From: Amphiscolops sp. MND2022
Lineage: Eukaryota
DNA length: 64,000 bases
Assembly (NCBI GenBank): GCA_964187785.1
Contig: OZ076409.1
Coordinates: 16,432,001-16,496,000, forward strand
Reading direction: 5' to 3'
Shown here: positions 1 through 64,000 of the stretch, in pieces
Layout of the letters: every line of letters begins with the position of its first letter
Position numbering within the stretch: position 1 is the first letter of the stretch
Notes under the pieces: generated by a model
The model's database searches: none
What the model was told of the DNA's origin: nothing
What the model saw: the letters and a program-made list of their open reading frames with translations, nothing else
Position numbers and translations under genes: made by a program

Positions 1-158
1 AATTTTGCTTTCTCACACTTTTTCTGGAATATTTTTGTTTCATCAGATGTCAATAACTTGAAACGTCGTCTTTTCATGAGAATTTCTCCTCAAAACAAGT
101 TGTTGGCTGGTAATGGTAAGTCCGTACCGCAGATAGGAGTCTCGCGCTCCAAAAATTG

Positions 159-280
159 ACTCTTTGCTTTTAGCCTAATTGTTGTGATAAACTTATTAAA
201 TAGGTAAGTATTCCAACCCTATTGATAAGTTTTATTTGAAAGCAGACTGCGAAAGTGGTCTGCTGCCCAATTTTTGAACA
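159..280 (+). ncRNA. Putative spliced-leader (SL) RNA gene, first copy; present in every unit (59 uninterrupted, 6 interrupted). 5' and 3' ends approximate.
   Basis: Exon ends at 203 (...AAACTTATTAAATAG), donor GTAAGT at 204-209. Stem-loop I: AAACTTATT 189-197 pairs with GATAAGTTT 224-232 and AATAGG 199-204 pairs with CCTATT 218-223, enclosing the splice site. Stem-loop II: AGCAGACTGC-GAAA-GTGGTCTGCT 241-264. Single-stranded Sm-type site AATTTTTGA at 269-277. SL/5S linkage is a known arrangement. Confidence 0.85.
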
Positions 281-371
281 AGGAACAAGCTAGTCTGCAC
301 TAACTTAAAAGTTACGCGTATTTTGACCGAGAAAATTTTCGTATCATTGTACGTAATTTTGTTGTTAAGCA

Positions 372-377
372 TATAAA
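372..377 (+). promoter_or_regulatory. TATA-like upstream element of the 5S gene (every unit)
   Basis: TATAAA at -27 to -22 relative to the 5S start at 399. Confidence 0.6.
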
Positions 378-398
378 GCTATTGATTTTACAATGATC

Positions 399-517
399 GG
401 CTACGACCATACCATGTTGAATGCACCGGTTCTCGTCCGATCACCGAAGTTAAACAACATAGGGCCTGGTTAGTACTTGGATGGGAGACCGCTTGGGAAC
501 ACCAGGTGTTGTAGCCT
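399..517 (+). rRNA. 5S rRNA
   Basis: GGCTACGACCATACC...TTAGTACTTGGATGGGAGACCGCTTGGGAACACCAGGTGTTGTAGCC; eukaryotic 5S consensus, paired ends, T-run terminator. Confidence 0.98.
448..489 (+). promoter_or_regulatory. 5S internal control region, Pol III type 1 promoter (box A to box C; every unit)
   Basis: AGTTAAAC at 448-455 (box A position) and GGATGGGAGAC at 479-489 (box C). Confidence 0.75.
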
Positions 518-522
518 TTTTT
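517..522 (+). terminator. Pol III oligo-dT terminator of 5S (every unit)
   Basis: T6 run directly after ...GTGTTGTAGCC. Confidence 0.9.
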
Positions 523-527
523 GTCAG

Positions 528-797
528 AAATGTGGTTTAACTTCGGTGACAGTTTTGCAAAAGGGGTCAAATTGAAAAGATAGCACAAAACGGACAACGC
601 CATCAGAAAGAGCGTCCAAAAAAACCCCCATGCTGAAATTTTCGCCGCCATCACTTGAATTTTCATTGAGTTATGTCATTTTTACTATTTTCACAAAATG
701 TGGTTTAACTTCGGTGACAGTTTTGCAAAAGGGGTCAAAATGAACAGATAGCAAAAAACGGACAACGGCATTGGAAAGAGGGCCCAAAATTACCCCT
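528..797 (+). repeat. Two imperfect ~100-bp direct subrepeats in the spacer (about 528-630 and 696-797; every unit)
   Basis: AAATGTGGTTTAACTTCGGTGACAGTTTTGCAAAAGGGGTCAAA... occurs twice, 168 bp apart, and diverges towards the 3' end. Confidence 0.9.
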
Positions 798-1302
798 AAA
801 ACGTGTTTTTCACACTCCTGAGTCGACTTTTGATAATACATGGAATTTCATTTTTAAGCTTACTAATTTATGCTTTTCAGCATACATTTTCGTAATAGAG
901 TCAAAATTTTGCTTTCTCACACTTTTTCTGGAATATTTTTGTTTCATCAGATGTCAATAACTTGAAACGTCGTCTTTTCATGAGAATTTCTCCTCAAAAC
1001 AAGTTGTTGGCTGGTAATGGTAAGTCCGTACCGCAGATAGGAGTCTCGCGCTCCAAAAATTGACTCTTTGCTTTTAGCCTAATTGTTGTGATAAACTTAT
1101 TAAATAGGTAAGTATTCCAACCCTATTGATAAGTTTTATTTGAAAGCAGACTGCGAAAGTGGTCTGCTGCCCAATTTTTGAACAAGGAACAAGCTAGTCT
1201 GCACTAACTTAAAAGTTACGCGTATTTTGACCGAGAAAATTTTCGTATCATTGTACGTAATTTTGTTGTTAAGCATATAAAGCTATTGATTTTACAATGA
1301 TC

Positions 1303-1421
1303 GGCTACGACCATACCATGTTGAATGCACCGGTTCTCGTCCGATCACCGAAGTTAAACAACATAGGGCCTGGTTAGTACTTGGATGGGAGACCGCTTGG
1401 GAACACCAGGTGTTGTAGCCT
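1303..1421 (+). rRNA. 5S rRNA
   Basis: Copy of 399-517. Confidence 0.97.
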
Positions 1422-2206
1422 TTTTTGTCAGAAATGTGGTTTAACTTCGGTGACAGTTTTGCAAAAGGGGTCAAATTGAAAAGATAGCACAAAACGGACA
1501 ACGCCATCAGAAAGAGCGTCCAAAAAAACCCCCATGCTGAAATTTTCGCCGCCATCACTTGAATTTTCATTGAGTTATGTCATTTTTACTATTTTCACAA
1601 AATGTGGTTTAACTTCGGTGACAGTTTTGCAAAAGGGGTCAAAATGAACAGATAGCAAAAAACGGACAACGGCATTGGAAAGAGGGCCCAAAATTACCCC
1701 TAAAACGTGTTTTTCACACTCCTGAGTCGACTTTTGATAATACATGGAATTTCATTTTTAAGCTTACTAATTTATGCTTTTCAGCATACATTTTCGTAAT
1801 AGAGTCAAAATTTTGCTTTCTCACAATTTTTCTGGAATATTTTTGTTTCATCAGATGTCAATAACTTGAAACGTCGTCTTTTCATGAGAATTTCTCCTCA
1901 AAACAAGTTGTTGGCTGGTAATGGTAAGTCCGTACCGCAGATAGGAGTCTCGCGCTCCAAAAATTGACTCTTTGCTTTTAGCCTAATTGTTGTGATAAAC
2001 TTATTAAATAGGTAAGTATTCCAACCCTATTGATAAGTTTTATTTGAAAGCAGACTGCGAAAGTGGTCTGCTGCCCAATTTTTGAACAAGGAACAAGCTA
2101 GTCTGCACTAACTTAAAAGTTACGCGTATTTTGACCGAGAAAATTTTCGTATCATTGTACGTAATTTTGTTGTTAAGCATATAAAGCTATTGATTTTACA
2201 ATGATC

Positions 2207-2325
2207 GGCTACGACCATACCATGTTGAATGCACCGGTTCTCGTCCGATCACCGAAGTTAAACAACATAGGGCCTGGTTAGTACTTGGATGGGAGACCGC
2301 TTGGGAACACCAGGTGTTGTAGCCT
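2207..2325 (+). rRNA. 5S rRNA
   Basis: Copy of 399-517. Confidence 0.97.
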
Positions 2326-3110
2326 TTTTTGTCAGAAATGTGGTTTAACTTCGGTGACAGTTTTGCAAAAGGGGTCAAATTGAAAAGATAGCACAAAACG
2401 GACAACGCCATCAGAAAGAGCGTCCAAAAAAACCCCCATGCTGAAATTTTCGCCGCCATCACTTGAATTTTCATTGAGTTATGTCATTTTTACTATTTTC
2501 ACAAAATGTGGTTTAACTTCGGTGACAGTTTTGCAAAAGGGGTCAAAATGAACAGATAGCAAAAAACGGACAACGGCATTGGAAAGAGGGCCCAAAATTA
2601 CCCCTAAAACGTGTTTTTCACACTCCTGAGTCGACTTTTGATAATACATGGAATTTCATTTTTAAGCTTACTAATTTATGCTTTTCAGCATACATTTTCG
2701 TAATAGAGTCAAAATTTTGCTTTCTCACACTTTTTCTGGAATATTTTTGTTTCATCAGATGTCAATAACTTGAAACGTCGTCTTTTCATGAGAATTTCTC
2801 CTCAAAACAAGTTGTTGGCTGGTAATGGTAAGTCCGTACCGCAGATAGGAGTCTCGCGCTCCAAAAATTGACTCTTTGCTTTTAGCCTAATTGTTGTGAT
2901 AAACTTATTAAATAGGTAAGTATTCCAACCCTATTGATAAGTTTTATTTGAAAGCAGACTGCGAAAGTGGTCTGCTGCCCAATTTTTGAACAAGGAACAA
3001 GCTAGTCTGCACTAACTTAAAAGTTACGCGTATTTTGACCGAGAAAATTTTCGTATCATTGTACGTAATTTTGTTGTTAAGCATATAAAGCTATTGATTT
3101 TACAATGATC

Positions 3111-3229
3111 GGCTACGACCATACCATGTTGAATGCACCGGTTCTCGTCCGATCACCGAAGTTAAACAACATAGGGCCTGGTTAGTACTTGGATGGGAGA
3201 CCGCTTGGGAACACCAGGTGTTGTAGCCT
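3111..3229 (+). rRNA. 5S rRNA
   Basis: Copy of 399-517. Confidence 0.97.
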
Positions 3230-4014
3230 TTTTTGTCAGAAATGTGGTTTAACTTCGGTGACAGTTTTGCAAAAGGGGTCAAATTGAAAAGATAGCACAA
3301 AACGGACAACGCCATCAGAAAGAGCGTCCAAAAAAACCCCCATGCTGAAATTTTCGCCGCCATCACTTGAATTTTCATTGAGTTATGTCATTTTTACTAT
3401 TTTCACAAAATGTGGTTTAACTTCGGTGACAGTTTTGCAAAAGGGGTCAAAATGAACAGATAGCAAAAAACGGACAACGGCATTGGAAAGAGGGCCCAAA
3501 ATTACCCCTAAAACGTGTTTTTCACACTCCTGAGTCGACTTTTGATAATACATGGAATTTCATTTTTAAGCTTACTAATTTATGCTTTTCAGCATACATT
3601 TTCGTAATAGAGTCAAAATTTTGCTTTCTCACACTTTTTCTGGAATATTTTTGTTTCATCAGATGTCAATAACTTGAAACGTCGTCTTTTCATGAGAATT
3701 TCTCCTCAAAACAAGTTGTTGGCTGGTAATGGTAAGTCCGTACCGCAGATAGGAGTCTCGCGCTCCAAAAATTGACTCTTTGCTTTTAGCCTAATTGTTG
3801 TGATAAACTTATTAAATAGGTAAGTATTCCAACCCTATTGATAAGTTTTATTTGAAAGCAGACTGCGAAAGTGGTCTGCTGCCCAATTTTTGAACAAGGA
3901 ACAAGCTAGTCTGCACTAACTTAAAAGTTACGCGTATTTTGACCGAGAAAATTTTCGTATCATTGTACGTAATTTTGTTGTTAAGCATATAAAGCTATTG
4001 ATTTTACAATGATC

Positions 4015-4133
4015 GGCTACGACCATACCATGTTGAATGCACCGGTTCTCGTCCGATCACCGAAGTTAAACAACATAGGGCCTGGTTAGTACTTGGATGG
4101 GAGACCGCTTGGGAACACCAGGTGTTGTAGCCT
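4015..4133 (+). rRNA. 5S rRNA
   Basis: Copy of 399-517. Confidence 0.97.
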
Positions 4134-4918
4134 TTTTTGTCAGAAATGTGGTTTAACTTCGGTGACAGTTTTGCAAAAGGGGTCAAATTGAAAAGATAGC
4201 ACAAAACGGACAACGCCATCAGAAAGAGCGTCCAAAAAAACCCCCATGCTGAAATTTTCGCCGCCATCACTTGAATTTTCATTGAGTTATGTCATTTTTA
4301 CTATTTTCACAAAATGTGGTTTAACTTCGGTGACAGTTTTGCAAAAGGGGTCAAAATGAACAGATAGCAAAAAACGGACAACGGCATTGGAAAGAGGGCC
4401 CAAAATTACCCCTAAAACGTGTTTTTCACACTCCTGAGTCGACTTTTGATAATACATGGAATTTCATTTTTAAGCTTACTAATTTATGCTTTTCAGCATA
4501 CATTTTCGTAATAGAGTCAAAATTTTGCTTTCTCACAATTTTTCTGGAATATTTTTGTTTCATCAGATGTCAATAACTTGAAACGTCGTCTTTTCATGAG
4601 AATTTCTCCTCAAAACAAGTTGTTGGCTGGTAATGGTAAGTCCGTACCGCAGATAGGAGTCTCGCGCTCCAAAAATTGACTCTTTGCTTTTAGCCTAATT
4701 GTTGTGATAAACTTATTAAATAGGTAAGTATTCCAACCCTATTGATAAGTTTTATTTGAAAGCAGACTGCGAAAGTGGTCTGCTGCCCAATTTTTGAACA
4801 AGGAACAAGCTAGTCTGCACTAACTTAAAAGTTACGCGTATTTTGACCGAGAAAATTTTCGTATCATTGTACGTAATTTTGTTGTTAAGCATATAAAGCT
4901 ATTGATTTTACAATGATC

Positions 4919-5037
4919 GGCTACGACCATACCATGTTGAATGCACCGGTTCTCGTCCGATCACCGAAGTTAAACAACATAGGGCCTGGTTAGTACTTGG
5001 ATGGGAGACCGCTTGGGAACACCAGGTGTTGTAGCCT
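4919..5037 (+). rRNA. 5S rRNA
   Basis: Copy of 399-517. Confidence 0.97.
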
Positions 5038-5822
5038 TTTTTGTCAGAAATGTGGTTTAACTTCGGTGACAGTTTTGCAAAAGGGGTCAAATTGAAAAGA
5101 TAGCACAAAACGGACAACGCCATCAGAAAGAGCGTCCAAAAAAACCCCCATGCTGAAATTTTCGCCGCCATCACTTGAATTTTCATTGAGTTATGTCATT
5201 TTTACTATTTTCACAAAATGTGGTTTAACTTCGGTGACAGTTTTGCAAAAGGGGTCAAAATGAACAGATAGCAAAAAACGGACAACGGCATTGGAAAGAG
5301 GGCCCAAAATTACCCCTAAAACGTGTTTTTCACACTCCTGAGTCGACTTTTGATAATACATGGAATTTCATTTTTAAGCTTACTAATTTATGCTTTTCAG
5401 CATACATTTTCGTAATAGAGTCAAAATTTTGCTTTCTCACAATTTTTCTGGAATATTTTTGTTTCATCAGATGTCAATAACTTGAAACGTCGTCTTTTCA
5501 TGAGAATTTCTCCTCAAAACAAGTTGTTGGCTGGTAATGGTAAGTCCGTACCGCAGATAGGAGTCTCGCGCTCCAAAAATTGACTCTTTGCTTTTAGCCT
5601 AATTGTTGTGATAAACTTATTAAATAGGTAAGTATTCCAACCCTATTGATAAGTTTTATTTGAAAGCAGACTGCGAAAGTGGTCTGCTGCCCAATTTTTG
5701 AACAAGGAACAAGCTAGTCTGCACTAACTTAAAAGTTACGCGTATTTTGACCGAGAAAATTTTCGTATCATTGTACGTAATTTTGTTGTTAAGCATATAA
5801 AGCTATTGATTTTACAATGATC

Positions 5823-5941
5823 GGCTACGACCATACCATGTTGAATGCACCGGTTCTCGTCCGATCACCGAAGTTAAACAACATAGGGCCTGGTTAGTAC
5901 TTGGATGGGAGACCGCTTGGGAACACCAGGTGTTGTAGCCT
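5823..5941 (+). rRNA. 5S rRNA
   Basis: Copy of 399-517. Confidence 0.97.
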
Positions 5942-6726
5942 TTTTTGTCAGAAATGTGGTTTAACTTCGGTGACAGTTTTGCAAAAGGGGTCAAATTGAA
6001 AAGATAGCACAAAACGGACAACGCCATCAGAAAGAGCGTCCAAAAAAACCCCCATGCTGAAATTTTCGCCGCCATCACTTGAATTTTCATTGAGTTATGT
6101 CATTTTTACTATTTTCACAAAATGTGGTTTAACTTCGGTGACAGTTTTGCAAAAGGGGTCAAAATGAACAGATAGCAAAAAACGGACAACGGCATTGGAA
6201 AGAGGGCCCAAAATTACCCCTAAAACGTGTTTTTCACACTCCTGAGTCGACTTTTGATAATACATGGAATTTCATTTTTAAGCTTACTAATTTATGCTTT
6301 TCAGCATACATTTTCGTAATAGAGTCAAAATTTTGCTTTCTCACAATTTTTCTGGAATATTTTTGTTTCATCAGATGTCAATAACTTGAAACGTCGTCTT
6401 TTCATGAGAATTTCTCCTCAAAACAAGTTGTTGGCTGGTAATGGTAAGTCCGTACCGCAGATAGGAGTCTCGCGCTCCAAAAATTGACTCTTTGCTTTTA
6501 GCCTAATTGTTGTGATAAACTTATTAAATAGGTAAGTATTCCAACCCTATTGATAAGTTTTATTTGAAAGCAGACTGCGAAAGTGGTCTGCTGCCCAATT
6601 TTTGAACAAGGAACAAGCTAGTCTGCACTAACTTAAAAGTTACGCGTATTTTGACCGAGAAAATTTTCGTATCATTGTACGTAATTTTGTTGTTAAGCAT
6701 ATAAAGCTATTGATTTTACAATGATC

Positions 6727-6845
6727 GGCTACGACCATACCATGTTGAATGCACCGGTTCTCGTCCGATCACCGAAGTTAAACAACATAGGGCCTGGTTA
6801 GTACTTGGATGGGAGACCGCTTGGGAACACCAGGTGTTGTAGCCT
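6727..6845 (+). rRNA. 5S rRNA
   Basis: Copy of 399-517. Confidence 0.97.
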
Positions 6846-7630
6846 TTTTTGTCAGAAATGTGGTTTAACTTCGGTGACAGTTTTGCAAAAGGGGTCAAAT
6901 TGAAAAGATAGCACAAAACGGACAACGCCATCAGAAAGAGCGTCCAAAAAAACCCCCATGCTGAAATTTTCGCCGCCATCACTTGAATTTTCATTGAGTT
7001 ATGTCATTTTTACTATTTTCACAAAATGTGGTTTAACTTCGGTGACAGTTTTGCAAAAGGGGTCAAAATGAACAGATAGCAAAAAACGGACAACGGCATT
7101 GGAAAGAGGGCCCAAAATTACCCCTAAAACGTGTTTTTCACACTCCTGAGTCGACTTTTGATAATACATGGAATTTCATTTTTAAGCTTACTAATTTATG
7201 CTTTTCAGCATACATTTTCGTAATAGAGTCAAAATTTTGCTTTCTCACAATTTTTCTGGAATATTTTTGTTTCATCAGATGTCAATAACTTGAAACGTCG
7301 TCTTTTCATGAGAATTTCTCCTCAAAACAAGTTGTTGGCTGGTAATGGTAAGTCCGTACCGCAGATAGGAGTCTCGCGCTCCAAAAATTGACTCTTTGCT
7401 TTTAGCCTAATTGTTGTGATAAACTTATTAAATAGGTAAGTATTCCAACCCTATTGATAAGTTTTATTTGAAAGCAGACTGCGAAAGTGGTCTGCTGCCC
7501 AATTTTTGAACAAGGAACAAGCTAGTCTGCACTAACTTAAAAGTTACGCGTATTTTGACCGAGAAAATTTTCGTATCATTGTACGTAATTTTGTTGTTAA
7601 GCATATAAAGCTATTGATTTTACAATGATC

Positions 7631-7749
7631 GGCTACGACCATACCATGTTGAATGCACCGGTTCTCGTCCGATCACCGAAGTTAAACAACATAGGGCCTG
7701 GTTAGTACTTGGATGGGAGACCGCTTGGGAACACCAGGTGTTGTAGCCT
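7631..7749 (+). rRNA. 5S rRNA
   Basis: Copy of 399-517. Confidence 0.97.
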
Positions 7750-8534
7750 TTTTTGTCAGAAATGTGGTTTAACTTCGGTGACAGTTTTGCAAAAGGGGTC
7801 AAATTGAAAAGATAGCACAAAACGGACAACGCCATCAGAAAGAGCGTCCAAAAAAACCCCCATGCTGAAATTTTCGCCGCCATCACTTGAATTTTCATTG
7901 AGTTATGTCATTTTTACTATTTTCACAAAATGTGGTTTAACTTCGGTGACAGTTTTGCAAAAGGGGTCAAAATGAACAGATAGCAAAAAACGGACAACGG
8001 CATTGGAAAGAGGGCCCAAAATTACCCCTAAAACGTGTTTTTCACACTCCTGAGTCGACTTTTGATAATACATGGAATTTCATTTTTAAGCTTACTAATT
8101 TATGCTTTTCAGCATACATTTTCGTAATAGAGTCAAAATTTTGCTTTCTCACACTTTTTCTGGAATATTTTTGTTTCATCAGATGTCAATAACTTGAAAC
8201 GTCGTCTTTTCATGAGAATTTCTCCTCAAAACAAGTTGTTGGCTGGTAATGGTAAGTCCGTACCGCAGATAGGAGTCTCGCGCTCCAAAAATTGACTCTT
8301 TGCTTTTAGCCTAATTGTTGTGATAAACTTATTAAATAGGTAAGTATTCCAACCCTATTGATAAGTTTTATTTGAAAGCAGACTGCGAAAGTGGTCTGCT
8401 GCCCAATTTTTGAACAAGGAACAAGCTAGTCTGCACTAACTTAAAAGTTACGCGTATTTTGACCGAGAAAATTTTCGTATCATTGTACGTAATTTTGTTG
8501 TTAAGCATATAAAGCTATTGATTTTACAATGATC

Positions 8535-8653
8535 GGCTACGACCATACCATGTTGAATGCACCGGTTCTCGTCCGATCACCGAAGTTAAACAACATAGGG
8601 CCTGGTTAGTACTTGGATGGGAGACCGCTTGGGAACACCAGGTGTTGTAGCCT
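8535..8653 (+). rRNA. 5S rRNA
   Basis: Copy of 399-517. Confidence 0.97.
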
Positions 8654-9438
8654 TTTTTGTCAGAAATGTGGTTTAACTTCGGTGACAGTTTTGCAAAAGG
8701 GGTCAAATTGAAAAGATAGCACAAAACGGACAACGCCATCAGAAAGAGCGTCCAAAAAAACCCCCATGCTGAAATTTTCGCCGCCATCACTTGAATTTTC
8801 ATTGAGTTATGTCATTTTTACTATTTTCACAAAATGTGGTTTAACTTCGGTGACAGTTTTGCAAAAGGGGTCAAAATGAACAGATAGCAAAAAACGGACA
8901 ACGGCATTGGAAAGAGGGCCCAAAATTACCCCTAAAACGTGTTTTTCACACTCCTGAGTCGACTTTTGATAATACATGGAATTTCATTTTTAAGCTTACT
9001 AATTTATGCTTTTCAGCATACATTTTCGTAATAGAGTCAAAATTTTGCTTTCTCACAATTTTTCTGGAATATTTTTGTTTCATCAGATGTCAATAACTTG
9101 AAACGTCGTCTTTTCATGAGAATTTCTCCTCAAAACAAGTTGTTGGCTGGTAATGGTAAGTCCGTACCGCAGATAGGAGTCTCGCGCTCCAAAAATTGAC
9201 TCTTTGCTTTTAGCCTAATTGTTGTGATAAACTTATTAAATAGGTAAGTATTCCAACCCTATTGATAAGTTTTATTTGAAAGCAGACTGCGAAAGTGGTC
9301 TGCTGCCCAATTTTTGAACAAGGAACAAGCTAGTCTGCACTAACTTAAAAGTTACGCGTATTTTGACCGAGAAAATTTTCGTATCATTGTACGTAATTTT
9401 GTTGTTAAGCATATAAAGCTATTGATTTTACAATGATC

Positions 9439-9557
9439 GGCTACGACCATACCATGTTGAATGCACCGGTTCTCGTCCGATCACCGAAGTTAAACAACAT
9501 AGGGCCTGGTTAGTACTTGGATGGGAGACCGCTTGGGAACACCAGGTGTTGTAGCCT
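9439..9557 (+). rRNA. 5S rRNA
   Basis: Copy of 399-517. Confidence 0.97.
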
Positions 9558-10342
9558 TTTTTGTCAGAAATGTGGTTTAACTTCGGTGACAGTTTTGCAA
9601 AAGGGGTCAAATTGAAAAGATAGCACAAAACGGACAACGCCATCAGAAAGAGCGTCCAAAAAAACCCCCATGCTGAAATTTTCGCCGCCATCACTTGAAT
9701 TTTCATTGAGTTATGTCATTTTTACTATTTTCACAAAATGTGGTTTAACTTCGGTGACAGTTTTGCAAAAGGGGTCAAAATGAACAGATAGCAAAAAACG
9801 GACAACGGCATTGGAAAGAGGGCCCAAAATTACCCCTAAAACGTGTTTTTCACACTCCTGAGTCGACTTTTGATAATACATGGAATTTCATTTTTAAGCT
9901 TACTAATTTATGCTTTTCAGCATACATTTTCGTAATAGAGTCAAAATTTTGCTTTCTCACACTTTTTCTGGAATATTTTTGTTTCATCAGATGTCAATAA
10001 CTTGAAACGTCGTCTTTTCATGAGAATTTCTCCTCAAAACAAGTTGTTGGCTGGTAATGGTAAGTCCGTACCGCAGATAGGAGTCTCGCGCTCCAAAAAT
10101 TGACTCTTTGCTTTTAGCCTAATTGTTGTGATAAACTTATTAAATAGGTAAGTATTCCAACCCTATTGATAAGTTTTATTTGAAAGCAGACTGCGAAAGT
10201 GGTCTGCTGCCCAATTTTTGAACAAGGAACAAGCTAGTCTGCACTAACTTAAAAGTTACGCGTATTTTGACCGAGAAAATTTTCGTATCATTGTACGTAA
10301 TTTTGTTGTTAAGCATATAAAGCTATTGATTTTACAATGATC

Positions 10343-10461
10343 GGCTACGACCATACCATGTTGAATGCACCGGTTCTCGTCCGATCACCGAAGTTAAACA
10401 ACATAGGGCCTGGTTAGTACTTGGATGGGAGACCGCTTGGGAACACCAGGTGTTGTAGCCT
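10343..10461 (+). rRNA. 5S rRNA
   Basis: Copy of 399-517. Confidence 0.97.
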
Positions 10462-11246
10462 TTTTTGTCAGAAATGTGGTTTAACTTCGGTGACAGTTTT
10501 GCAAAAGGGGTCAAATTGAAAAGATAGCACAAAACGGACAACGCCATCAGAAAGAGCGTCCAAAAAAACCCCCATGCTGAAATTTTCGCCGCCATCACTT
10601 GAATTTTCATTGAGTTATGTCATTTTTACTATTTTCACAAAATGTGGTTTAACTTCGGTGACAGTTTTGCAAAAGGGGTCAAAATGAACAGATAGCAAAA
10701 AACGGACAACGGCATTGGAAAGAGGGCCCAAAATTACCCCTAAAACGTGTTTTTCACACTCCTGAGTCGACTTTTGATAATACATGGAATTTCATTTTTA
10801 AGCTTACTAATTTATGCTTTTCAGCATACATTTTCGTAATAGAGTCAAAATTTTGCTTTCTCACAATTTTTCTGGAATATTTTTGTTTCATCAGATGTCA
10901 ATAACTTGAAACGTCGTCTTTTCATGAGAATTTCTCCTCAAAACAAGTTGTTGGCTGGTAATGGTAAGTCCGTACCGCAGATAGGAGTCTCGCGCTCCAA
11001 AAATTGACTCTTTGCTTTTAGCCTAATTGTTGTGATAAACTTATTAAATAGGTAAGTATTCCAACCCTATTGATAAGTTTTATTTGAAAGCAGACTGCGA
11101 AAGTGGTCTGCTGCCCAATTTTTGAACAAGGAACAAGCTAGTCTGCACTAACTTAAAAGTTACGCGTATTTTGACCGAGAAAATTTTCGTATCATTGTAC
11201 GTAATTTTGTTGTTAAGCATATAAAGCTATTGATTTTACAATGATC

Positions 11247-11365
11247 GGCTACGACCATACCATGTTGAATGCACCGGTTCTCGTCCGATCACCGAAGTTA
11301 AACAACATAGGGCCTGGTTAGTACTTGGATGGGAGACCGCTTGGGAACACCAGGTGTTGTAGCCT
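11247..11365 (+). rRNA. 5S rRNA
   Basis: Copy of 399-517. Confidence 0.97.
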
Positions 11366-12150
11366 TTTTTGTCAGAAATGTGGTTTAACTTCGGTGACAG
11401 TTTTGCAAAAGGGGTCAAATTGAAAAGATAGCACAAAACGGACAACGCCATCAGAAAGAGCGTCCAAAAAAACCCCCATGCTGAAATTTTCGCCGCCATC
11501 ACTTGAATTTTCATTGAGTTATGTCATTTTTACTATTTTCACAAAATGTGGTTTAACTTCGGTGACAGTTTTGCAAAAGGGGTCAAAATGAACAGATAGC
11601 AAAAAACGGACAACGGCATTGGAAAGAGGGCCCAAAATTACCCCTAAAACGTGTTTTTCACACTCCTGAGTCGACTTTTGATAATACATGGAATTTCATT
11701 TTTAAGCTTACTAATTTATGCTTTTCAGCATACATTTTCGTAATAGAGTCAAAATTTTGCTTTCTCACAATTTTTCTGGAATATTTTTGTTTCATCAGAT
11801 GTCAATAACTTGAAACGTCGTCTTTTCATGAGAATTTCTCCTCAAAACAAGTTGTTGGCTGGTAATGGTAAGTCCGTACCGCAGATAGGAGTCTCGCGCT
11901 CCAAAAATTGACTCTTTGCTTTTAGCCTAATTGTTGTGATAAACTTATTAAATAGGTAAGTATTCCAACCCTATTGATAAGTTTTATTTGAAAGCAGACT
12001 GCGAAAGTGGTCTGCTGCCCAATTTTTGAACAAGGAACAAGCTAGTCTGCACTAACTTAAAAGTTACGCGTATTTTGACCGAGAAAATTTTCGTATCATT
12101 GTACGTAATTTTGTTGTTAAGCATATAAAGCTATTGATTTTACAATGATC

Positions 12151-12269
12151 GGCTACGACCATACCATGTTGAATGCACCGGTTCTCGTCCGATCACCGAA
12201 GTTAAACAACATAGGGCCTGGTTAGTACTTGGATGGGAGACCGCTTGGGAACACCAGGTGTTGTAGCCT
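12151..12269 (+). rRNA. 5S rRNA
   Basis: Copy of 399-517. Confidence 0.97.
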
Positions 12270-13054
12270 TTTTTGTCAGAAATGTGGTTTAACTTCGGTG
12301 ACAGTTTTGCAAAAGGGGTCAAATTGAAAAGATAGCACAAAACGGACAACGCCATCAGAAAGAGCGTCCAAAAAAACCCCCATGCTGAAATTTTCGCCGC
12401 CATCACTTGAATTTTCATTGAGTTATGTCATTTTTACTATTTTCACAAAATGTGGTTTAACTTCGGTGACAGTTTTGCAAAAGGGGTCAAAATGAACAGA
12501 TAGCAAAAAACGGACAACGGCATTGGAAAGAGGGCCCAAAATTACCCCTAAAACGTGTTTTTCACACTCCTGAGTCGACTTTTGATAATACATGGAATTT
12601 CATTTTTAAGCTTACTAATTTATGCTTTTCAGCATACATTTTCGTAATAGAGTCAAAATTTTGCTTTCTCACAATTTTTCTGGAATATTTTTGTTTCATC
12701 AGATGTCAATAACTTGAAACGTCGTCTTTTCATGAGAATTTCTCCTCAAAACAAGTTGTTGGCTGGTAATGGTAAGTCCGTACCGCAGATAGGAGTCTCG
12801 CGCTCCAAAAATTGACTCTTTGCTTTTAGCCTAATTGTTGTGATAAACTTATTAAATAGGTAAGTATTCCAACCCTATTGATAAGTTTTATTTGAAAGCA
12901 GACTGCGAAAGTGGTCTGCTGCCCAATTTTTGAACAAGGAACAAGCTAGTCTGCACTAACTTAAAAGTTACGCGTATTTTGACCGAGAAAATTTTCGTAT
13001 CATTGTACGTAATTTTGTTGTTAAGCATATAAAGCTATTGATTTTACAATGATC

Positions 13055-13173
13055 GGCTACGACCATACCATGTTGAATGCACCGGTTCTCGTCCGATCAC
13101 CGAAGTTAAACAACATAGGGCCTGGTTAGTACTTGGATGGGAGACCGCTTGGGAACACCAGGTGTTGTAGCCT
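13055..13173 (+). rRNA. 5S rRNA
   Basis: Copy of 399-517. Confidence 0.97.
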
Positions 13174-13958
13174 TTTTTGTCAGAAATGTGGTTTAACTTC
13201 GGTGACAGTTTTGCAAAAGGGGTCAAATTGAAAAGATAGCACAAAACGGACAACGCCATCAGAAAGAGCGTCCAAAAAAACCCCCATGCTGAAATTTTCG
13301 CCGCCATCACTTGAATTTTCATTGAGTTATGTCATTTTTACTATTTTCACAAAATGTGGTTTAACTTCGGTGACAGTTTTGCAAAAGGGGTCAAAATGAA
13401 CAGATAGCAAAAAACGGACAACGGCATTGGAAAGAGGGCCCAAAATTACCCCTAAAACGTGTTTTTCACACTCCTGAGTCGACTTTTGATAATACATGGA
13501 ATTTCATTTTTAAGCTTACTAATTTATGCTTTTCAGCATACATTTTCGTAATAGAGTCAAAATTTTGCTTTCTCACACTTTTTCTGGAATATTTTTGTTT
13601 CATCAGATGTCAATAACTTGAAACGTCGTCTTTTCATGAGAATTTCTCCTCAAAACAAGTTGTTGGCTGGTAATGGTAAGTCCGTACCGCAGATAGGAGT
13701 CTCGCGCTCCAAAAATTGACTCTTTGCTTTTAGCCTAATTGTTGTGATAAACTTATTAAATAGGTAAGTATTCCAACCCTATTGATAAGTTTTATTTGAA
13801 AGCAGACTGCGAAAGTGGTCTGCTGCCCAATTTTTGAACAAGGAACAAGCTAGTCTGCACTAACTTAAAAGTTACGCGTATTTTGACCGAGAAAATTTTC
13901 GTATCATTGTACGTAATTTTGTTGTTAAGCATATAAAGCTATTGATTTTACAATGATC

Positions 13959-14077
13959 GGCTACGACCATACCATGTTGAATGCACCGGTTCTCGTCCGA
14001 TCACCGAAGTTAAACAACATAGGGCCTGGTTAGTACTTGGATGGGAGACCGCTTGGGAACACCAGGTGTTGTAGCCT
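13959..14077 (+). rRNA. 5S rRNA
   Basis: Copy of 399-517. Confidence 0.97.
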
Positions 14078-14862
14078 TTTTTGTCAGAAATGTGGTTTAA
14101 CTTCGGTGACAGTTTTGCAAAAGGGGTCAAATTGAAAAGATAGCACAAAACGGACAACGCCATCAGAAAGAGCGTCCAAAAAAACCCCCATGCTGAAATT
14201 TTCGCCGCCATCACTTGAATTTTCATTGAGTTATGTCATTTTTACTATTTTCACAAAATGTGGTTTAACTTCGGTGACAGTTTTGCAAAAGGGGTCAAAA
14301 TGAACAGATAGCAAAAAACGGACAACGGCATTGGAAAGAGGGCCCAAAATTACCCCTAAAACGTGTTTTTCACACTCCTGAGTCGACTTTTGATAATACA
14401 TGGAATTTCATTTTTAAGCTTACTAATTTATGCTTTTCAGCATACATTTTCGTAATAGAGTCAAAATTTTGCTTTCTCACAATTTTTCTGGAATATTTTT
14501 GTTTCATCAGATGTCAATAACTTGAAACGTCGTCTTTTCATGAGAATTTCTCCTCAAAACAAGTTGTTGGCTGGTAATGGTAAGTCCGTACCGCAGATAG
14601 GAGTCTCGCGCTCCAAAAATTGACTCTTTGCTTTTAGCCTAATTGTTGTGATAAACTTATTAAATAGGTAAGTATTCCAACCCTATTGATAAGTTTTATT
14701 TGAAAGCAGACTGCGAAAGTGGTCTGCTGCCCAATTTTTGAACAAGGAACAAGCTAGTCTGCACTAACTTAAAAGTTACGCGTATTTTGACCGAGAAAAT
14801 TTTCGTATCATTGTACGTAATTTTGTTGTTAAGCATATAAAGCTATTGATTTTACAATGATC

Positions 14863-14981
14863 GGCTACGACCATACCATGTTGAATGCACCGGTTCTCGT
14901 CCGATCACCGAAGTTAAACAACATAGGGCCTGGTTAGTACTTGGATGGGAGACCGCTTGGGAACACCAGGTGTTGTAGCCT
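14863..14981 (+). rRNA. 5S rRNA
   Basis: Copy of 399-517. Confidence 0.97.
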
Positions 14982-15766
14982 TTTTTGTCAGAAATGTGGT
15001 TTAACTTCGGTGACAGTTTTGCAAAAGGGGTCAAATTGAAAAGATAGCACAAAACGGACAACGCCATCAGAAAGAGCGTCCAAAAAAACCCCCATGCTGA
15101 AATTTTCGCCGCCATCACTTGAATTTTCATTGAGTTATGTCATTTTTACTATTTTCACAAAATGTGGTTTAACTTCGGTGACAGTTTTGCAAAAGGGGTC
15201 AAAATGAACAGATAGCAAAAAACGGACAACGGCATTGGAAAGAGGGCCCAAAATTACCCCTAAAACGTGTTTTTCACACTCCTGAGTCGACTTTTGATAA
15301 TACATGGAATTTCATTTTTAAGCTTACTAATTTATGCTTTTCAGCATACATTTTCGTAATAGAGTCAAAATTTTGCTTTCTCACACTTTTTCTGGAATAT
15401 TTTTGTTTCATCAGATGTCAATAACTTGAAACGTCGTCTTTTCATGAGAATTTCTCCTCAAAACAAGTTGTTGGCTGGTAATGGTAAGTCCGTACCGCAG
15501 ATAGGAGTCTCGCGCTCCAAAAATTGACTCTTTGCTTTTAGCCTAATTGTTGTGATAAACTTATTAAATAGGTAAGTATTCCAACCCTATTGATAAGTTT
15601 TATTTGAAAGCAGACTGCGAAAGTGGTCTGCTGCCCAATTTTTGAACAAGGAACAAGCTAGTCTGCACTAACTTAAAAGTTACGCGTATTTTGACCGAGA
15701 AAATTTTCGTATCATTGTACGTAATTTTGTTGTTAAGCATATAAAGCTATTGATTTTACAATGATC

Positions 15767-15885
15767 GGCTACGACCATACCATGTTGAATGCACCGGTTC
15801 TCGTCCGATCACCGAAGTTAAACAACATAGGGCCTGGTTAGTACTTGGATGGGAGACCGCTTGGGAACACCAGGTGTTGTAGCCT
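15767..15885 (+). rRNA. 5S rRNA
   Basis: Copy of 399-517. Confidence 0.97.
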
Positions 15886-16670
15886 TTTTTGTCAGAAATG
15901 TGGTTTAACTTCGGTGACAGTTTTGCAAAAGGGGTCAAATTGAAAAGATAGCACAAAACGGACAACGCCATCAGAAAGAGCGTCCAAAAAAACCCCCATG
16001 CTGAAATTTTCGCCGCCATCACTTGAATTTTCATTGAGTTATGTCATTTTTACTATTTTCACAAAATGTGGTTTAACTTCGGTGACAGTTTTGCAAAAGG
16101 GGTCAAAATGAACAGATAGCAAAAAACGGACAACGGCATTGGAAAGAGGGCCCAAAATTACCCCTAAAACGTGTTTTTCACACTCCTGAGTCGACTTTTG
16201 ATAATACATGGAATTTCATTTTTAAGCTTACTAATTTATGCTTTTCAGCATACATTTTCGTAATAGAGTCAAAATTTTGCTTTCTCACAATTTTTCTGGA
16301 ATATTTTTGTTTCATCAGATGTCAATAACTTGAAACGTCGTCTTTTCATGAGAATTTCTCCTCAAAACAAGTTGTTGGCTGGTAATGGTAAGTCCGTACC
16401 GCAGATAGGAGTCTCGCGCTCCAAAAATTGACTCTTTGCTTTTAGCCTAATTGTTGTGATAAACTTATTAAATAGGTAAGTATTCCAACCCTATTGATAA
16501 GTTTTATTTGAAAGCAGACTGCGAAAGTGGTCTGCTGCCCAATTTTTGAACAAGGAACAAGCTAGTCTGCACTAACTTAAAAGTTACGCGTATTTTGACC
16601 GAGAAAATTTTCGTATCATTGTACGTAATTTTGTTGTTAAGCATATAAAGCTATTGATTTTACAATGATC

Positions 16671-16789
16671 GGCTACGACCATACCATGTTGAATGCACCG
16701 GTTCTCGTCCGATCACCGAAGTTAAACAACATAGGGCCTGGTTAGTACTTGGATGGGAGACCGCTTGGGAACACCAGGTGTTGTAGCCT
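16671..16789 (+). rRNA. 5S rRNA
   Basis: Copy of 399-517. Confidence 0.97.
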
Positions 16790-17574
16790 TTTTTGTCAGA
16801 AATGTGGTTTAACTTCGGTGACAGTTTTGCAAAAGGGGTCAAATTGAAAAGATAGCACAAAACGGACAACGCCATCAGAAAGAGCGTCCAAAAAAACCCC
16901 CATGCTGAAATTTTCGCCGCCATCACTTGAATTTTCATTGAGTTATGTCATTTTTACTATTTTCACAAAATGTGGTTTAACTTCGGTGACAGTTTTGCAA
17001 AAGGGGTCAAAATGAACAGATAGCAAAAAACGGACAACGGCATTGGAAAGAGGGCCCAAAATTACCCCTAAAACGTGTTTTTCACACTCCTGAGTCGACT
17101 TTTGATAATACATGGAATTTCATTTTTAAGCTTACTAATTTATGCTTTTCAGCATACATTTTCGTAATAGAGTCAAAATTTTGCTTTCTCACACTTTTTC
17201 TGGAATATTTTTGTTTCATCAGATGTCAATAACTTGAAACGTCGTCTTTTCATGAGAATTTCTCCTCAAAACAAGTTGTTGGCTGGTAATGGTAAGTCCG
17301 TACCGCAGATAGGAGTCTCGCGCTCCAAAAATTGACTCTTTGCTTTTAGCCTAATTGTTGTGATAAACTTATTAAATAGGTAAGTATTCCAACCCTATTG
17401 ATAAGTTTTATTTGAAAGCAGACTGCGAAAGTGGTCTGCTGCCCAATTTTTGAACAAGGAACAAGCTAGTCTGCACTAACTTAAAAGTTACGCGTATTTT
17501 GACCGAGAAAATTTTCGTATCATTGTACGTAATTTTGTTGTTAAGCATATAAAGCTATTGATTTTACAATGATC

Positions 17575-17693
17575 GGCTACGACCATACCATGTTGAATGC
17601 ACCGGTTCTCGTCCGATCACCGAAGTTAAACAACATAGGGCCTGGTTAGTACTTGGATGGGAGACCGCTTGGGAACACCAGGTGTTGTAGCCT
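17575..17693 (+). rRNA. 5S rRNA
   Basis: Copy of 399-517. Confidence 0.97.
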
Positions 17694-18478
17694 TTTTTGT
17701 CAGAAATGTGGTTTAACTTCGGTGACAGTTTTGCAAAAGGGGTCAAATTGAAAAGATAGCACAAAACGGACAACGCCATCAGAAAGAGCGTCCAAAAAAA
17801 CCCCCATGCTGAAATTTTCGCCGCCATCACTTGAATTTTCATTGAGTTATGTCATTTTTACTATTTTCACAAAATGTGGTTTAACTTCGGTGACAGTTTT
17901 GCAAAAGGGGTCAAAATGAACAGATAGCAAAAAACGGACAACGGCATTGGAAAGAGGGCCCAAAATTACCCCTAAAACGTGTTTTTCACACTCCTGAGTC
18001 GACTTTTGATAATACATGGAATTTCATTTTTAAGCTTACTAATTTATGCTTTTCAGCATACATTTTCGTAATAGAGTCAAAATTTTGCTTTCTCACACTT
18101 TTTCTGGAATATTTTTGTTTCATCAGATGTCAATAACTTGAAACGTCGTCTTTTCATGAGAATTTCTCCTCAAAACAAGTTGTTGGCTGGTAATGGTAAG
18201 TCCGTACCGCAGATAGGAGTCTCGCGCTCCAAAAATTGACTCTTTGCTTTTAGCCTAATTGTTGTGATAAACTTATTAAATAGGTAAGTATTCCAACCCT
18301 ATTGATAAGTTTTATTTGAAAGCAGACTGCGAAAGTGGTCTGCTGCCCAATTTTTGAACAAGGAACAAGCTAGTCTGCACTAACTTAAAAGTTACGCGTA
18401 TTTTGACCGAGAAAATTTTCGTATCATTGTACGTAATTTTGTTGTTAAGCATATAAAGCTATTGATTTTACAATGATC

Positions 18479-18597
18479 GGCTACGACCATACCATGTTGA
18501 ATGCACCGGTTCTCGTCCGATCACCGAAGTTAAACAACATAGGGCCTGGTTAGTACTTGGATGGGAGACCGCTTGGGAACACCAGGTGTTGTAGCCT
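18479..18597 (+). rRNA. 5S rRNA
   Basis: Copy of 399-517. Confidence 0.97.
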
Positions 18598-19382
18598 TTT
18601 TTGTCAGAAATGTGGTTTAACTTCGGTGACAGTTTTGCAAAAGGGGTCAAATTGAAAAGATAGCACAAAACGGACAACGCCATCAGAAAGAGCGTCCAAA
18701 AAAACCCCCATGCTGAAATTTTCGCCGCCATCACTTGAATTTTCATTGAGTTATGTCATTTTTACTATTTTCACAAAATGTGGTTTAACTTCGGTGACAG
18801 TTTTGCAAAAGGGGTCAAAATGAACAGATAGCAAAAAACGGACAACGGCATTGGAAAGAGGGCCCAAAATTACCCCTAAAACGTGTTTTTCACACTCCTG
18901 AGTCGACTTTTGATAATACATGGAATTTCATTTTTAAGCTTACTAATTTATGCTTTTCAGCATACATTTTCGTAATAGAGTCAAAATTTTGCTTTCTCAC
19001 AATTTTTCTGGAATATTTTTGTTTCATCAGATGTCAATAACTTGAAACGTCGTCTTTTCATGAGAATTTCTCCTCAAAACAAGTTGTTGGCTGGTAATGG
19101 TAAGTCCGTACCGCAGATAGGAGTCTCGCGCTCCAAAAATTGACTCTTTGCTTTTAGCCTAATTGTTGTGATAAACTTATTAAATAGGTAAGTATTCCAA
19201 CCCTATTGATAAGTTTTATTTGAAAGCAGACTGCGAAAGTGGTCTGCTGCCCAATTTTTGAACAAGGAACAAGCTAGTCTGCACTAACTTAAAAGTTACG
19301 CGTATTTTGACCGAGAAAATTTTCGTATCATTGTACGTAATTTTGTTGTTAAGCATATAAAGCTATTGATTTTACAATGATC

Positions 19383-19501
19383 GGCTACGACCATACCATG
19401 TTGAATGCACCGGTTCTCGTCCGATCACCGAAGTTAAACAACATAGGGCCTGGTTAGTACTTGGATGGGAGACCGCTTGGGAACACCAGGTGTTGTAGCC
19501 T
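19383..19501 (+). rRNA. 5S rRNA
   Basis: Copy of 399-517. Confidence 0.97.
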
Positions 19502-20286
19502 TTTTTGTCAGAAATGTGGTTTAACTTCGGTGACAGTTTTGCAAAAGGGGTCAAATTGAAAAGATAGCACAAAACGGACAACGCCATCAGAAAGAGCGTC
19601 CAAAAAAACCCCCATGCTGAAATTTTCGCCGCCATCACTTGAATTTTCATTGAGTTATGTCATTTTTACTATTTTCACAAAATGTGGTTTAACTTCGGTG
19701 ACAGTTTTGCAAAAGGGGTCAAAATGAACAGATAGCAAAAAACGGACAACGGCATTGGAAAGAGGGCCCAAAATTACCCCTAAAACGTGTTTTTCACACT
19801 CCTGAGTCGACTTTTGATAATACATGGAATTCCATTTTTAAGCTTACTAATTTATGCTTTTCAGCATACATTTTCGTAATAGAGTCAAAATTTTGCTTTC
19901 TCACACTTTTTCTGGAATATTTTTGTTTCATCAGATGTCAATAACTTGAAACGTCGTCTTTTCATGAGAATTTCTCCTCAAAACAAGTTGTTGGCTGGTA
20001 ATGGTAAGTCCGTACCGCAGATAGGAGTCTCGCGCTCCAAAAATTGACTCTTTGCTTTTAGCCTAATTGTTGTGATAAACTTATTAAATAGGTAAGTATT
20101 CCAACCCTATTGATAAGTTTTATTTGAAAGCAGACTGCGAAAGTGGTCTGCTGCCCAATTTTTGAACAAGGAACAAGCTAGTCTGCACTAACTTAAAAGT
20201 TACGCGTATTTTGACCGAGAAAATTTTCGTATCATTGTACGTAATTTTGTTGTTAAGCATATAAAGCTATTGATTTTACAATGATC

Positions 20287-20405
20287 GGCTACGACCATAC
20301 CATGTTGAATGCACCGGTTCTCGTCCGATCACCGAAGTTAAACAACATAGGGCCTGGTTAGTACTTGGATGGGAGACCGCTTGGGAACACCAGGTGTTGT
20401 AGCCT
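20287..20405 (+). rRNA. 5S rRNA
   Basis: Copy of 399-517. Confidence 0.97.
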
Positions 20406-21190
20406 TTTTTGTCAGAAATGTGGTTTAACTTCGGTGACAGTTTTGCAAAAGGGGTCAAATTGAAAAGATAGCACAAAACGGACAACGCCATCAGAAAGAG
20501 CGTCCAAAAAAACCCCCATGCTGAAATTTTCGCCGCCATCACTTGAATTTTCATTGAGTTATGTCATTTTTACTATTTTCACAAAATGTGGTTTAACTTC
20601 GGTGACAGTTTTGCAAAAGGGGTCAAAATGAACAGATAGCAAAAAACGGACAACGGCATTGGAAAGAGGGCCCAAAATTACCCCTAAAACGTGTTTTTCA
20701 CACTCCTGAGTCGACTTTTGATAATACATGGAATTTCATTTTTAAGCTTACTAATTTATGCTTTTCAGCATACATTTTCGTAATAGAGTCAAAATTTTGC
20801 TTTCTCACAATTTTTCTGGAATATTTTTGTTTCATCAGATGTCAATAACTTGAAACGTCGTCTTTTCATGAGAATTTCTCCTCAAAACAAGTTGTTGGCT
20901 GGTAATGGTAAGTCCGTACCGCAGATAGGAGTCTCGCGCTCCAAAAATTGACTCTTTGCTTTTAGCCTAATTGTTGTGATAAACTTATTAAATAGGTAAG
21001 TATTCCAACCCTATTGATAAGTTTTATTTGAAAGCAGACTGCGAAAGTGGTCTGCTGCCCAATTTTTGAACAAGGAACAAGCTAGTCTGCACTAACTTAA
21101 AAGTTACGCGTATTTTGACCGAGAAAATTTTCGTATCATTGTACGTAATTTTGTTGTTAAGCATATAAAGCTATTGATTTTACAATGATC

Positions 21191-21309
21191 GGCTACGACC
21201 ATACCATGTTGAATGCACCGGTTCTCGTCCGATCACCGAAGTTAAACAACATAGGGCCTGGTTAGTACTTGGATGGGAGACCGCTTGGGAACACCAGGTG
21301 TTGTAGCCT
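21191..21309 (+). rRNA. 5S rRNA
   Basis: Copy of 399-517. Confidence 0.97.
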
Positions 21310-22094
21310 TTTTTGTCAGAAATGTGGTTTAACTTCGGTGACAGTTTTGCAAAAGGGGTCAAATTGAAAAGATAGCACAAAACGGACAACGCCATCAGAA
21401 AGAGCGTCCAAAAAAACCCCCATGCTGAAATTTTCGCCGCCATCACTTGAATTTTCATTGAGTTATGTCATTTTTACTATTTTCACAAAATGTGGTTTAA
21501 CTTCGGTGACAGTTTTGCAAAAGGGGTCAAAATGAACAGATAGCAAAAAACGGACAACGGCATTGGAAAGAGGGCCCAAAATTACCCCTAAAACGTGTTT
21601 TTCACACTCCTGAGTCGACTTTTGATAATACATGGAATTTCATTTTTAAGCTTACTAATTTATGCTTTTCAGCATACATTTTCGTAATAGAGTCAAAATT
21701 TTGCTTTCTCACACTTTTTCTGGAATATTTTTGTTTCATCAGATGTCAATAACTTGAAACGTCGTCTTTTCATGAGAATTTCTCCTCAAAACAAGTTGTT
21801 GGCTGGTAATGGTAAGTCCGTACCGCAGATAGGAGTCTCGCGCTCCAAAAATTGACTCTTTGCTTTTAGCCTAATTGTTGTGATAAACTTATTAAATAGG
21901 TAAGTATTCCAACCCTATTGATAAGTTTTATTTGAAAGCAGACTGCGAAAGTGGTCTGCTGCCCAATTTTTGAACAAGGAACAAGCTAGTCTGCACTAAC
22001 TTAAAAGTTACGCGTATTTTGACCGAGAAAATTTTCGTATCATTGTACGTAATTTTGTTGTTAAGCATATAAAGCTATTGATTTTACAATGATC

Positions 22095-22213
22095 GGCTAC
22101 GACCATACCATGTTGAATGCACCGGTTCTCGTCCGATCACCGAAGTTAAACAACATAGGGCCTGGTTAGTACTTGGATGGGAGACCGCTTGGGAACACCA
22201 GGTGTTGTAGCCT
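22095..22213 (+). rRNA. 5S rRNA
   Basis: Copy of 399-517. Confidence 0.97.
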
Positions 22214-22998
22214 TTTTTGTCAGAAATGTGGTTTAACTTCGGTGACAGTTTTGCAAAAGGGGTCAAATTGAAAAGATAGCACAAAACGGACAACGCCATC
22301 AGAAAGAGCGTCCAAAAAAACCCCCATGCTGAAATTTTCGCCGCCATCACTTGAATTTTCATTGAGTTATGTCATTTTTACTATTTTCACAAAATGTGGT
22401 TTAACTTCGGTGACAGTTTTGCAAAAGGGGTCAAAATGAACAGATAGCAAAAAACGGACAACGGCATTGGAAAGAGGGCCCAAAATTACCCCTAAAACGT
22501 GTTTTTCACACTCCTGAGTCGACTTTTGATAATACATGGAATTTCATTTTTAAGCTTACTAATTTATGCTTTTCAGCATACATTTTCGTAATAGAGTCAA
22601 AATTTTGCTTTCTCACACTTTTTCTGGAATATTTTTGTTTCATCAGATGTCAATAACTTGAAACGTCGTCTTTTCATGAGAATTTCTCCTCAAAACAAGT
22701 TGTTGGCTGGTAATGGTAAGTCCGTACCGCAGATAGGAGTCTCGCGCTCCAAAAATTGACTCTTTGCTTTTAGCCTAATTGTTGTGATAAACTTATTAAA
22801 TAGGTAAGTATTCCAACCCTATTGATAAGTTTTATTTGAAAGCAGACTGCGAAAGTGGTCTGCTGCCCAATTTTTGAACAAGGAACAAGCTAGTCTGCAC
22901 TAACTTAAAAGTTACGCGTATTTTGACCGAGAAAATTTTCGTATCATTGTACGTAATTTTGTTGTTAAGCATATAAAGCTATTGATTTTACAATGATC

Positions 22999-23117
22999 GG
23001 CTACGACCATACCATGTTGAATGCACCGGTTCTCGTCCGATCACCGAAGTTAAACAACATAGGGCCTGGTTAGTACTTGGATGGGAGACCGCTTGGGAAC
23101 ACCAGGTGTTGTAGCCT
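22999..23117 (+). rRNA. 5S rRNA
   Basis: Copy of 399-517. Confidence 0.97.
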
Positions 23118-23902
23118 TTTTTGTCAGAAATGTGGTTTAACTTCGGTGACAGTTTTGCAAAAGGGGTCAAATTGAAAAGATAGCACAAAACGGACAACGC
23201 CATCAGAAAGAGCGTCCAAAAAAACCCCCATGCTGAAATTTTCGCCGCCATCACTTGAATTTTCATTGAGTTATGTCATTTTTACTATTTTCACAAAATG
23301 TGGTTTAACTTCGGTGACAGTTTTGCAAAAGGGGTCAAAATGAACAGATAGCAAAAAACGGACAACGGCATTGGAAAGAGGGCCCAAAATTACCCCTAAA
23401 ACGTGTTTTTCACACTCCTGAGTCGACTTTTGATAATACATGGAATTTCATTTTTAAGCTTACTAATTTATGCTTTTCAGCATACATTTTCGTAATAGAG
23501 TCAAAATTTTGCTTTCTCACAATTTTTCTGGAATATTTTTGTTTCATCAGATGTCAATAACTTGAAACGTCGTCTTTTCATGAGAATTTCTCCTCAAAAC
23601 AAGTTGTTGGCTGGTAATGGTAAGTCCGTACCGCAGATAGGAGTCTCGCGCTCCAAAAATTGACTCTTTGCTTTTAGCCTAATTGTTGTGATAAACTTAT
23701 TAAATAGGTAAGTATTCCAACCCTATTGATAAGTTTTATTTGAAAGCAGACTGCGAAAGTGGTCTGCTGCCCAATTTTTGAACAAGGAACAAGCTAGTCT
23801 GCACTAACTTAAAAGTTACGCGTATTTTGACCGAGAAAATTTTCGTATCATTGTACGTAATTTTGTTGTTAAGCATATAAAGCTATTGATTTTACAATGA
23901 TC

Positions 23903-24021
23903 GGCTACGACCATACCATGTTGAATGCACCGGTTCTCGTCCGATCACCGAAGTTAAACAACATAGGGCCTGGTTAGTACTTGGATGGGAGACCGCTTGG
24001 GAACACCAGGTGTTGTAGCCT
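23903..24021 (+). rRNA. 5S rRNA
   Basis: Copy of 399-517. Confidence 0.97.
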
Positions 24022-24806
24022 TTTTTGTCAGAAATGTGGTTTAACTTCGGTGACAGTTTTGCAAAAGGGGTCAAATTGAAAAGATAGCACAAAACGGACA
24101 ACGCCATCAGAAAGAGCGTCCAAAAAAACCCCCATGCTGAAATTTTCGCCGCCATCACTTGAATTTTCATTGAGTTATGTCATTTTTACTATTTTCACAA
24201 AATGTGGTTTAACTTCGGTGACAGTTTTGCAAAAGGGGTCAAAATGAACAGATAGCAAAAAACGGACAACGGCATTGGAAAGAGGGCCCAAAATTACCCC
24301 TAAAACGTGTTTTTCACACTCCTGAGTCGACTTTTGATAATACATGGAATTTCATTTTTAAGCTTACTAATTTATGCTTTTCAGCATACATTTTCGTAAT
24401 AGAGTCAAAATTTTGCTTTCTCACAATTTTTCTGGAATATTTTTGTTTCATCAGATGTCAATAACTTGAAACGTCGTCTTTTCATGAGAATTTCTCCTCA
24501 AAACAAGTTGTTGGCTGGTAATGGTAAGTCCGTACCGCAGATAGGAGTCTCGCGCTCCAAAAATTGACTCTTTGCTTTTAGCCTAATTGTTGTGATAAAC
24601 TTATTAAATAGGTAAGTATTCCAACCCTATTGATAAGTTTTATTTGAAAGCAGACTGCGAAAGTGGTCTGCTGCCCAATTTTTGAACAAGGAACAATCTA
24701 GTCTGCACTAACTTAAAAGTTACGCGTATTTTGACCGAGAAAATTTTCGTATCATTGTACGTAATTTTGTTGTTAAGCATATAAAGCTATTGATTTTACA
24801 ATGATC

Positions 24807-24925
24807 GGCTACGACCATACCATGTTGAATGCACCGGTTCTCGTCCGATCACCGAAGTTAAACAACATAGGGCCTGGTTAGTACTTGGATGGGAGACCGC
24901 TTGGGAACACCAGGTGTTGTAGCCT
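24807..24925 (+). rRNA. 5S rRNA
   Basis: Copy of 399-517. Confidence 0.97.
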
Positions 24926-25710
24926 TTTTTGTCAGAAATGTGGTTTAACTTCGGTGACAGTTTTGCAAAAGGGGTCAAATTGAAAAGATAGCACAAAACG
25001 GACAACGCCATCAGAAAGAGCGTCCAAAAAAACCCCCATGCTGAAATTTTCGCCGCCATCACTTGAATTTTCATTGAGTTATGTCATTTTTACTATTTTC
25101 ACAAAATGTGGTTTAACTTCGGTGACAGTTTTGCAAAAGGGGTCAAAATGAACAGATAGCAAAAAACGGACAACGGCATTGGAAAGAGGGCCCAAAATTA
25201 CCCCTAAAACGTGTTTTTCACACTCCTGAGTCGACTTTTGATAATACATGGAATTTCATTTTTAAGCTTACTAATTTATGCTTTTCAGCATACATTTTCG
25301 TAATAGAGTCAAAATTTTGCTTTCTCACAATTTTTCTGGAATATTTTTGTTTCATCAGATGTCAATAACTTGAAACGTCGTCTTTTCATGAGAATTTCTC
25401 CTCAAAACAAGTTGTTGGCTGGTAATGGTAAGTCCGTACCGCAGATAGGAGTCTCGCGCTCCAAAAATTGACTCTTTGCTTTTAGCCTAATTGTTGTGAT
25501 AAACTTATTAAATAGGTAAGTATTCCAACCCTATTGATAAGTTTTATTTGAAAGCAGACTGCGAAAGTGGTCTGCTGCCCAATTTTTGAACAAGGAACAA
25601 TCTAGTCTGCACTAACTTAAAAGTTACGCGTATTTTGACCGAGAAAATTTTCGTATCATTGTACGTAATTTTGTTGTTAAGCATATAAAGCTATTGATTT
25701 TACAATGATC

Positions 25711-25829
25711 GGCTACGACCATACCATGTTGAATGCACCGGTTCTCGTCCGATCACCGAAGTTAAACAACATAGGGCCTGGTTAGTACTTGGATGGGAGA
25801 CCGCTTGGGAACACCAGGTGTTGTAGCCT
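25711..25829 (+). rRNA. 5S rRNA
   Basis: Copy of 399-517. Confidence 0.97.
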
Positions 25830-26614
25830 TTTTTGTCAGAAATGTGGTTTAACTTCGGTGACAGTTTTGCAAAAGGGGTCAAATTGAAAAGATAGCACAA
25901 AACGGACAACGCCATCAGAAAGAGCGTCCAAAAAAACCCCCATGCTGAAATTTTCGCCGCCATCACTTGAATTTTCATTGAGTTATGTCATTTTTACTAT
26001 TTTCACAAAATGTGGTTTAACTTCGGTGACAGTTTTGCAAAAGGGGTCAAAATGAACAGATAGCAAAAAACGGACAACGGCATTGGAAAGAGGGCCCAAA
26101 ATTACCCCTAAAACGTGTTTTTCACACTCCTGAGTCGACTTTTGATAATACATGGAATTTCATTTTTAAGCTTACTAATTTATGCTTTTCAGCATACATT
26201 TTCGTAATAGAGTCAAAATTTTGCTTTCTCACAATTTTTCTGGAATATTTTTGTTTCATCAGATGTCAATAACTTGAAACGTCGTCTTTTCATGAGAATT
26301 TCTCCTCAAAACAAGTTGTTGGCTGGTAATGGTAAGTCCGTACCGCAGATAGGAGTCTCGCGCTCCAAAAATTGACTCTTTGCTTTTAGCCTAATTGTTG
26401 TGATAAACTTATTAAATAGGTAAGTATTCCAACCCTATTGATAAGTTTTATTTGAAAGCAGACTGCGAAAGTGGTCTGCTGCCCAATTTTTGAACAAGGA
26501 ACAATCTAGTCTGCACTAACTTAAAAGTTACGCGTATTTTGACCGAGAAAATTTTCGTATCATTGTACGTAATTTTGTTGTTAAGCATATAAAGCTATTG
26601 ATTTTACAATGATC

Positions 26615-26733
26615 GGCTACGACCATACCATGTTGAATGCACCGGTTCTCGTCCGATCACCGAAGTTAAACAACATAGGGCCTGGTTAGTACTTGGATGG
26701 GAGACCGCTTGGGAACACCAGGTGTTGTAGCCT
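26615..26733 (+). rRNA. 5S rRNA
   Basis: Copy of 399-517. Confidence 0.97.
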
Positions 26734-27518
26734 TTTTTGTCAGAAATGTGGTTTAACTTCGGTGACAGTTTTGCAAAAGGGGTCAAATTGAAAAGATAGC
26801 ACAAAACGGACAACGCCATCAGAAAGAGCGTCCAAAAAAACCCCCATGCTGAAATTTTCGCCGCCATCACTTGAATTTTCATTGAGTTATGTCATTTTTA
26901 CTATTTTCACAAAATGTGGTTTAACTTCGGTGACAGTTTTGCAAAAGGGGTCAAAATGAACAGATAGCAAAAAACGGACAACGGCATTGGAAAGAGGGCC
27001 CAAAATTACCCCTAAAACGTGTTTTTCACACTCCTGAGTCGACTTTTGATAATACATGGAATTTCATTTTTAAGCTTACTAATTTATGCTTTTCAGCATA
27101 CATTTTCGTAATAGAGTCAAAATTTTGCTTTCTCACAATTTTTCTGGAATATTTTTGTTTCATCAGATGTCAATAACTTGAAACGTCGTCTTTTCATGAG
27201 AATTTCTCCTCAAAACAAGTTGTTGGCTGGTAATGGTAAGTCCGTACCGCAGATAGGAGTCTCGCGCTCCAAAAATTGACTCTTTGCTTTTAGCCTAATT
27301 GTTGTGATAAACTTATTAAATAGGTAAGTATTCCAACCCTATTGATAAGTTTTATTTGAAAGCAGACTGCGAAAGTGGTCTGCTGCCCAATTTTTGAACA
27401 AGGAACAATCTAGTCTGCACTAACTTAAAAGTTACGCGTATTTTGACCGAGAAAATTTTCGTATCATTGTACGTAATTTTGTTGTTAAGCATATAAAGCT
27501 ATTGATTTTACAATGATC

Positions 27519-27637
27519 GGCTACGACCATACCATGTTGAATGCACCGGTTCTCGTCCGATCACCGAAGTTAAACAACATAGGGCCTGGTTAGTACTTGG
27601 ATGGGAGACCGCTTGGGAACACCAGGTGTTGTAGCCT
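27519..27637 (+). rRNA. 5S rRNA
   Basis: Copy of 399-517. Confidence 0.97.
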
Positions 27638-28422
27638 TTTTTGTCAGAAATGTGGTTTAACTTCGGTGACAGTTTTGCAAAAGGGGTCAAATTGAAAAGA
27701 TAGCACAAAACGGACAACGCCATCAGAAAGAGCGTCCAAAAAAACCCCCATGCTGAAATTTTCGCCGCCATCACTTGAATTTTCATTGAGTTATGTCATT
27801 TTTACTATTTTCACAAAATGTGGTTTAACTTCGGTGACAGTTTTGCAAAAGGGGTCAAAATGAACAGATAGCAAAAAACGGACAACGGCATTGGAAAGAG
27901 GGCCCAAAATTACCCCTAAAACGTGTTTTTCACACTCCTGAGTCGACTTTTGATAATACATGGAATTTCATTTTTAAGCTTACTAATTTATGCTTTTCAG
28001 CATACATTTTCGTAATAGAGTCAAAATTTTGCTTTCTCACAATTTTTCTGGAATATTTTTGTTTCATCAGATGTCAATAACTTGAAACGTCGTCTTTTCA
28101 TGAGAATTTCTCCTCAAAACAAGTTGTTGGCTGGTAATGGTAAGTCCGTACCGCAGATAGGAGTCTCGCGCTCCAAAAATTGACTCTTTGCTTTTAGCCT
28201 AATTGTTGTGATAAACTTATTAAATAGGTAAGTATTCCAACCCTATTGATAAGTTTTATTTGAAAGCAGACTGCGAAAGTGGTCTGCTGCCCAATTTTTG
28301 AACAAGGAACAAGCTAGTCTGCACTAACTTAAAAGTTACGCGTATTTTGACCGAGAAAATTTTCGTATCATTGTACGTAATTTTGTTGTTAAGCATATAA
28401 AGCTATTGATTTTACAATGATC

Positions 28423-28541
28423 GGCTACGACCATACCATGTTGAATGCACCGGTTCTCGTCCGATCACCGAAGTTAAACAACATAGGGCCTGGTTAGTAC
28501 TTGGATGGGAGACCGCTTGGGAACACCAGGTGTTGTAGCCT
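28423..28541 (+). rRNA. 5S rRNA
   Basis: Copy of 399-517. Confidence 0.97.
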
Positions 28542-29326
28542 TTTTTGTCAGAAATGTGGTTTAACTTCGGTGACAGTTTTGCAAAAGGGGTCAAATTGAA
28601 AAGATAGCACAAAACGGACAACGCCATCAGAAAGAGCGTCCAAAAAAACCCCCATGCTGAAATTTTCGCCGCCATCACTTGAATTTTCATTGAGTTATGT
28701 CATTTTTACTATTTTCACAAAATGTGGTTTAACTTCGGTGACAGTTTTGCAAAAGGGGTCAAAATGAACAGATAGCAAAAAACGGACAACGGCATTGGAA
28801 AGAGGGCCCAAAATTACCCCTAAAACGTGTTTTTCACACTCCTGAGTCGACTTTTGATAATACATGGAATTTCATTTTTAAGCTTACTAATTTATGCTTT
28901 TCAGCATACATTTTCGTAATAGAGTCAAAATTTTGCTTTCTCACAATTTTTCTGGAATATTTTTGTTTCATCAGATGTCAATAACTTGAAACGTCGTCTT
29001 TTCATGAGAATTTCTCCTCAAAACAAGTTGTTGGCTGGTAATGGTAAGTCCGTACCGCAGATAGGAGTCTCGCGCTCCAAAAATTGACTCTTTGCTTTTA
29101 GCCTAATTGTTGTGATAAACTTATTAAATAGGTAAGTATTCCAACCCTATTGATAAGTTTTATTTGAAAGCAGACTGCGAAAGTGGTCTGCTGCCCAATT
29201 TTTGAACAAGGAACAAGCTAGTCTGCACTAACTTAAAAGTTACGCGTATTTTGACCGAGAAAATTTTCGTATCATTGTACGTAATTTTGTTGTTAAGCAT
29301 ATAAAGCTATTGATTTTACAATGATC

Positions 29327-29445
29327 GGCTACGACCATACCATGTTGAATGCACCGGTTCTCGTCCGATCACCGAAGTTAAACAACATAGGGCCTGGTTA
29401 GTACTTGGATGGGAGACCGCTTGGGAACACCAGGTGTTGTAGCCT
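29327..29445 (+). rRNA. 5S rRNA
   Basis: Copy of 399-517. Confidence 0.97.
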
Positions 29446-30230
29446 TTTTTGTCAGAAATGTGGTTTAACTTCGGTGACAGTTTTGCAAAAGGGGTCAAAT
29501 TGAAAAGATAGCACAAAACGGACAACGCCATCAGAAAGAGCGTCCAAAAAAACCCCCATGCTGAAATTTTCGCCGCCATCACTTGAATTTTCATTGAGTT
29601 ATGTCATTTTTACTATTTTCACAAAATGTGGTTTAACTTCGGTGACAGTTTTGCAAAAGGGGTCAAAATGAACAGATAGCAAAAAACGGACAACGGCATT
29701 GGAAAGAGGGCCCAAAATTACCCCTAAAACGTGTTTTTCACACTCCTGAGTCGACTTTTGATAATACATGGAATTTCATTTTTAAGCTTACTAATTTATG
29801 CTTTTCAGCATACATTTTCGTAATAGAGTCAAAATTTTGCTTTCTCACAATTTTTCTGGAATATTTTTGTTTCATCAGATGTCAATAACTTGAAACGTCG
29901 TCTTTTCATGAGAATTTCTCCTCAAAACAAGTTGTTGGCTGGTAATGGTAAGTCCGTACCGCAGATAGGAGTCTCGCGCTCCAAAAATTGACTCTTTGCT
30001 TTTAGCCTAATTGTTGTGATAAACTTATTAAATAGGTAAGTATTCCAACCCTATTGATAAGTTTTATTTGAAAGCAGACTGCGAAAGTGGTCTGCTGCCC
30101 AATTTTTGAACAAGGAACAAGCTAGTCTGCACTAACTTAAAAGTTACGCGTATTTTGACCGAGAAAATTTTCGTATCATTGTACGTAATTTTGTTGTTAA
30201 GCATATAAAGCTATTGATTTTACAATGATC

Positions 30231-30349
30231 GGCTACGACCATACCATGTTGAATGCACCGGTTCTCGTCCGATCACCGAAGTTAAACAACATAGGGCCTG
30301 GTTAGTACTTGGATGGGAGACCGCTTGGGAACACCAGGTGTTGTAGCCT
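30231..30349 (+). rRNA. 5S rRNA
   Basis: Copy of 399-517. Confidence 0.97.
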
Positions 30350-31134
30350 TTTTTGTCAGAAATGTGGTTTAACTTCGGTGACAGTTTTGCAAAAGGGGTC
30401 AAATTGAAAAGATAGCACAAAACGGACAACGCCATCAGAAAGAGCGTCCAAAAAAACCCCCATGCTGAAATTTTCGCCGCCATCACTTGAATTTTCATTG
30501 AGTTATGTCATTTTTACTATTTTCACAAAATGTGGTTTAACTTCGGTGACAGTTTTGCAAAAGGGGTCAAAATGAACAGATAGCAAAAAACGGACAACGG
30601 CATTGGAAAGAGGGCCCAAAATTACCCCTAAAACGTGTTTTTCACACTCCTGAGTCGACTTTTGATAATACATGGAATTTCATTTTTAAGCTTACTAATT
30701 TATGCTTTTCAGCATACATTTTCGTAATAGAGTCAAAATTTTGCTTTCTCACAATTTTTCTGGAATATTTTTGTTTCATCAGATGTCAATAACTTGAAAC
30801 GTCGTCTTTTCATGAGAATTTCTCCTCAAAACAAGTTGTTGGCTGGTAATGGTAAGTCCGTACCGCAGATAGGAGTCTCGCGCTCCAAAAATTGACTCTT
30901 TGCTTTTAGCCTAATTGTTGTGATAAACTTATTAAATAGGTAAGTATTCCAACCCTATTGATAAGTTTTATTTGAAAGCAGACTGCGAAAGTGGTCTGCT
31001 GCCCAATTTTTGAACAAGGAACAAGCTAGTCTGCACTAACTTAAAAGTTACGCGTATTTTGACCGAGAAAATTTTCGTATCATTGTACGTAATTTTGTTG
31101 TTAAGCATATAAAGCTATTGATTTTACAATGATC

Positions 31135-31253
31135 GGCTACGACCATACCATGTTGAATGCACCGGTTCTCGTCCGATCACCGAAGTTAAACAACATAGGG
31201 CCTGGTTAGTACTTGGATGGGAGACCGCTTGGGAACACCAGGTGTTGTAGCCT
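31135..31253 (+). rRNA. 5S rRNA
   Basis: Copy of 399-517. Confidence 0.97.
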
Positions 31254-32038
31254 TTTTTGTCAGAAATGTGGTTTAACTTCGGTGACAGTTTTGCAAAAGG
31301 GGTCAAATTGAAAAGATAGCACAAAACGGACAACGCCATCAGAAAGAGCGTCCAAAAAAACCCCCATGCTGAAATTTTCGCCGCCATCACTTGAATTTTC
31401 ATTGAGTTATGTCATTTTTACTATTTTCACAAAATGTGGTTTAACTTCGGTGACAGTTTTGCAAAAGGGGTCAAAATGAACAGATAGCAAAAAACGGACA
31501 ACGGCATTGGAAAGAGGGCCCAAAATTACCCCTAAAACGTGTTTTTCACACTCCTGAGTCGACTTTTGATAATACATGGAATTTCATTTTTAAGCTTACT
31601 AATTTATGCTTTTCAGCATACATTTTCGTAATAGAGTCAAAATTTTGCTTTCTCACAATTTTTCTGGAATATTTTTGTTTCATCAGATGTCAATAACTTG
31701 AAACGTCGTCTTTTCATGAGAATTTCTCCTCAAAACAAGTTGTTGGCTGGTAATGGTAAGTCCGTACCGCAGATAGGAGTCTCGCGCTCCAAAAATTGAC
31801 TCTTTGCTTTTAGCCTAATTGTTGTGATAAACTTATTAAATAGGTAAGTATTCCAACCCTATTGATAAGTTTTATTTGAAAGCAGACTGCGAAAGTGGTC
31901 TGCTGCCCAATTTTTGAACAAGGAACAAGCTAGTCTGCACTAACTTAAAAGTTACGCGTATTTTGACCGAGAAAATTTTCGTATCATTGTACGTAATTTT
32001 GTTGTTAAGCATATAAAGCTATTGATTTTACAATGATC

Positions 32039-32157
32039 GGCTACGACCATACCATGTTGAATGCACCGGTTCTCGTCCGATCACCGAAGTTAAACAACAT
32101 AGGGCCTGGTTAGTACTTGGATGGGAGACCGCTTGGGAACACCAGGTGTTGTAGCCT
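32039..32157 (+). rRNA. 5S rRNA
   Basis: Copy of 399-517. Confidence 0.97.
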
Positions 32158-32942
32158 TTTTTGTCAGAAATGTGGTTTAACTTCGGTGACAGTTTTGCAA
32201 AAGGGGTCAAATTGAAAAGATAGCACAAAACGGACAACGCCATCAGAAAGAGCGTCCAAAAAAACCCCCATGCTGAAATTTTCGCCGCCATCACTTGAAT
32301 TTTCATTGAGTTATGTCATTTTTACTATTTTCACAAAATGTGGTTTAACTTCGGTGACAGTTTTGCAAAAGGGGTCAAAATGAACAGATAGCAAAAAACG
32401 GACAACGGCATTGGAAAGAGGGCCCAAAATTACCCCTAAAACGTGTTTTTCACACTCCTGAGTCGACTTTTGATAATACATGGAATTTCATTTTTAAGCT
32501 TACTAATTTATGCTTTTCAGCATACATTTTCGTAATAGAGTCAAAATTTTGCTTTCTCACAATTTTTCTGGAATATTTTTGTTTCATCAGATGTCAATAA
32601 CTTGAAACGTCGTCTTTTCATGAGAATTTCTCCTCAAAACAAGTTGTTGGCTGGTAATGGTAAGTCCGTACCGCAGATAGGAGTCTCGCGCTCCAAAAAT
32701 TGACTCTTTGCTTTTAGCCTAATTGTTGTGATAAACTTATTAAATAGGTAAGTATTCCAACCCTATTGATAAGTTTTATTTGAAAGCAGACTGCGAAAGT
32801 GGTCTGCTGCCCAATTTTTGAACAAGGAACAAGCTAGTCTGCACTAACTTAAAAGTTACGCGTATTTTGACCGAGAAAATTTTCGTATCATTGTACGTAA
32901 TTTTGTTGTTAAGCATATAAAGCTATTGATTTTACAATGATC

Positions 32943-33061
32943 GGCTACGACCATACCATGTTGAATGCACCGGTTCTCGTCCGATCACCGAAGTTAAACA
33001 ACATAGGGCCTGGTTAGTACTTGGATGGGAGACCGCTTGGGAACACCAGGTGTTGTAGCCT
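32943..33061 (+). rRNA. 5S rRNA
   Basis: Copy of 399-517. Confidence 0.97.
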
Positions 33062-33846
33062 TTTTTGTCAGAAATGTGGTTTAACTTCGGTGACAGTTTT
33101 GCAAAAGGGGTCAAATTGAAAAGATAGCACAAAACGGACAACGCCATCAGAAAGAGCGTCCAAAAAAACCCCCATGCTGAAATTTTCGCCGCCATCACTT
33201 GAATTTTCATTGAGTTATGTCATTTTTACTATTTTCACAAAATGTGGTTTAACTTCGGTGACAGTTTTGCAAAAGGGGTCAAAATGAACAGATAGCAAAA
33301 AACGGACAACGGCATTGGAAAGAGGGCCCAAAATTACCCCTAAAACGTGTTTTTCACACTCCTGAGTCGACTTTTGATAATACATGGAATTTCATTTTTA
33401 AGCTTACTAATTTATGCTTTTCAGCATACATTTTCGTAATAGAGTCAAAATTTTGCTTTCTCACAATTTTTCTGGAATATTTTTGTTTCATCAGATGTCA
33501 ATAACTTGAAACGTCGTCTTTTCATGAGAATTTCTCCTCAAAACAAGTTGTTGGCTGGTAATGGTAAGTCCGTACCGCAGATAGGAGTCTCGCGCTCCAA
33601 AAATTGACTCTTTGCTTTTAGCCTAATTGTTGTGATAAACTTATTAAATAGGTAAGTATTCCAACCCTATTGATAAGTTTTATTTGAAAGCAGACTGCGA
33701 AAGTGGTCTGCTGCCCAATTTTTGAACAAGGAACAAGCTAGTCTGCACTAACTTAAAAGTTACGCGTATTTTGACCGAGAAAATTTTCGTATCATTGTAC
33801 GTAATTTTGTTGTTAAGCATATAAAGCTATTGATTTTACAATGATC

Positions 33847-33965
33847 GGCTACGACCATACCATGTTGAATGCACCGGTTCTCGTCCGATCACCGAAGTTA
33901 AACAACATAGGGCCTGGTTAGTACTTGGATGGGAGACCGCTTGGGAACACCAGGTGTTGTAGCCT
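33847..33965 (+). rRNA. 5S rRNA
   Basis: Copy of 399-517. Confidence 0.97.
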
Positions 33966-34750
33966 TTTTTGTCAGAAATGTGGTTTAACTTCGGTGACAG
34001 TTTTGCAAAAGGGGTCAAATTGAAAAGATAGCACAAAACGGACAACGCCATCAGAAAGAGCGTCCAAAAAAACCCCCATGCTGAAATTTTCGCCGCCATC
34101 ACTTGAATTTTCATTGAGTTATGTCATTTTTACTATTTTCACAAAATGTGGTTTAACTTCGGTGACAGTTTTGCAAAAGGGGTCAAAATGAACAGATAGC
34201 AAAAAACGGACAACGGCATTGGAAAGAGGGCCCAAAATTACCCCTAAAACGTGTTTTTCACACTCCTGAGTCGACTTTTGATAATACATGGAATTTCATT
34301 TTTAAGCTTACTAATTTATGCTTTTCAGCATACATTTTCGTAATAGAGTCAAAATTTTGCTTTCTCACAATTTTTCTGGAATATTTTTGTTTCATCAGAT
34401 GTCAATAACTTGAAACGTCGTCTTTTCATGAGAATTTCTCCTCAAAACAAGTTGTTGGCTGGTAATGGTAAGTCCGTACCGCAGATAGGAGTCTCGCGCT
34501 CCAAAAATTGACTCTTTGCTTTTAGCCTAATTGTTGTGATAAACTTATTAAATAGGTAAGTATTCCAACCCTATTGATAAGTTTTATTTGAAAGCAGACT
34601 GCGAAAGTGGTCTGCTGCCCAATTTTTGAACAAGGAACAAGCTAGTCTGCACTAACTTAAAAGTTACGCGTATTTTGACCGAGAAAATTTTCGTATCATT
34701 GTACGTAATTTTGTTGTTAAGCATATAAAGCTATTGATTTTACAATGATC

Positions 34751-34869
34751 GGCTACGACCATACCATGTTGAATGCACCGGTTCTCGTCCGATCACCGAA
34801 GTTAAACAACATAGGGCCTGGTTAGTACTTGGATGGGAGACCGCTTGGGAACACCAGGTGTTGTAGCCT
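34751..34869 (+). rRNA. 5S rRNA
   Basis: Copy of 399-517. Confidence 0.97.
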
Positions 34870-35654
34870 TTTTTGTCAGAAATGTGGTTTAACTTCGGTG
34901 ACAGTTTTGCAAAAGGGGTCAAATTGAAAAGATAGCACAAAACGGACAACGCCATCAGAAAGAGCGTCCAAAAAAACCCCCATGCTGAAATTTTCGCCGC
35001 CATCACTTGAATTTTCATTGAGTTATGTCATTTTTACTATTTTCACAAAATGTGGTTTAACTTCGGTGACAGTTTTGCAAAAGGGGTCAAAATGAACAGA
35101 TAGCAAAAAACGGACAACGGCATTGGAAAGAGGGCCCAAAATTACCCCTAAAACGTGTTTTTCACACTCCTGAGTCGACTTTTGATAATACATGGAATTT
35201 CATTTTTAAGCTTACTAATTTATGCTTTTCAGCATACATTTTCGTAATAGAGTCAAAATTTTGCTTTCTCACAATTTTTCTGGAATATTTTTGTTTCATC
35301 AGATGTCAATAACTTGAAACGTCGTCTTTTCATGAGAATTTCTCCTCAAAACAAGTTGTTGGCTGGTAATGGTAAGTCCGTACCGCAGATAGGAGTCTCG
35401 CGCTCCAAAAATTGACTCTTTGCTTTTAGCCTAATTGTTGTGATAAACTTATTAAATAGGTAAGTATTCCAACCCTATTGATAAGTTTTATTTGAAAGCA
35501 GACTGCGAAAGTGGTCTGCTGCCCAATTTTTGAACAAGGAACAATCTAGTCTGCACTAACTTAAAAGTTACGCGTATTTTGACCGAGAAAATTTTCGTAT
35601 CATTGTACGTAATTTTGTTGTTAAGCATATAAAGCTATTGATTTTACAATGATC

Positions 35655-35773
35655 GGCTACGACCATACCATGTTGAATGCACCGGTTCTCGTCCGATCAC
35701 CGAAGTTAAACAACATAGGGCCTGGTTAGTACTTGGATGGGAGACCGCTTGGGAACACCAGGTGTTGTAGCCT
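35655..35773 (+). rRNA. 5S rRNA
   Basis: Copy of 399-517. Confidence 0.97.
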
Positions 35774-36558
35774 TTTTTGTCAGAAATGTGGTTTAACTTC
35801 GGTGACAGTTTTGCAAAAGGGGTCAAATTGAAAAGATAGCACAAAACGGACAACGCCATCAGAAAGAGCGTCCAAAAAAACCCCCATGCTGAAATTTTCG
35901 CCGCCATCACTTGAATTTTCATTGAGTTATGTCATTTTTACTATTTTCACAAAATGTGGTTTAACTTCGGTGACAGTTTTGCAAAAGGGGTCAAAATGAA
36001 CAGATAGCAAAAAACGGACAACGGCATTGGAAAGAGGGCCCAAAATTACCCCTAAAACGTGTTTTTCACACTCCTGAGTCGACTTTTGATAATACATGGA
36101 ATTTCATTTTTAAGCTTACTAATTTATGCTTTTCAGCATACATTTTCGTAATAGAGTCAAAATTTTGCTTTCTCACAATTTTTCTGGAATATTTTTGTTT
36201 CATCAGATGTCAATAACTTGAAACGTCGTCTTTTCATGAGAATTTCTCCTCAAAACAAGTTGTTGGCTGGTAATGGTAAGTCCGTACCGCAGATAGGAGT
36301 CTCGCGCTCCAAAAATTGACTCTTTGCTTTTAGCCTAATTGTTGTGATAAACTTATTAAATAGGTAAGTATTCCAACCCTATTGATAAGTTTTATTTGAA
36401 AGCAGACTGCGAAAGTGGTCTGCTGCCCAATTTTTGAACAAGGAACAAGCTAGTCTGCACTAACTTAAAAGTTACGCGTATTTTGACCGAGAAAATTTTC
36501 GTATCATTGTACGTAATTTTGTTGTTAAGCATATAAAGCTATTGATTTTACAATGATC

Positions 36559-36677
36559 GGCTACGACCATACCATGTTGAATGCACCGGTTCTCGTCCGA
36601 TCACCGAAGTTAAACAACATAGGGCCTGGTTAGTACTTGGATGGGAGACCGCTTGGGAACACCAGGTGTTGTAGCCT
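36559..36677 (+). rRNA. 5S rRNA
   Basis: Copy of 399-517. Confidence 0.97.
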
Positions 36678-37222
36678 TTTTTGTCAGAAATGTGGTTTAA
36701 CTTCGGTGACAGTTTTGCAAAAGGGGTCAAATTGAAAAGATAGCACAAAACGGACAACGCCATCAGAAAGAGCGTCCAAAAAAACCCCCATGCTGAAATT
36801 TTCGCCGCCATCACTTGAATTTTCATTGAGTTATGTCATTTTTACTATTTTCACAAAATGTGGTTTAACTTCGGTGACAGTTTTGCAAAAGGGGTCAAAA
36901 TGAACAGATAGCAAAAAACGGACAACGGCATTGGAAAGAGGGCCCAAAATTACCCCTAAAACGTGTTTTTCACACTCCTGAGTCGACTTTTGATAATACA
37001 TGGAATTTCATTTTTAAGCTTACTAATTTATGCTTTTCAGCATACATTTTCGTAATAGAGTCAAAATTTTGCTTTCTCACAATTTTTCTGGAATATTTTT
37101 GTTTCATCAGATGTCAATAACTTGAAACGTCGTCTTTTCATGAGAATTTCTCCTCAAAACAAGTTGTTGGCTGGTAATGGTAAGTCCGTACCGCAGATAG
37201 GAGTCTCGCGCTCCAAAAATTG

Positions 37223-37264
37223 ACTCTTTGCTTTTAGCCTAATTGTTGTGATAAACTTATTAAA
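37223..37264 (+). pseudogene. Exon part of the SL RNA gene interrupted by the retrotransposon
   Basis: Matches unit positions 159-200, then runs into element sequence with no donor. Confidence 0.75.
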
Positions 37265-37658
37265 AAGTCCTTTTAATAAGTTTGCTTGTACATCATTCGG
37301 TTAAGCAACCCATAGCTCTGTGCTATCATTCAAACTACCATTTTACAAACCCGTCGTGAAGCACCTAAGAAGCCATTCTTTCCTACGGGGGTCGCTGGCT
37401 AAGGTTTGATCTGCGTGGATATTCTTCCAACCGGCTCGTGTGTGGTCGCGTTAGTAGATCAAGCTGAGAAACCGAGACTGGTGCTTCCCAGCGTATTCGT
37501 GAGGTTGCGCTGAAGCTTTCTTGGCGGTCGGCTGGCAGGAGCCCTCAATAAACTGCCAGTTGTCCCAGCAGAGCTCTTCACAGCTGGCAGTGATAGATGC
37601 TCTGTTTCCCCCTAAAAACAAAACAACTCTTTCCCTTTTATTTCAACTGAACTAAAGA

Positions 37659-38852
37659 ATGGATTACGCAGCAGCAACAAAATCAAGCGAAACAACAGAA
37701 GACTACCTCCCCCCACTTCTGTTTGTACTTCCAATCACTAAAGAAGATTTCAACACTCCGAACGGAATTATTGACATCTTCGTTAAACTCTGTACGACAC
37801 TCTTAGCAAAACTACCATGTGAGGCTAGAACGAAAACGGTCATACAACGAGTAACATACGGATTCAAGAAATTGAAGGCAGTCAAAGTAAACTTGCCAAC
37901 TTCTTGTCAGAACGTACAAAACGAAATGCTCGGCATGGGGCTAGAATGTGGGAACAAAACGGTATGGCCGGTGCGAGACGACCGAACCTACAGATTCTAC
38001 CCGTGCAATGTCAGCATCAAGATTCAAAATGCCCTGCCCAATCTGACCAACGAAGAAATCAAGAACGAACTGAAACTACCCGAAGGCATTACTGCGAACG
38101 ACGACTTGAACTTCAAAACAGTCAGCATTGGGCCGTACATGAAAGTCTTTGATGGAACAGCGACAATCTCTGCCACTGTTCAGTCTGCCGAGCAAATGGA
38201 AGAAATGAAAAACTGGTCGCGCAAAGCTTTCTTTGAAGAAAAACAAGTTAGAAATCAAGTGACTCAGATGTATGCTCCTAACATCATGACATGTACTTTC
38301 TGTGAAAAGAAAGGCTCCTTCTACAGAGGTCATGATGACACTTGGTGCACAAAGAAAACGAAAGAAGAACGCGAACTGAAAAAAAAAGCGAAGGCGATCG
38401 AAGACGAAGGCGACGTCTTCACAGCCGACGAACAAAGTGTACACAACGAACAAATCGCAAAAATTAGAAACGACAGCTGTGCATCAACATCAAGCAGAAA
38501 TAATAAAAGACGACGCAGCACACCAAAGCGCGCCAACTCGGAAAAAAACCCACGACTCAGTGCGAGACAGCGAACCAGCCAAATACCAAAGATGAAAGCA
38601 AAAGCTCAAAATGAGAACAAACCCGAACAAAAAGAAAGTACAAGTCAAACTGCAAACAACAACAGTGATAACAATGACGAGAATGAAGAACAAGATACCA
38701 CAAGCACGAAGAACGCAGATACCGAAAACAGATTGCCGAAACCGCTGAACATGAGAGATTTTGTGGATGCAATGAATCCAATTCATCACATAGAAACAAA
38801 TGAAACAACAAACAACAACGTCAACGAAACAAACAATACGAAGACGAAATGA
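37659..38852 (+). CDS. Retrotransposon ORF1p, putative nucleic-acid-binding/gag-like protein (397 aa)
   Basis: Long ORF directly upstream of the RT ORF; knuckle-like CTFCEKKGSFYRGHDDTWC (C-x2-C-x9-H-x4-C); basic segment and low-complexity N/E/T-rich C-terminus. Confidence 0.85.
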   Translation: MDYAAATKSSETTEDYLPPLLFVLPITKEDFNTPNGIIDIFVKLCTTLLAKLPCEARTKTVIQRVTYGFKKLKAVKVNLPTSCQNVQNEMLGMGLECGNKTVWPVRDDRTYRFYPCNVSIKIQNALPNLTNEEIKNELKLPEGITANDDLNFKTVSIGPYMKVFDGTATISATVQSAEQMEEMKNWSRKAFFEEKQVRNQVTQMYAPNIMTCTFCEKKGSFYRGHDDTWCTKKTKEERELKKKAKAIEDEGDVFTADEQSVHNEQIAKIRNDSCASTSSRNNKRRRSTPKRANSEKNPRLSARQRTSQIPKMKAKAQNENKPEQKESTSQTANNNSDNNDENEEQDTTSTKNADTENRLPKPLNMRDFVDAMNPIHHIETNETTNNNVNETNNTKTK

Positions 38853-41800
38853 CGACGCCCAACATTGTTAGTTTCAATTGTAGGGGTCTTGGCAATCCCT
38901 TGAAACTCACAAGCCTAATTGCAAATACTGACATCAACAATGACGTCATTGCAATTCAAGAAACTAAAATGAAAAAACTAAAGAAAAAACATTTGAAAAT
39001 ACTCGAGTCCTACGACATGAATTACGTAATCAGCCCATGCGACAAATCAAAAGCGGGCGGCCTGCTGCTTTTGTTCAAAGCAAAACATAACGTAGAGTTG
39101 GTTACCCAAAACAAGTCTTTTCAAATTATAAAGATGTCAAACCAAGCCACTGAAACAAAGATGGCCAATGTTTACATATGCCCCAGCTGGAGTATAAGCA
39201 AAATCAATGAAGAACTTGAAGACCTGAAACTCAACTTGGAATCAAAGCATCTCAGGCATATTGAACCATGTGTAATAGTTGGTGACTTGAATTGTTTCGA
39301 TGACGTCACAAGAAACAAACATCCTCAATATGCAAAACACAAAGTTATACTGAAAGCGTTTGAAAAAATGGGCTTGATGGACATGGCAGTGAAGCTTGAG
39401 AATATCGAGAACACACACTTCGCGCCAGCCCAAAAACCATCGCGCCTGGATTATATCTTCTCAAATGTTGTGAGTCAGAAACAAGAAATCAGAACGATCA
39501 AGACATGCTTCTCAGATCACCGAATTTTGCGCCTGTCAAGCAAGCATAAGGCCGAGCAAGGTCAAAAGATCTTTAGAATGGATGACACAACTGTTGATGA
39601 AAACGTCAAAACCCTGAAAACGCTGATTTCACAAACAAATGGCTTGACCGGTGAACAGCTAGCGAATGATGCGTATCTCACAATGAAAAATGAGATTTCC
39701 AACTTTCTAAGACAAGCTAGCATATGGAGAGCAAGAAATAACAAAGACAGACTGCTCAAGGGGCCCGACGCAGAAGCTGAGCAGAATCTTGCAAAAAGAA
39801 TGCTAGCAGCAGTGAAGGTCAAATGCACTGACCTGAATGAAGGAAACTTGAAGATTGTTAAAAAGTACTGCTCTGACAATGCAAACAACCAAAGCAACGC
39901 GATCAAGAAGCTGAAAACACAGAAAGATCGAATTGTCTCAAGTGAGAATGAGATCATAGATGAAGTTACAAAGTACTACAGTAAGCTCTACGCCAACGAA
40001 CCAATTGATGAGAAGAAACAAGAGTGCCTCATCACAAACTTCAAAAAACAGATCTCTGAAGATGAAAGAGAACGTCTAACTCAGCAAATCACCCTAGACG
40101 AGATCAAAAATGCGATTGACAATCTGAACAAAGAAAGCGCGCCAGGCCCAGATGGACTAACCCCAAAACTGTTTCAAACGTTCAAGGAAGAATTCAGTCT
40201 TATGTTTCAAAAGATGTTTGAACATGCTGCAGACGGTAACAACTTACCAATGGCATTCAACCAAGCCTTCATTAGACTACTTCCGAAAAGTGGTGATCTG
40301 ACAACATTGAAGAACTGGAGACCAATAAGCCTGATCAACACTGACAGCAAGATTTTTTCAGCAGTAATTGCAAACCGAATGAAAAGTAGCCTCCGCGAAA
40401 TCATCCACCCAGATCAATGCGCATATTTGAAAGGCAGACAAATGTCAAACGCCACACTGCTACTAAAATCTCTGTGCACAAACAAAAGAATGAAAAAAAC
40501 TTTGACACTAGCTGGACTCGACTTCAGCAAAGCCTTCGACAGGGTAGATCGTTCGTACTTGCTGAAACTTATAAAACATGTGGGATTCCCTCCCAACATA
40601 TACAACATGATAGAGCAACTGTACAAAGATACACGATCTAACGTTCTAGTCAACTCCTTCATCACAAGACGAATACAGCAAGAAAGAGGAGTGAAACAAG
40701 GATGCCCAGTCTCAGCTCTTTTGTTCATCCTAGCTATTGAGCCATTGCTTGAACTACTGAGATCGTCATCGAGCCTGACTGGAATCGCAAAAGGAAAATT
40801 GAAGAAAAAAATCATTGCATATGCTGATGACGTCACAATGTTAGTTGAGAATGAAGAACAACTGAAGCAAGCAATTCAAACAGTTGAAGACTTTGGCAAA
40901 AGCACCCAATTCGCCTTGAACGCTGACAAAACGGAACAGTTTGACCTGAATCGAAGAAATGAAGATCAAAAGATCAAACTCCTCGGTTTGTATTTGTTCA
41001 GCAACCAAAAAAGTGAAAAGCAGCACTACCAGCAACAACTGATCCAAGAAAGCGAAAGAGCAAAGAAAGTGTGTAGACCATCAATGTCGATGAAAACTAA
41101 AAGTTGCGTCATGAAAGCCTTCGTAATGCCAAAAATAGTGTTCCATGCGAAAGCCTCAAACTGTGATCGAGCAACTTGGAAAAAAGTTCAACGAAACCTA
41201 AAACAAGGACTTCACAACAATAGGAGCAATCAGATTTCAGAACGCCTTCTTTTTCAAAGCACCAATGAAGGCGGTGTTGGCTTCCCATGCGTGAAGACCT
41301 ATGCAAGCACTTCTTTTCTGATGGATGTGTGGAGAGCAGTTTTCCACAATGACGATCACTTTATTGCACTCGAAATCAAAGAAGCAGTAGAAGACGAGAA
41401 AAGTTACGTTCACAGCAAACTGAAACAAATGAAAACGATAACGAAAGCGCGAGCGATAACTTTCAAGCGAGAACACATAGAGTTTGTGACAAGTGAAGGA
41501 CTAACAAAAATCCCTGCTACTTCAAAAGCAATATACGCCTTTGCAATCCGCCGACAGCATGCAGACTTCGTAGATGAAAGAATCATGAAAGCGGGATCAA
41601 AACTTCAAACAGCACCCCAACAACTTCTGTACACACTCAAAGCAATTTGGAGAAGCAACAAACTGAACCCTGTTCAACGAGACGTTTTCTATAATTTCAG
41701 TTTCAATCTTTACCGAGACAAAGTATTCCTCCATGCAGCTGGCTACAAGTCTGATGATGACTGTTTCCTTTGCGGAGCAAGTAAACAAACACATGAGCAT

Positions 41801-42016
41801 CTGATCCTAGATTGTCAAAAAACAAAGCAGATTGCTGAAACCCTTGGAATTCGCAGCATGAAAGATCTGTACCAGCAGGCAGAACAAGACACATGGAAAA
41901 AAGTGAGATTCGTAACAACTCTGCTCATATGTTCATGGACCGACAACAAGCAAGAAGTGGAACAAATGATTCACAACTTTCCCATCACTACCAAGCAAGT
42001 TGGCACAGTGGCTTAG
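38849..42016 (+). CDS. Retrotransposon ORF2p: APE-type endonuclease + reverse transcriptase + C-terminal CCHC zinc finger (1055 aa)
   Basis: APE motifs SFNCRGL, IQETK, GDLN, RLDYIF, SDH. RT motifs SAPGPDG, NWRPISL, LDFSKAFDRV, GVKQGCPVS, YADD. EGGVGFP motif and CFLCGASKQTHEHLILDC near the C-terminus, as in L1/Tx1 elements. Confidence 0.97.
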   Translation: MTTPNIVSFNCRGLGNPLKLTSLIANTDINNDVIAIQETKMKKLKKKHLKILESYDMNYVISPCDKSKAGGLLLLFKAKHNVELVTQNKSFQIIKMSNQATETKMANVYICPSWSISKINEELEDLKLNLESKHLRHIEPCVIVGDLNCFDDVTRNKHPQYAKHKVILKAFEKMGLMDMAVKLENIENTHFAPAQKPSRLDYIFSNVVSQKQEIRTIKTCFSDHRILRLSSKHKAEQGQKIFRMDDTTVDENVKTLKTLISQTNGLTGEQLANDAYLTMKNEISNFLRQASIWRARNNKDRLLKGPDAEAEQNLAKRMLAAVKVKCTDLNEGNLKIVKKYCSDNANNQSNAIKKLKTQKDRIVSSENEIIDEVTKYYSKLYANEPIDEKKQECLITNFKKQISEDERERLTQQITLDEIKNAIDNLNKESAPGPDGLTPKLFQTFKEEFSLMFQKMFEHAADGNNLPMAFNQAFIRLLPKSGDLTTLKNWRPISLINTDSKIFSAVIANRMKSSLREIIHPDQCAYLKGRQMSNATLLLKSLCTNKRMKKTLTLAGLDFSKAFDRVDRSYLLKLIKHVGFPPNIYNMIEQLYKDTRSNVLVNSFITRRIQQERGVKQGCPVSALLFILAIEPLLELLRSSSSLTGIAKGKLKKKIIAYADDVTMLVENEEQLKQAIQTVEDFGKSTQFALNADKTEQFDLNRRNEDQKIKLLGLYLFSNQKSEKQHYQQQLIQESERAKKVCRPSMSMKTKSCVMKAFVMPKIVFHAKASNCDRATWKKVQRNLKQGLHNNRSNQISERLLFQSTNEGGVGFPCVKTYASTSFLMDVWRAVFHNDDHFIALEIKEAVEDEKSYVHSKLKQMKTITKARAITFKREHIEFVTSEGLTKIPATSKAIYAFAIRRQHADFVDERIMKAGSKLQTAPQQLLYTLKAIWRSNKLNPVQRDVFYNFSFNLYRDKVFLHAAGYKSDDDCFLCGASKQTHEHLILDCQKTKQIAETLGIRSMKDLYQQAEQDTWKKVRFVTTLLICSWTDNKQEVEQMIHNFPITTKQVGTVA

Positions 42017-42107
42017 CCAAAGACCATGAGTCAAACAAACGAGGTTCGAACCTCTGACGGAACCAAGACACAAACATGAAAAAAACTCTTTTACCTTATT
42101 GTTTGAA

Positions 42108-42186
42108 AGGTAAGTATTCCAACCCTATTGATAAGTTTTATTTGAAAGCAGACTGCGAAAGTGGTCTGCTGCCCAATTTTTGAACA
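42108..42186 (+). pseudogene. Donor and intron part of the interrupted SL RNA gene
   Basis: AG|GTAAGT, stem-loop II and Sm site (42175-42183) are intact downstream of the element. Confidence 0.75.
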
Positions 42187-42304
42187 AGGAACAAGCTAGT
42201 CTGCACTAACTTAAAAGTTACGCGTATTTTGACCGAGAAAATTTTCGTATCATTGTACGTAATTTTGTTGTTAAGCATATAAAGCTATTGATTTTACAAT
42301 GATC

Positions 42305-42423
42305 GGCTACGACCATACCATGTTGAATGCACCGGTTCTCGTCCGATCACCGAAGTTAAACAACATAGGGCCTGGTTAGTACTTGGATGGGAGACCGCTT
42401 GGGAACACCAGGTGTTGTAGCCT
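42305..42423 (+). rRNA. 5S rRNA
   Basis: Copy of 399-517; intact gene of the retrotransposon-bearing unit. Confidence 0.97.
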
Positions 42424-43208
42424 TTTTTGTCAGAAATGTGGTTTAACTTCGGTGACAGTTTTGCAAAAGGGGTCAAATTGAAAAGATAGCACAAAACGGA
42501 CAACGCCATCAGAAAGAGCGTCCAAAAAAACCCCCATGCTGAAATTTTCGCCGCCATCACTTGAATTTTCATTGAGTTATGTCATTTTTACTATTTTCAC
42601 AAAATGTGGTTTAACTTCGGTGACAGTTTTGCAAAAGGGGTCAAAATGAACAGATAGCAAAAAACGGACAACGGCATTGGAAAGAGGGCCCAAAATTACC
42701 CCTAAAACGTGTTTTTCACACTCCTGAGTCGACTTTTGATAATACATGGAATTTCATTTTTAAGCTTACTAATTTATGCTTTTCAGCATACATTTTCGTA
42801 ATAGAGTCAAAATTTTGCTTTCTCACAATTTTTCTGGAATATTTTTGTTTCATCAGATGTCAATAACTTGAAACGTCGTCTTTTCATGAGAATTTCTCCT
42901 CAAAACAAGTTGTTGGCTGGTAATGGTAAGTCCGTACCGCAGATAGGAGTCTCGCGCTCCAAAAATTGACTCTTTGCTTTTAGCCTAATTGTTGTGATAA
43001 ACTTATTAAATAGGTAAGTATTCCAACCCTATTGATAAGTTTTATTTGAAAGCAGACTGCGAAAGTGGTCTGCTGCCCAATTTTTGAACAAGGAACAAGC
43101 TAGTCTGCACTAACTTAAAAGTTACGCGTATTTTGACCGAGAAAATTTTCGTATCATTGTACGTAATTTTGTTGTTAAGCATATAAAGCTATTGATTTTA
43201 CAATGATC

Positions 43209-43327
43209 GGCTACGACCATACCATGTTGAATGCACCGGTTCTCGTCCGATCACCGAAGTTAAACAACATAGGGCCTGGTTAGTACTTGGATGGGAGACC
43301 GCTTGGGAACACCAGGTGTTGTAGCCT
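43209..43327 (+). rRNA. 5S rRNA
   Basis: Copy of 399-517. Confidence 0.97.
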
Positions 43328-44112
43328 TTTTTGTCAGAAATGTGGTTTAACTTCGGTGACAGTTTTGCAAAAGGGGTCAAATTGAAAAGATAGCACAAAA
43401 CGGACAACGCCATCAGAAAGAGCGTCCAAAAAAACCCCCATGCTGAAATTTTCGCCGCCATCACTTGAATTTTCATTGAGTTATGTCATTTTTACTATTT
43501 TCACAAAATGTGGTTTAACTTCGGTGACAGTTTTGCAAAAGGGGTCAAAATGAACAGATAGCAAAAAACGGACAACGGCATTGGAAAGAGGGCCCAAAAT
43601 TACCCCTAAAACGTGTTTTTCACACTCCTGAGTCGACTTTTGATAATACATGGAATTTCATTTTTAAGCTTACTAATTTATGCTTTTCAGCATACATTTT
43701 CGTAATAGAGTCAAAATTTTGCTTTCTCACAATTTTTCTGGAATATTTTTGTTTCATCAGATGTCAATAACTTGAAACGTCGTCTTTTCATGAGAATTTC
43801 TCCTCAAAACAAGTTGTTGGCTGGTAATGGTAAGTCCGTACCGCAGATAGGAGTCTCGCGCTCCAAAAATTGACTCTTTGCTTTTAGCCTAATTGTTGTG
43901 ATAAACTTATTAAATAGGTAAGTATTCCAACCCTATTGATAAGTTTTATTTGAAAGCAGACTGCGAAAGTGGTCTGCTGCCCAATTTTTGAACAAGGAAC
44001 AAGCTAGTCTGCACTAACTTAAAAGTTACGCGTATTTTGACCGAGAAAATTTTCGTATCATTGTACGTAATTTTGTTGTTAAGCATATAAAGCTATTGAT
44101 TTTACAATGATC

Positions 44113-44231
44113 GGCTACGACCATACCATGTTGAATGCACCGGTTCTCGTCCGATCACCGAAGTTAAACAACATAGGGCCTGGTTAGTACTTGGATGGGA
44201 GACCGCTTGGGAACACCAGGTGTTGTAGCCT
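44113..44231 (+). rRNA. 5S rRNA
   Basis: Copy of 399-517. Confidence 0.97.
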
Positions 44232-45016
44232 TTTTTGTCAGAAATGTGGTTTAACTTCGGTGACAGTTTTGCAAAAGGGGTCAAATTGAAAAGATAGCAC
44301 AAAACGGACAACGCCATCAGAAAGAGCGTCCAAAAAAACCCCCATGCTGAAATTTTCGCCGCCATCACTTGAATTTTCATTGAGTTATGTCATTTTTACT
44401 ATTTTCACAAAATGTGGTTTAACTTCGGTGACAGTTTTGCAAAAGGGGTCAAAATGAACAGATAGCAAAAAACGGACAACGGCATTGGAAAGAGGGCCCA
44501 AAATTACCCCTAAAACGTGTTTTTCACACTCCTGAGTCGACTTTTGATAATACATGGAATTTCATTTTTAAGCTTACTAATTTATGCTTTTCAGCATACA
44601 TTTTCGTAATAGAGTCAAAATTTTGCTTTCTCACAATTTTTCTGGAATATTTTTGTTTCATCAGATGTCAATAACTTGAAACGTCGTCTTTTCATGAGAA
44701 TTTCTCCTCAAAACAAGTTGTTGGCTGGTAATGGTAAGTCCGTACCGCAGATAGGAGTCTCGCGCTCCAAAAATTGACTCTTTGCTTTTAGCCTAATTGT
44801 TGTGATAAACTTATTAAATAGGTAAGTATTCCAACCCTATTGATAAGTTTTATTTGAAAGCAGACTGCGAAAGTGGTCTGCTGCCCAATTTTTGAACAAG
44901 GAACAAGCTAGTCTGCACTAACTTAAAAGTTACGCGTATTTTGACCGAGAAAATTTTCGTATCATTGTACGTAATTTTGTTGTTAAGCATATAAAGCTAT
45001 TGATTTTACAATGATC

Positions 45017-45135
45017 GGCTACGACCATACCATGTTGAATGCACCGGTTCTCGTCCGATCACCGAAGTTAAACAACATAGGGCCTGGTTAGTACTTGGAT
45101 GGGAGACCGCTTGGGAACACCAGGTGTTGTAGCCT
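45017..45135 (+). rRNA. 5S rRNA
   Basis: Copy of 399-517. Confidence 0.97.
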
Positions 45136-45920
45136 TTTTTGTCAGAAATGTGGTTTAACTTCGGTGACAGTTTTGCAAAAGGGGTCAAATTGAAAAGATA
45201 GCACAAAACGGACAACGCCATCAGAAAGAGCGTCCAAAAAAACCCCCATGCTGAAATTTTCGCCGCCATCACTTGAATTTTCATTGAGTTATGTCATTTT
45301 TACTATTTTCACAAAATGTGGTTTAACTTCGGTGACAGTTTTGCAAAAGGGGTCAAAATGAACAGATAGCAAAAAACGGACAACGGCATTGGAAAGAGGG
45401 CCCAAAATTACCCCTAAAACGTGTTTTTCACACTCCTGAGTCGACTTTTGATAATACATGGAATTTCATTTTTAAGCTTACTAATTTATGCTTTTCAGCA
45501 TACATTTTCGTAATAGAGTCAAAATTTTGCTTTCTCACAATTTTTCTGGAATATTTTTGTTTCATCAGATGTCAATAACTTGAAACGTCGTCTTTTCATG
45601 AGAATTTCTCCTCAAAACAAGTTGTTGGCTGGTAATGGTAAGTCCGTACCGCAGATAGGAGTCTCGCGCTCCAAAAATTGACTCTTTGCTTTTAGCCTAA
45701 TTGTTGTGATAAACTTATTAAATAGGTAAGTATTCCAACCCTATTGATAAGTTTTATTTGAAAGCAGACTGCGAAAGTGGTCTGCTGCCCAATTTTTGAA
45801 CAAGGAACAAGCTAGTCTGCACTAACTTAAAAGTTACGCGTATTTTGACCGAGAAAATTTTCGTATCATTGTACGTAATTTTGTTGTTAAGCATATAAAG
45901 CTATTGATTTTACAATGATC

Positions 45921-46039
45921 GGCTACGACCATACCATGTTGAATGCACCGGTTCTCGTCCGATCACCGAAGTTAAACAACATAGGGCCTGGTTAGTACTT
46001 GGATGGGAGACCGCTTGGGAACACCAGGTGTTGTAGCCT
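45921..46039 (+). rRNA. 5S rRNA
   Basis: Copy of 399-517. Confidence 0.97.
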
Positions 46040-46824
46040 TTTTTGTCAGAAATGTGGTTTAACTTCGGTGACAGTTTTGCAAAAGGGGTCAAATTGAAAA
46101 GATAGCACAAAACGGACAACGCCATCAGAAAGAGCGTCCAAAAAAACCCCCATGCTGAAATTTTCGCCGCCATCACTTGAATTTTCATTGAGTTATGTCA
46201 TTTTTACTATTTTCACAAAATGTGGTTTAACTTCGGTGACAGTTTTGCAAAAGGGGTCAAAATGAACAGATAGCAAAAAACGGACAACGGCATTGGAAAG
46301 AGGGCCCAAAATTACCCCTAAAACGTGTTTTTCACACTCCTGAGTCGACTTTTGATAATACATGGAATTTCATTTTTAAGCTTACTAATTTATGCTTTTC
46401 AGCATACATTTTCGTAATAGAGTCAAAATTTTGCTTTCTCACAATTTTTCTGGAATATTTTTGTTTCATCAGATGTCAATAACTTGAAACGTCGTCTTTT
46501 CATGAGAATTTCTCCTCAAAACAAGTTGTTGGCTGGTAATGGTAAGTCCGTACCGCAGATAGGAGTCTCGCGCTCCAAAAATTGACTCTTTGCTTTTAGC
46601 CTAATTGTTGTGATAAACTTATTAAATAGGTAAGTATTCCAACCCTATTGATAAGTTTTATTTGAAAGCAGACTGCGAAAGTGGTCTGCTGCCCAATTTT
46701 TGAACAAGGAACAAGCTAGTCTGCACTAACTTAAAAGTTACGCGTATTTTGACCGAGAAAATTTTCGTATCATTGTACGTAATTTTGTTGTTAAGCATAT
46801 AAAGCTATTGATTTTACAATGATC

Positions 46825-46943
46825 GGCTACGACCATACCATGTTGAATGCACCGGTTCTCGTCCGATCACCGAAGTTAAACAACATAGGGCCTGGTTAGT
46901 ACTTGGATGGGAGACCGCTTGGGAACACCAGGTGTTGTAGCCT
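46825..46943 (+). rRNA. 5S rRNA
   Basis: Copy of 399-517. Confidence 0.97.
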
Positions 46944-47728
46944 TTTTTGTCAGAAATGTGGTTTAACTTCGGTGACAGTTTTGCAAAAGGGGTCAAATTG
47001 AAAAGATAGCACAAAACGGACAACGCCATCAGAAAGAGCGTCCAAAAAAACCCCCATGCTGAAATTTTCGCCGCCATCACTTGAATTTTCATTGAGTTAT
47101 GTCATTTTTACTATTTTCACAAAATGTGGTTTAACTTCGGTGACAGTTTTGCAAAAGGGGTCAAAATGAACAGATAGCAAAAAACGGACAACGGCATTGG
47201 AAAGAGGGCCCAAAATTACCCCTAAAACGTGTTTTTCACACTCCTGAGTCGACTTTTGATAATACATGGAATTTCATTTTTAAGCTTACTAATTTATGCT
47301 TTTCAGCATACATTTTCGTAATAGAGTCAAAATTTTGCTTTCTCACAATTTTTCTGGAATATTTTTGTTTCATCAGATGTCAATAACTTGAAACGTCGTC
47401 TTTTCATGAGAATTTCTCCTCAAAACAAGTTGTTGGCTGGTAATGGTAAGTCCGTACCGCAGATAGGAGTCTCGCGCTCCAAAAATTGACTCTTTGCTTT
47501 TAGCCTAATTGTTGTGATAAACTTATTAAATAGGTAAGTATTCCAACCCTATTGATAAGTTTTATTTGAAAGCAGACTGCGAAAGTGGTCTGCTGCCCAA
47601 TTTTTGAACAAGGAACAAGCTAGTCTGCACTAACTTAAAAGTTACGCGTATTTTGACCGAGAAAATTTTCGTATCATTGTACGTAATTTTGTTGTTAAGC
47701 ATATAAAGCTATTGATTTTACAATGATC

Positions 47729-47847
47729 GGCTACGACCATACCATGTTGAATGCACCGGTTCTCGTCCGATCACCGAAGTTAAACAACATAGGGCCTGGT
47801 TAGTACTTGGATGGGAGACCGCTTGGGAACACCAGGTGTTGTAGCCT
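47729..47847 (+). rRNA. 5S rRNA
   Basis: Copy of 399-517. Confidence 0.97.
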
Positions 47848-48632
47848 TTTTTGTCAGAAATGTGGTTTAACTTCGGTGACAGTTTTGCAAAAGGGGTCAA
47901 ATTGAAAAGATAGCACAAAACGGACAACGCCATCAGAAAGAGCGTCCAAAAAAACCCCCATGCTGAAATTTTCGCCGCCATCACTTGAATTTTCATTGAG
48001 TTATGTCATTTTTACTATTTTCACAAAATGTGGTTTAACTTCGGTGACAGTTTTGCAAAAGGGGTCAAAATGAACAGATAGCAAAAAACGGACAACGGCA
48101 TTGGAAAGAGGGCCCAAAATTACCCCTAAAACGTGTTTTTCACACTCCTGAGTCGACTTTTGATAATACATGGAATTTCATTTTTAAGCTTACTAATTTA
48201 TGCTTTTCAGCATACATTTTCGTAATAGAGTCAAAATTTTGCTTTCTCACAATTTTTCTGGAATATTTTTGTTTCATCAGATGTCAATAACTTGAAACGT
48301 CGTCTTTTCATGAGAATTTCTCCTCAAAACAAGTTGTTGGCTGGTAATGGTAAGTCCGTACCGCAGATAGGAGTCTCGCGCTCCAAAAATTGACTCTTTG
48401 CTTTTAGCCTAATTGTTGTGATAAACTTATTAAATAGGTAAGTATTCCAACCCTATTGATAAGTTTTATTTGAAAGCAGACTGCGAAAGTGGTCTGCTGC
48501 CCAATTTTTGAACAAGGAACAAGCTAGTCTGCACTAACTTAAAAGTTACGCGTATTTTGACCGAGAAAATTTTCGTATCATTGTACGTAATTTTGTTGTT
48601 AAGCATATAAAGCTATTGATTTTACAATGATC

Positions 48633-48751
48633 GGCTACGACCATACCATGTTGAATGCACCGGTTCTCGTCCGATCACCGAAGTTAAACAACATAGGGCC
48701 TGGTTAGTACTTGGATGGGAGACCGCTTGGGAACACCAGGTGTTGTAGCCT
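48633..48751 (+). rRNA. 5S rRNA
   Basis: Copy of 399-517. Confidence 0.97.
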
Positions 48752-49536
48752 TTTTTGTCAGAAATGTGGTTTAACTTCGGTGACAGTTTTGCAAAAGGGG
48801 TCAAATTGAAAAGATAGCACAAAACGGACAACGCCATCAGAAAGAGCGTCCAAAAAAACCCCCATGCTGAAATTTTCGCCGCCATCACTTGAATTTTCAT
48901 TGAGTTATGTCATTTTTACTATTTTCACAAAATGTGGTTTAACTTCGGTGACAGTTTTGCAAAAGGGGTCAAAATGAACAGATAGCAAAAAACGGACAAC
49001 GGCATTGGAAAGAGGGCCCAAAATTACCCCTAAAACGTGTTTTTCACACTCCTGAGTCGACTTTTGATAATACATGGAATTTCATTTTTAAGCTTACTAA
49101 TTTATGCTTTTCAGCATACATTTTCGTAATAGAGTCAAAATTTTGCTTTCTCACAATTTTTCTGGAATATTTTTGTTTCATCAGATGTCAATAACTTGAA
49201 ACGTCGTCTTTTCATGAGAATTTCTCCTCAAAACAAGTTGTTGGCTGGTAATGGTAAGTCCGTACCGCAGATAGGAGTCTCGCGCTCCAAAAATTGACTC
49301 TTTGCTTTTAGCCTAATTGTTGTGATAAACTTATTAAATAGGTAAGTATTCCAACCCTATTGATAAGTTTTATTTGAAAGCAGACTGCGAAAGTGGTCTG
49401 CTGCCCAATTTTTGAACAAGGAACAAGCTAGTCTGCACTAACTTAAAAGTTACGCGTATTTTGACCGAGAAAATTTTCGTATCATTGTACGTAATTTTGT
49501 TGTTAAGCATATAAAGCTATTGATTTTACAATGATC

Positions 49537-49655
49537 GGCTACGACCATACCATGTTGAATGCACCGGTTCTCGTCCGATCACCGAAGTTAAACAACATAG
49601 GGCCTGGTTAGTACTTGGATGGGAGACCGCTTGGGAACACCAGGTGTTGTAGCCT
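49537..49655 (+). rRNA. 5S rRNA
   Basis: Copy of 399-517. Confidence 0.97.
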
Positions 49656-50440
49656 TTTTTGTCAGAAATGTGGTTTAACTTCGGTGACAGTTTTGCAAAA
49701 GGGGTCAAATTGAAAAGATAGCACAAAACGGACAACGCCATCAGAAAGAGCGTCCAAAAAAACCCCCATGCTGAAATTTTCGCCGCCATCACTTGAATTT
49801 TCATTGAGTTATGTCATTTTTACTATTTTCACAAAATGTGGTTTAACTTCGGTGACAGTTTTGCAAAAGGGGTCAAAATGAACAGATAGCAAAAAACGGA
49901 CAACGGCATTGGAAAGAGGGCCCAAAATTACCCCTAAAACGTGTTTTTCACACTCCTGAGTCGACTTTTGATAATACATGGAATTTCATTTTTAAGCTTA
50001 CTAATTTATGCTTTTCAGCATACATTTTCGTAATAGAGTCAAAATTTTGCTTTCTCACAATTTTTCTGGAATATTTTTGTTTCATCAGATGTCAATAACT
50101 TGAAACGTCGTCTTTTCATGAGAATTTCTCCTCAAAACAAGTTGTTGGCTGGTAATGGTAAGTCCGTACCGCAGATAGGAGTCTCGCGCTCCAAAAATTG
50201 ACTCTTTGCTTTTAGCCTAATTGTTGTGATAAACTTATTAAATAGGTAAGTATTCCAACCCTATTGATAAGTTTTATTTGAAAGCAGACTGCGAAAGTGG
50301 TCTGCTGCCCAATTTTTGAACAAGGAACAAGCTAGTCTGCACTAACTTAAAAGTTACGCGTATTTTGACCGAGAAAATTTTCGTATCATTGTACGTAATT
50401 TTGTTGTTAAGCATATAAAGCTATTGATTTTACAATGATC

Positions 50441-50559
50441 GGCTACGACCATACCATGTTGAATGCACCGGTTCTCGTCCGATCACCGAAGTTAAACAAC
50501 ATAGGGCCTGGTTAGTACTTGGATGGGAGACCGCTTGGGAACACCAGGTGTTGTAGCCT
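50441..50559 (+). rRNA. 5S rRNA
   Basis: Copy of 399-517. Confidence 0.97.
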
Positions 50560-51344
50560 TTTTTGTCAGAAATGTGGTTTAACTTCGGTGACAGTTTTGC
50601 AAAAGGGGTCAAATTGAAAAGATAGCACAAAACGGACAACGCCATCAGAAAGAGCGTCCAAAAAAACCCCCATGCTGAAATTTTCGCCGCCATCACTTGA
50701 ATTTTCATTGAGTTATGTCATTTTTACTATTTTCACAAAATGTGGTTTAACTTCGGTGACAGTTTTGCAAAAGGGGTCAAAATGAACAGATAGCAAAAAA
50801 CGGACAACGGCATTGGAAAGAGGGCCCAAAATTACCCCTAAAACGTGTTTTTCACACTCCTGAGTCGACTTTTGATAATACATGGAATTTCATTTTTAAG
50901 CTTACTAATTTATGCTTTTCAGCATACATTTTCGTAATAGAGTCAAAATTTTGCTTTCTCACAATTTTTCTGGAATATTTTTGTTTCATCAGATGTCAAT
51001 AACTTGAAACGTCGTCTTTTCATGAGAATTTCTCCTCAAAACAAGTTGTTGGCTGGTAATGGTAAGTCCGTACCGCAGATAGGAGTCTCGCGCTCCAAAA
51101 ATTGACTCTTTGCTTTTAGCCTAATTGTTGTGATAAACTTATTAAATAGGTAAGTATTCCAACCCTATTGATAAGTTTTATTTGAAAGCAGACTGCGAAA
51201 GTGGTCTGCTGCCCAATTTTTGAACAAGGAACAAGCTAGTCTGCACTAACTTAAAAGTTACGCGTATTTTGACCGAGAAAATTTTCGTATCATTGTACGT
51301 AATTTTGTTGTTAAGCATATAAAGCTATTGATTTTACAATGATC

Positions 51345-51463
51345 GGCTACGACCATACCATGTTGAATGCACCGGTTCTCGTCCGATCACCGAAGTTAAA
51401 CAACATAGGGCCTGGTTAGTACTTGGATGGGAGACCGCTTGGGAACACCAGGTGTTGTAGCCT
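51345..51463 (+). rRNA. 5S rRNA
   Basis: Copy of 399-517. Confidence 0.97.
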
Positions 51464-52248
51464 TTTTTGTCAGAAATGTGGTTTAACTTCGGTGACAGTT
51501 TTGCAAAAGGGGTCAAATTGAAAAGATAGCACAAAACGGACAACGCCATCAGAAAGAGCGTCCAAAAAAACCCCCATGCTGAAATTTTCGCCGCCATCAC
51601 TTGAATTTTCATTGAGTTATGTCATTTTTACTATTTTCACAAAATGTGGTTTAACTTCGGTGACAGTTTTGCAAAAGGGGTCAAAATGAACAGATAGCAA
51701 AAAACGGACAACGGCATTGGAAAGAGGGCCCAAAATTACCCCTAAAACGTGTTTTTCACACTCCTGAGTCGACTTTTGATAATACATGGAATTTCATTTT
51801 TAAGCTTACTAATTTATGCTTTTCAGCATACATTTTCGTAATAGAGTCAAAATTTTGCTTTCTCACAATTTTTCTGGAATATTTTTGTTTCATCAGATGT
51901 CAATAACTTGAAACGTCGTCTTTTCATGAGAATTTCTCCTCAAAACAAGTTGTTGGCTGGTAATGGTAAGTCCGTACCGCAGATAGGAGTCTCGCGCTCC
52001 AAAAATTGACTCTTTGCTTTTAGCCTAATTGTTGTGATAAACTTATTAAATAGGTAAGTATTCCAACCCTATTGATAAGTTTTATTTGAAAGCAGACTGC
52101 GAAAGTGGTCTGCTGCCCAATTTTTGAACAAGGAACAAGCTAGTCTGCACTAACTTAAAAGTTACGCGTATTTTGACCGAGAAAATTTTCGTATCATTGT
52201 ACGTAATTTTGTTGTTAAGCATATAAAGCTATTGATTTTACAATGATC

Positions 52249-52367
52249 GGCTACGACCATACCATGTTGAATGCACCGGTTCTCGTCCGATCACCGAAGT
52301 TAAACAACATAGGGCCTGGTTAGTACTTGGATGGGAGACCGCTTGGGAACACCAGGTGTTGTAGCCT
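52249..52367 (+). rRNA. 5S rRNA
   Basis: Copy of 399-517. Confidence 0.97.
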
Positions 52368-53152
52368 TTTTTGTCAGAAATGTGGTTTAACTTCGGTGAC
52401 AGTTTTGCAAAAGGGGTCAAATTGAAAAGATAGCACAAAACGGACAACGCCATCAGAAAGAGCGTCCAAAAAAACCCCCATGCTGAAATTTTCGCCGCCA
52501 TCACTTGAATTTTCATTGAGTTATGTCATTTTTACTATTTTCACAAAATGTGGTTTAACTTCGGTGACAGTTTTGCAAAAGGGGTCAAAATGAACAGATA
52601 GCAAAAAACGGACAACGGCATTGGAAAGAGGGCCCAAAATTACCCCTAAAACGTGTTTTTCACACTCCTGAGTCGACTTTTGATAATACATGGAATTTCA
52701 TTTTTAAGCTTACTAATTTATGCTTTTCAGCATACATTTTCGTAATAGAGTCAAAATTTTGCTTTCTCACAATTTTTCTGGAATATTTTTGTTTCATCAG
52801 ATGTCAATAACTTGAAACGTCGTCTTTTCATGAGAATTTCTCCTCAAAACAAGTTGTTGGCTGGTAATGGTAAGTCCGTACCGCAGATAGGAGTCTCGCG
52901 CTCCAAAAATTGACTCTTTGCTTTTAGCCTAATTGTTGTGATAAACTTATTAAATAGGTAAGTATTCCAACCCTATTGATAAGTTTTATTTGAAAGCAGA
53001 CTGCGAAAGTGGTCTGCTGCCCAATTTTTGAACAAGGAACAATCTAGTCTGCACTAACTTAAAAGTTACGCGTATTTTGACCGAGAAAATTTTCGTATCA
53101 TTGTACGTAATTTTGTTGTTAAGCATATAAAGCTATTGATTTTACAATGATC

Positions 53153-53271
53153 GGCTACGACCATACCATGTTGAATGCACCGGTTCTCGTCCGATCACCG
53201 AAGTTAAACAACATAGGGCCTGGTTAGTACTTGGATGGGAGACCGCTTGGGAACACCAGGTGTTGTAGCCT
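53153..53271 (+). rRNA. 5S rRNA
   Basis: Copy of 399-517. Confidence 0.97.
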
Positions 53272-54056
53272 TTTTTGTCAGAAATGTGGTTTAACTTCGG
53301 TGACAGTTTTGCAAAAGGGGTCAAATTGAAAAGATAGCACAAAACGGACAACGCCATCAGAAAGAGCGTCCAAAAAAACCCCCATGCTGAAATTTTCGCC
53401 GCCATCACTTGAATTTTCATTGAGTTATGTCATTTTTACTATTTTCACAAAATGTGGTTTAACTTCGGTGACAGTTTTGCAAAAGGGGTCAAAATGAACA
53501 GATAGCAAAAAACGGACAACGGCATTGGAAAGAGGGCCCAAAATTACCCCTAAAACGTGTTTTTCACACTCCTGAGTCGACTTTTGATAATACATGGAAT
53601 TTCATTTTTAAGCTTACTAATTTATGCTTTTCAGCATACATTTTCGTAATAGAGTCAAAATTTTGCTTTCTCACAATTTTTCTGGAATATTTTTGTTTCA
53701 TCAGATGTCAATAACTTGAAACGTCGTCTTTTCATGAGAATTTCTCCTCAAAACAAGTTGTTGGCTGGTAATGGTAAGTCCGTACCGCAGATAGGAGTCT
53801 CGCGCTCCAAAAATTGACTCTTTGCTTTTAGCCTAATTGTTGTGATAAACTTATTAAATAGGTAAGTATTCCAACCCTATTGATAAGTTTTATTTGAAAG
53901 CAGACTGCGAAAGTGGTCTGCTGCCCAATTTTTGAACAAGGAACAAGCTAGTCTGCACTAACTTAAAAGTTACGCGTATTTTGACCGAGAAAATTTTCGT
54001 ATCATTGTACGTAATTTTGTTGTTAAGCATATAAAGCTATTGATTTTACAATGATC

Positions 54057-54175
54057 GGCTACGACCATACCATGTTGAATGCACCGGTTCTCGTCCGATC
54101 ACCGAAGTTAAACAACATAGGGCCTGGTTAGTACTTGGATGGGAGACCGCTTGGGAACACCAGGTGTTGTAGCCT
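54057..54175 (+). rRNA. 5S rRNA
   Basis: Copy of 399-517. Confidence 0.97.
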
Positions 54176-54777
54176 TTTTTGTCAGAAATGTGGTTTAACT
54201 TCGGTGACAGTTTTGCAAAAGGGGTCAAATTGAAAAGATAGCACAAAACGGACAACGCCATCAGAAAGAGCGTCCAAAAAAACCCCCATGCTGAAATTTT
54301 CGCCGCCATCACTTGAATTTTCATTGAGTTATGTCATTTTTACTATTTTCACAAAATGTGGTTTAACTTCGGTGACAGTTTTGCAAAAGGGGTCAAAATG
54401 AACAGATAGCAAAAAACGGACAACGGCATTGGAAAGAGGGCCCAAAATTACCCCTAAAACGTGTTTTTCACACTCCTGAGTCGACTTTTGATAATACATG
54501 GAATTTCATTTTTAAGCTTACTAATTTATGCTTTTCAGCATACATTTTCGTAATAGAGTCAAAATTTTGCTTTCTCACAATTTTTCTGGAATATTTTTGT
54601 TTCATCAGATGTCAATAACTTGAAACGTCGTCTTTTCATGAGAATTTCTCCTCAAAACAAGTTGTTGGCTGGTAATGGTAAGTCCGTACCGCAGATAGGA
54701 GTCTCGCGCTCCAAAAATTGACTCTTTGCTTTTAGCCTAATTGTTGTGATAAACTTATTAAATAGGTAAGTATTCCA

Positions 54778-54873
54778 TTTTTGGAGTATATCTTGCCTGT
54801 TTGAGGTGTGAGTCGCAGCAATCATAGGTCCAAAACCAGTAACCAAAAACCAACCTGTACTTACTTGTTTGAA
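54778..54873 (+). mobile_element. 96-bp retro-insertion in SL RNA gene (5'-truncated sister LINE or SINE-like), copy 1
   Basis: Flanked by the 14-bp duplication AGGTAAGTATTCCA (54764-54777 and 54874-54887); ends TTGTTTGAA at the same host base as the full-length element. Confidence 0.85.
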
Positions 54874-55068
54874 AGGTAAGTATTCCAACCCTATTGATAA
54901 GTTTTATTTGAAAGCAGACTGCGAAAGGTCTGCTGCCCAATTTTTGAACAAGGAACAAGCTAGTCTGCACTAACTTAAAAGTTACGCGTATTTTGACCGA
55001 GAAAATTTTCGTATCATTGTACGTAATTTTGTTGTTAAGCATATAAAGCTATTGATTTTACAATGATC

Positions 55069-55187
55069 GGCTACGACCATACCATGTTGAATGCACCGGT
55101 TCTCGTCCGATCACCGAAGTTAAACAACATAGGGCCTGGTTAGTACTTGGATGGGAGACCGCTTGGGAACACCAGGTGTTGTAGCCT
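55069..55187 (+). rRNA. 5S rRNA
   Basis: Copy of 399-517. Confidence 0.97.
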
Positions 55188-55972
55188 TTTTTGTCAGAAA
55201 TGTGGTTTAACTTCGGTGACAGTTTTGCAAAAGGGGTCAAATTGAAAAGATAGCACAAAACGGACAACGCCATCAGAAAGAGCGTCCAAAAAAACCCCCA
55301 TGCTGAAATTTTCGCCGCCATCACTTGAATTTTCATTGAGTTATGTCATTTTTACTATTTTCACAAAATGTGGTTTAACTTCGGTGACAGTTTTGCAAAA
55401 GGGGTCAAAATGAACAGATAGCAAAAAACGGACAACGGCATTGGAAAGAGGGCCCAAAATTACCCCTAAAACGTGTTTTTCACACTCCTGAGTCGACTTT
55501 TGATAATACATGGAATTTCATTTTTAAGCTTACTAATTTATGCTTTTCAGCATACATTTTCGTAATAGAGTCAAAATTTTGCTTTCTCACAATTTTTCTG
55601 GAATATTTTTGTTTCATCAGATGTCAATAACTTGAAACGTCGTCTTTTCATGAGAATTTCTCCTCAAAACAAGTTGTTGGCTGGTAATGGTAAGTCCGTA
55701 CCGCAGATAGGAGTCTCGCGCTCCAAAAATTGACTCTTTGCTTTTAGCCTAATTGTTGTGATAAACTTATTAAATAGGTAAGTATTCCAACCCTATTGAT
55801 AAGTTTTATTTGAAAGCAGACTGCGAAAGTGGTCTGCTGCCCAATTTTTGAACAAGGAACAAGCTAGTCTGCACTAACTTAAAAGTTACGCGTATTTTGA
55901 CCGAGAAAATTTTCGTATCATTGTACGTAATTTTGTTGTTAAGCATATAAAGCTATTGATTTTACAATGATC

Positions 55973-56091
55973 GGCTACGACCATACCATGTTGAATGCAC
56001 CGGTTCTCGTCCGATCACCGAAGTTAAACAACATAGGGCCTGGTTAGTACTTGGATGGGAGACCGCTTGGGAACACCAGGTGTTGTAGCCT
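55973..56091 (+). rRNA. 5S rRNA
   Basis: Copy of 399-517. Confidence 0.97.
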
Positions 56092-56693
56092 TTTTTGTCA
56101 GAAATGTGGTTTAACTTCGGTGACAGTTTTGCAAAAGGGGTCAAATTGAAAAGATAGCACAAAACGGACAACGCCATCAGAAAGAGTGTCCAAAAAAACC
56201 CCCATGCTGAAATTTTCGCCGCCATCACTTGAATTTTCATTGAGTTATGTCATTTTTACTATTTTCACAAAATGTGGTTTAACTTCGGTGACAGTTTTGC
56301 AAAAGGGGTCAAAATGAACAGATAGCAAAAAACGGACAACGGCATTGGAAAGAGGGCCCAAAATTACCCCTAAAACGTGTTTTTCACACTCCTGAGTCGA
56401 CTTTTGATAATACATGGAATTTCATTTTTAAGCTTACTAATTTATGCTTTTCAGCATACATTTTCGTAATAGAGTCAAAATTTTGCTTTCTCACAATTTT
56501 TCTGGAATATTTTTGTTTCATCAGATGTCAATAACTTGAAACGTCGTCTTTTCATGAGAATTTCTCCTCAAAACAAGTTGTTGGCTGGTAATGGTAAGTC
56601 CGTACCGCAGATAGGAGTCTCGCGCTCCAAAAATTGACTCTTTGCTTTTAGCCTAATTGTTGTGATAAACTTATTAAATAGGTAAGTATTCCA

Positions 56694-56789
56694 TTTTTGG
56701 AGTATATCTTGCCTGTTTGAGGTGTGAGTCGCAGCAATCATAGGTCCAAAACCAGTAACCAAAAACCAACCTGTACTTACTTGTTTGAA
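56694..56789 (+). mobile_element. 96-bp retro-insertion in SL RNA gene, copy 2
   Basis: Same sequence and 14-bp duplication as copy 1. Confidence 0.85.
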
Positions 56790-56984
56790 AGGTAAGTATT
56801 CCAACCCTATTGATAAGTTTTATTTGAAAGCAGACTGCGAAAGGTCTGCTGCCCAATTTTTGAACAAGGAACAAGCTAGTCTGCACTAACTTAAAAGTTA
56901 CGCGTATTTTGACCGAGAAAATTTTCGTATCATTGTACGTAATTTTGTTGTTAAGCATATAAAGCTATTGATTTTACAATGATC

Positions 56985-57103
56985 GGCTACGACCATACCA
57001 TGTTGAATGCACCGGTTCTCGTCCGATCACCGAAGTTAAACAACATAGGGCCTGGTTAGTACTTGGATGGGAGACCGCTTGGGAACACCAGGTGTTGTAG
57101 CCT
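56985..57103 (+). rRNA. 5S rRNA
   Basis: Copy of 399-517. Confidence 0.97.
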
Positions 57104-57705
57104 TTTTTGTCAGAAATGTGGTTTAACTTCGGTGACAGTTTTGCAAAAGGGGTCAAATTGAAAAGATAGCACAAAACGGACAACGCCATCAGAAAGAGCG
57201 TCCAAAAAAACCCCCATGCTGAAATTTTCGCCGCCATCACTTGAATTTTCATTGAGTTATGTCATTTTTACTATTTTCACAAAATGTGGTTTAACTTCGG
57301 TGACAGTTTTGCAAAAGGGGTCAAAATGAACAGATAGCAAAAAACGGACAACGGCATTGGAAAGAGGGCCCAAAATTACCCCTAAAACGTGTTTTTCACA
57401 CTCCTGAGTCGACTTTTGATAATACATGGAATTTCATTTTTAAGCTTACTAATTTATGCTTTTCAGCATACATTTTCGTAATAGAGTCAAAATTTTGCTT
57501 TCTCACAATTTTTCTGGAATATTTTTGTTTCATCAGATGTCAATAACTTGAAACGTCGTCTTTTCATGAGAATTTCTCCTCAAAACAAGTTGTTGGCTGG
57601 TAATGGTAAGTCCGTACCGCAGATAGGAGTCTCGCGCTCCAAAAATTGACTCTTTGCTTTTAGCCTAATTGTTGTGATAAACTTATTAAATAGGTAAGTA
57701 TTCCA

Positions 57706-57801
57706 TTTTTGGAGTATATCTTGCCTGTTTGAGGTGTGAGTCGCAGCAATCATAGGTCCAAAACCAGTAACCAAAAACCAACCTGTACTTACTTGTTTGA
57801 A
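57706..57801 (+). mobile_element. 96-bp retro-insertion in SL RNA gene, copy 3
   Basis: Same sequence and 14-bp duplication as copy 1. Confidence 0.85.
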
Positions 57802-57996
57802 AGGTAAGTATTCCAACCCTATTGATAAGTTTTATTTGAAAGCAGACTGCGAAAGGTCTGCTGCCCAATTTTTGAACAAGGAACAAGCTAGTCTGCACTA
57901 ACTTAAAAGTTACGCGTATTTTGACCGAGAAAATTTTCGTATCATTGTACGTAATTTTGTTGTTAAGCATATAAAGCTATTGATTTTACAATGATC

Positions 57997-58115
57997 GGCT
58001 ACGACCATACCATGTTGAATGCACCGGTTCTCGTCCGATCACCGAAGTTAAACAACATAGGGCCTGGTTAGTACTTGGATGGGAGACCGCTTGGGAACAC
58101 CAGGTGTTGTAGCCT
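57997..58115 (+). rRNA. 5S rRNA
   Basis: Copy of 399-517. Confidence 0.97.
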
Positions 58116-58900
58116 TTTTTGTCAGAAATGTGGTTTAACTTCGGTGACAGTTTTGCAAAAGGGGTCAAATTGAAAAGATAGCACAAAACGGACAACGCCA
58201 TCAGAAAGAGCGTCCAAAAAAACCCCCATGCTGAAATTTTCGCCGCCATCACTTGAATTTTCATTGAGTTATGTCATTTTTACTATTTTCACAAAATGTG
58301 GTTTAACTTCGGTGACAGTTTTGCAAAAGGGGTCAAAATGAACAGATAGCAAAAAACGGACAACGGCATTGGAAAGAGGGCCCAAAATTACCCCTAAAAC
58401 GTGTTTTTCACACTCCTGAGTCGACTTTTGATAATACATGGAATTTCATTTTTAAGCTTACTAATTTATGCTTTTCAGCATACATTTTCGTAATAGAGTC
58501 AAAATTTTGCTTTCTCACAATTTTTCTGGAATATTTTTGTTTCATCAGATGTCAATAACTTGAAACGTCGTCTTTTCATGAGAATTTCTCCTCAAAACAA
58601 GTTGTTGGCTGGTAATGGTAAGTCCGTACCGCAGATAGGAGTCTCGCGCTCCAAAAATTGACTCTTTGCTTTTAGCCTAATTGTTGTGATAAACTTATTA
58701 AATAGGTAAGTATTCCAACCCTATTGATAAGTTTTATTTGAAAGCAGACTGCGAAAGTGGTCTGCTGCCCAATTTTTGAACAAGGAACAAGCTAGTCTGC
58801 ACTAACTTAAAAGTTACGCGTATTTTGACCGAGAAAATTTTCGTATCATTGTACGTAATTTTGTTGTTAAGCATATAAAGCTATTGATTTTACAATGATC

Positions 58901-59019
58901 GGCTACGACCATACCATGTTGAATGCACCGGTTCTCGTCCGATCACCGAAGTTAAACAACATAGGGCCTGGTTAGTACTTGGATGGGAGACCGCTTGGGA
59001 ACACCAGGTGTTGTAGCCT
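58901..59019 (+). rRNA. 5S rRNA
   Basis: Copy of 399-517. Confidence 0.97.
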
Positions 59020-59621
59020 TTTTTGTCAGAAATGTGGTTTAACTTCGGTGACAGTTTTGCAAAAGGGGTCAAATTGAAAAGATAGCACAAAACGGACAAC
59101 GCCATCAGAAAGAGCGTCCAAAAAAACCCCCATGCTGAAATTTTCGCCGCCATCACTTGAATTTTCATTGAGTTATGTCATTTTTACTATTTTCACAAAA
59201 TGTGGTTTAACTTCGGTGACAGTTTTGCAAAAGGGGTCAAAATGAACAGATAGCAAAAAACGGACAACGGCATTGGAAAGAGGGCCCAAAATTACCCCTA
59301 AAACGTGTTTTTCACACTCCTGAGTCGACTTTTGATAATACATGGAATTTCATTTTTAAGCTTACTAATTTATGCTTTTCAGCATACATTTTCGTAATAG
59401 AGTCAAAATTTTGCTTTCTCACAATTTTTCTGGAATATTTTTGTTTCATCAGATGTCAATAACTTGAAACGTCGTCTTTTCATGAGAATTTCTCCTCAAA
59501 ACAAGTTGTTGGCTGGTAATGGTAAGTCCGTACCGCAGATAGGAGTCTCGCGCTCCAAAAATTGACTCTTTGCTTTTAGCCTAATTGTTGTGATAAACTT
59601 ATTAAATAGGTAAGTATTCCA

Positions 59622-59717
59622 TTTTTGGAGTATATCTTGCCTGTTTGAGGTGTGAGTCGCAGCAATCATAGGTCCAAAACCAGTAACCAAAAACCAACCT
59701 GTACTTACTTGTTTGAA
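59622..59717 (+). mobile_element. 96-bp retro-insertion in SL RNA gene, copy 4
   Basis: Same sequence and 14-bp duplication as copy 1. Confidence 0.85.
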
Positions 59718-59912
59718 AGGTAAGTATTCCAACCCTATTGATAAGTTTTATTTGAAAGCAGACTGCGAAAGGTCTGCTGCCCAATTTTTGAACAAGGAAC
59801 AAGCTAGTCTGCACTAACTTAAAAGTTACGCGTATTTTGACCGAGAAAATTTTCGTATCATTGTACGTAATTTTGTTGTTAAGCATATAAAGCTATTGAT
59901 TTTACAATGATC

Positions 59913-60031
59913 GGCTACGACCATACCATGTTGAATGCACCGGTTCTCGTCCGATCACCGAAGTTAAACAACATAGGGCCTGGTTAGTACTTGGATGGGA
60001 GACCGCTTGGGAACACCAGGTGTTGTAGCCT
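59913..60031 (+). rRNA. 5S rRNA
   Basis: Copy of 399-517. Confidence 0.97.
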
Positions 60032-60816
60032 TTTTTGTCAGAAATGTGGTTTAACTTCGGTGACAGTTTTGCAAAAGGGGTCAAATTGAAAAGATAGCAC
60101 AAAACGGACAACGCCATCAGAAAGAGCGTCCAAAAAAACCCCCATGCTGAAATTTTCGCCGCCATCACTTGAATTTTCATTGAGTTATGTCATTTTTACT
60201 ATTTTCACAAAATGTGGTTTAACTTCGGTGACAGTTTTGCAAAAGGGGTCAAAATGAACAGATAGCAAAAAACGGACAACGGCATTGGAAAGAGGGCCCA
60301 AAATTACCCCTAAAACGTGTTTTTCACACTCCTGAGTCGACTTTTGATAATACATGGAATTTCATTTTTAAGCTTACTAATTTATGCTTTTCAGCATACA
60401 TTTTCGTAATAGAGTCAAAATTTTGCTTTCTCACAATTTTTCTGGAATATTTTTGTTTCATCAGATGTCAATAACTTGAAACGTCGTCTTTTCATGAGAA
60501 TTTCTCCTCAAAACAAGTTGTTGGCTGGTAATGGTAAGTCCGTACCGCAGATAGGAGTCTCGCGCTCCAAAAATTGACTCTTTGCTTTTAGCCTAATTGT
60601 TGTGATAAACTTATTAAATAGGTAAGTATTCCAACCCTATTGATAAGTTTTATTTGAAAGCAGACTGCGAAAGTGGTCTGCTGCCCAATTTTTGAACAAG
60701 GAACAAGCTAGTCTGCACTAACTTAAAAGTTACGCGTATTTTGACCGAGAAAATTTTCGTATCATTGTACGTAATTTTGTTGTTAAGCATATAAAGCTAT
60801 TGATTTTACAATGATC

Positions 60817-60935
60817 GGCTACGACCATACCATGTTGAATGCACCGGTTCTCGTCCGATCACCGAAGTTAAACAACATAGGGCCTGGTTAGTACTTGGAT
60901 GGGAGACCGCTTGGGAACACCAGGTGTTGTAGCCT
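60817..60935 (+). rRNA. 5S rRNA
   Basis: Copy of 399-517. Confidence 0.97.
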
Positions 60936-61720
60936 TTTTTGTCAGAAATGTGGTTTAACTTCGGTGACAGTTTTGCAAAAGGGGTCAAATTGAAAAGATA
61001 GCACAAAACGGACAACGCCATCAGAAAGAGCGTCCAAAAAAACCCCCATGCTGAAATTTTCGCCGCCATCACTTGAATTTTCATTGAGTTATGTCATTTT
61101 TACTATTTTCACAAAATGTGGTTTAACTTCGGTGACAGTTTTGCAAAAGGGGTCAAAATGAACAGATAGCAAAAAACGGACAACGGCATTGGAAAGAGGG
61201 CCCAAAATTACCCCTAAAACGTGTTTTTCACACTCCTGAGTCGACTTTTGATAATACATGGAATTTCATTTTTAAGCTTACTAATTTATGCTTTTCAGCA
61301 TACATTTTCGTAATAGAGTCAAAATTTTGCTTTCTCACAATTTTTCTGGAATATTTTTGTTTCATCAGATGTCAATAACTTGAAACGTCGTCTTTTCATG
61401 AGAATTTCTCCTCAAAACAAGTTGTTGGCTGGTAATGGTAAGTCCGTACCGCAGATAGGAGTCTCGCGCTCCAAAAATTGACTCTTTGCTTTTAGCCTAA
61501 TTGTTGTGATAAACTTATTAAATAGGTAAGTATTCCAACCCTATTGATAAGTTTTATTTGAAAGCAGACTGCGAAAGTGGTCTGCTGCCCAATTTTTGAA
61601 CAAGGAACAAGCTAGTCTGCACTAACTTAAAAGTTACGCGTATTTTGACCGAGAAAATTTTCGTATCATTGTACGTAATTTTGTTGTTAAGCATATAAAG
61701 CTATTGATTTTACAATGATC

Positions 61721-61839
61721 GGCTACGACCATACCATGTTGAATGCACCGGTTCTCGTCCGATCACCGAAGTTAAACAACATAGGGCCTGGTTAGTACTT
61801 GGATGGGAGACCGCTTGGGAACACCAGGTGTTGTAGCCT
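61721..61839 (+). rRNA. 5S rRNA
   Basis: Copy of 399-517. Confidence 0.97.
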
Positions 61840-62624
61840 TTTTTGTCAGAAATGTGGTTTAACTTCGGTGACAGTTTTGCAAAAGGGGTCAAATTGAAAA
61901 GATAGCACAAAACGGACAACGCCATCAGAAAGAGCGTCCAAAAAAACCCCCATGCTGAAATTTTCGCCGCCATCACTTGAATTTTCATTGAGTTATGTCA
62001 TTTTTACTATTTTCACAAAATGTGGTTTAACTTCGGTGACAGTTTTGCAAAAGGGGTCAAAATGAACAGATAGCAAAAAACGGACAACGGCATTGGAAAG
62101 AGGGCCCAAAATTACCCCTAAAACGTGTTTTTCACACTCCTGAGTCGACTTTTGATAATACATGGAATTTCATTTTTAAGCTTACTAATTTATGCTTTTC
62201 AGCATACATTTTCGTAATAGAGTCAAAATTTTGCTTTCTCACAATTTTTCTGGAATATTTTTGTTTCATCAGATGTCAATAACTTGAAACGTCGTCTTTT
62301 CATGAGAATTTCTCCTCAAAACAAGTTGTTGGCTGGTAATGGTAAGTCCGTACCGCAGATAGGAGTCTCGCGCTCCAAAAATTGACTCTTTGCTTTTAGC
62401 CTAATTGTTGTGATAAACTTATTAAATAGGTAAGTATTCCAACCCTATTGATAAGTTTTATTTGAAAGCAGACTGCGAAAGTGGTCTGCTGCCCAATTTT
62501 TGAACAAGGAACAAGCTAGTCTGCACTAACTTAAAAGTTACGCGTATTTTGACCGAGAAAATTTTCGTATCATTGTACGTAATTTTGTTGTTAAGCATAT
62601 AAAGCTATTGATTTTACAATGATC

Positions 62625-62743
62625 GGCTACGACCATACCATGTTGAATGCACCGGTTCTCGTCCGATCACCGAAGTTAAACAACATAGGGCCTGGTTAGT
62701 ACTTGGATGGGAGACCGCTTGGGAACACCAGGTGTTGTAGCCT
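62625..62743 (+). rRNA. 5S rRNA
   Basis: Copy of 399-517. Confidence 0.97.
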
Positions 62744-63345
62744 TTTTTGTCAGAAATGTGGTTTAACTTCGGTGACAGTTTTGCAAAAGGGGTCAAATTG
62801 AAAAGATAGCACAAAACGGACAACGCCATCAGAAAGAGCGTCCAAAAAAACCCCCATGCTGAAATTTTCGCCGCCATCACTTGAATTTTCATTGAGTTAT
62901 GTCATTTTTACTATTTTCACAAAATGTGGTTTAACTTCGGTGACAGTTTTGCAAAAGGGGTCAAAATGAACAGATAGCAAAAAACGGACAACGGCATTGG
63001 AAAGAGGGCCCAAAATTACCCCTAAAACGTGTTTTTCACACTCCTGAGTCGACTTTTGATAATACATGGAATTTCATTTTTAAGCTTACTAATTTATGCT
63101 TTTCAGCATACATTTTCGTAATAGAGTCAAAATTTTGCTTTCTCACAATTTTTCTGGAATATTTTTGTTTCATCAGATGTCAATAACTTGAAACGTCGTC
63201 TTTTCATGAGAATTTCTCCTCAAAACAAGTTGTTGGCTGGTAATGGTAAGTCCGTACCGCAGATAGGAGTCTCGCGCTCCAAAAATTGACTCTTTGCTTT
63301 TAGCCTAATTGTTGTGATAAACTTATTAAATAGGTAAGTATTCCA

Positions 63346-63441
63346 TTTTTGGAGTATATCTTGCCTGTTTGAGGTGTGAGTCGCAGCAATCATAGGTCCA
63401 AAACCAGTAACCAAAAACCAACCTGTACTTACTTGTTTGAA
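63346..63441 (+). mobile_element. 96-bp retro-insertion in SL RNA gene, copy 5 (no linked 2-bp deletion)
   Basis: Same insert and duplication; downstream stem-loop II is wild type. Confidence 0.85.
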
Positions 63442-63638
63442 AGGTAAGTATTCCAACCCTATTGATAAGTTTTATTTGAAAGCAGACTGCGAAAGTGGTC
63501 TGCTGCCCAATTTTTGAACAAGGAACAAGCTAGTCTGCACTAACTTAAAAGTTACGCGTATTTTGACCGAGAAAATTTTCGTATCATTGTACGTAATTTT
63601 GTTGTTAAGCATATAAAGCTATTGATTTTACAATGATC

Positions 63639-63757
63639 GGCTACGACCATACCATGTTGAATGCACCGGTTCTCGTCCGATCACCGAAGTTAAACAACAT
63701 AGGGCCTGGTTAGTACTTGGATGGGAGACCGCTTGGGAACACCAGGTGTTGTAGCCT
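63639..63757 (+). rRNA. 5S rRNA
   Basis: Copy of 399-517. Confidence 0.97.
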
Positions 63758-64000
63758 TTTTTGTCAGAAATGTGGTTTAACTTCGGTGACAGTTTTGCAA
63801 AAGGGGTCAAATTGAAAAGATAGCACAAAACGGACAACGCCATCAGAAAGAGCGTCCAAAAAAACCCCCATGCTGAAATTTTCGCCGCCATCACTTGAAT
63901 TTTCATTGAGTTATGTCATTTTTACTATTTTCACAAAATGTGGTTTAACTTCGGTGACAGTTTTGCAAAAGGGGTCAAAATGAACAGATAGCAAAAAACG

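Follow-up and report, generated by a model that had tools for sequence, protein, structure and literature searches.

A spliced-leader RNA gene arrayed with 5S rDNA in a likely acoel genome, and L1-group retrotransposons that insert into it

Organization of the array

The window, by which we mean the whole 64,000-nucleotide stretch of DNA analysed here, consists of 904-bp units repeated in tandem, and every unit holds one 5S rRNA gene (65 matches at 117.5 bits). In the first unit, a segment at 159–280 lies head-to-tail with the 5S gene on the same strand, with 118 bp between its end and the 5S start at 399. We read this segment as a spliced-leader (SL) RNA gene with the following parts:

166..203, plus strand: SL exon (leader), 38 nt if counted from G166 and 32 nt from A172; 173–203 equal the published leader
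204..209, plus strand: splice donor GTAAGT; 10 of 10 bases at 202–211 are complementary to the most frequent 5′ end among the U1 genes of this genome
189..232, plus strand: predicted stem-loop I (stem 189–204/218–232), in which the 3′ part of the leader pairs with the intron and the donor lies at the loop edge
241..264, plus strand: predicted stem-loop II, 10 pairs (8 Watson–Crick, 2 G–U) with a GAAA loop
269..277, plus strand: Sm-type site AATTTTTGA, a motif; other arrays have six-T or T-to-C variants
399..517, plus strand: 5S rRNA gene, 117.5 bits; 65 copies in units of 904 bp

The leader closes an ATG-free stretch that runs up to 203 and ends AAATAG, and the U1 5′ end to which the donor is complementary is that of 8 of 12 U1 loci. 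An initial annotation, made from the letters alone, had named AAATAG, GTAAGT, both predicted hairpins, the Sm-type site and the distance to 5S, all of which are present where it placed them. It had also put an SL gene in every unit, which holds for 59 of the 65: these copies are identical and intact, whereas 6 are interrupted, in five cases by 110 bp inserted at the donor and in one by a 4.84-kb retrotransposon. Four of the five units with the 110-bp insert have also lost two bases of stem-loop II. Each unit further contains an internal duplication of about 100 bp in the spacer downstream of 5S (528–628 and 696–796, about 90% alike).

The predicted fold of 159–280 has a free energy of −27.6 kcal/mol (z = −2.81, matched by 1 of 200 shuffles), and z values for the whole gene range from −2.8 to −3.8; the donor hairpin taken alone (166–240) does not exceed its shuffles (z = −1.13). 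Nematode and trypanosome SL RNAs follow a three-stem pattern. The RNA predicted here differs from it in that no third stem-loop is found 3′ of the Sm-type site.

The gene is multicopy. Genome-wide, 186–203 occurs in 1,991 copies and is followed by GTAAG in 1,214, compared with 0 for a reversed control. Comparison of the window with the single uninterrupted unit recovered from C12 indicates constraint: 47 of 669 spacer positions differ, whereas there are 0 of 119 differences in 5S, 0 of 38 in 166–203 and 1 of 78 in 204–281, with changes at 159 and 163. Further SL/5S arrays at C12:56.14–56.61 Mb and C13:13.1–13.3 Mb share about 94% identity with the window unit and have a Sm-site variant with C at unit position 275; at unit position 318–320, the C13 array also carries an 810-bp, MITE-like insertion that has terminal inverted repeats. 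The linkage to 5S likely reflects shared amplification and homogenization rather than co-transcription.

Leader identity and RNA contigs

Positions 173–203 are letter-for-letter the published SL of the acoel Symsagittifera roscoffensis. The host is therefore likely an acoel, and the taxon, which the initial annotation had thought beyond reach of the sequence, can be narrowed to that extent. In the accessible text of the S. roscoffensis genome paper (PMC9911081), 10,433 genes (30.2%) are trans-spliced and the leader derives from multiple SL RNA genes; the paper, with its preprint (bioRxiv 10.1101/2022.08.27.505549), also gives a putative SL RNA fold (Supplementary Figure 2) and a conserved gene region of about 100 bp. 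As far as that text goes, the two systems have 173–203, multiple SL RNA genes and a folded gene region in common, and they differ in that the published consensus carries one extra 3′ A, absent from the gene here, and does not include 166–172. SL addition was recorded for another acoel, Convoluta pulchra, in 2008 (accessible part of PMC2481426). The leader, its prevalence and a putative fold of the SL RNA gene are thus already published, and the gene itself is not the novelty that it had been taken for. The string ‘5S r’ has 0 occurrences in the text of PMC9911081, the preprint and the supplement, and our literature search on Xenacoelomorpha, trans-splicing and 5S returned no earlier record of SL/5S co-repetition in Xenacoelomorpha. 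As far as that search reaches, the linkage is a new phylum-level record.

We compared contigs of 4 of 10 listed runs with window positions 1–398. Three runs from three studies gave matches: X1 (10 contigs), X5 (653 contigs, from a run that is only guessed to be RNA) and X9 (14 contigs). The contigs lie mainly on 166–203 and have unrelated loose ends behind 201–211, which is the behaviour expected of a leader found on many RNAs; together with the identical leader published on mRNAs and with retrocopies that diverge at 203/204, it bears out the SL RNA reading. The leader sequence is also present in the RNA of other organisms, as small shares of the X1, X5 and X9 runs, which we do not read as a guide to habitat or species. 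No contig of these runs covers positions before 164 or after 280, and we do not count the absence of contigs as evidence.

X1 contigs also run on through the intron (178–271 with 0 differences, 244–275 with 1) and together span 166–275, although contigs cannot prove the ends of an RNA and X1 is likely another species. Past 275 they agree with the window to about 281, bar one extra T, and then diverge, which suggests that X1 is a related species and that the gene ends near 276–281. The 3′ end of the SL RNA probably lies there too.

The product is likely a capped, Sm-bound RNA of about 110–116 nt with a leader that is trans-spliced onto AG acceptors. Following established SL biology, RNA polymerase II would make this RNA with a trimethyl cap, Sm proteins would bind the predicted site at 269–277 and the spliceosome would attach the exon at unpaired AG acceptors, so that the mRNA receives both cap and leader.

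Retrotransposons that target the SL gene

The 4.84-kb interruption, F0, and the 110-bp insertions, none of which the initial annotation had mentioned, occupy the following positions:

37268..42107, plus strand: F0, an SL-donor-targeting L1-group retrotransposon of 4,840 bp
37659..38852, plus strand: F0 ORF1, 397 aa, homologous to the ORF1 of all other SL-targeting families
38849..42016, plus strand: F0 ORF2, an open frame of 1,055 aa with APE endonuclease, reverse transcriptase (RT) and a C-terminal zinc motif
54778..54887, plus strand: 110-bp insertion at the donor, copy 1 (96 unique bases and a 14-bp duplication of unit 202–215)
56694..56803, plus strand: 110-bp insertion, copy 2
57706..57815, plus strand: 110-bp insertion, copy 3
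59622..59731, plus strand: 110-bp insertion, copy 4
63346..63455, plus strand: 110-bp insertion, copy 5

The leader copy on the 5′ side of F0 has A in place of T at unit position 201, and the element is followed on its 3′ side by AG/GTAAGT and then the SL intron. Like the related family F3, it has two ORFs and an N-terminal Exo_endo_phos domain; ORF1 has no Pfam match. The closest solved structure to F0 ORF2 is human L1 ORF2 (207.7 bits, compared with 109.9 for R2). The elements thus show the features of the L1 group (L1/Tx1), namely an ORF1, an ORF2 with APE, RT and C-terminal zinc motif, and an RT nearest to L1; none of 120 homologues carries the name Tx1. They also show the strict insertion into one multicopy target that is a Tx1-clade trait. 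The 3′ end of F0 has 35 genomic copies and is followed by the SL intron in all 30 that were fetched, and the SL gene follows all 18 genomic copies of the F3 3′ end.

We surveyed 424 kb of array from C1, C12 and C13 plus the window for interruptions of more than 40 bp. Of 69 found, 37 resume at unit position 172 and 29 at the donor region; the other three are one assembly gap and two insertions elsewhere in the spacer, and 0 lie in 5S. The SL exon therefore has two insertion sites, one between 171 and 172 and the other at the donor. The 172 site is used by five families with RT (F3, F6, F8, F9 and F11), which have apparent duplications of 12–20 bp, and by three ORF1-only families of 1.43, 1.60 and 1.98 kb with open frames of 388–553 aa, which we take to resemble half-L1 elements. 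All ORF1s of the SL-targeting families are homologous, including those of the ORF1-only families. Six L1-group (APE-RT) families, with their ORF1-only and 110–130-bp partners, insert only into the SL gene (30/30 and 18/18 copies checked; 66/69 array interruptions).

The array flank at C1:16222001–16402000 is densely interrupted between 171 and 172 by the five RT-bearing L1-group families and the three ORF1-only families. F1 has 26 copies, 20 inside known array spans and 6 clustered elsewhere: their 3′ ends lie at C1:15412789–15425525, about 0.8 Mb from the main array and spaced by 2.0–2.9 kb, and may mark another small SL array.

The 110-bp insert ends at its 3′ side in TTGTTTGAA, which it has in common with F0. 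Because the donor region is duplicated and the last bases of F0 are found in them, the 110-bp insert and a 130-bp insert are likely non-autonomous partners of F0. The 110-bp insert carries a second Sm-type motif just past the donor (54777–54786 and four more copies) and, near its end, a TACTTAC segment complementary to the donor. Units with the insert might make variant SL-like RNAs. Rfam at relaxed threshold returned nothing relevant for the F0 3′ end or the 110-bp insert. The 3′ UTR of F0 contains A-box-like and B-box-like motifs (window 42005–42054), and a tRNA head there is unsupported, as ARAGORN predicted 0 genes and Rfam no tRNA.

The same T-to-A change in the leader recurs in 8 of 10 F0 5′ junctions, two of which lie outside an SL gene and start at 172/173; the leader is therefore likely part of F0’s RNA. 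The SL promoter likely drives transcription of the SL-targeting elements, whose RNAs would then begin with the leader.

In a quick RT tree of 73 rows (6 SL-targeting families, 8 leader-headed elements and 59 of the 120 homologues, P0002–P0060), the six SL-targeting families fall with 27 homologues in one 33-row branch (SH-aLRT 100), and the leader-headed LINEs fall apart from that branch. SL-targeting elements are absent from the accessible text of PMC9911081, and a literature search on Tx1/apurinic elements and the spliced leader, which did not extend to subscription journals or Repbase Reports and saw some sources only in part, returned no APE-type SL-targeting family.

Leader-headed LINEs

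Genome-wide, 173–203 followed by a base other than G has 403 copies. The first 30 of these all diverge at the donor (203/204), into 16 different 12-mers, and none of the leader-headed copies examined has the six bases upstream of 172. Many of the roughly 400 dispersed copies are LINE-like, and some have the leader joined at an internal AG acceptor. When 16 dispersed loci were extended to 8 kb, 9 had an RT motif downstream. Pfam identified RVT_1 in four of four ORF2s and PHD in two of three ORF1s, one just below the cut-off; by the PHD feature, these may be CR1/L2-type LINEs. A search for target-site duplications at the 16 dispersed LINE loci gave no convincing match.

One dispersed LINE family documents the joining in some detail. 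The leader is present in 17 of its 18 copies that retain the 5′ region, one of them with a mismatch. In 14 of the 17 the leader is in an outer position, and in 3 it directly follows an internal TTTTCAG that is also present in the other 14. L030 and L031 are AG-joined as well, and the exception is L048, from another family, in which the junction follows GG, not AG. These observations of joining at AG acceptors come from retroelements.

In many dispersed copies, the sequence that follows the leader opens with TTTCAG or TTTCCGG. Several of them, as well as F0, contain TTTAATAAGT, which could mimic the SL stem because it is complementary to the 3′ part of the leader. In L170, L173 and L176 the head is immediately preceded by short, stuttered leader pieces, none of which includes 166–171, of a kind that template jumping at the 5′ end of an RNA could leave. 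A search for a tandem leader relic of the dinoflagellate type gave 0 matches. No literature title on leader-headed LINEs was found in a search that excluded subscription journals and Repbase Reports.

Alternative interpretations

An identical 31-mer heads hundreds of dispersed copies, many of them LINEs, and flanks L1-group elements, which could mean that the segment is itself the front end, or a remnant, of a retrotransposon that multiplied along with the 5S array. We regard this as very improbable: donor, hairpin and Sm-type site follow the exon in 1,214 copies, the leader heads many unrelated LINE families and, in the accessible text of PMC9911081, 10,433 genes, and the segment is conserved relative to the spacer and recurs in the RNA of other organisms. 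More improbable still is that the segment is mere 5S spacer or the gene of a different Sm-class snRNA, either a U variant or an SmY-like RNA. An Sm-type site and a hairpin are common features, and a weak SmY match (E = 8.1) does exist on the opposite strand, but no Rfam match comes near its gathering score and the exon is found joined to other RNAs. An Rfam assignment to another snRNA had been named at the outset as grounds for giving up the SL reading; at E ≤ 10 over window positions 1–1000, there is no SL or snRNA match on the plus strand, nor is any SL family among the matches when the nematode SL1/SL2 covariance models are included. We put the probability that the segment is an SL RNA gene, with the published acoel leader as its exon, in tandem with 5S rDNA and in a likely acoel host, at about 96%.

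Within the SL RNA reading, evidence on the 5′ end conflicts: RNA contigs point to 166 and retrocopies to 172, and neither supports a start at 159, the first letter of the segment as initially annotated and a position that (like 163) differs in the C12 unit. We think it probable that transcription starts at G166. In three X5 contigs a foreign stretch, which we take to be the template-switch oligonucleotide, directly abuts 166; X9 has an unbroken 166–203 contig (depth 606) and another, of comparable depth (533), in which three extra letters precede 166; and 166–171 are identical in X1, where the match also begins at 166, and X9, even though X1 departs from the window after 281. Contigs, for their part, cannot prove a start. 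A start at A172 is the less likely option but a substantial one: the leader would then be 32 nt long, the retrocopies would simply be full length and the elements would insert at +1. A172 is present in 28 of 30 dispersed leader heads, beyond which extension falls to chance level (TTA in 46 of 403, with 0 of 20 TTA copies reaching 166). All 37 insertions at that exon site resume at 172, the S. roscoffensis consensus as accessible to us begins at 173, and the first base is an A preceded by a pyrimidine in the U2 genes and in every U1 gene except one.

A comparison of the SL gene with 15 distinct U1/U2 upstream regions at any offset found no common upstream element (best mean identity 0.26–0.37). 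On C4 the U2 genes are arrayed in tandem (717/1,089 bp); the U1 genes are dispersed and of several sequence types, with no detectable upstream element common to each other or to U2.

If transcription starts at 166, reverse transcription in vivo would end six bases before it reaches the cap; a bound protein or a modification next to the cap might account for this. Trypanosome cap-4 offers an analogy for a hypermodified cap region. By that analogy, a G166 start with retrocopies stopping at +7 could mean that the cap region of an animal SL RNA is hypermodified as in trypanosomes, an idea that we consider doubtful.

Discussion

We hypothesize that the SL gene serves its retrotransposons in two ways. 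The L1-group clan inserts between 171 and 172 and at the donor, and would probably borrow the SL promoter, with the leader at the front of its RNA. Read-through LINE transcripts are likely trans-spliced, at an inner acceptor or at the AG with which the resident leader ends, and then retroposed; trans-splicing and retroposition together would rebuild the LINE 5′ end in each cycle without an internal promoter. On balance, we favour the view that the acoel SL gene is the hub of a real and undescribed retrotransposon ecosystem, comprising an old APE-type clan and its ORF1-only and SINE-sized parasites, which takes promoter, cap and leader from it. It is part of that view, and held as tentatively, that the clan converged on the SL exon with a different nuclease from those of NeSL and CRE. 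The retrotransposon clan and the leader-headed LINEs, not the SL gene itself, appear to be new.

SL genes and 5S rDNA repeat together in nematodes, Hydra, euglenozoans and dinoflagellates. Linkage in other lineages is noted in the accessible part of PMC10946416, citing Drouin and de Sa 1995, and available sections of PMC8008620 describe it for Oikopleura dioica, the SL gene of which is physically linked to 5S rDNA repeats, as it is here. The O. dioica copies are mostly inverted repeats, whereas the unit here is a head-to-tail repeat of 904 bp with an unrelated leader.

The accessible descriptions of SL-targeting elements (PMC4640811, PMC3636483) concern NeSL of Caenorhabditis and CRE/SLACS/CZAR of trypanosomatids, which belong to the R2 group and use a restriction-like nuclease. 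Exact insertion into a multicopy SL exon, for F0 at the donor, is common to NeSL, CRE/SLACS and the elements here; by the same descriptions, the former have a single ORF with a C-terminal restriction-like nuclease, and those here have two ORFs with an N-terminal APE nuclease. The APE-type target-specific elements in the available parts of PMC4640811, PMC3636483 and PMC8869645 are those of the Tx1 and R1 clades. With the Tx1 clade, as described in what is accessible of PMC4640811, our elements have in common the APE-RT organization, membership of the L1 group and small-RNA genes as targets; Mutsu, for example, targets 5S (PMC10946416, in part). Judged by description, they stand apart from known Tx1-clade elements in having the SL gene as target, two sites per exon and six autonomous families with ORF1-only and 110–130-bp partners. 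There is also a dinoflagellate parallel: the available text of PMC12014239 reports SL relics in retrogenes, which arise through retroposition of trans-spliced RNA. Those relics and the copies here both keep the leader in DNA; here the heads examined are mostly LINE-like and start at 172, there is no tandem relic and the internal AG is kept.

Other Tx1-clade targets are U2 genes (Keno) and tRNA genes (Dewa). A retrotransposon lineage of the APE type now appears to have arrived at SL genes as its target independently, and six related families that share out two sites in a 38-bp exon would provide a natural series for the gain and shift of APE nuclease specificity. Acoel trans-splicing and its leader were already known, and the 5S linkage adds one lineage to a recurrent SL/5S pairing. 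The corrected bounds of the exon, without the terminal A and probably with 6–7 more 5′ bases, would improve SL-based annotation of genes and operons in a model acoel group. LINE 5′ ends written by trans-splicing may also preserve in DNA which acceptors were chosen and at what point on a capped leader reverse transcription ends.

Follow-up and report, generated by a model that had tools for sequence, protein, structure and literature searches.

An APE-type, L1-group retrotransposon at an acoel's spliced-leader RNA genes

Site-specific insertion into spliced-leader (SL) exons has been described for NeSL-1 of Caenorhabditis and for CRE, SLACS and CZAR of trypanosomatids in the available parts of PMC3636483 and PMC4640811, the former placing them in the R2 group, with a PD-(D/E)xK restriction-like endonuclease (RLE) after the reverse transcriptase (RT). 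The available sections of PMC4640811 and PMC4494074 present the Tx1 clade (Keno in U2, the U5 and 5S families, Kibi, Koshi and Tx1L) as APE-type elements of the L1 group that are target-specific in multicopy RNA genes, and SL is not among the targets given there. According to the accessible parts of PMC4494074 and PMC3636483, R2 depends on co-transcription from the host gene. The crocodilian SINEU and Tx1-Mar are snRNA-derived, short non-autonomous elements sharing the target of an APE-type LINE, some Tx1-Mar having U1 or U2 heads (PMC4494074, available part).

The 64-kb window, i.e., the whole stretch of DNA analysed, contains at 37265-42107 an intact two-ORF LINE of the APE type, in sense orientation within an SL/5S array, which has insertion into the SL exon in common with NeSL and CRE (SLACS, CZAR). 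However, those elements possess a C-terminal RLE without APE, whereas an N-terminal APE and two ORFs are found here, and NeSL deletes target bases (available part of PMC3636483), while the acoel LINE duplicates 12–20 bp or joins seamlessly. An APE-type endonuclease with a strict repeat target is shared with the Tx1 clade. The ORF1 of that clade combines an RRM with a zinc knuckle, a trait also present here, although the knuckle spacing is longer than CX2CX4HX4C. No copy of the acoel LINE was found in U2, the target of Keno, but a sister family is inserted there, and insertion into the 5S gene, the target of Mutsu (Dewa inserts into tRNA arrays), was not seen for it. R2 joins its 5' end seamlessly by means of target-derived RNA, and the LINE resembles R2 in its presumed co-transcription with the host gene; the endonuclease, polymerase system and target differ, and the RT similarity is distant. 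The two ORFs and the APE-RT-CCHC order are those of vertebrate L1, the best solved relative, but the acoel element has no poly(A), a strict target, an ORF1 with two RRMs plus a knuckle, and a clade of its own. No APE-type SL-targeting family was found in the papers searched, where SL targeting occurred only in RLE elements; SL-site targeting is thus already known for the latter, and what is new, as far as searched, is the APE-type acoel family.

The window is an array of 904-bp SL/5S units, the repeat length proposed in the initial annotation, and Tandem Repeats Finder reported no array in it, the period exceeding 500. All 65 of its 5S genes are full length in Rfam and all 36 genomic insertions lie in the SL gene, in agreement with the earlier view that the element is not Mutsu-like. 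The target exon is identical over 31 nt to the leader published for trans-splicing in another acoel, Symsagittifera roscoffensis, and the gene has a GT donor, stem-loops and, at 36429-36437, an Sm-type site of the kind known from SL RNAs; the fold z for 36345-36440 is -4.9. At least 663 dispersed leader copies ending at the donor position are present genome-wide. The identification of the target as an SL RNA gene is borne out by the leader identity, the fold, the donor and these dispersed copies, and the Rfam search gave no matching SL model. The features are listed in the table.

Features of the LINE, its target and the short element in the window
Feature	Position	Strand	Remark
Intact 32-nt SL exon, unit upstream of LINE (reference target)	36332..36363	+	matches published S. 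roscoffensis leader
Donor GT after the reference SL exon	36364	+	sequence
SL intron	36364..36440	+	stem-loop I partner, stem-loop II, Sm-type site 36429-36437
5S rRNA gene upstream of LINE	36559..36677	+	uninterrupted; Rfam RF00001, 117.5 bits
SL exon nt 1-29	37236..37264	+	continuous with host promoter; putative 5' head of element RNA
Element start	37265..37283	+	exon nt 30 A not T, donor GT missing, arm pairs back with exon; fold z -3.6
5' UTR of LINE	37265..37658	+	
ORF1	37659..38852	+	397 aa, unbroken
ORF1 domains: two RRM-fold (~aa 17-110, ~aa 115-210), low-complexity tail		+	predicted
ORF1 CX2CX9HX4C knuckle	38292-38348	+	invariant in 18 aligned ORF1s
ORF2	38849..42016	+	1055 aa, unbroken; overlaps ORF1 by ATGA; zf-RVT match below cutoff
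APE endonuclease in ORF2	38867-39526	+	Exo_endo_phos E 3.7e-11
Reverse transcriptase in ORF2	40283-40990	+	RVT_1 E 5e-38
CCHC in ORF2	41762-41815	+	CX2CX8HX4C
3' UTR of LINE	42017..42107	+	91 nt, without poly(A)
Target remainder 3' of LINE	42108..42190	+	exon nt 31-32, donor GT 42110, whole SL intron
Sm-type site in SL intron 3' of LINE	42175-42183	+	
5S rRNA gene downstream of LINE	42305..42423	+	uninterrupted; Rfam
97-bp element, copy 1	54777..54873	+	13-bp duplication 54764-54776 / 54874-54886
97-bp element, copy 2	56693..56789	+	
97-bp element, copy 3	57705..57801	+	
97-bp element, copy 4	59621..59717	+	
97-bp element, copy 5	63345..63441	+	

The coordinates, orientation and unbroken APE, RT and CCHC domains first ascribed to the two-ORF LINE were all correct. 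The APE motifs of ORF2 are all present (N10, E38, Y109, D146/N148, D201 and D223/H224), as is the RT motif YADD, and no RLE family was matched in ORF2, which stops 66 aa past the CCHC. Its best solved relative is human L1 ORF2p (E 2e-60), with R2 at E 8e-31, and the frames are full length in 29 of the 36 genomic copies. ORF1 matched no Pfam family, and its sequence gave no credible relative among the solved structures. Its single-sequence fold reached a pLDDT of 35, and the usable model (pLDDT 88.6, tandem-RRM matches) came only from the 18-row alignment; the atlas lead, ZCCHC3-type RNA-binding domains, stood at 0.87 only.

The 3' junction of the LINE at 42107/42108 lies 2 nt before the SL donor GT at 42110, as originally reported. 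The window LINE copy has no target duplication. Across the 1.07-Gb genome, 36/36 LINE 3' ends fall on one base, after nt 30 and before nt 31 of the SL exon, in a search that scored the best candidates only and may miss old dispersed copies; the near-uniform SL flanks predicted by the initial annotation were found, and with the APE domain present its proposal of an undescribed SL-targeting family of this type holds for the papers searched. The junction 19-mer occurs 82 times in the genome and its reversed control never, a shared 3' flank far beyond chance, and compared with 1146 intact junctions the donor-site inserts occupy ~7% of SL genes. The nested insertion L026/L078 represents a site already holding the LINE that was hit again. 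Decayed relatives (70-90%) on C5 have undergone rearrangement and yielded no 3' junction.

A short element, 97 bp long in the window and 96-113 bp elsewhere, has five window copies with the same 3' junction as the LINE; the identical junction had been recognised from the outset, but not the size, which is 97 bp here with a 13-bp duplication. In its 5' half the SL exon and donor are copied in antisense (alignment score reached in 1 of 500 shuffles), its fold z is -6.1, and it has only ~8 terminal bases in common with the LINE. The five window copies share one junction, four of them also a linked 2-nt deletion, and all five could stem from a single event that was then spread along the array. SINEU combines a sense snRNA head with poly(A) and shows a preference for a Mariner, whereas the acoel element is an antisense SL copy inside the SL gene. 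It would ride on the machinery of the LINE.

The LINE lineage forms its own RT clade (support 100) outside a 31-row clade (SH-aLRT 98) that contains the U2-site and 5S-site references, in a quick tree whose root is not fixed and whose references are labelled by flanks, not by Repbase names. The best RT hits are L1-like, in trees without a labelled CR1, RTE, I or R2 outgroup, and the layout (N-terminal APE, RT, C-terminal CCHC and a separate ORF1) is that of the L1 group. The label 'Tx1-like' given at first applies only loosely, since the element falls outside the clade of Keno-site and 5S-site references in this tree, and 'L1 group, separate lineage' would be safer. Sister families insert at SL nt +1 (at least eight families) and in U1, U2 (two sites) and U5, and more than 12 related, mostly intact ORF2s with different exact targets are present in one genome. 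Judging by sequence, the LINE does not stand alone but is a branch of a radiation across spliceosomal RNA genes. In the test of one SL clade, rows of unknown target inflate the rejection, and the test without them is fairer. The targeted families of this lineage have no poly(A); the U2-site and 5S-site references end in poly(A).

The LINE is probably an active, sequence-specific L1-group element confined to this acoel's SL RNA genes. Its 3' end is fixed, its 5' joins duplicate target bases and many copies are 5'-truncated, as target-primed reverse transcription predicts. The ORF2 protein would very probably nick the bottom strand at the junction, at a T/A step, and the top strand ~17 bp downstream, with recognition mainly 3' of the nick because the LINE-occupied site was hit again. 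Full-length copies open with SL exon nt 1-29 and have no donor GT, which suggests transcription from the host SL promoter; probably they would have no promoter of their own, their RNA would start with these 29 nt, and pairing of this head with the upstream target would give seamless joins that keep the promoter. The RNA may well run into the SL intron, and pairing of the read-through with the nicked strand would produce the fixed 3' junction without poly(A). Close to an even guess is a further step in which the element would disarm both donors on its RNA, the upstream one by deletion and the downstream one by pairing with the 3' UTR, and thereby avoid trans-splicing. The LINE bases 42090-42097 are complementary to the donor region just downstream (74/1000 shuffles as stable, suggestive only), the short-element 3' pairing was equalled in 12/1000 and 54/1000 shuffles, and pairing with the target reaches -7.8 to -10.6 kcal/mol for the three donor-site 3' ends, against -0.2 to -5.8 kcal/mol for 12 sister-family 3' ends.

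The same distribution could be imagined as the product of unequal crossing-over, gene conversion or assembly duplication acting on a single chance insertion or a small number of them, since the arrays are highly homogenised, 15 of the 37 LINE copies examined share one seamless 5' junction, which makes them indistinguishable as separate events, and the window short elements have their junction and linked deletion in common. However, 22 of the 37 5' ends differ from one another, 12 being truncations at different positions (between nt 29 and nt 3685) with an identical 3' base in every case, and target duplications of 12-20 bp (mostly 17-18) accompany 19 of the 22 distinct junctions, which argues for independent insertions and not array copying. 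Moreover, the last 1 kb of the LINE is 99.3-99.9% identical to the window copy in 29 other copies, while for the 25 copies lying on other contigs the identity of the flanks to those of the window copy is 95.6-97.0% (L026, with a second insert behind it, is omitted from this comparison); across chromosomes the element is far more alike than its surroundings, so the LINE moved after the arrays diverged. Multiplication is therefore refuted for the LINE, with hardly any probability left to it, and is still possible for local short-element runs. It is also improbable that the short element arose by local fold-back of the SL gene instead of being a retroposed partner: the inverted exon and donor and the few terminal bases shared with the LINE fit such an origin, but its duplications vary (13, 16, 17 and 18-19 bp), one copy is 5'-truncated, there are two subfamilies, the LINE's exact 3' junction is used in 29 of 30 loci examined, and one copy is nested behind the LINE.

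A rather unlikely, though not negligible, alternative accepts the targeting as real and assigns its precision mainly to RNA pairing (SL head, read-through tail and antisense segments) atop a loose T/A-step endonuclease. A T run precedes the cut at most sister-family sites, dispersed copies of several sister families are followed by no more than 4-5 target bases, and the two ends of the RNA complement the target. Yet those dispersed copies retain the first target bases, the sites picked by families of the same array lie 30 nt from each other, in keeping with protein recognition, and cutting of their own targets is reported, in the available parts of the sources, for the APE domains of R1Bm and Tx1L. 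As for the head, an internal promoter with trans-splicing of the leader, as in leader-capped retrocopies, has a low probability. Apart from one change the head is the complete 32-nt exon, ending in AG, leader copies are dispersed through the genome, and the A30 leader is also found in 15 dispersed leader-capped copies and one orphan SL gene (16 A30 variants of dispersed leaders were inspected). But A30 is present in 23/23 head-bearing copies, while the 1146 intact SL junctions have T30, as a fresh trans-splice would, and dispersed leaders without a following G comprise 12 A30 and 663 T30; the head was thus not freshly trans-spliced, and A30 as a major leader variant was ruled out. An ancient, one-time trans-splicing event could be its source. 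The head is a separate piece in eight genomic copies, five of which start at the +1 A, and L041 and L048 begin at the first base of the element without it. Use of the host SL promoter is the reading we prefer.

Taken jointly, and held with somewhat less than even confidence, these results would describe an acoel L1-group lineage, hitherto undescribed, that radiated over Pol II splicing small-RNA genes and reached SL at least twice (donor and +1), independently of NeSL/CRE. The donor-site family would take the SL promoter, its RNA resembling a leader-capped mRNA at the front end and, at the rear, an SL RNA with an Sm site, with both donors removed or masked, and its short partner would conceal the donor within a fold-back hairpin in which A-to-G changes are enriched. 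If true, this would be the third independent arrival of retrotransposons at SL genes and the first with an APE, as far as the literature was searched, and SL arrays would be a safe haven found repeatedly. The set of ORF2s, together with the unspecific poly(A) relatives, would be a natural panel for how APE-type LINEs gain or switch specificity, which bears on site-specific gene insertion tools, and the inserts may be a burden on a gene that ~30% of the host's genes need.

Among the sister families, L147/L161 uses an internal U2 site, the same as the references L197, L261 and L262 and the site of Keno. A junction near nt 6 of U2 was seen in L180, 0.9 kb behind its ORF, where it could be part of a different element. 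The closest relatives outside the donor-site family gave no target, as P0002/P0121 come without flanking context and L179 and L182 had no SL or Rfam match after ORF2, and the same genome also holds unspecific relatives with poly(A).

In the window, a 904-bp unit is repeated in tandem, with 65 5S genes that are all full-length, so the 5S gene is indeed untouched. Among its 64 complete units, 58 measure 904 bp, five contain a short insert and one contains the long element. The exon of the unit is identical over 31 nt to the trans-spliced leader of the acoel Symsagittifera roscoffensis, which was derived from transcript 5' ends in a study whose consulted sections give 30.2% of genes as trans-spliced (PMC9911081 and its preprint). 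The SL region is predicted to fold into two stem-loops followed by an Sm-type site (z -4.9). Moreover, at least 663 genomic occurrences of the leader's 3' part lack a following G (reversed control, 0); retrocopying of trans-spliced mRNAs would produce such a pattern, which independently supports the SL identity. This sequence evidence identifies the target as an SL RNA gene, as the initial annotation had proposed. It also suggests that the host is S. roscoffensis or a species closely related to it. The dispersed SL copies joined to unrelated sequence (at least 663 genome-wide; the 15 looked at, with A at exon nt 30, are among L315-L329) are probably such retrocopies. The SL/5S arrays of contigs C1, C12 and C13 are subtypes, 92-97% alike (window unit and flanks of L001-L030), and each array unit contains, in its spacer after 5S, an internally duplicated stretch of about 100 bp.

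The long element proved to be the intact two-ORF APE-type LINE with RT and CCHC domains that had been described. Both ORFs are unbroken, ORF2 matched Exo_endo_phos and RVT_1 (zf-RVT was below the cutoff), and all APE catalytic motifs, YADD and CX2CX8HX4C are intact. The closest solved structure to ORF2 is human L1 ORF2p (E 2e-60; R2 only 8e-31). The element lacks a poly(A), and its 3' junction lies, as first placed, 2 nt upstream of the SL donor GT at 42110.

Positions of the long element and its ORFs in the window, and loci with insertions in snRNA genes
Feature	Position or loci	Strand	Remarks
Long element	37265-42107	+	two-ORF LINE in the 904-bp SL/5S array
ORF1	37659-38852	+	397 aa
ORF2	38849-42016	+	1055 aa; ATGA overlap with ORF1
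U1 insertions	L152, L153		Rfam and junctions
U2 insertions near nt 19	L149, L150		Rfam and junctions
U5 insertions	L151, L148		Rfam and junctions; L148 by sequence likeness only
U2 internal-site insertions	L147/L161		Rfam and junctions

The genome was searched with the last 308 bp of the LINE; only the top candidates were scored, and the counts are thus lower bounds. At least 36 matches, 99-100% identical, were found on C1, C12, C13 and five small contigs, and the same SL sequence lies directly 3' of the LINE in 36/36, which bears out the predicted flank specificity. The junction 19-mer occurs 82 times (36 LINE, the remainder ascribed to short elements) against 1146 intact SL exon-intron junctions, so at least about 3% of SL genes carry the LINE and at least about 7% an insert at the donor site. 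The full-length ORF2 frame is present in 29 of the 36 copies.

Spread of the copies by copying of the array was considered as a rival explanation. The 5' ends, resolved in 37 copies (including L038, without a matched 3' end and near the end of its contig), are of several kinds. Fifteen are seamless joins, in which the promoter is followed by exon nt 1-29 and the element, while 12 are truncations, with breakpoints at element nt 29, 114, 260, 317, 353, 420, 697, 721, 1749, 1927, 2982 and 3685, each preceded by a target duplication. Eight carry the SL head (exon nt 1-29) as a separate piece, five behind a duplication and three behind a deletion or inversion, and two start at the first base of the element behind a duplication. 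The target duplications (n = 19) measure 12-20 bp, mostly 17-18 bp, often with microhomology or short filler. Over their last 1 kb, 29 other copies match the window copy at 99.3-99.9%, whereas flank identity, with L026 left aside, is 99.1% in the three copies on C1 and 95.6-97.0% in the 25 located on other contigs. Array copying cannot account for such varied 5' junctions, for the duplications, or for flanks less alike than the element. Five more 5'-end matches on contig C5 (L162-L164) belong to decayed and rearranged relatives at 70-90% identity, one with the SL-like 5' flank kept; no 3' junction was recovered for them. In L164 there is also a repeat of about 565 bp that contains the promoter region of the SL gene and the start of its exon.

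In the consulted parts of two sources, the elements credited with SL targeting are CRE and NeSL, each of which has a restriction-like endonuclease, and targeting by an APE is ascribed to the Tx1 and R1 clades (PMC3636483, PMC4640811). The Tx1 targets in one figure legend are U2, U5, 5S, satellites, microsatellites and transposons, without SL (PMC4494074), and the parts consulted of PMC8869645, PMC5035012 and PMC3747384 held nothing contrary. The supplement text of the S. roscoffensis leader paper (PMC9911081), as distinct from its picture tables, mentions no Tx1 or LINE family. Titles and abstract openings, searched outside most subscription journals and Repbase, yielded no APE-type SL-targeting element or acoel target-specific LINE. 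The suggested novelty of an APE-type SL-targeting LINE holds as far as the searched literature goes; a family may already be deposited in Repbase. It works like NeSL and SLACS in inserting into SL genes, yet is not a member of either.

The LINE is built like Tx1 elements, but RT trees (FastTree, 196 rows; IQ-TREE quick, 66 rows), which had no true outgroup and left the deep branching order unresolved, set it apart from their stand-ins. All families of this genome and about 20 database proteins form a single clade (SH-aLRT 100, branch 0.55). It includes neither vertebrate L1 nor a 31-row clade (98) containing elements in U2 (L261, L262) and 5S (L263, L264) on contigs of other animals, taken as stand-ins for Keno and Mutsu. 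On these trees the Tx1-like label fits only loosely, a separate L1-group lineage being the safer placement, and Tx1 membership is no more than possible. ORF1 is homologous throughout the lineage, and its model has two RRM folds and a long zinc knuckle (pLDDT 88.6; best match Z 8.2, rmsd 2.4, 79 aligned).

All eight separate heads have at most 2 bases of upstream sequence and five start at the exon +1 A, which makes the SL start site the most likely start of the element RNA. Exon nt 30 is A in 23/23 head-bearing copies and T in SL genes. After this A30, the heads have AG without the donor GT and then an arm pairing back with the exon, likened to SL stem-loop I (fold z -3.6). The A30 18-mer occurs 38 times in the genome, 22 times in element heads and 16 times elsewhere (15 leader-capped dispersed sequences and one orphan SL gene). 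Fresh trans-splicing as the source of the head would yield T30, given 12 A30 against 663 T30 among dispersed leaders without a following G, and is contradicted by A30 in 23/23 heads. Judging from these counts, the element itself encodes the A30 head, which may still have arisen at first from a trans-spliced leader.

The exact 3' site, the duplications, truncations, intact genes and spread between arrays are all read from the genome sequence. In the proposed mechanism, the SL promoter would drive transcription, and splice donors would be removed and masked. The target would be nicked at exon nt 30/31 and again about 17 bp on, read-through into the SL intron would allow accurate priming, and pairing of the head with the target would give the seamless 5' joins. 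More speculatively, the RNA could gain an SL-like cap and nuclear import through the Sm site that follows the element. The chief alternative traces most of the precision to RNA pairing and not to the APE domain. The 3' terminal segments of the LINE and the short elements are complementary to the restored donor and were likened to the 5' arm of the genome's U1. The duplex reaches -7.8 kcal/mol for the LINE (74/1000 shuffles equally good) and -10.6 and -9.4 kcal/mol for the short elements (12/1000 and 54/1000), against -0.2 to -5.8 kcal/mol for 12 sister-family ends (146-985 of 1000). Pairing of the 3' ends with the restored donor is thus suggestive, though not established.

The short element was likewise said to share the LINE's 3' junction, and does so in 29 of 30 fetched loci (best 40 scored of 48 candidates); L079, at 77%, is inserted elsewhere. 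It forms subfamilies of 96-97 bp and 109-113 bp, with target duplications of 13-19 bp and one truncated copy. One short element lies directly behind a LINE (L026/L078), which shows that the sequence upstream of the cut may vary. In the short element, the 5' half repeats the exon and donor in antisense and folds back on them (z -6.1), and shuffles matched the antisense alignment score in 1/500 and 0/500 cases. A to G makes up 7/11 substitutions in subfamily A and 4/10 in B, and G-U keeps the pairing; the bias is located in the antisense arm (window 54777-54873; L061-L090). RNA editing, possibly fixed, would explain this bias, and so would selection acting on the fold of the RNA. In the window, four of the five copies are followed by an SL stem-loop II that lacks 2 nt (units at 54057, 55973, 56985 and 58901), which suggests local spread of one disabled SL unit.

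The RT search of the genome gave 146 scored matches, 36 of the same family and 110 of others at 29-45% identity. Forty of the latter loci were fetched, 26 of them picked for lying in array regions. These 26 all have their end at SL exon +1 and show duplications of about 12-20 bp; eight RT families are represented among them. Because this choice was biased, one +1 family was searched by its 3' end instead: 19/20 matches lie at SL +1, while the last one is partial and falls within L141, which is a +1 insertion too. Other +1 families include three dispersed copies with just the first 4-5 target bases. The +1 LINE families, at least eight in number, lie in the arrays of C1, C12 and C13, where they often follow one another in tandem (L121-L146, L272-L291), and two extra ones, behind L121 and L124, are known by ORF1 and 5' junction alone. 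In the trees, the U2 nt-19 family is grouped with the +1 families, from which the donor-site family branches away. A single clade of all SL-targeting rows was rejected (AU p 0.003; 18 rows, those of unknown target left out).

Among the remaining 14 fetched loci, Rfam and junctions revealed the insertions in U1, U2 (two sites) and U5 listed in the table. Specificity is looser in the snRNA families: 6/8 U2-family ends run on into U2, and five older copies of the U1 family have only about 5 target bases. The termini of the targeted families (L147-L153, L161, L292-L313) are TTT-N-AA-like, not poly(A). L155-L157 and L159 have A-run 3' ends and unrelated flanks; these families, nested among targeted ones, have apparently lost specificity. 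On the metagenome contig L183 this SL exon also carries an insertion at +1, and the pattern is thus not peculiar to the Amphiscolops assembly. Together, metagenome contigs L180, L181 and L183 place elements of the lineage next to U2, U5 and this SL exon. Contigs L261-L271, filed as bacterial genomes, bear animal LINEs in U2, 5S and U5 arrays and are eukaryotic contamination in these bins.

Follow-up and report, generated by a model that had tools for sequence, protein, structure and literature searches.

Elements of the CRE/SLACS and NeSL groups insert site-specifically into SL genes, and co-transcription has been proposed for them; in the sections available from two accounts, they have a single ORF and a restriction-like endonuclease (PMC3636483, PMC4640811). 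Tx1-clade LINEs, whose targets include U2, U5 and 5S genes, carry two ORFs with APE and RT and insert strictly into multicopy small-RNA genes, again as far as the available sections describe them (PMC4494074, PMC4640811). Tx1 elements mobilise SINEU, short SINEs with heads derived from U1 or U2 for which reliance on flanking transcription has been proposed (PMC4494074, in part). Here we describe a LINE (LINE-B) and a short SINE that reside in SL genes within a 64,000-nucleotide stretch of Amphiscolops sp. MND2022 (the window). LINE-B shares its site-specificity for SL genes with CRE/SLACS and NeSL. Its two ORFs, the position of APE before RT and its sequence-specific insertion into a multicopy small-RNA gene are those of Tx1 elements, and it works like a Tx1-type target-specific LINE, a likeness of layout. 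We rejected its classification as a CRE/NeSL element, because the two ORFs and the APE point to an independent origin.

The window consists of 904-bp units repeated in tandem and contains 65 5S rRNA genes. Among its 64 complete units, 58 are plain, one has a 4.8-kb insertion and five have a 96-bp insertion. The second gene of each unit is an SL RNA gene: it has a GT donor, stem-loops and an Sm-like site, and its 31-nt exon matches the acoel leader given in the accessible part of a published study (PMC9911081). In all three RNA runs, contigs follow the gene up to the exon end (54765) and then continue in unrelated sequence, as expected of a leader carried on mRNAs. As originally predicted, the target of both elements is therefore the SL splice donor, which is invariant in the genome sampled. 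In the plain SL RNA, this donor is predicted to be 0.34 paired (positions +1 to +6), and an alternative fold, 2.2 kcal/mol above the minimum free energy (-25.7 vs -27.9), pairs it with ACTTATT of the exon. Two runs (X2 and X4, aligned to 54741-54777) contained variant SL introns of other animals with the same exon end and donor. An SmY-like match on the minus strand (54689-54765), weak at E 7 and accompanied by an Sm-like site, overlaps the SL promoter region and is probably due to chance.

The genome sample comprised parts of the arrays on C1, C12 and C13 together with unplaced contigs. These stretches contained 383 intact SL genes. Insertions before the exon (site A) numbered 53, and a further 68 non-host junctions preceded an intron; of the latter, 63 belong to LINE-B (32) or to its short partner (31), all ending in TGTTTGAA at the same base. 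Both elements insert 2 nt upstream of the donor, and the 32 sampled LINE 3' ends stop at one identical base. The site-A arrays (C1:16.2-16.7 Mb, C12:56.1-56.7 Mb and C13:13.1-13.3 Mb of G000) hold LINE families at the SL transcription start, with ~25% identity to LINE-B in the C-terminal part of ORF2, and derivatives of 1.6-2 kb; their insertions duplicate ~15 nt and leave the whole SL gene downstream. A scan of public metagenomes returned 53 loci, two of which were SL genes, neither with a donor-site insertion. One metagenome contig (L235, 3508 bp) carries a site-A-type LINE tail upstream of an SL gene.

Table 1 Features of the SL-5S array and its two donor-site elements in the window.
Feature	Positions	Strand	Remark
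LINE: SL exon nt 1-28 as 5' end	37237..37264	+	fused with host exon; donor absent
LINE: predicted 12-bp hairpin	37254..37282	+	exon copy and LINE head; replaces host stem I and donor
LINE-B	37265..42107	+	non-LTR retrotransposon targeting the SL donor
ORF1	37659..38852	+	397 aa; no Pfam match
ORF2	38849..42016	+	APE endonuclease, RT, C-terminal zinc motif (zf-RVT under cut-off)
LINE tail	42090..42107	+	weak anti-donor TTTACCTT and terminal TTGTTTGAA common to SINE
Regenerated donor (AG/GTAAGT), SL intron, Sm-like site	42108..42184	+	downstream of LINE; Sm-like AATTTTTGAA at 42175
5S rRNA gene	42305..42423	+	one of 65 in window
Intact 31-nt SL exon	54735..54765	+	likely 5' end of SINE RNA
14-bp target duplication, 5' copy	54764..54777	+	holds upstream donor
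SINE body	54778..54873	+	96 bp
SINE: antisense arm	54782..54829	+	predicted pairing with SL exon and upstream donor
SINE tail	54857..54872	+	16-nt antisense (4 G-U) to empty exon/donor junction
3' target duplication, downstream donor, SL intron	54874..54948	+	Sm-like site at 54939
SINE copy 2	56694..56789	+	
SINE copy 3	57706..57801	+	
SINE copy 4	59622..59717	+	
SINE copy 5	63346..63441	+	without the 2-nt stem II deletion of copies 1-4

The 5' ends of LINE-B incorporate the SL exon. Among 22 full-length copies, 13 are fused to the host exon, four carry a distinct copy of the exon after a target duplication, and five show other arrangements. The exon copy stops three bases short of the donor; an inverted segment comes next, with which it is predicted to form a 12-bp hairpin. 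An older LINE copy on C5 has kept the stem of this hairpin with a different loop. Donor sequences were not significantly depleted across LINE-B as a whole (3 seen vs 6.6 expected, P 0.12). The region of C5 concerned (G000:C5:70.34-70.43 Mb; L141, L199-L202) is a decayed SL-5S array with older LINE-B relatives. The donor-like flank of L141 was considered as a 3' transduction, an option rejected on account of its location within this decayed array.

The SINE is short (95-113 bp) and non-coding, is flanked by target duplications and shares its 3' tail with a LINE. We found neither a tRNA, 5S or 7SL head with an internal Pol III promoter nor a head from U1 or U2 snRNA, and no Rfam match over its body at E<=10. 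From the identical site and tail, we infer that it is mobilised in trans by LINE-B. A 2-nt deletion in the flanking stem II is common to four of the five window copies and absent from 464 other genes, so these copies probably derive from one insertion amplified by recombination. Among 32 short copies, the 5' duplication is 14 nt long in 9 and 16-17 nt long in 21, a pattern to be expected were its length fixed per subfamily, and one that counts towards carriage of the exon. The 113-bp variant, which accounts for 22 of 31 sampled copies, has a segment of 14 nt perfectly complementary to the downstream intron; with this segment, the RNA is predicted to re-form host stem I and enclose the masked donor.

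Two old copies bear on the start of the SINE RNA. One off-target SINE (L164) has exon nt 1 as its first base and includes the donor, and in L178 the exon is present in decayed form. Together with the exon copies at LINE 5' ends, these DNA copies suggest that both RNAs begin at the SL start, the SINE RNA likely with the whole SL exon and donor. The L164 site (L164:1431-2246) resembles a cis-intron donor, apparently that of a protein gene, with an upstream open exon lacking a Pfam match; there the 5' duplication regenerates the donor, and another element interrupts the SINE. In the predicted RNA of the window SINE, a 48-nt arm pairs with the exon and upstream donor in a hairpin of -43.1 kcal/mol; folding the opposite strand gives -14.0 and folding the sequence as DNA -12.1. 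Both donors of full-length variants are predicted to be 0.97-1.0 paired over +1 to +6, vs the 0.34 of the host RNA.

The arm is a composite. Over its first 13 nt, 7/7 copies resemble the tail more than they do perfect antisense; over the next 9 nt, 5/7 (with two ties) are nearer to a donor junction, and over the following 9 nt, 7/7 are nearer to exon antisense. The distal part of the arm is antisense to exon nt 1-14. Judged by its sequence, the arm comprises an older copy of the tail, the decayed remains of a donor junction and an antisense of the exon 5' end, so that the SINE looks like two successive short insertions with added antisense sequence. The internal tail copy, which has no terminal role, still pairs. 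An insertion of ~12 nt consisting of the tail only, upstream of an SL intron (L214, G000:C917:60608), offers a model for the origin of the SINE. A test for G-U pairs gave 15 vs 6 over all copies (p 0.07) and 10/10 for shared changes (p 0.005); we set it aside because the composite origin of the arm confounds it.

At their 3' ends, both elements can pair with the downstream donor. Re-reading the sequence bore out the two predicted stems: TTTACCTT of the LINE (42090-42097) pairs with 42107-42114 in 8 bp with one G-U and a 9-nt loop, while GTACTTACTT of the SINE (54857-54866), the first 10 nt of its tail, would pair with 54874-54883 upon read-through in 10 bp with two G-U and a 7-nt loop. The tails had been taken to differ and yet to pair independently. 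They align, however, as CTTA(T/C)(T)TGTTTGAA and are by sequence homologous, the usual common end of a LINE and its partner, for which reason independent convergence was rejected. The likeness of TACTTAC to the donor-pairing end of U1 snRNA holds for the 7-mer, since this is the complement of a consensus donor, but not for an origin from U1: the tail complement runs on into the SL exon with no further U1 homology, and the only U1 match (E 9.4) lies on the host minus strand.

Pairing exceeded chance for the SINE and was marginal for the LINE. As nulls, we used 318 windows of the 3' UTRs of other LINEs and 400 shuffles. None of these (0/318, 0/400) equalled the SINE downstream donor, with a pairing probability of 0.97-1.0. 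For the LINE donor, folded with the downstream intron, the probability was 0.50 (-5.5 kcal/mol), a value equalled by 26/399, 39/318 and 35/400 nulls (6.5-12%), and the significance of this stem is marginal. When site-A tails were swapped in, 1 of 18 would mask the donor (P at least 0.5). Among older 3' ends, the stem survives in the tails of three of four old SINE copies, but L163 has mostly lost it (P 0.04) and a decayed older relative of LINE-B is without it (P 0.07).

The SINE tail is also complementary to the empty target, forming a predicted duplex of -16.8 kcal/mol that spans the insertion point and was matched by 0/2392, 0/2508 and 0/3000 nulls. The duplex is weaker for the tails of 95- and 113-bp SINEs (-12.4 kcal/mol) and for the LINE (-7.6 kcal/mol; 134/2392, 156/2508 and 300/3000 nulls, 5.6-10%), and ranges from -0.9 to -5.2 kcal/mol for 16 site-A tails. 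The register of the antisense is the same in the old copies L164 and L178, and its continuity is lost in the commonest SINE subfamily (22/31) and in the LINE.

Site-A and donor-site families end in opposite ways. Site-A families have an AATAAA-like hexamer (within one mismatch in 12/15 termini) and no anti-donor sequence, while the three donor-site termini have the anti-donor sequence and stand 3-4 mismatches away from AATAAA; neither AATAAA nor ATTAAA occurs in the last 300 nt of the LINE. The lack of a poly(A) signal makes read-through to the SL terminator plausible for donor-site elements. None of the RNA runs contained half of the sequence words searched, and no RNA contig covers the SINE body or the LINE, the contigs spanning the SL exon and intron alone. 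As these contigs come from other animals, the missing element RNA is no proof of absent transcription. One contig (X2 record 19) joins 6 nt of the element end to the intron, a length too small to count.

A tree built from 18 families of this one genome places LINE-B on a long branch together with two U5-gene families (94/94), where it adjoins the U1- and U2-gene families and is separate from the site-A families. Its named homologues are generic RT proteins, and the ORF2 relative P0002 is 44% identical. Related LINEs occupy U5 (L145, L147, L151), U1 (L157) and U2 genes (L149, L152), a radiation across spliceosomal RNA targets in a single genome. The tails of these sister families show little pairing with their respective targets (P 0.02-0.39). 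One U2-inserted family (L152:1864-1943) opens with a long, near-perfect hairpin just after the U2 fragment.

We propose that LINE and SINE RNAs driven by the SL promoter evade trans-splicing by removing the donors they carry or by pairing them, an explanation to which we assign an even chance. The insertion sites, the sequences and the exon carriage of DNA copies were observed, and the folds are predicted; promoter use, read-through and a selective benefit we infer. Both elements would likely be transcribed from the SL promoter. The LINE RNA would have its own exon copy end short of the donor, closed by the predicted hairpin, while the SINE RNA would retain exon and donor, buried in the long hairpin. 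If transcription reaches the SL 3' end, the SINE tail would add a stem of 9-10 bp over the regenerated donor, and the LINE tail would act as a homologous, weak version of it. In this way, the RNAs may escape both trans-splicing and U1 binding. The predicted donor pairing is strong in the SINE but weak in the LINE. The sequestration originally suggested gains support from the predicted upstream-donor hairpin of the SINE and the donor-less exon copy of the LINE, neither of them part of the original reading, but is marginal for the LINE stem. A short stem need not block splicing: natural SL donors usually lie inside stem-loop I (PMC6053224, in the part available), and with the host alternative fold this means that short stems alone are no proof of blocking. 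The tail is likely an RT-recognition motif as well, and recognition alone could conserve it.

If recognition were its sole function, the tail would be the RT-recognition end of the clade, with a chance likeness to the antisense of an AT-rich junction; tandem short insertions would have copied it twice into the SINE, transcripts would end at the element end and the 3' stem would have no role. A terminal T-rich/AAA motif common to SL-5'-end and U5 families agrees with this reading, as do the marginal LINE stem, the tail-like arm positions 0-12 in 7/7 copies and the 12-nt tail-only insertion. We nevertheless regard it as rather unlikely, because it accounts neither for the antisense to exon nt 1-14 in the distal arm nor for the anti-intron segment of 14 nt, the LINE 5' end without a donor and the missing poly(A) signal. 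The pairings could also rebuild SL stem-loop I, so that the RNA is processed as an SL particle with Sm binding, cap and 3' end formation, any splicing block being secondary or absent. For the LINE tail, such mimicry, also raised originally, is plausible: CTTATT of the tail would pair with the donor as ACTTATT does in the alternative host fold. Furthermore, host stem I is predicted to be restored by the 5' hairpin of the LINE and by the 113-bp variant, and stem II and the Sm site remain downstream. The 96-bp variant, however, does not rebuild stem I, four of five window copies have the stem II deletion, and the -43 kcal/mol hairpin far exceeds the host structure in strength, which renders this account doubtful.

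The complementarity to the empty site raises the question of RNA-assisted targeting, in which the 16-nt antisense tail would pair either with the top strand at the empty site or with nascent SL transcripts, and read-through sense RNA would anneal to the nicked primer strand. R1Bm requires downstream target RNA, as cited in the available part of PMC7265360. The -16.8 kcal/mol duplex unmatched by any null, its register in old copies and a LINE duplex stronger than those of all 16 site-A tails point in the same direction. Against these stand the loss of continuous register in the 22/31 subfamily and the LINE, a LINE value equalled by 5.6-10% of nulls and the site-specificity of U5, U1 and U2 sister families without such tails. 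Moreover, G-U-rich, AT-rich hybrids invade DNA poorly. We consider RNA-guided targeting unlikely. A combined scheme, in which guide-like LINE and SINE RNAs open or find the SL donor site by the 16-nt antisense and the sense target copy while the same hairpins shield them from trans-splicing, is in our estimate quite improbable.

Retroelements that target SL genes depend on a promoter whose transcript is made for cutting at the donor, and this one genome holds three apparent solutions: insertion before the exon with polyadenylation, deletion of the donor and base-pairing of the donor. The 96-bp SINE provides a minimal substrate for asking whether structure alone decides the use of a trans-splicing donor, and whether a site-specific APE LINE locates its target with the help of template RNA.

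No SL-headed SINE was found in a literature search within whose reach most subscription journals and Repbase did not fall. What is new here is a SINE RNA that likely carries the SL exon and donor and is predicted to fold them onto a 48-nt arm at -43 kcal/mol. LINE-B differs from Tx1 LINEs in its SL donor target, its borrowed SL exon 5' end, the absence of a poly(A) signal and its hairpin SINE partner. Its SINE is like SINEU in being short, in having an snRNA-type head and a Tx1-like LINE partner, and in its possible reliance on flanking transcription; unlike SINEU, its head is the SL exon with the donor, its body is largely antisense to its own head, and it returns into the gene of its own origin. 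As in R1Bm and SART1, sense target sequence past the 3' end could anneal to the primer (PMC7265360, accessible sections), although in the SL SINE and LINE-B the antisense tail is predicted to sequester it. The HIV-1 SD hairpin, in which a retroelement RNA masks a 5' splice site from U1 (PMC4974535, in part), resembles the SL SINE, with the difference that the SINE donor, whose masking is predicted, is a host-derived trans-splicing donor and is present twice.

Follow-up and report, generated by a model that had tools for sequence, protein, structure and literature searches.

A 96-bp insert in spliced-leader RNA genes of Amphiscolops that may ride the host promoter by hiding splice signals through RNA folding

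Five identical 96-bp inserts interrupt spliced-leader (SL) RNA genes in the window, i.e., the whole 64,000-nucleotide stretch of Amphiscolops contig OZ076409.1 that was analysed. Each consists of a 4-nt loop, a 48-nt arm antisense to the leader and a 44-nt tail that resembles the 3' end of a LINE. Judged from its modelled fold, the insert may be a tiny genetic parasite that rides the SL promoter of its host by hiding splice signals through RNA folding. We favour, at about even chances, the reading that it arose as a twin-priming chimera of SL-antisense sequence and LINE tail, and that it persists as a SIDE-like, non-autonomous element driven by the SL promoter, a passenger of an SL-targeting L1-group LINE lineage.

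The interrupted SL genes and the duplication

The tandem array is built of a 904-bp SL-RNA/5S unit, with 65 5S genes in the window. Of the 65 SL sites, 59 are empty, five contain the 96-bp insert and one contains the LINE. A preliminary description had listed five identical inserts with a 14-bp duplication, and an exact-match search confirmed all five coordinates (54778-54873, 56694-56789, 57706-57801, 59622-59717 and 63346-63441, all on the + strand). The 96-mers are identical, and the same 14-mer stands on either side of each. The target had been taken to be an SL gene, and this was borne out: the 31-nt SL exon of the gene interrupted by copy 1 (54735-54765, +; donor GT next, at 54766) matches the opening 31 nt of the acoel leader printed in PMC9911081 without a difference.

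The left copy of the duplication (54764-54777, +) comprises SL nt 30-43 and contains the upstream donor, and the right copy (54874-54887, +) contains the downstream donor. In empty SL units the 14-mer is present once. Since the match breaks off at the next base on each side, the duplication cannot be longer than 14 bp. The insert and the LINE have the same 3' junction, as had been claimed before, and the terminal 9 nt in common; this 9-mer occurs at six places in the window, every one an insert or LINE junction. The duplication had also been read as a second-strand cut about 13-14 nt downstream of the first nick. That reading is weakened, since the adjoining LINE lies at the same site without a duplication and the 14 bp therefore need not report the position of a cut.

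The five filled units fall within 10 of the 65 array positions (93 of 100000 permutations). A stretch of SL stem II downstream of copy 1 (54921-54932, +) has a 2-bp deletion, by which the stem is shortened but not lost. The same deletion is found at 56837, 57849 and 59765; it is thus linked to four of the five filled units (copy 5, at 63346-63441, being without it) and occurs in 0 of the 61 remaining units. Because the filled units are clustered and the deletion is linked to them, the five copies are probably one insertion multiplied by array recombination or unequal exchange. The identical 5' junctions, from which a single insertion had been argued earlier, are no proof of it, since with an RNA carrying SL nt 1-43 every new insertion would end up with an identical junction. 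Neither the linked deletion nor the antisense arm to SL nt 1-43 had appeared in the preliminary description. Further into the SL intron lies an Sm-site-like word (54939-54947, +).

Antisense arm, LINE-like tail and predicted fold

The insert begins with a 4-nt T loop of the hairpin (54778-54781, +), where the junction also spells an Sm-like word (SL nt 43-50). The arm that follows (54782-54829, +; insert nt 5-52) is a degenerate reverse complement of SL nt 1-43, with 30/43 positions identical, 13 substitutions and bulges of 3 and 2 nt. It starts 4 nt past the junction, exactly at SL nt 43, where the duplication ends. The arm end at SL +1 is not sharp, as U-rich bases upstream can pair with the A-rich tail. 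By plain identity, its score was matched by 4 of 5000 shuffles. The predicted duplex with the SL has 38 pairs, eight of them G·U, and its energy for the SL-sense strand is -43.7, against -18.3 for the opposite strand (0 of 2000 shuffles). When the 5' half of the insert was compared with the LINE 5' end, the alignment score was 25, a level that shuffles reached in like-sized tests.

Nine of the 13 arm substitutions (eight A>G and one C>T) preserve pairing as G·U on the SL-sense strand but not on the other, and no G>A or T>C substitution is present. Transitions that keep pairing number nine for the sense strand and none for the opposite strand (p=0.004). The gap placement under these counts is that of the fold; an identity-only alignment likewise gives eight A>G. 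When sequences were mutated at random to equal divergence, 0, 1 and 6 of 3000 runs attained the duplex energy, and 0, 0 and 1 of 3000 the strand asymmetry. Such retention of wobble pairs on the sense strand alone points to an RNA-level history of the arm, either structure selection or A-to-I edits made permanent through reverse transcription.

The tail (54830-54873, +; no poly(A)) runs colinear to the final 45 nt of the LINE 3' UTR, being nearly gap-free and identical at 29/45 positions. None of the 4701 background windows (0 of 4701) attained its 3'-anchored score; when the terminal 9 nt were left off, 78 of 4710 did as well as the tail. On this count, and with the tail 35% diverged from the resident LINE, a sister family may be the true partner. 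Colinear patches shared with the LINE had been reported previously. All of them exist and the terminal 9-mer is specific, but the internal patches are not above chance: the number of 6-mers that the insert shares with the LINE 3' end, three, is matched by 1471 of 4635 LINE windows, and the TGAGTC and AGGT patches fall in the antisense arm, not above background. When the 96-mer was aligned to 42017-42107 under eight scoring set-ups, 5-69 of 2000 shuffled controls reached its score; with the terminal 9 nt cut off, the figure rose to 157-775 of 2000. Whole-length homology to the LINE 3' UTR was rejected on this loss of significance. What stands of a LINE derivation is the 3' 44 nt; the 5' half copies the target in antisense.

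The leader-insert co-transcript has a predicted fold of -68.0 (0 of 1000 insert shuffles), in which both splice donors are paired, at 0.99 and 1.0 (0 of 200 shuffles), compared with 0.34 for the empty SL. The hairpin is weak as DNA (-11.9 versus -41.2 as RNA). Within the tail, an anti-donor motif (54857-54866, +) is the predicted pairing partner of the downstream donor (54874-54883), at -9.6 kcal/mol and with moderate significance (68 of 5000 shuffles; 52 of 4818 LINE windows). Donor masking by the LINE's own tail was considered as well and rejected for want of significance, as 675 of 5000 shuffles and 997 of 4818 windows did equally well (paired fraction 0.57), so that donor masking is not established as general. 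The insert would be co-transcribed with the SL gene, for which the strand-specific pairing is indirect support.

The insert contains no tRNA, no Rfam match close to the gathering score, no A or B box by pattern matching and no Pol III head. For a self-cleaving ribozyme, no Rfam ribozyme match was obtained and a crude hammerhead-core pattern was absent. It shares with SINEs a 3' tail in common with a LINE, and to that extent the label of a SINE-like partner, proposed earlier, was apt; it fits loosely, and without a Pol III head SIDE-like is the closer label.

The LINE at the same site

The putative partner is a full-length LINE of the L1 group at the same SL 3' junction (37265-42107, +; no poly(A)). 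It comprises ORF1 (37659-38852, +), an APE-RT ORF2 (38849-42016, +) and a 91-nt 3' UTR (42017-42107, +). Two ORFs, with an ORF2 made up of APE, RT and a C-terminal zinc motif, place it in the L1 group. The Pfam domains of ORF2 are Exo_endo_phos, RVT_1 and a weak zf-RVT, and its best PDB match is L1 ORF2p (E 9e-137). ORF1 matched no Pfam family, and its Atlas matches, all under 0.9, are leads only. The N-terminal APE domain does not fit a CRE/NeSL identity, for which a restriction-like endonuclease after the RT and no APE would be expected. In a quick, unfinished RT tree, the set for which had no named Tx1 reference, the LINE fell in its own 20-row clade (SH-aLRT 99), apart from the 5S-inserted L081 and L082.

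The LINE was inserted without a target duplication, at least 1 nt being deleted. At its 5' junction (37253-37283, +) there is a perfect 13-bp inverted repeat with the 3' part of the SL exon, the donor being absent, and the junction resembles the 3' strand of the host SL stem-I (13/15). The ORF2 cluster has 48 members, with identities of 94-99.9% among the 15 listed. From so large and closely matching a cluster, the partner LINE looks active. Among the 151 fetched loci, with 3' ends inspected for the top 22, the ORF2 relatives were all distant, their best segments being 19-41% identical, and blastn of these loci with the insert, the SL gene and the LINE ends gave nothing below E 0.05. No relatives of the LINE were found in viral contigs. 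For the insert, the junction pattern had 0 matches in metagenome contigs, and two patterns had 0 in viral contigs.

Related systems and the origin of the insert

SIDEs (PMC3414825) resemble the insert in being short and non-coding, in occupying the site of a partner within a multicopy RNA gene and in having a partner-like 3' end that can be patchily conserved. No SL-antisense retro-insert was described among the papers that the literature searches listed. SIDEs co-transcribed with the host gene are a precedent; they rely on this co-transcription, whereas for the insert we only infer it. The host gene of the insert, unlike that of SIDEs, is SL RNA and its partner is of the L1 group. The SIDE 5' end is an R2 HDV-like ribozyme obtained by internal deletion, whereas the 5' half of the insert is antisense host target rather than an autonomous element's 5' end. 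That hybrid SIDEs also have 14-bp duplications is a coincidence of length.

Antisense chimeras of small RNAs and LINE-1 (5S nt 1-45, tRNA halves nt 1-37, U5) are ascribed to twin priming in bioRxiv 10.1101/2025.02.02.635956. They resemble the insert in having an antisense 5' fragment, its start joined to the LINE 3' end, and a duplication of similar length. Those chimeras are dispersed, however, and the U6 ones are described there as not self-propagating. In the insert, what was captured is a transcript of the target gene itself, which lets a hairpin form, and the arm has a strand-specific wobble signature, unlike those chimeras. Nor do the parts of the insert match a donor as of the date of insertion: the arm stands at 30/43, the tail at 29/45, and the flanks equal the array consensus. 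The SL-targeting non-LTR elements CRE/SLACS/CZAR and NeSL, for which co-transcription has been proposed, share spliced-leader gene targets with the partner LINE, CRE making duplications and NeSL deletions. These encode a restriction-like endonuclease (PMC3636483, PMC4640811); the LINE recorded here at an SL site is an APE-type element of the L1 group. In R2, upstream 28S sequence in the element RNA leads to uniform 5' junctions (PMC3774820); the likeness to the insert is host sequence at the RNA 5' end, the enzyme class and target being different.

In the reading that we favour, a bottom-strand nick would have primed about 44 nt of LINE tail in one TPRT event, while the top strand, ending at SL nt 43, would have primed on SL-containing RNA (twin priming) or folded back, giving the inverted leader. 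The SL promoter would transcribe leader, insert and SL intron. By pairing over about 38 bp, the arm would then cover the entire leader together with the first donor, while the tail would pair with the second; in this way, we propose, the RNA is spared from trans-splicing. Recognised through its tail by the LINE protein, the RNA would be re-inserted at the SL site, the leader at its 5' end rebuilding an identical junction. The arm would have diverged by wobble-keeping substitutions under RNA-structure selection, possibly helped by A-to-I editing fixed by reverse transcription, and the five copies would be one insertion multiplied by unequal exchange. Against this passenger reading, there is one sequence and probably one event, and young flanks are also what gene conversion can produce around an insert that is old and immobile. 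More tentatively, and with clear doubt, we consider a promoterless retro-parasite made from an antisense copy of its target. It would borrow the SL promoter and cap, fold over the leader and both donors and avoid trans-splicing; its arm would be ratcheted by editing and structure selection, and its sense arm refreshed by the host at each insertion. The partner would be an APE-type, L1-group, SL-targeting lineage whose 5' end is also folded onto the leader.

If an element of this kind is real, a non-autonomous retroelement would be possible without internal promoter or ribozyme, and antisense capture of a host RNA gene would silence its processing signals in cis. Since about 30% of genes undergo SL trans-splicing in the acoel with this leader (PMC9911081), insert-derived antisense-to-leader RNA could also act in trans. 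The insert is a short substrate for asking how SL-gene elements are expressed without trans-splicing, and it bears on the second-strand cut position of a target-specific APE element and on whether A-to-I editing enters genomes via retrotransposition.

The insert might instead come from a diverged sister LINE by 5' truncation. The 3' UTR of that LINE would have had an SL-antisense arm pairing with the leader (long-range) or with target DNA; reverse transcription would have stopped at the arm edge, and the 14 bp would be a true duplication. The insert (96 nt) is similar in length to the LINE 3' UTR (91 nt), a diverged tail is what a sister family should show, there are sister ORF2s at 25-44% identity, and some members of the ORF2 cluster are C-terminal pieces, which fits 5' truncation. 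In addition, with the upstream SL absent, the arm is able to pair with the downstream SL copy. In context, however, it pairs upstream (0.78) and not downstream (0.0), and the truncation would have to hit the register of SL nt 43, 4 nt past the junction. Moreover, only the last 44 nt are above background against the resident LINE, whose 3' UTR has no SL-complementary arm (551 of 932 windows pair as well). We therefore regard this origin as unlikely.

Ranking behind it, also unlikely, is a short-lived chimera, in which a once-perfect fold-back was hyper-edited by ADAR in a co-transcript and went back into the array on one or a few occasions; its wobble bias would be an editing scar without selected function. 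A was changed to G at 8 of 16 arm positions, compared with C to T at 1 of 7. ADAR editing is expected to favour A with a 5' U, and such A were changed in 5 of 7 cases versus 3 of 9 for other A; the tail is without an A>G bias (1 of 16 differences). Both biases are non-significant (Fisher p=0.18 and p=0.31, respectively), and the four non-wobble substitutions and two bulges require extra mutation. The sense arm has no edits, though the target could reset it.

It is improbable that an old immobile fold-back, kept by gene conversion, is now a host-selected capped hairpin RNA (e.g., a small-RNA source or an SL sponge). The apparent constraint on strand-specific RNA structure would agree with this, and homogenised arrays can refresh flanks; but the LINE-like tail is kept, with exact terminal identity at the LINE junction, and one block in 5 of 65 units is unlike a fixed host gene class. 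Lastly, copy number and order in long arrays are prone to mis-assembly, but chance resemblance or an assembly artefact is very improbable, as five identical copies were found, four with the linked deletion, the degenerate inversion is unlike a library fold-back, and every shuffle test of the arm lay far outside background.

Arrangement of the array and of the insert copies

A 904-bp unit is repeated in tandem across the window, with 65 5S rRNA genes, and 59 plain units vary at three single positions. The spacer after each 5S gene contains two copies of a ~45-bp direct repeat (54188–54410, and in every unit). Every unit also carries a spliced leader (SL) gene, which was unrecognised in the Rfam search; downstream of its exon are a donor, two stems and what we take, from the Sm consensus, to be an Sm-like word. 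The 31-nt exon matches, base for base, the opening 31 nt of the spliced leader published for Symsagittifera roscoffensis (PMC9911081 and preprint, accessible portions), so the host is probably this acoel or one closely related to it. The leader as printed in PMC9911081 is one base longer, and the gene has the intron's G there; the accessible supplement of that paper gives repeat-class totals only.

The five identical 96-bp inserts of the preliminary description were confirmed (54778–54873, 56694–56789, 57706–57801, 59622–59717 and 63346–63441), each between two copies of a 14-mer (SL nt 30–43) that holds the splice donor. Four of the five filled units, and none of the 61 others, have lost 2 bp from SL stem II. 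The filled units span only 10 of 65 positions (93 of 100 000 permutations; the array is cut by the window edge). The simplest reading is one insertion amplified by unequal exchange. Filled (S) and empty units at 54057–60816 follow the order S.SS.S, which looks like tandem duplication of a three-unit block. Two single-base variants are clustered too, earlier in the array.

The antisense arm

The insert comprises a 4-nt loop, an arm (54782–54829, first copy) and a 44-nt tail (54830–54873). The filled allele folds into a long hairpin (z −5.7; 0/200 shuffles). When the upstream flank was reverse-complemented and compared with the insert by identity alone, only 4 of 5000 shuffles aligned as well. 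The arm duplex was −43.7 kcal/mol on the SL-sense strand vs −18.3 on the opposite strand, and none of 2000 shuffles was as good. Its helix of 38 pairs (8 G·U) spans SL nt 1–43 and encloses the loop; among 52-nt windows of the unit or the LINE, none pairs better than −23.9, the SL gene's own minus strand excepted. Judged by sequence, the 5′ half of the insert is antisense to its target. The minimum-free-energy helix ends at the published +1, but this end point is not sharp, because the ensemble also allows the A-rich tail to pair with U-rich sequence further upstream.

The arm is identical to a perfect antisense at 30 of 43 positions. The 13 substitutions are eight A>G, one C>T and four others, with G>A and T>C absent (strand bias, p = 0.004); the wobble-compatible share gave p = 0.00006–0.014, by the transition rate assumed. 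Gaps were set from the fold, which biases the comparison toward this result; an identity-only alignment likewise gave eight A>G. Under simulated random mutation at equal divergence, the observed duplex energy was reached in 0, 1 and 6 of 3000 runs and the strand asymmetry in 0, 0 and 1 of 3000. The hairpin is −11.9 as DNA vs −41.2 as RNA. We infer that the arm was shaped as a sense-strand RNA starting in the SL gene, by pairing selection or by A-to-I editing and reverse transcription.

The predicted RNA of leader, insert and intron was −68.0 (0/1000 insert shuffles), with both GUAAGU words paired (0.99 and 1.0; 0/200 shuffles), compared with 0.34 for the empty SL gene. The downstream donor helix alone is moderate (68/5000 shuffles; 52/4818 windows), and the LINE's equivalent was not significant (675/5000; 997/4818). 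From the fold and the helix statistics, donor masking is predicted for the insert and is not supported for the LINE 3′ end. The 5′ junction of the insert (54777–54784) makes an Sm-site-like word 12 nt past the first donor, in the hairpin loop of the predicted fold.

The tail and the resident LINE

A two-ORF LINE (37265–42107) with APE and RT domains lies inside one SL gene; its best solved relative is L1 ORF2p. Its ORF2 belongs to a 48-member cluster, and the 94–99.9% identity among 15 listed members (7 of these full length) suggests, at sequence level, a recently active lineage. A quick 64-row RT tree placed it in a clade of 20 rows (SH-aLRT 99) that excludes two fetched loci with distant L1-group elements, L081:4238–4560 and L082:2649–2850. 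The latter have poly(A) tails, lie within 5S rRNA genes and are Mutsu-like; their contigs, filed as bacterial MAGs, are probably animal host contamination. ORF1 (37659–38852) is without a Pfam match; its Cys/His cluster near residues 212–231 may be a degenerate zinc knuckle, and among its Atlas leads below 0.9 are CCHC and ZCCHC3-like clusters. A sister ORF2 on record, 29–33% identical (entries P0021 and P0121–P0126), sits on a contig as long as those of several copies of the LINE, a hint of sister LINE families within one assembly. In the LINE 3′ UTR, a small hairpin (42040–42053) holds what we take to be a tRNA B-box-like word (match at 42044), absent from the insert. The LINE is intact, without poly(A), and sits at the SL splice donor. 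As an APE-type L1-group element it differs from the named SL-targeting elements, which in the accessible portions of PMC3636483, PMC4640811 and PMC8869645 belong to the CRE and NeSL types and encode restriction-like endonucleases.

Insert and LINE have their 3′ junction and last 9 nt in common, and within the window the terminal 9-mer occurs only at these six junctions. The whole 96-mer aligned with the 3′ UTR (42017–42107) better than most shuffles, its score being reached by 5–69 of 2000 (eight scoring set-ups), but the signal was gone without the last 9 nt (157–775/2000) or the last 21 nt (276–794/2000). The insert's last 44 nt and the LINE's last 45 nt are 29/45 identical, nearly gap-free; none of 4701 LINE windows attained the 3′-anchored score, and 78 of 4710 did so once the last 9 nt were left out. 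By these alignments, LINE-like sequence is limited to the tail. Of the colinear patches described earlier, the terminal stretch stands within the 44-nt tail, while TGAGTC and AGGT (insert nt 32–52) fall in the part of other origin; shared 6-mers are at background level (1471/4635 windows).

No duplication flanks the LINE; one or more bases are lost, and there is no upstream donor. Its first bases and the SL exon form a perfect 13-bp inverted repeat (37253–37283), matched in 23/5000 shuffles by identity alignment and 24/2000 as a duplex. The LINE 5′ end also resembles the 3′ strand of host SL stem I (13/15) and looks like a donor-less remake of stem-loop I; its mRNA may begin with the host leader yet escape trans-splicing. 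The 5′ ends of insert and LINE both fold back on the leader, through different sequences, which suggests co-transcription of both from the SL promoter.

In R2, host sequence remaining at the RNA 5′ end gives uniform junctions (PMC3774820, accessible portion). If such junctions apply here, the 14 bp need not mark today's second-strand cut, and identical junctions are no proof of a single event. The duplication had been read as that cut site; the arm begins exactly at nt 43, as twin priming from a top-strand end there would give, whereas the LINE without a duplication and R2-type templating, if it applies, weaken that reading. Similarly, identical 5′ junctions as a sign of one insertion agree with the clustered units and the linked deletion, but an R2-type RNA would repeat the junction.

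Origin of the insert

The insert is real and more structured than at first described: a chimera of target antisense and LINE tail that bears a signature at the RNA level. The likeliest reading, which we put at an even chance, is that ~44 nt of LINE tail became linked to antisense SL nt 43–1 through twin priming or fold-back, and that the chimera was then kept as a SIDE-like passenger, riding on its partner LINE and on host-gene transcription. Chimeras that join antisense 5S(1–45) or tRNA halves to L1, and that have been attributed to twin priming, are of the same form (bioRxiv 10.1101/2025.02.02.635956, accessible portion), and co-transcribed SIDEs resemble the proposed cycle in lifestyle (PMC3414825, accessible portion). 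The insert is classed as neither SIDE nor SINE, because neither a LINE-derived 5′ end nor a Pol III head was found by alignment to the LINE 5′ end and by tRNA, Rfam and A/B-box searches. No relatives were found among metagenome and viral contig patterns or by blastn of 151 fetched loci. No such element is reported in the literature searched, and the novelty is provisional because this coverage was partial, most subscription journals and repeat-database reports being outside its scope; the accessible portion of PMC12220107 is relevant solely to trans-spliced TE transcripts.

The earlier proposal of a truncated sister LINE or SINE-like partner agrees with the LINE-like tail, but not with the antisense 5′ half or the missing Pol III head; a truncated sister LINE with the antisense arm in its UTR is unlikely. 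A short-lived edited chimera, slightly less probable still, would draw on the A>G excess, but neither A>G vs C>T (8/16 vs 1/7, p = 0.18) nor 5′-U context (p = 0.31) separates selection from editing. Retention of the hairpin by the host would fit the strand-specific RNA structure but not the LINE-like tail, and is improbable. An artefact is hardly credible given five identical copies.

In the chimera, arm and tail differ by 30–35% from the sequences that they apparently derive from, whereas the flanks equal the array consensus. This argues, from sequence comparison, for a history before the present insertion, although gene conversion could renew the flanks too.
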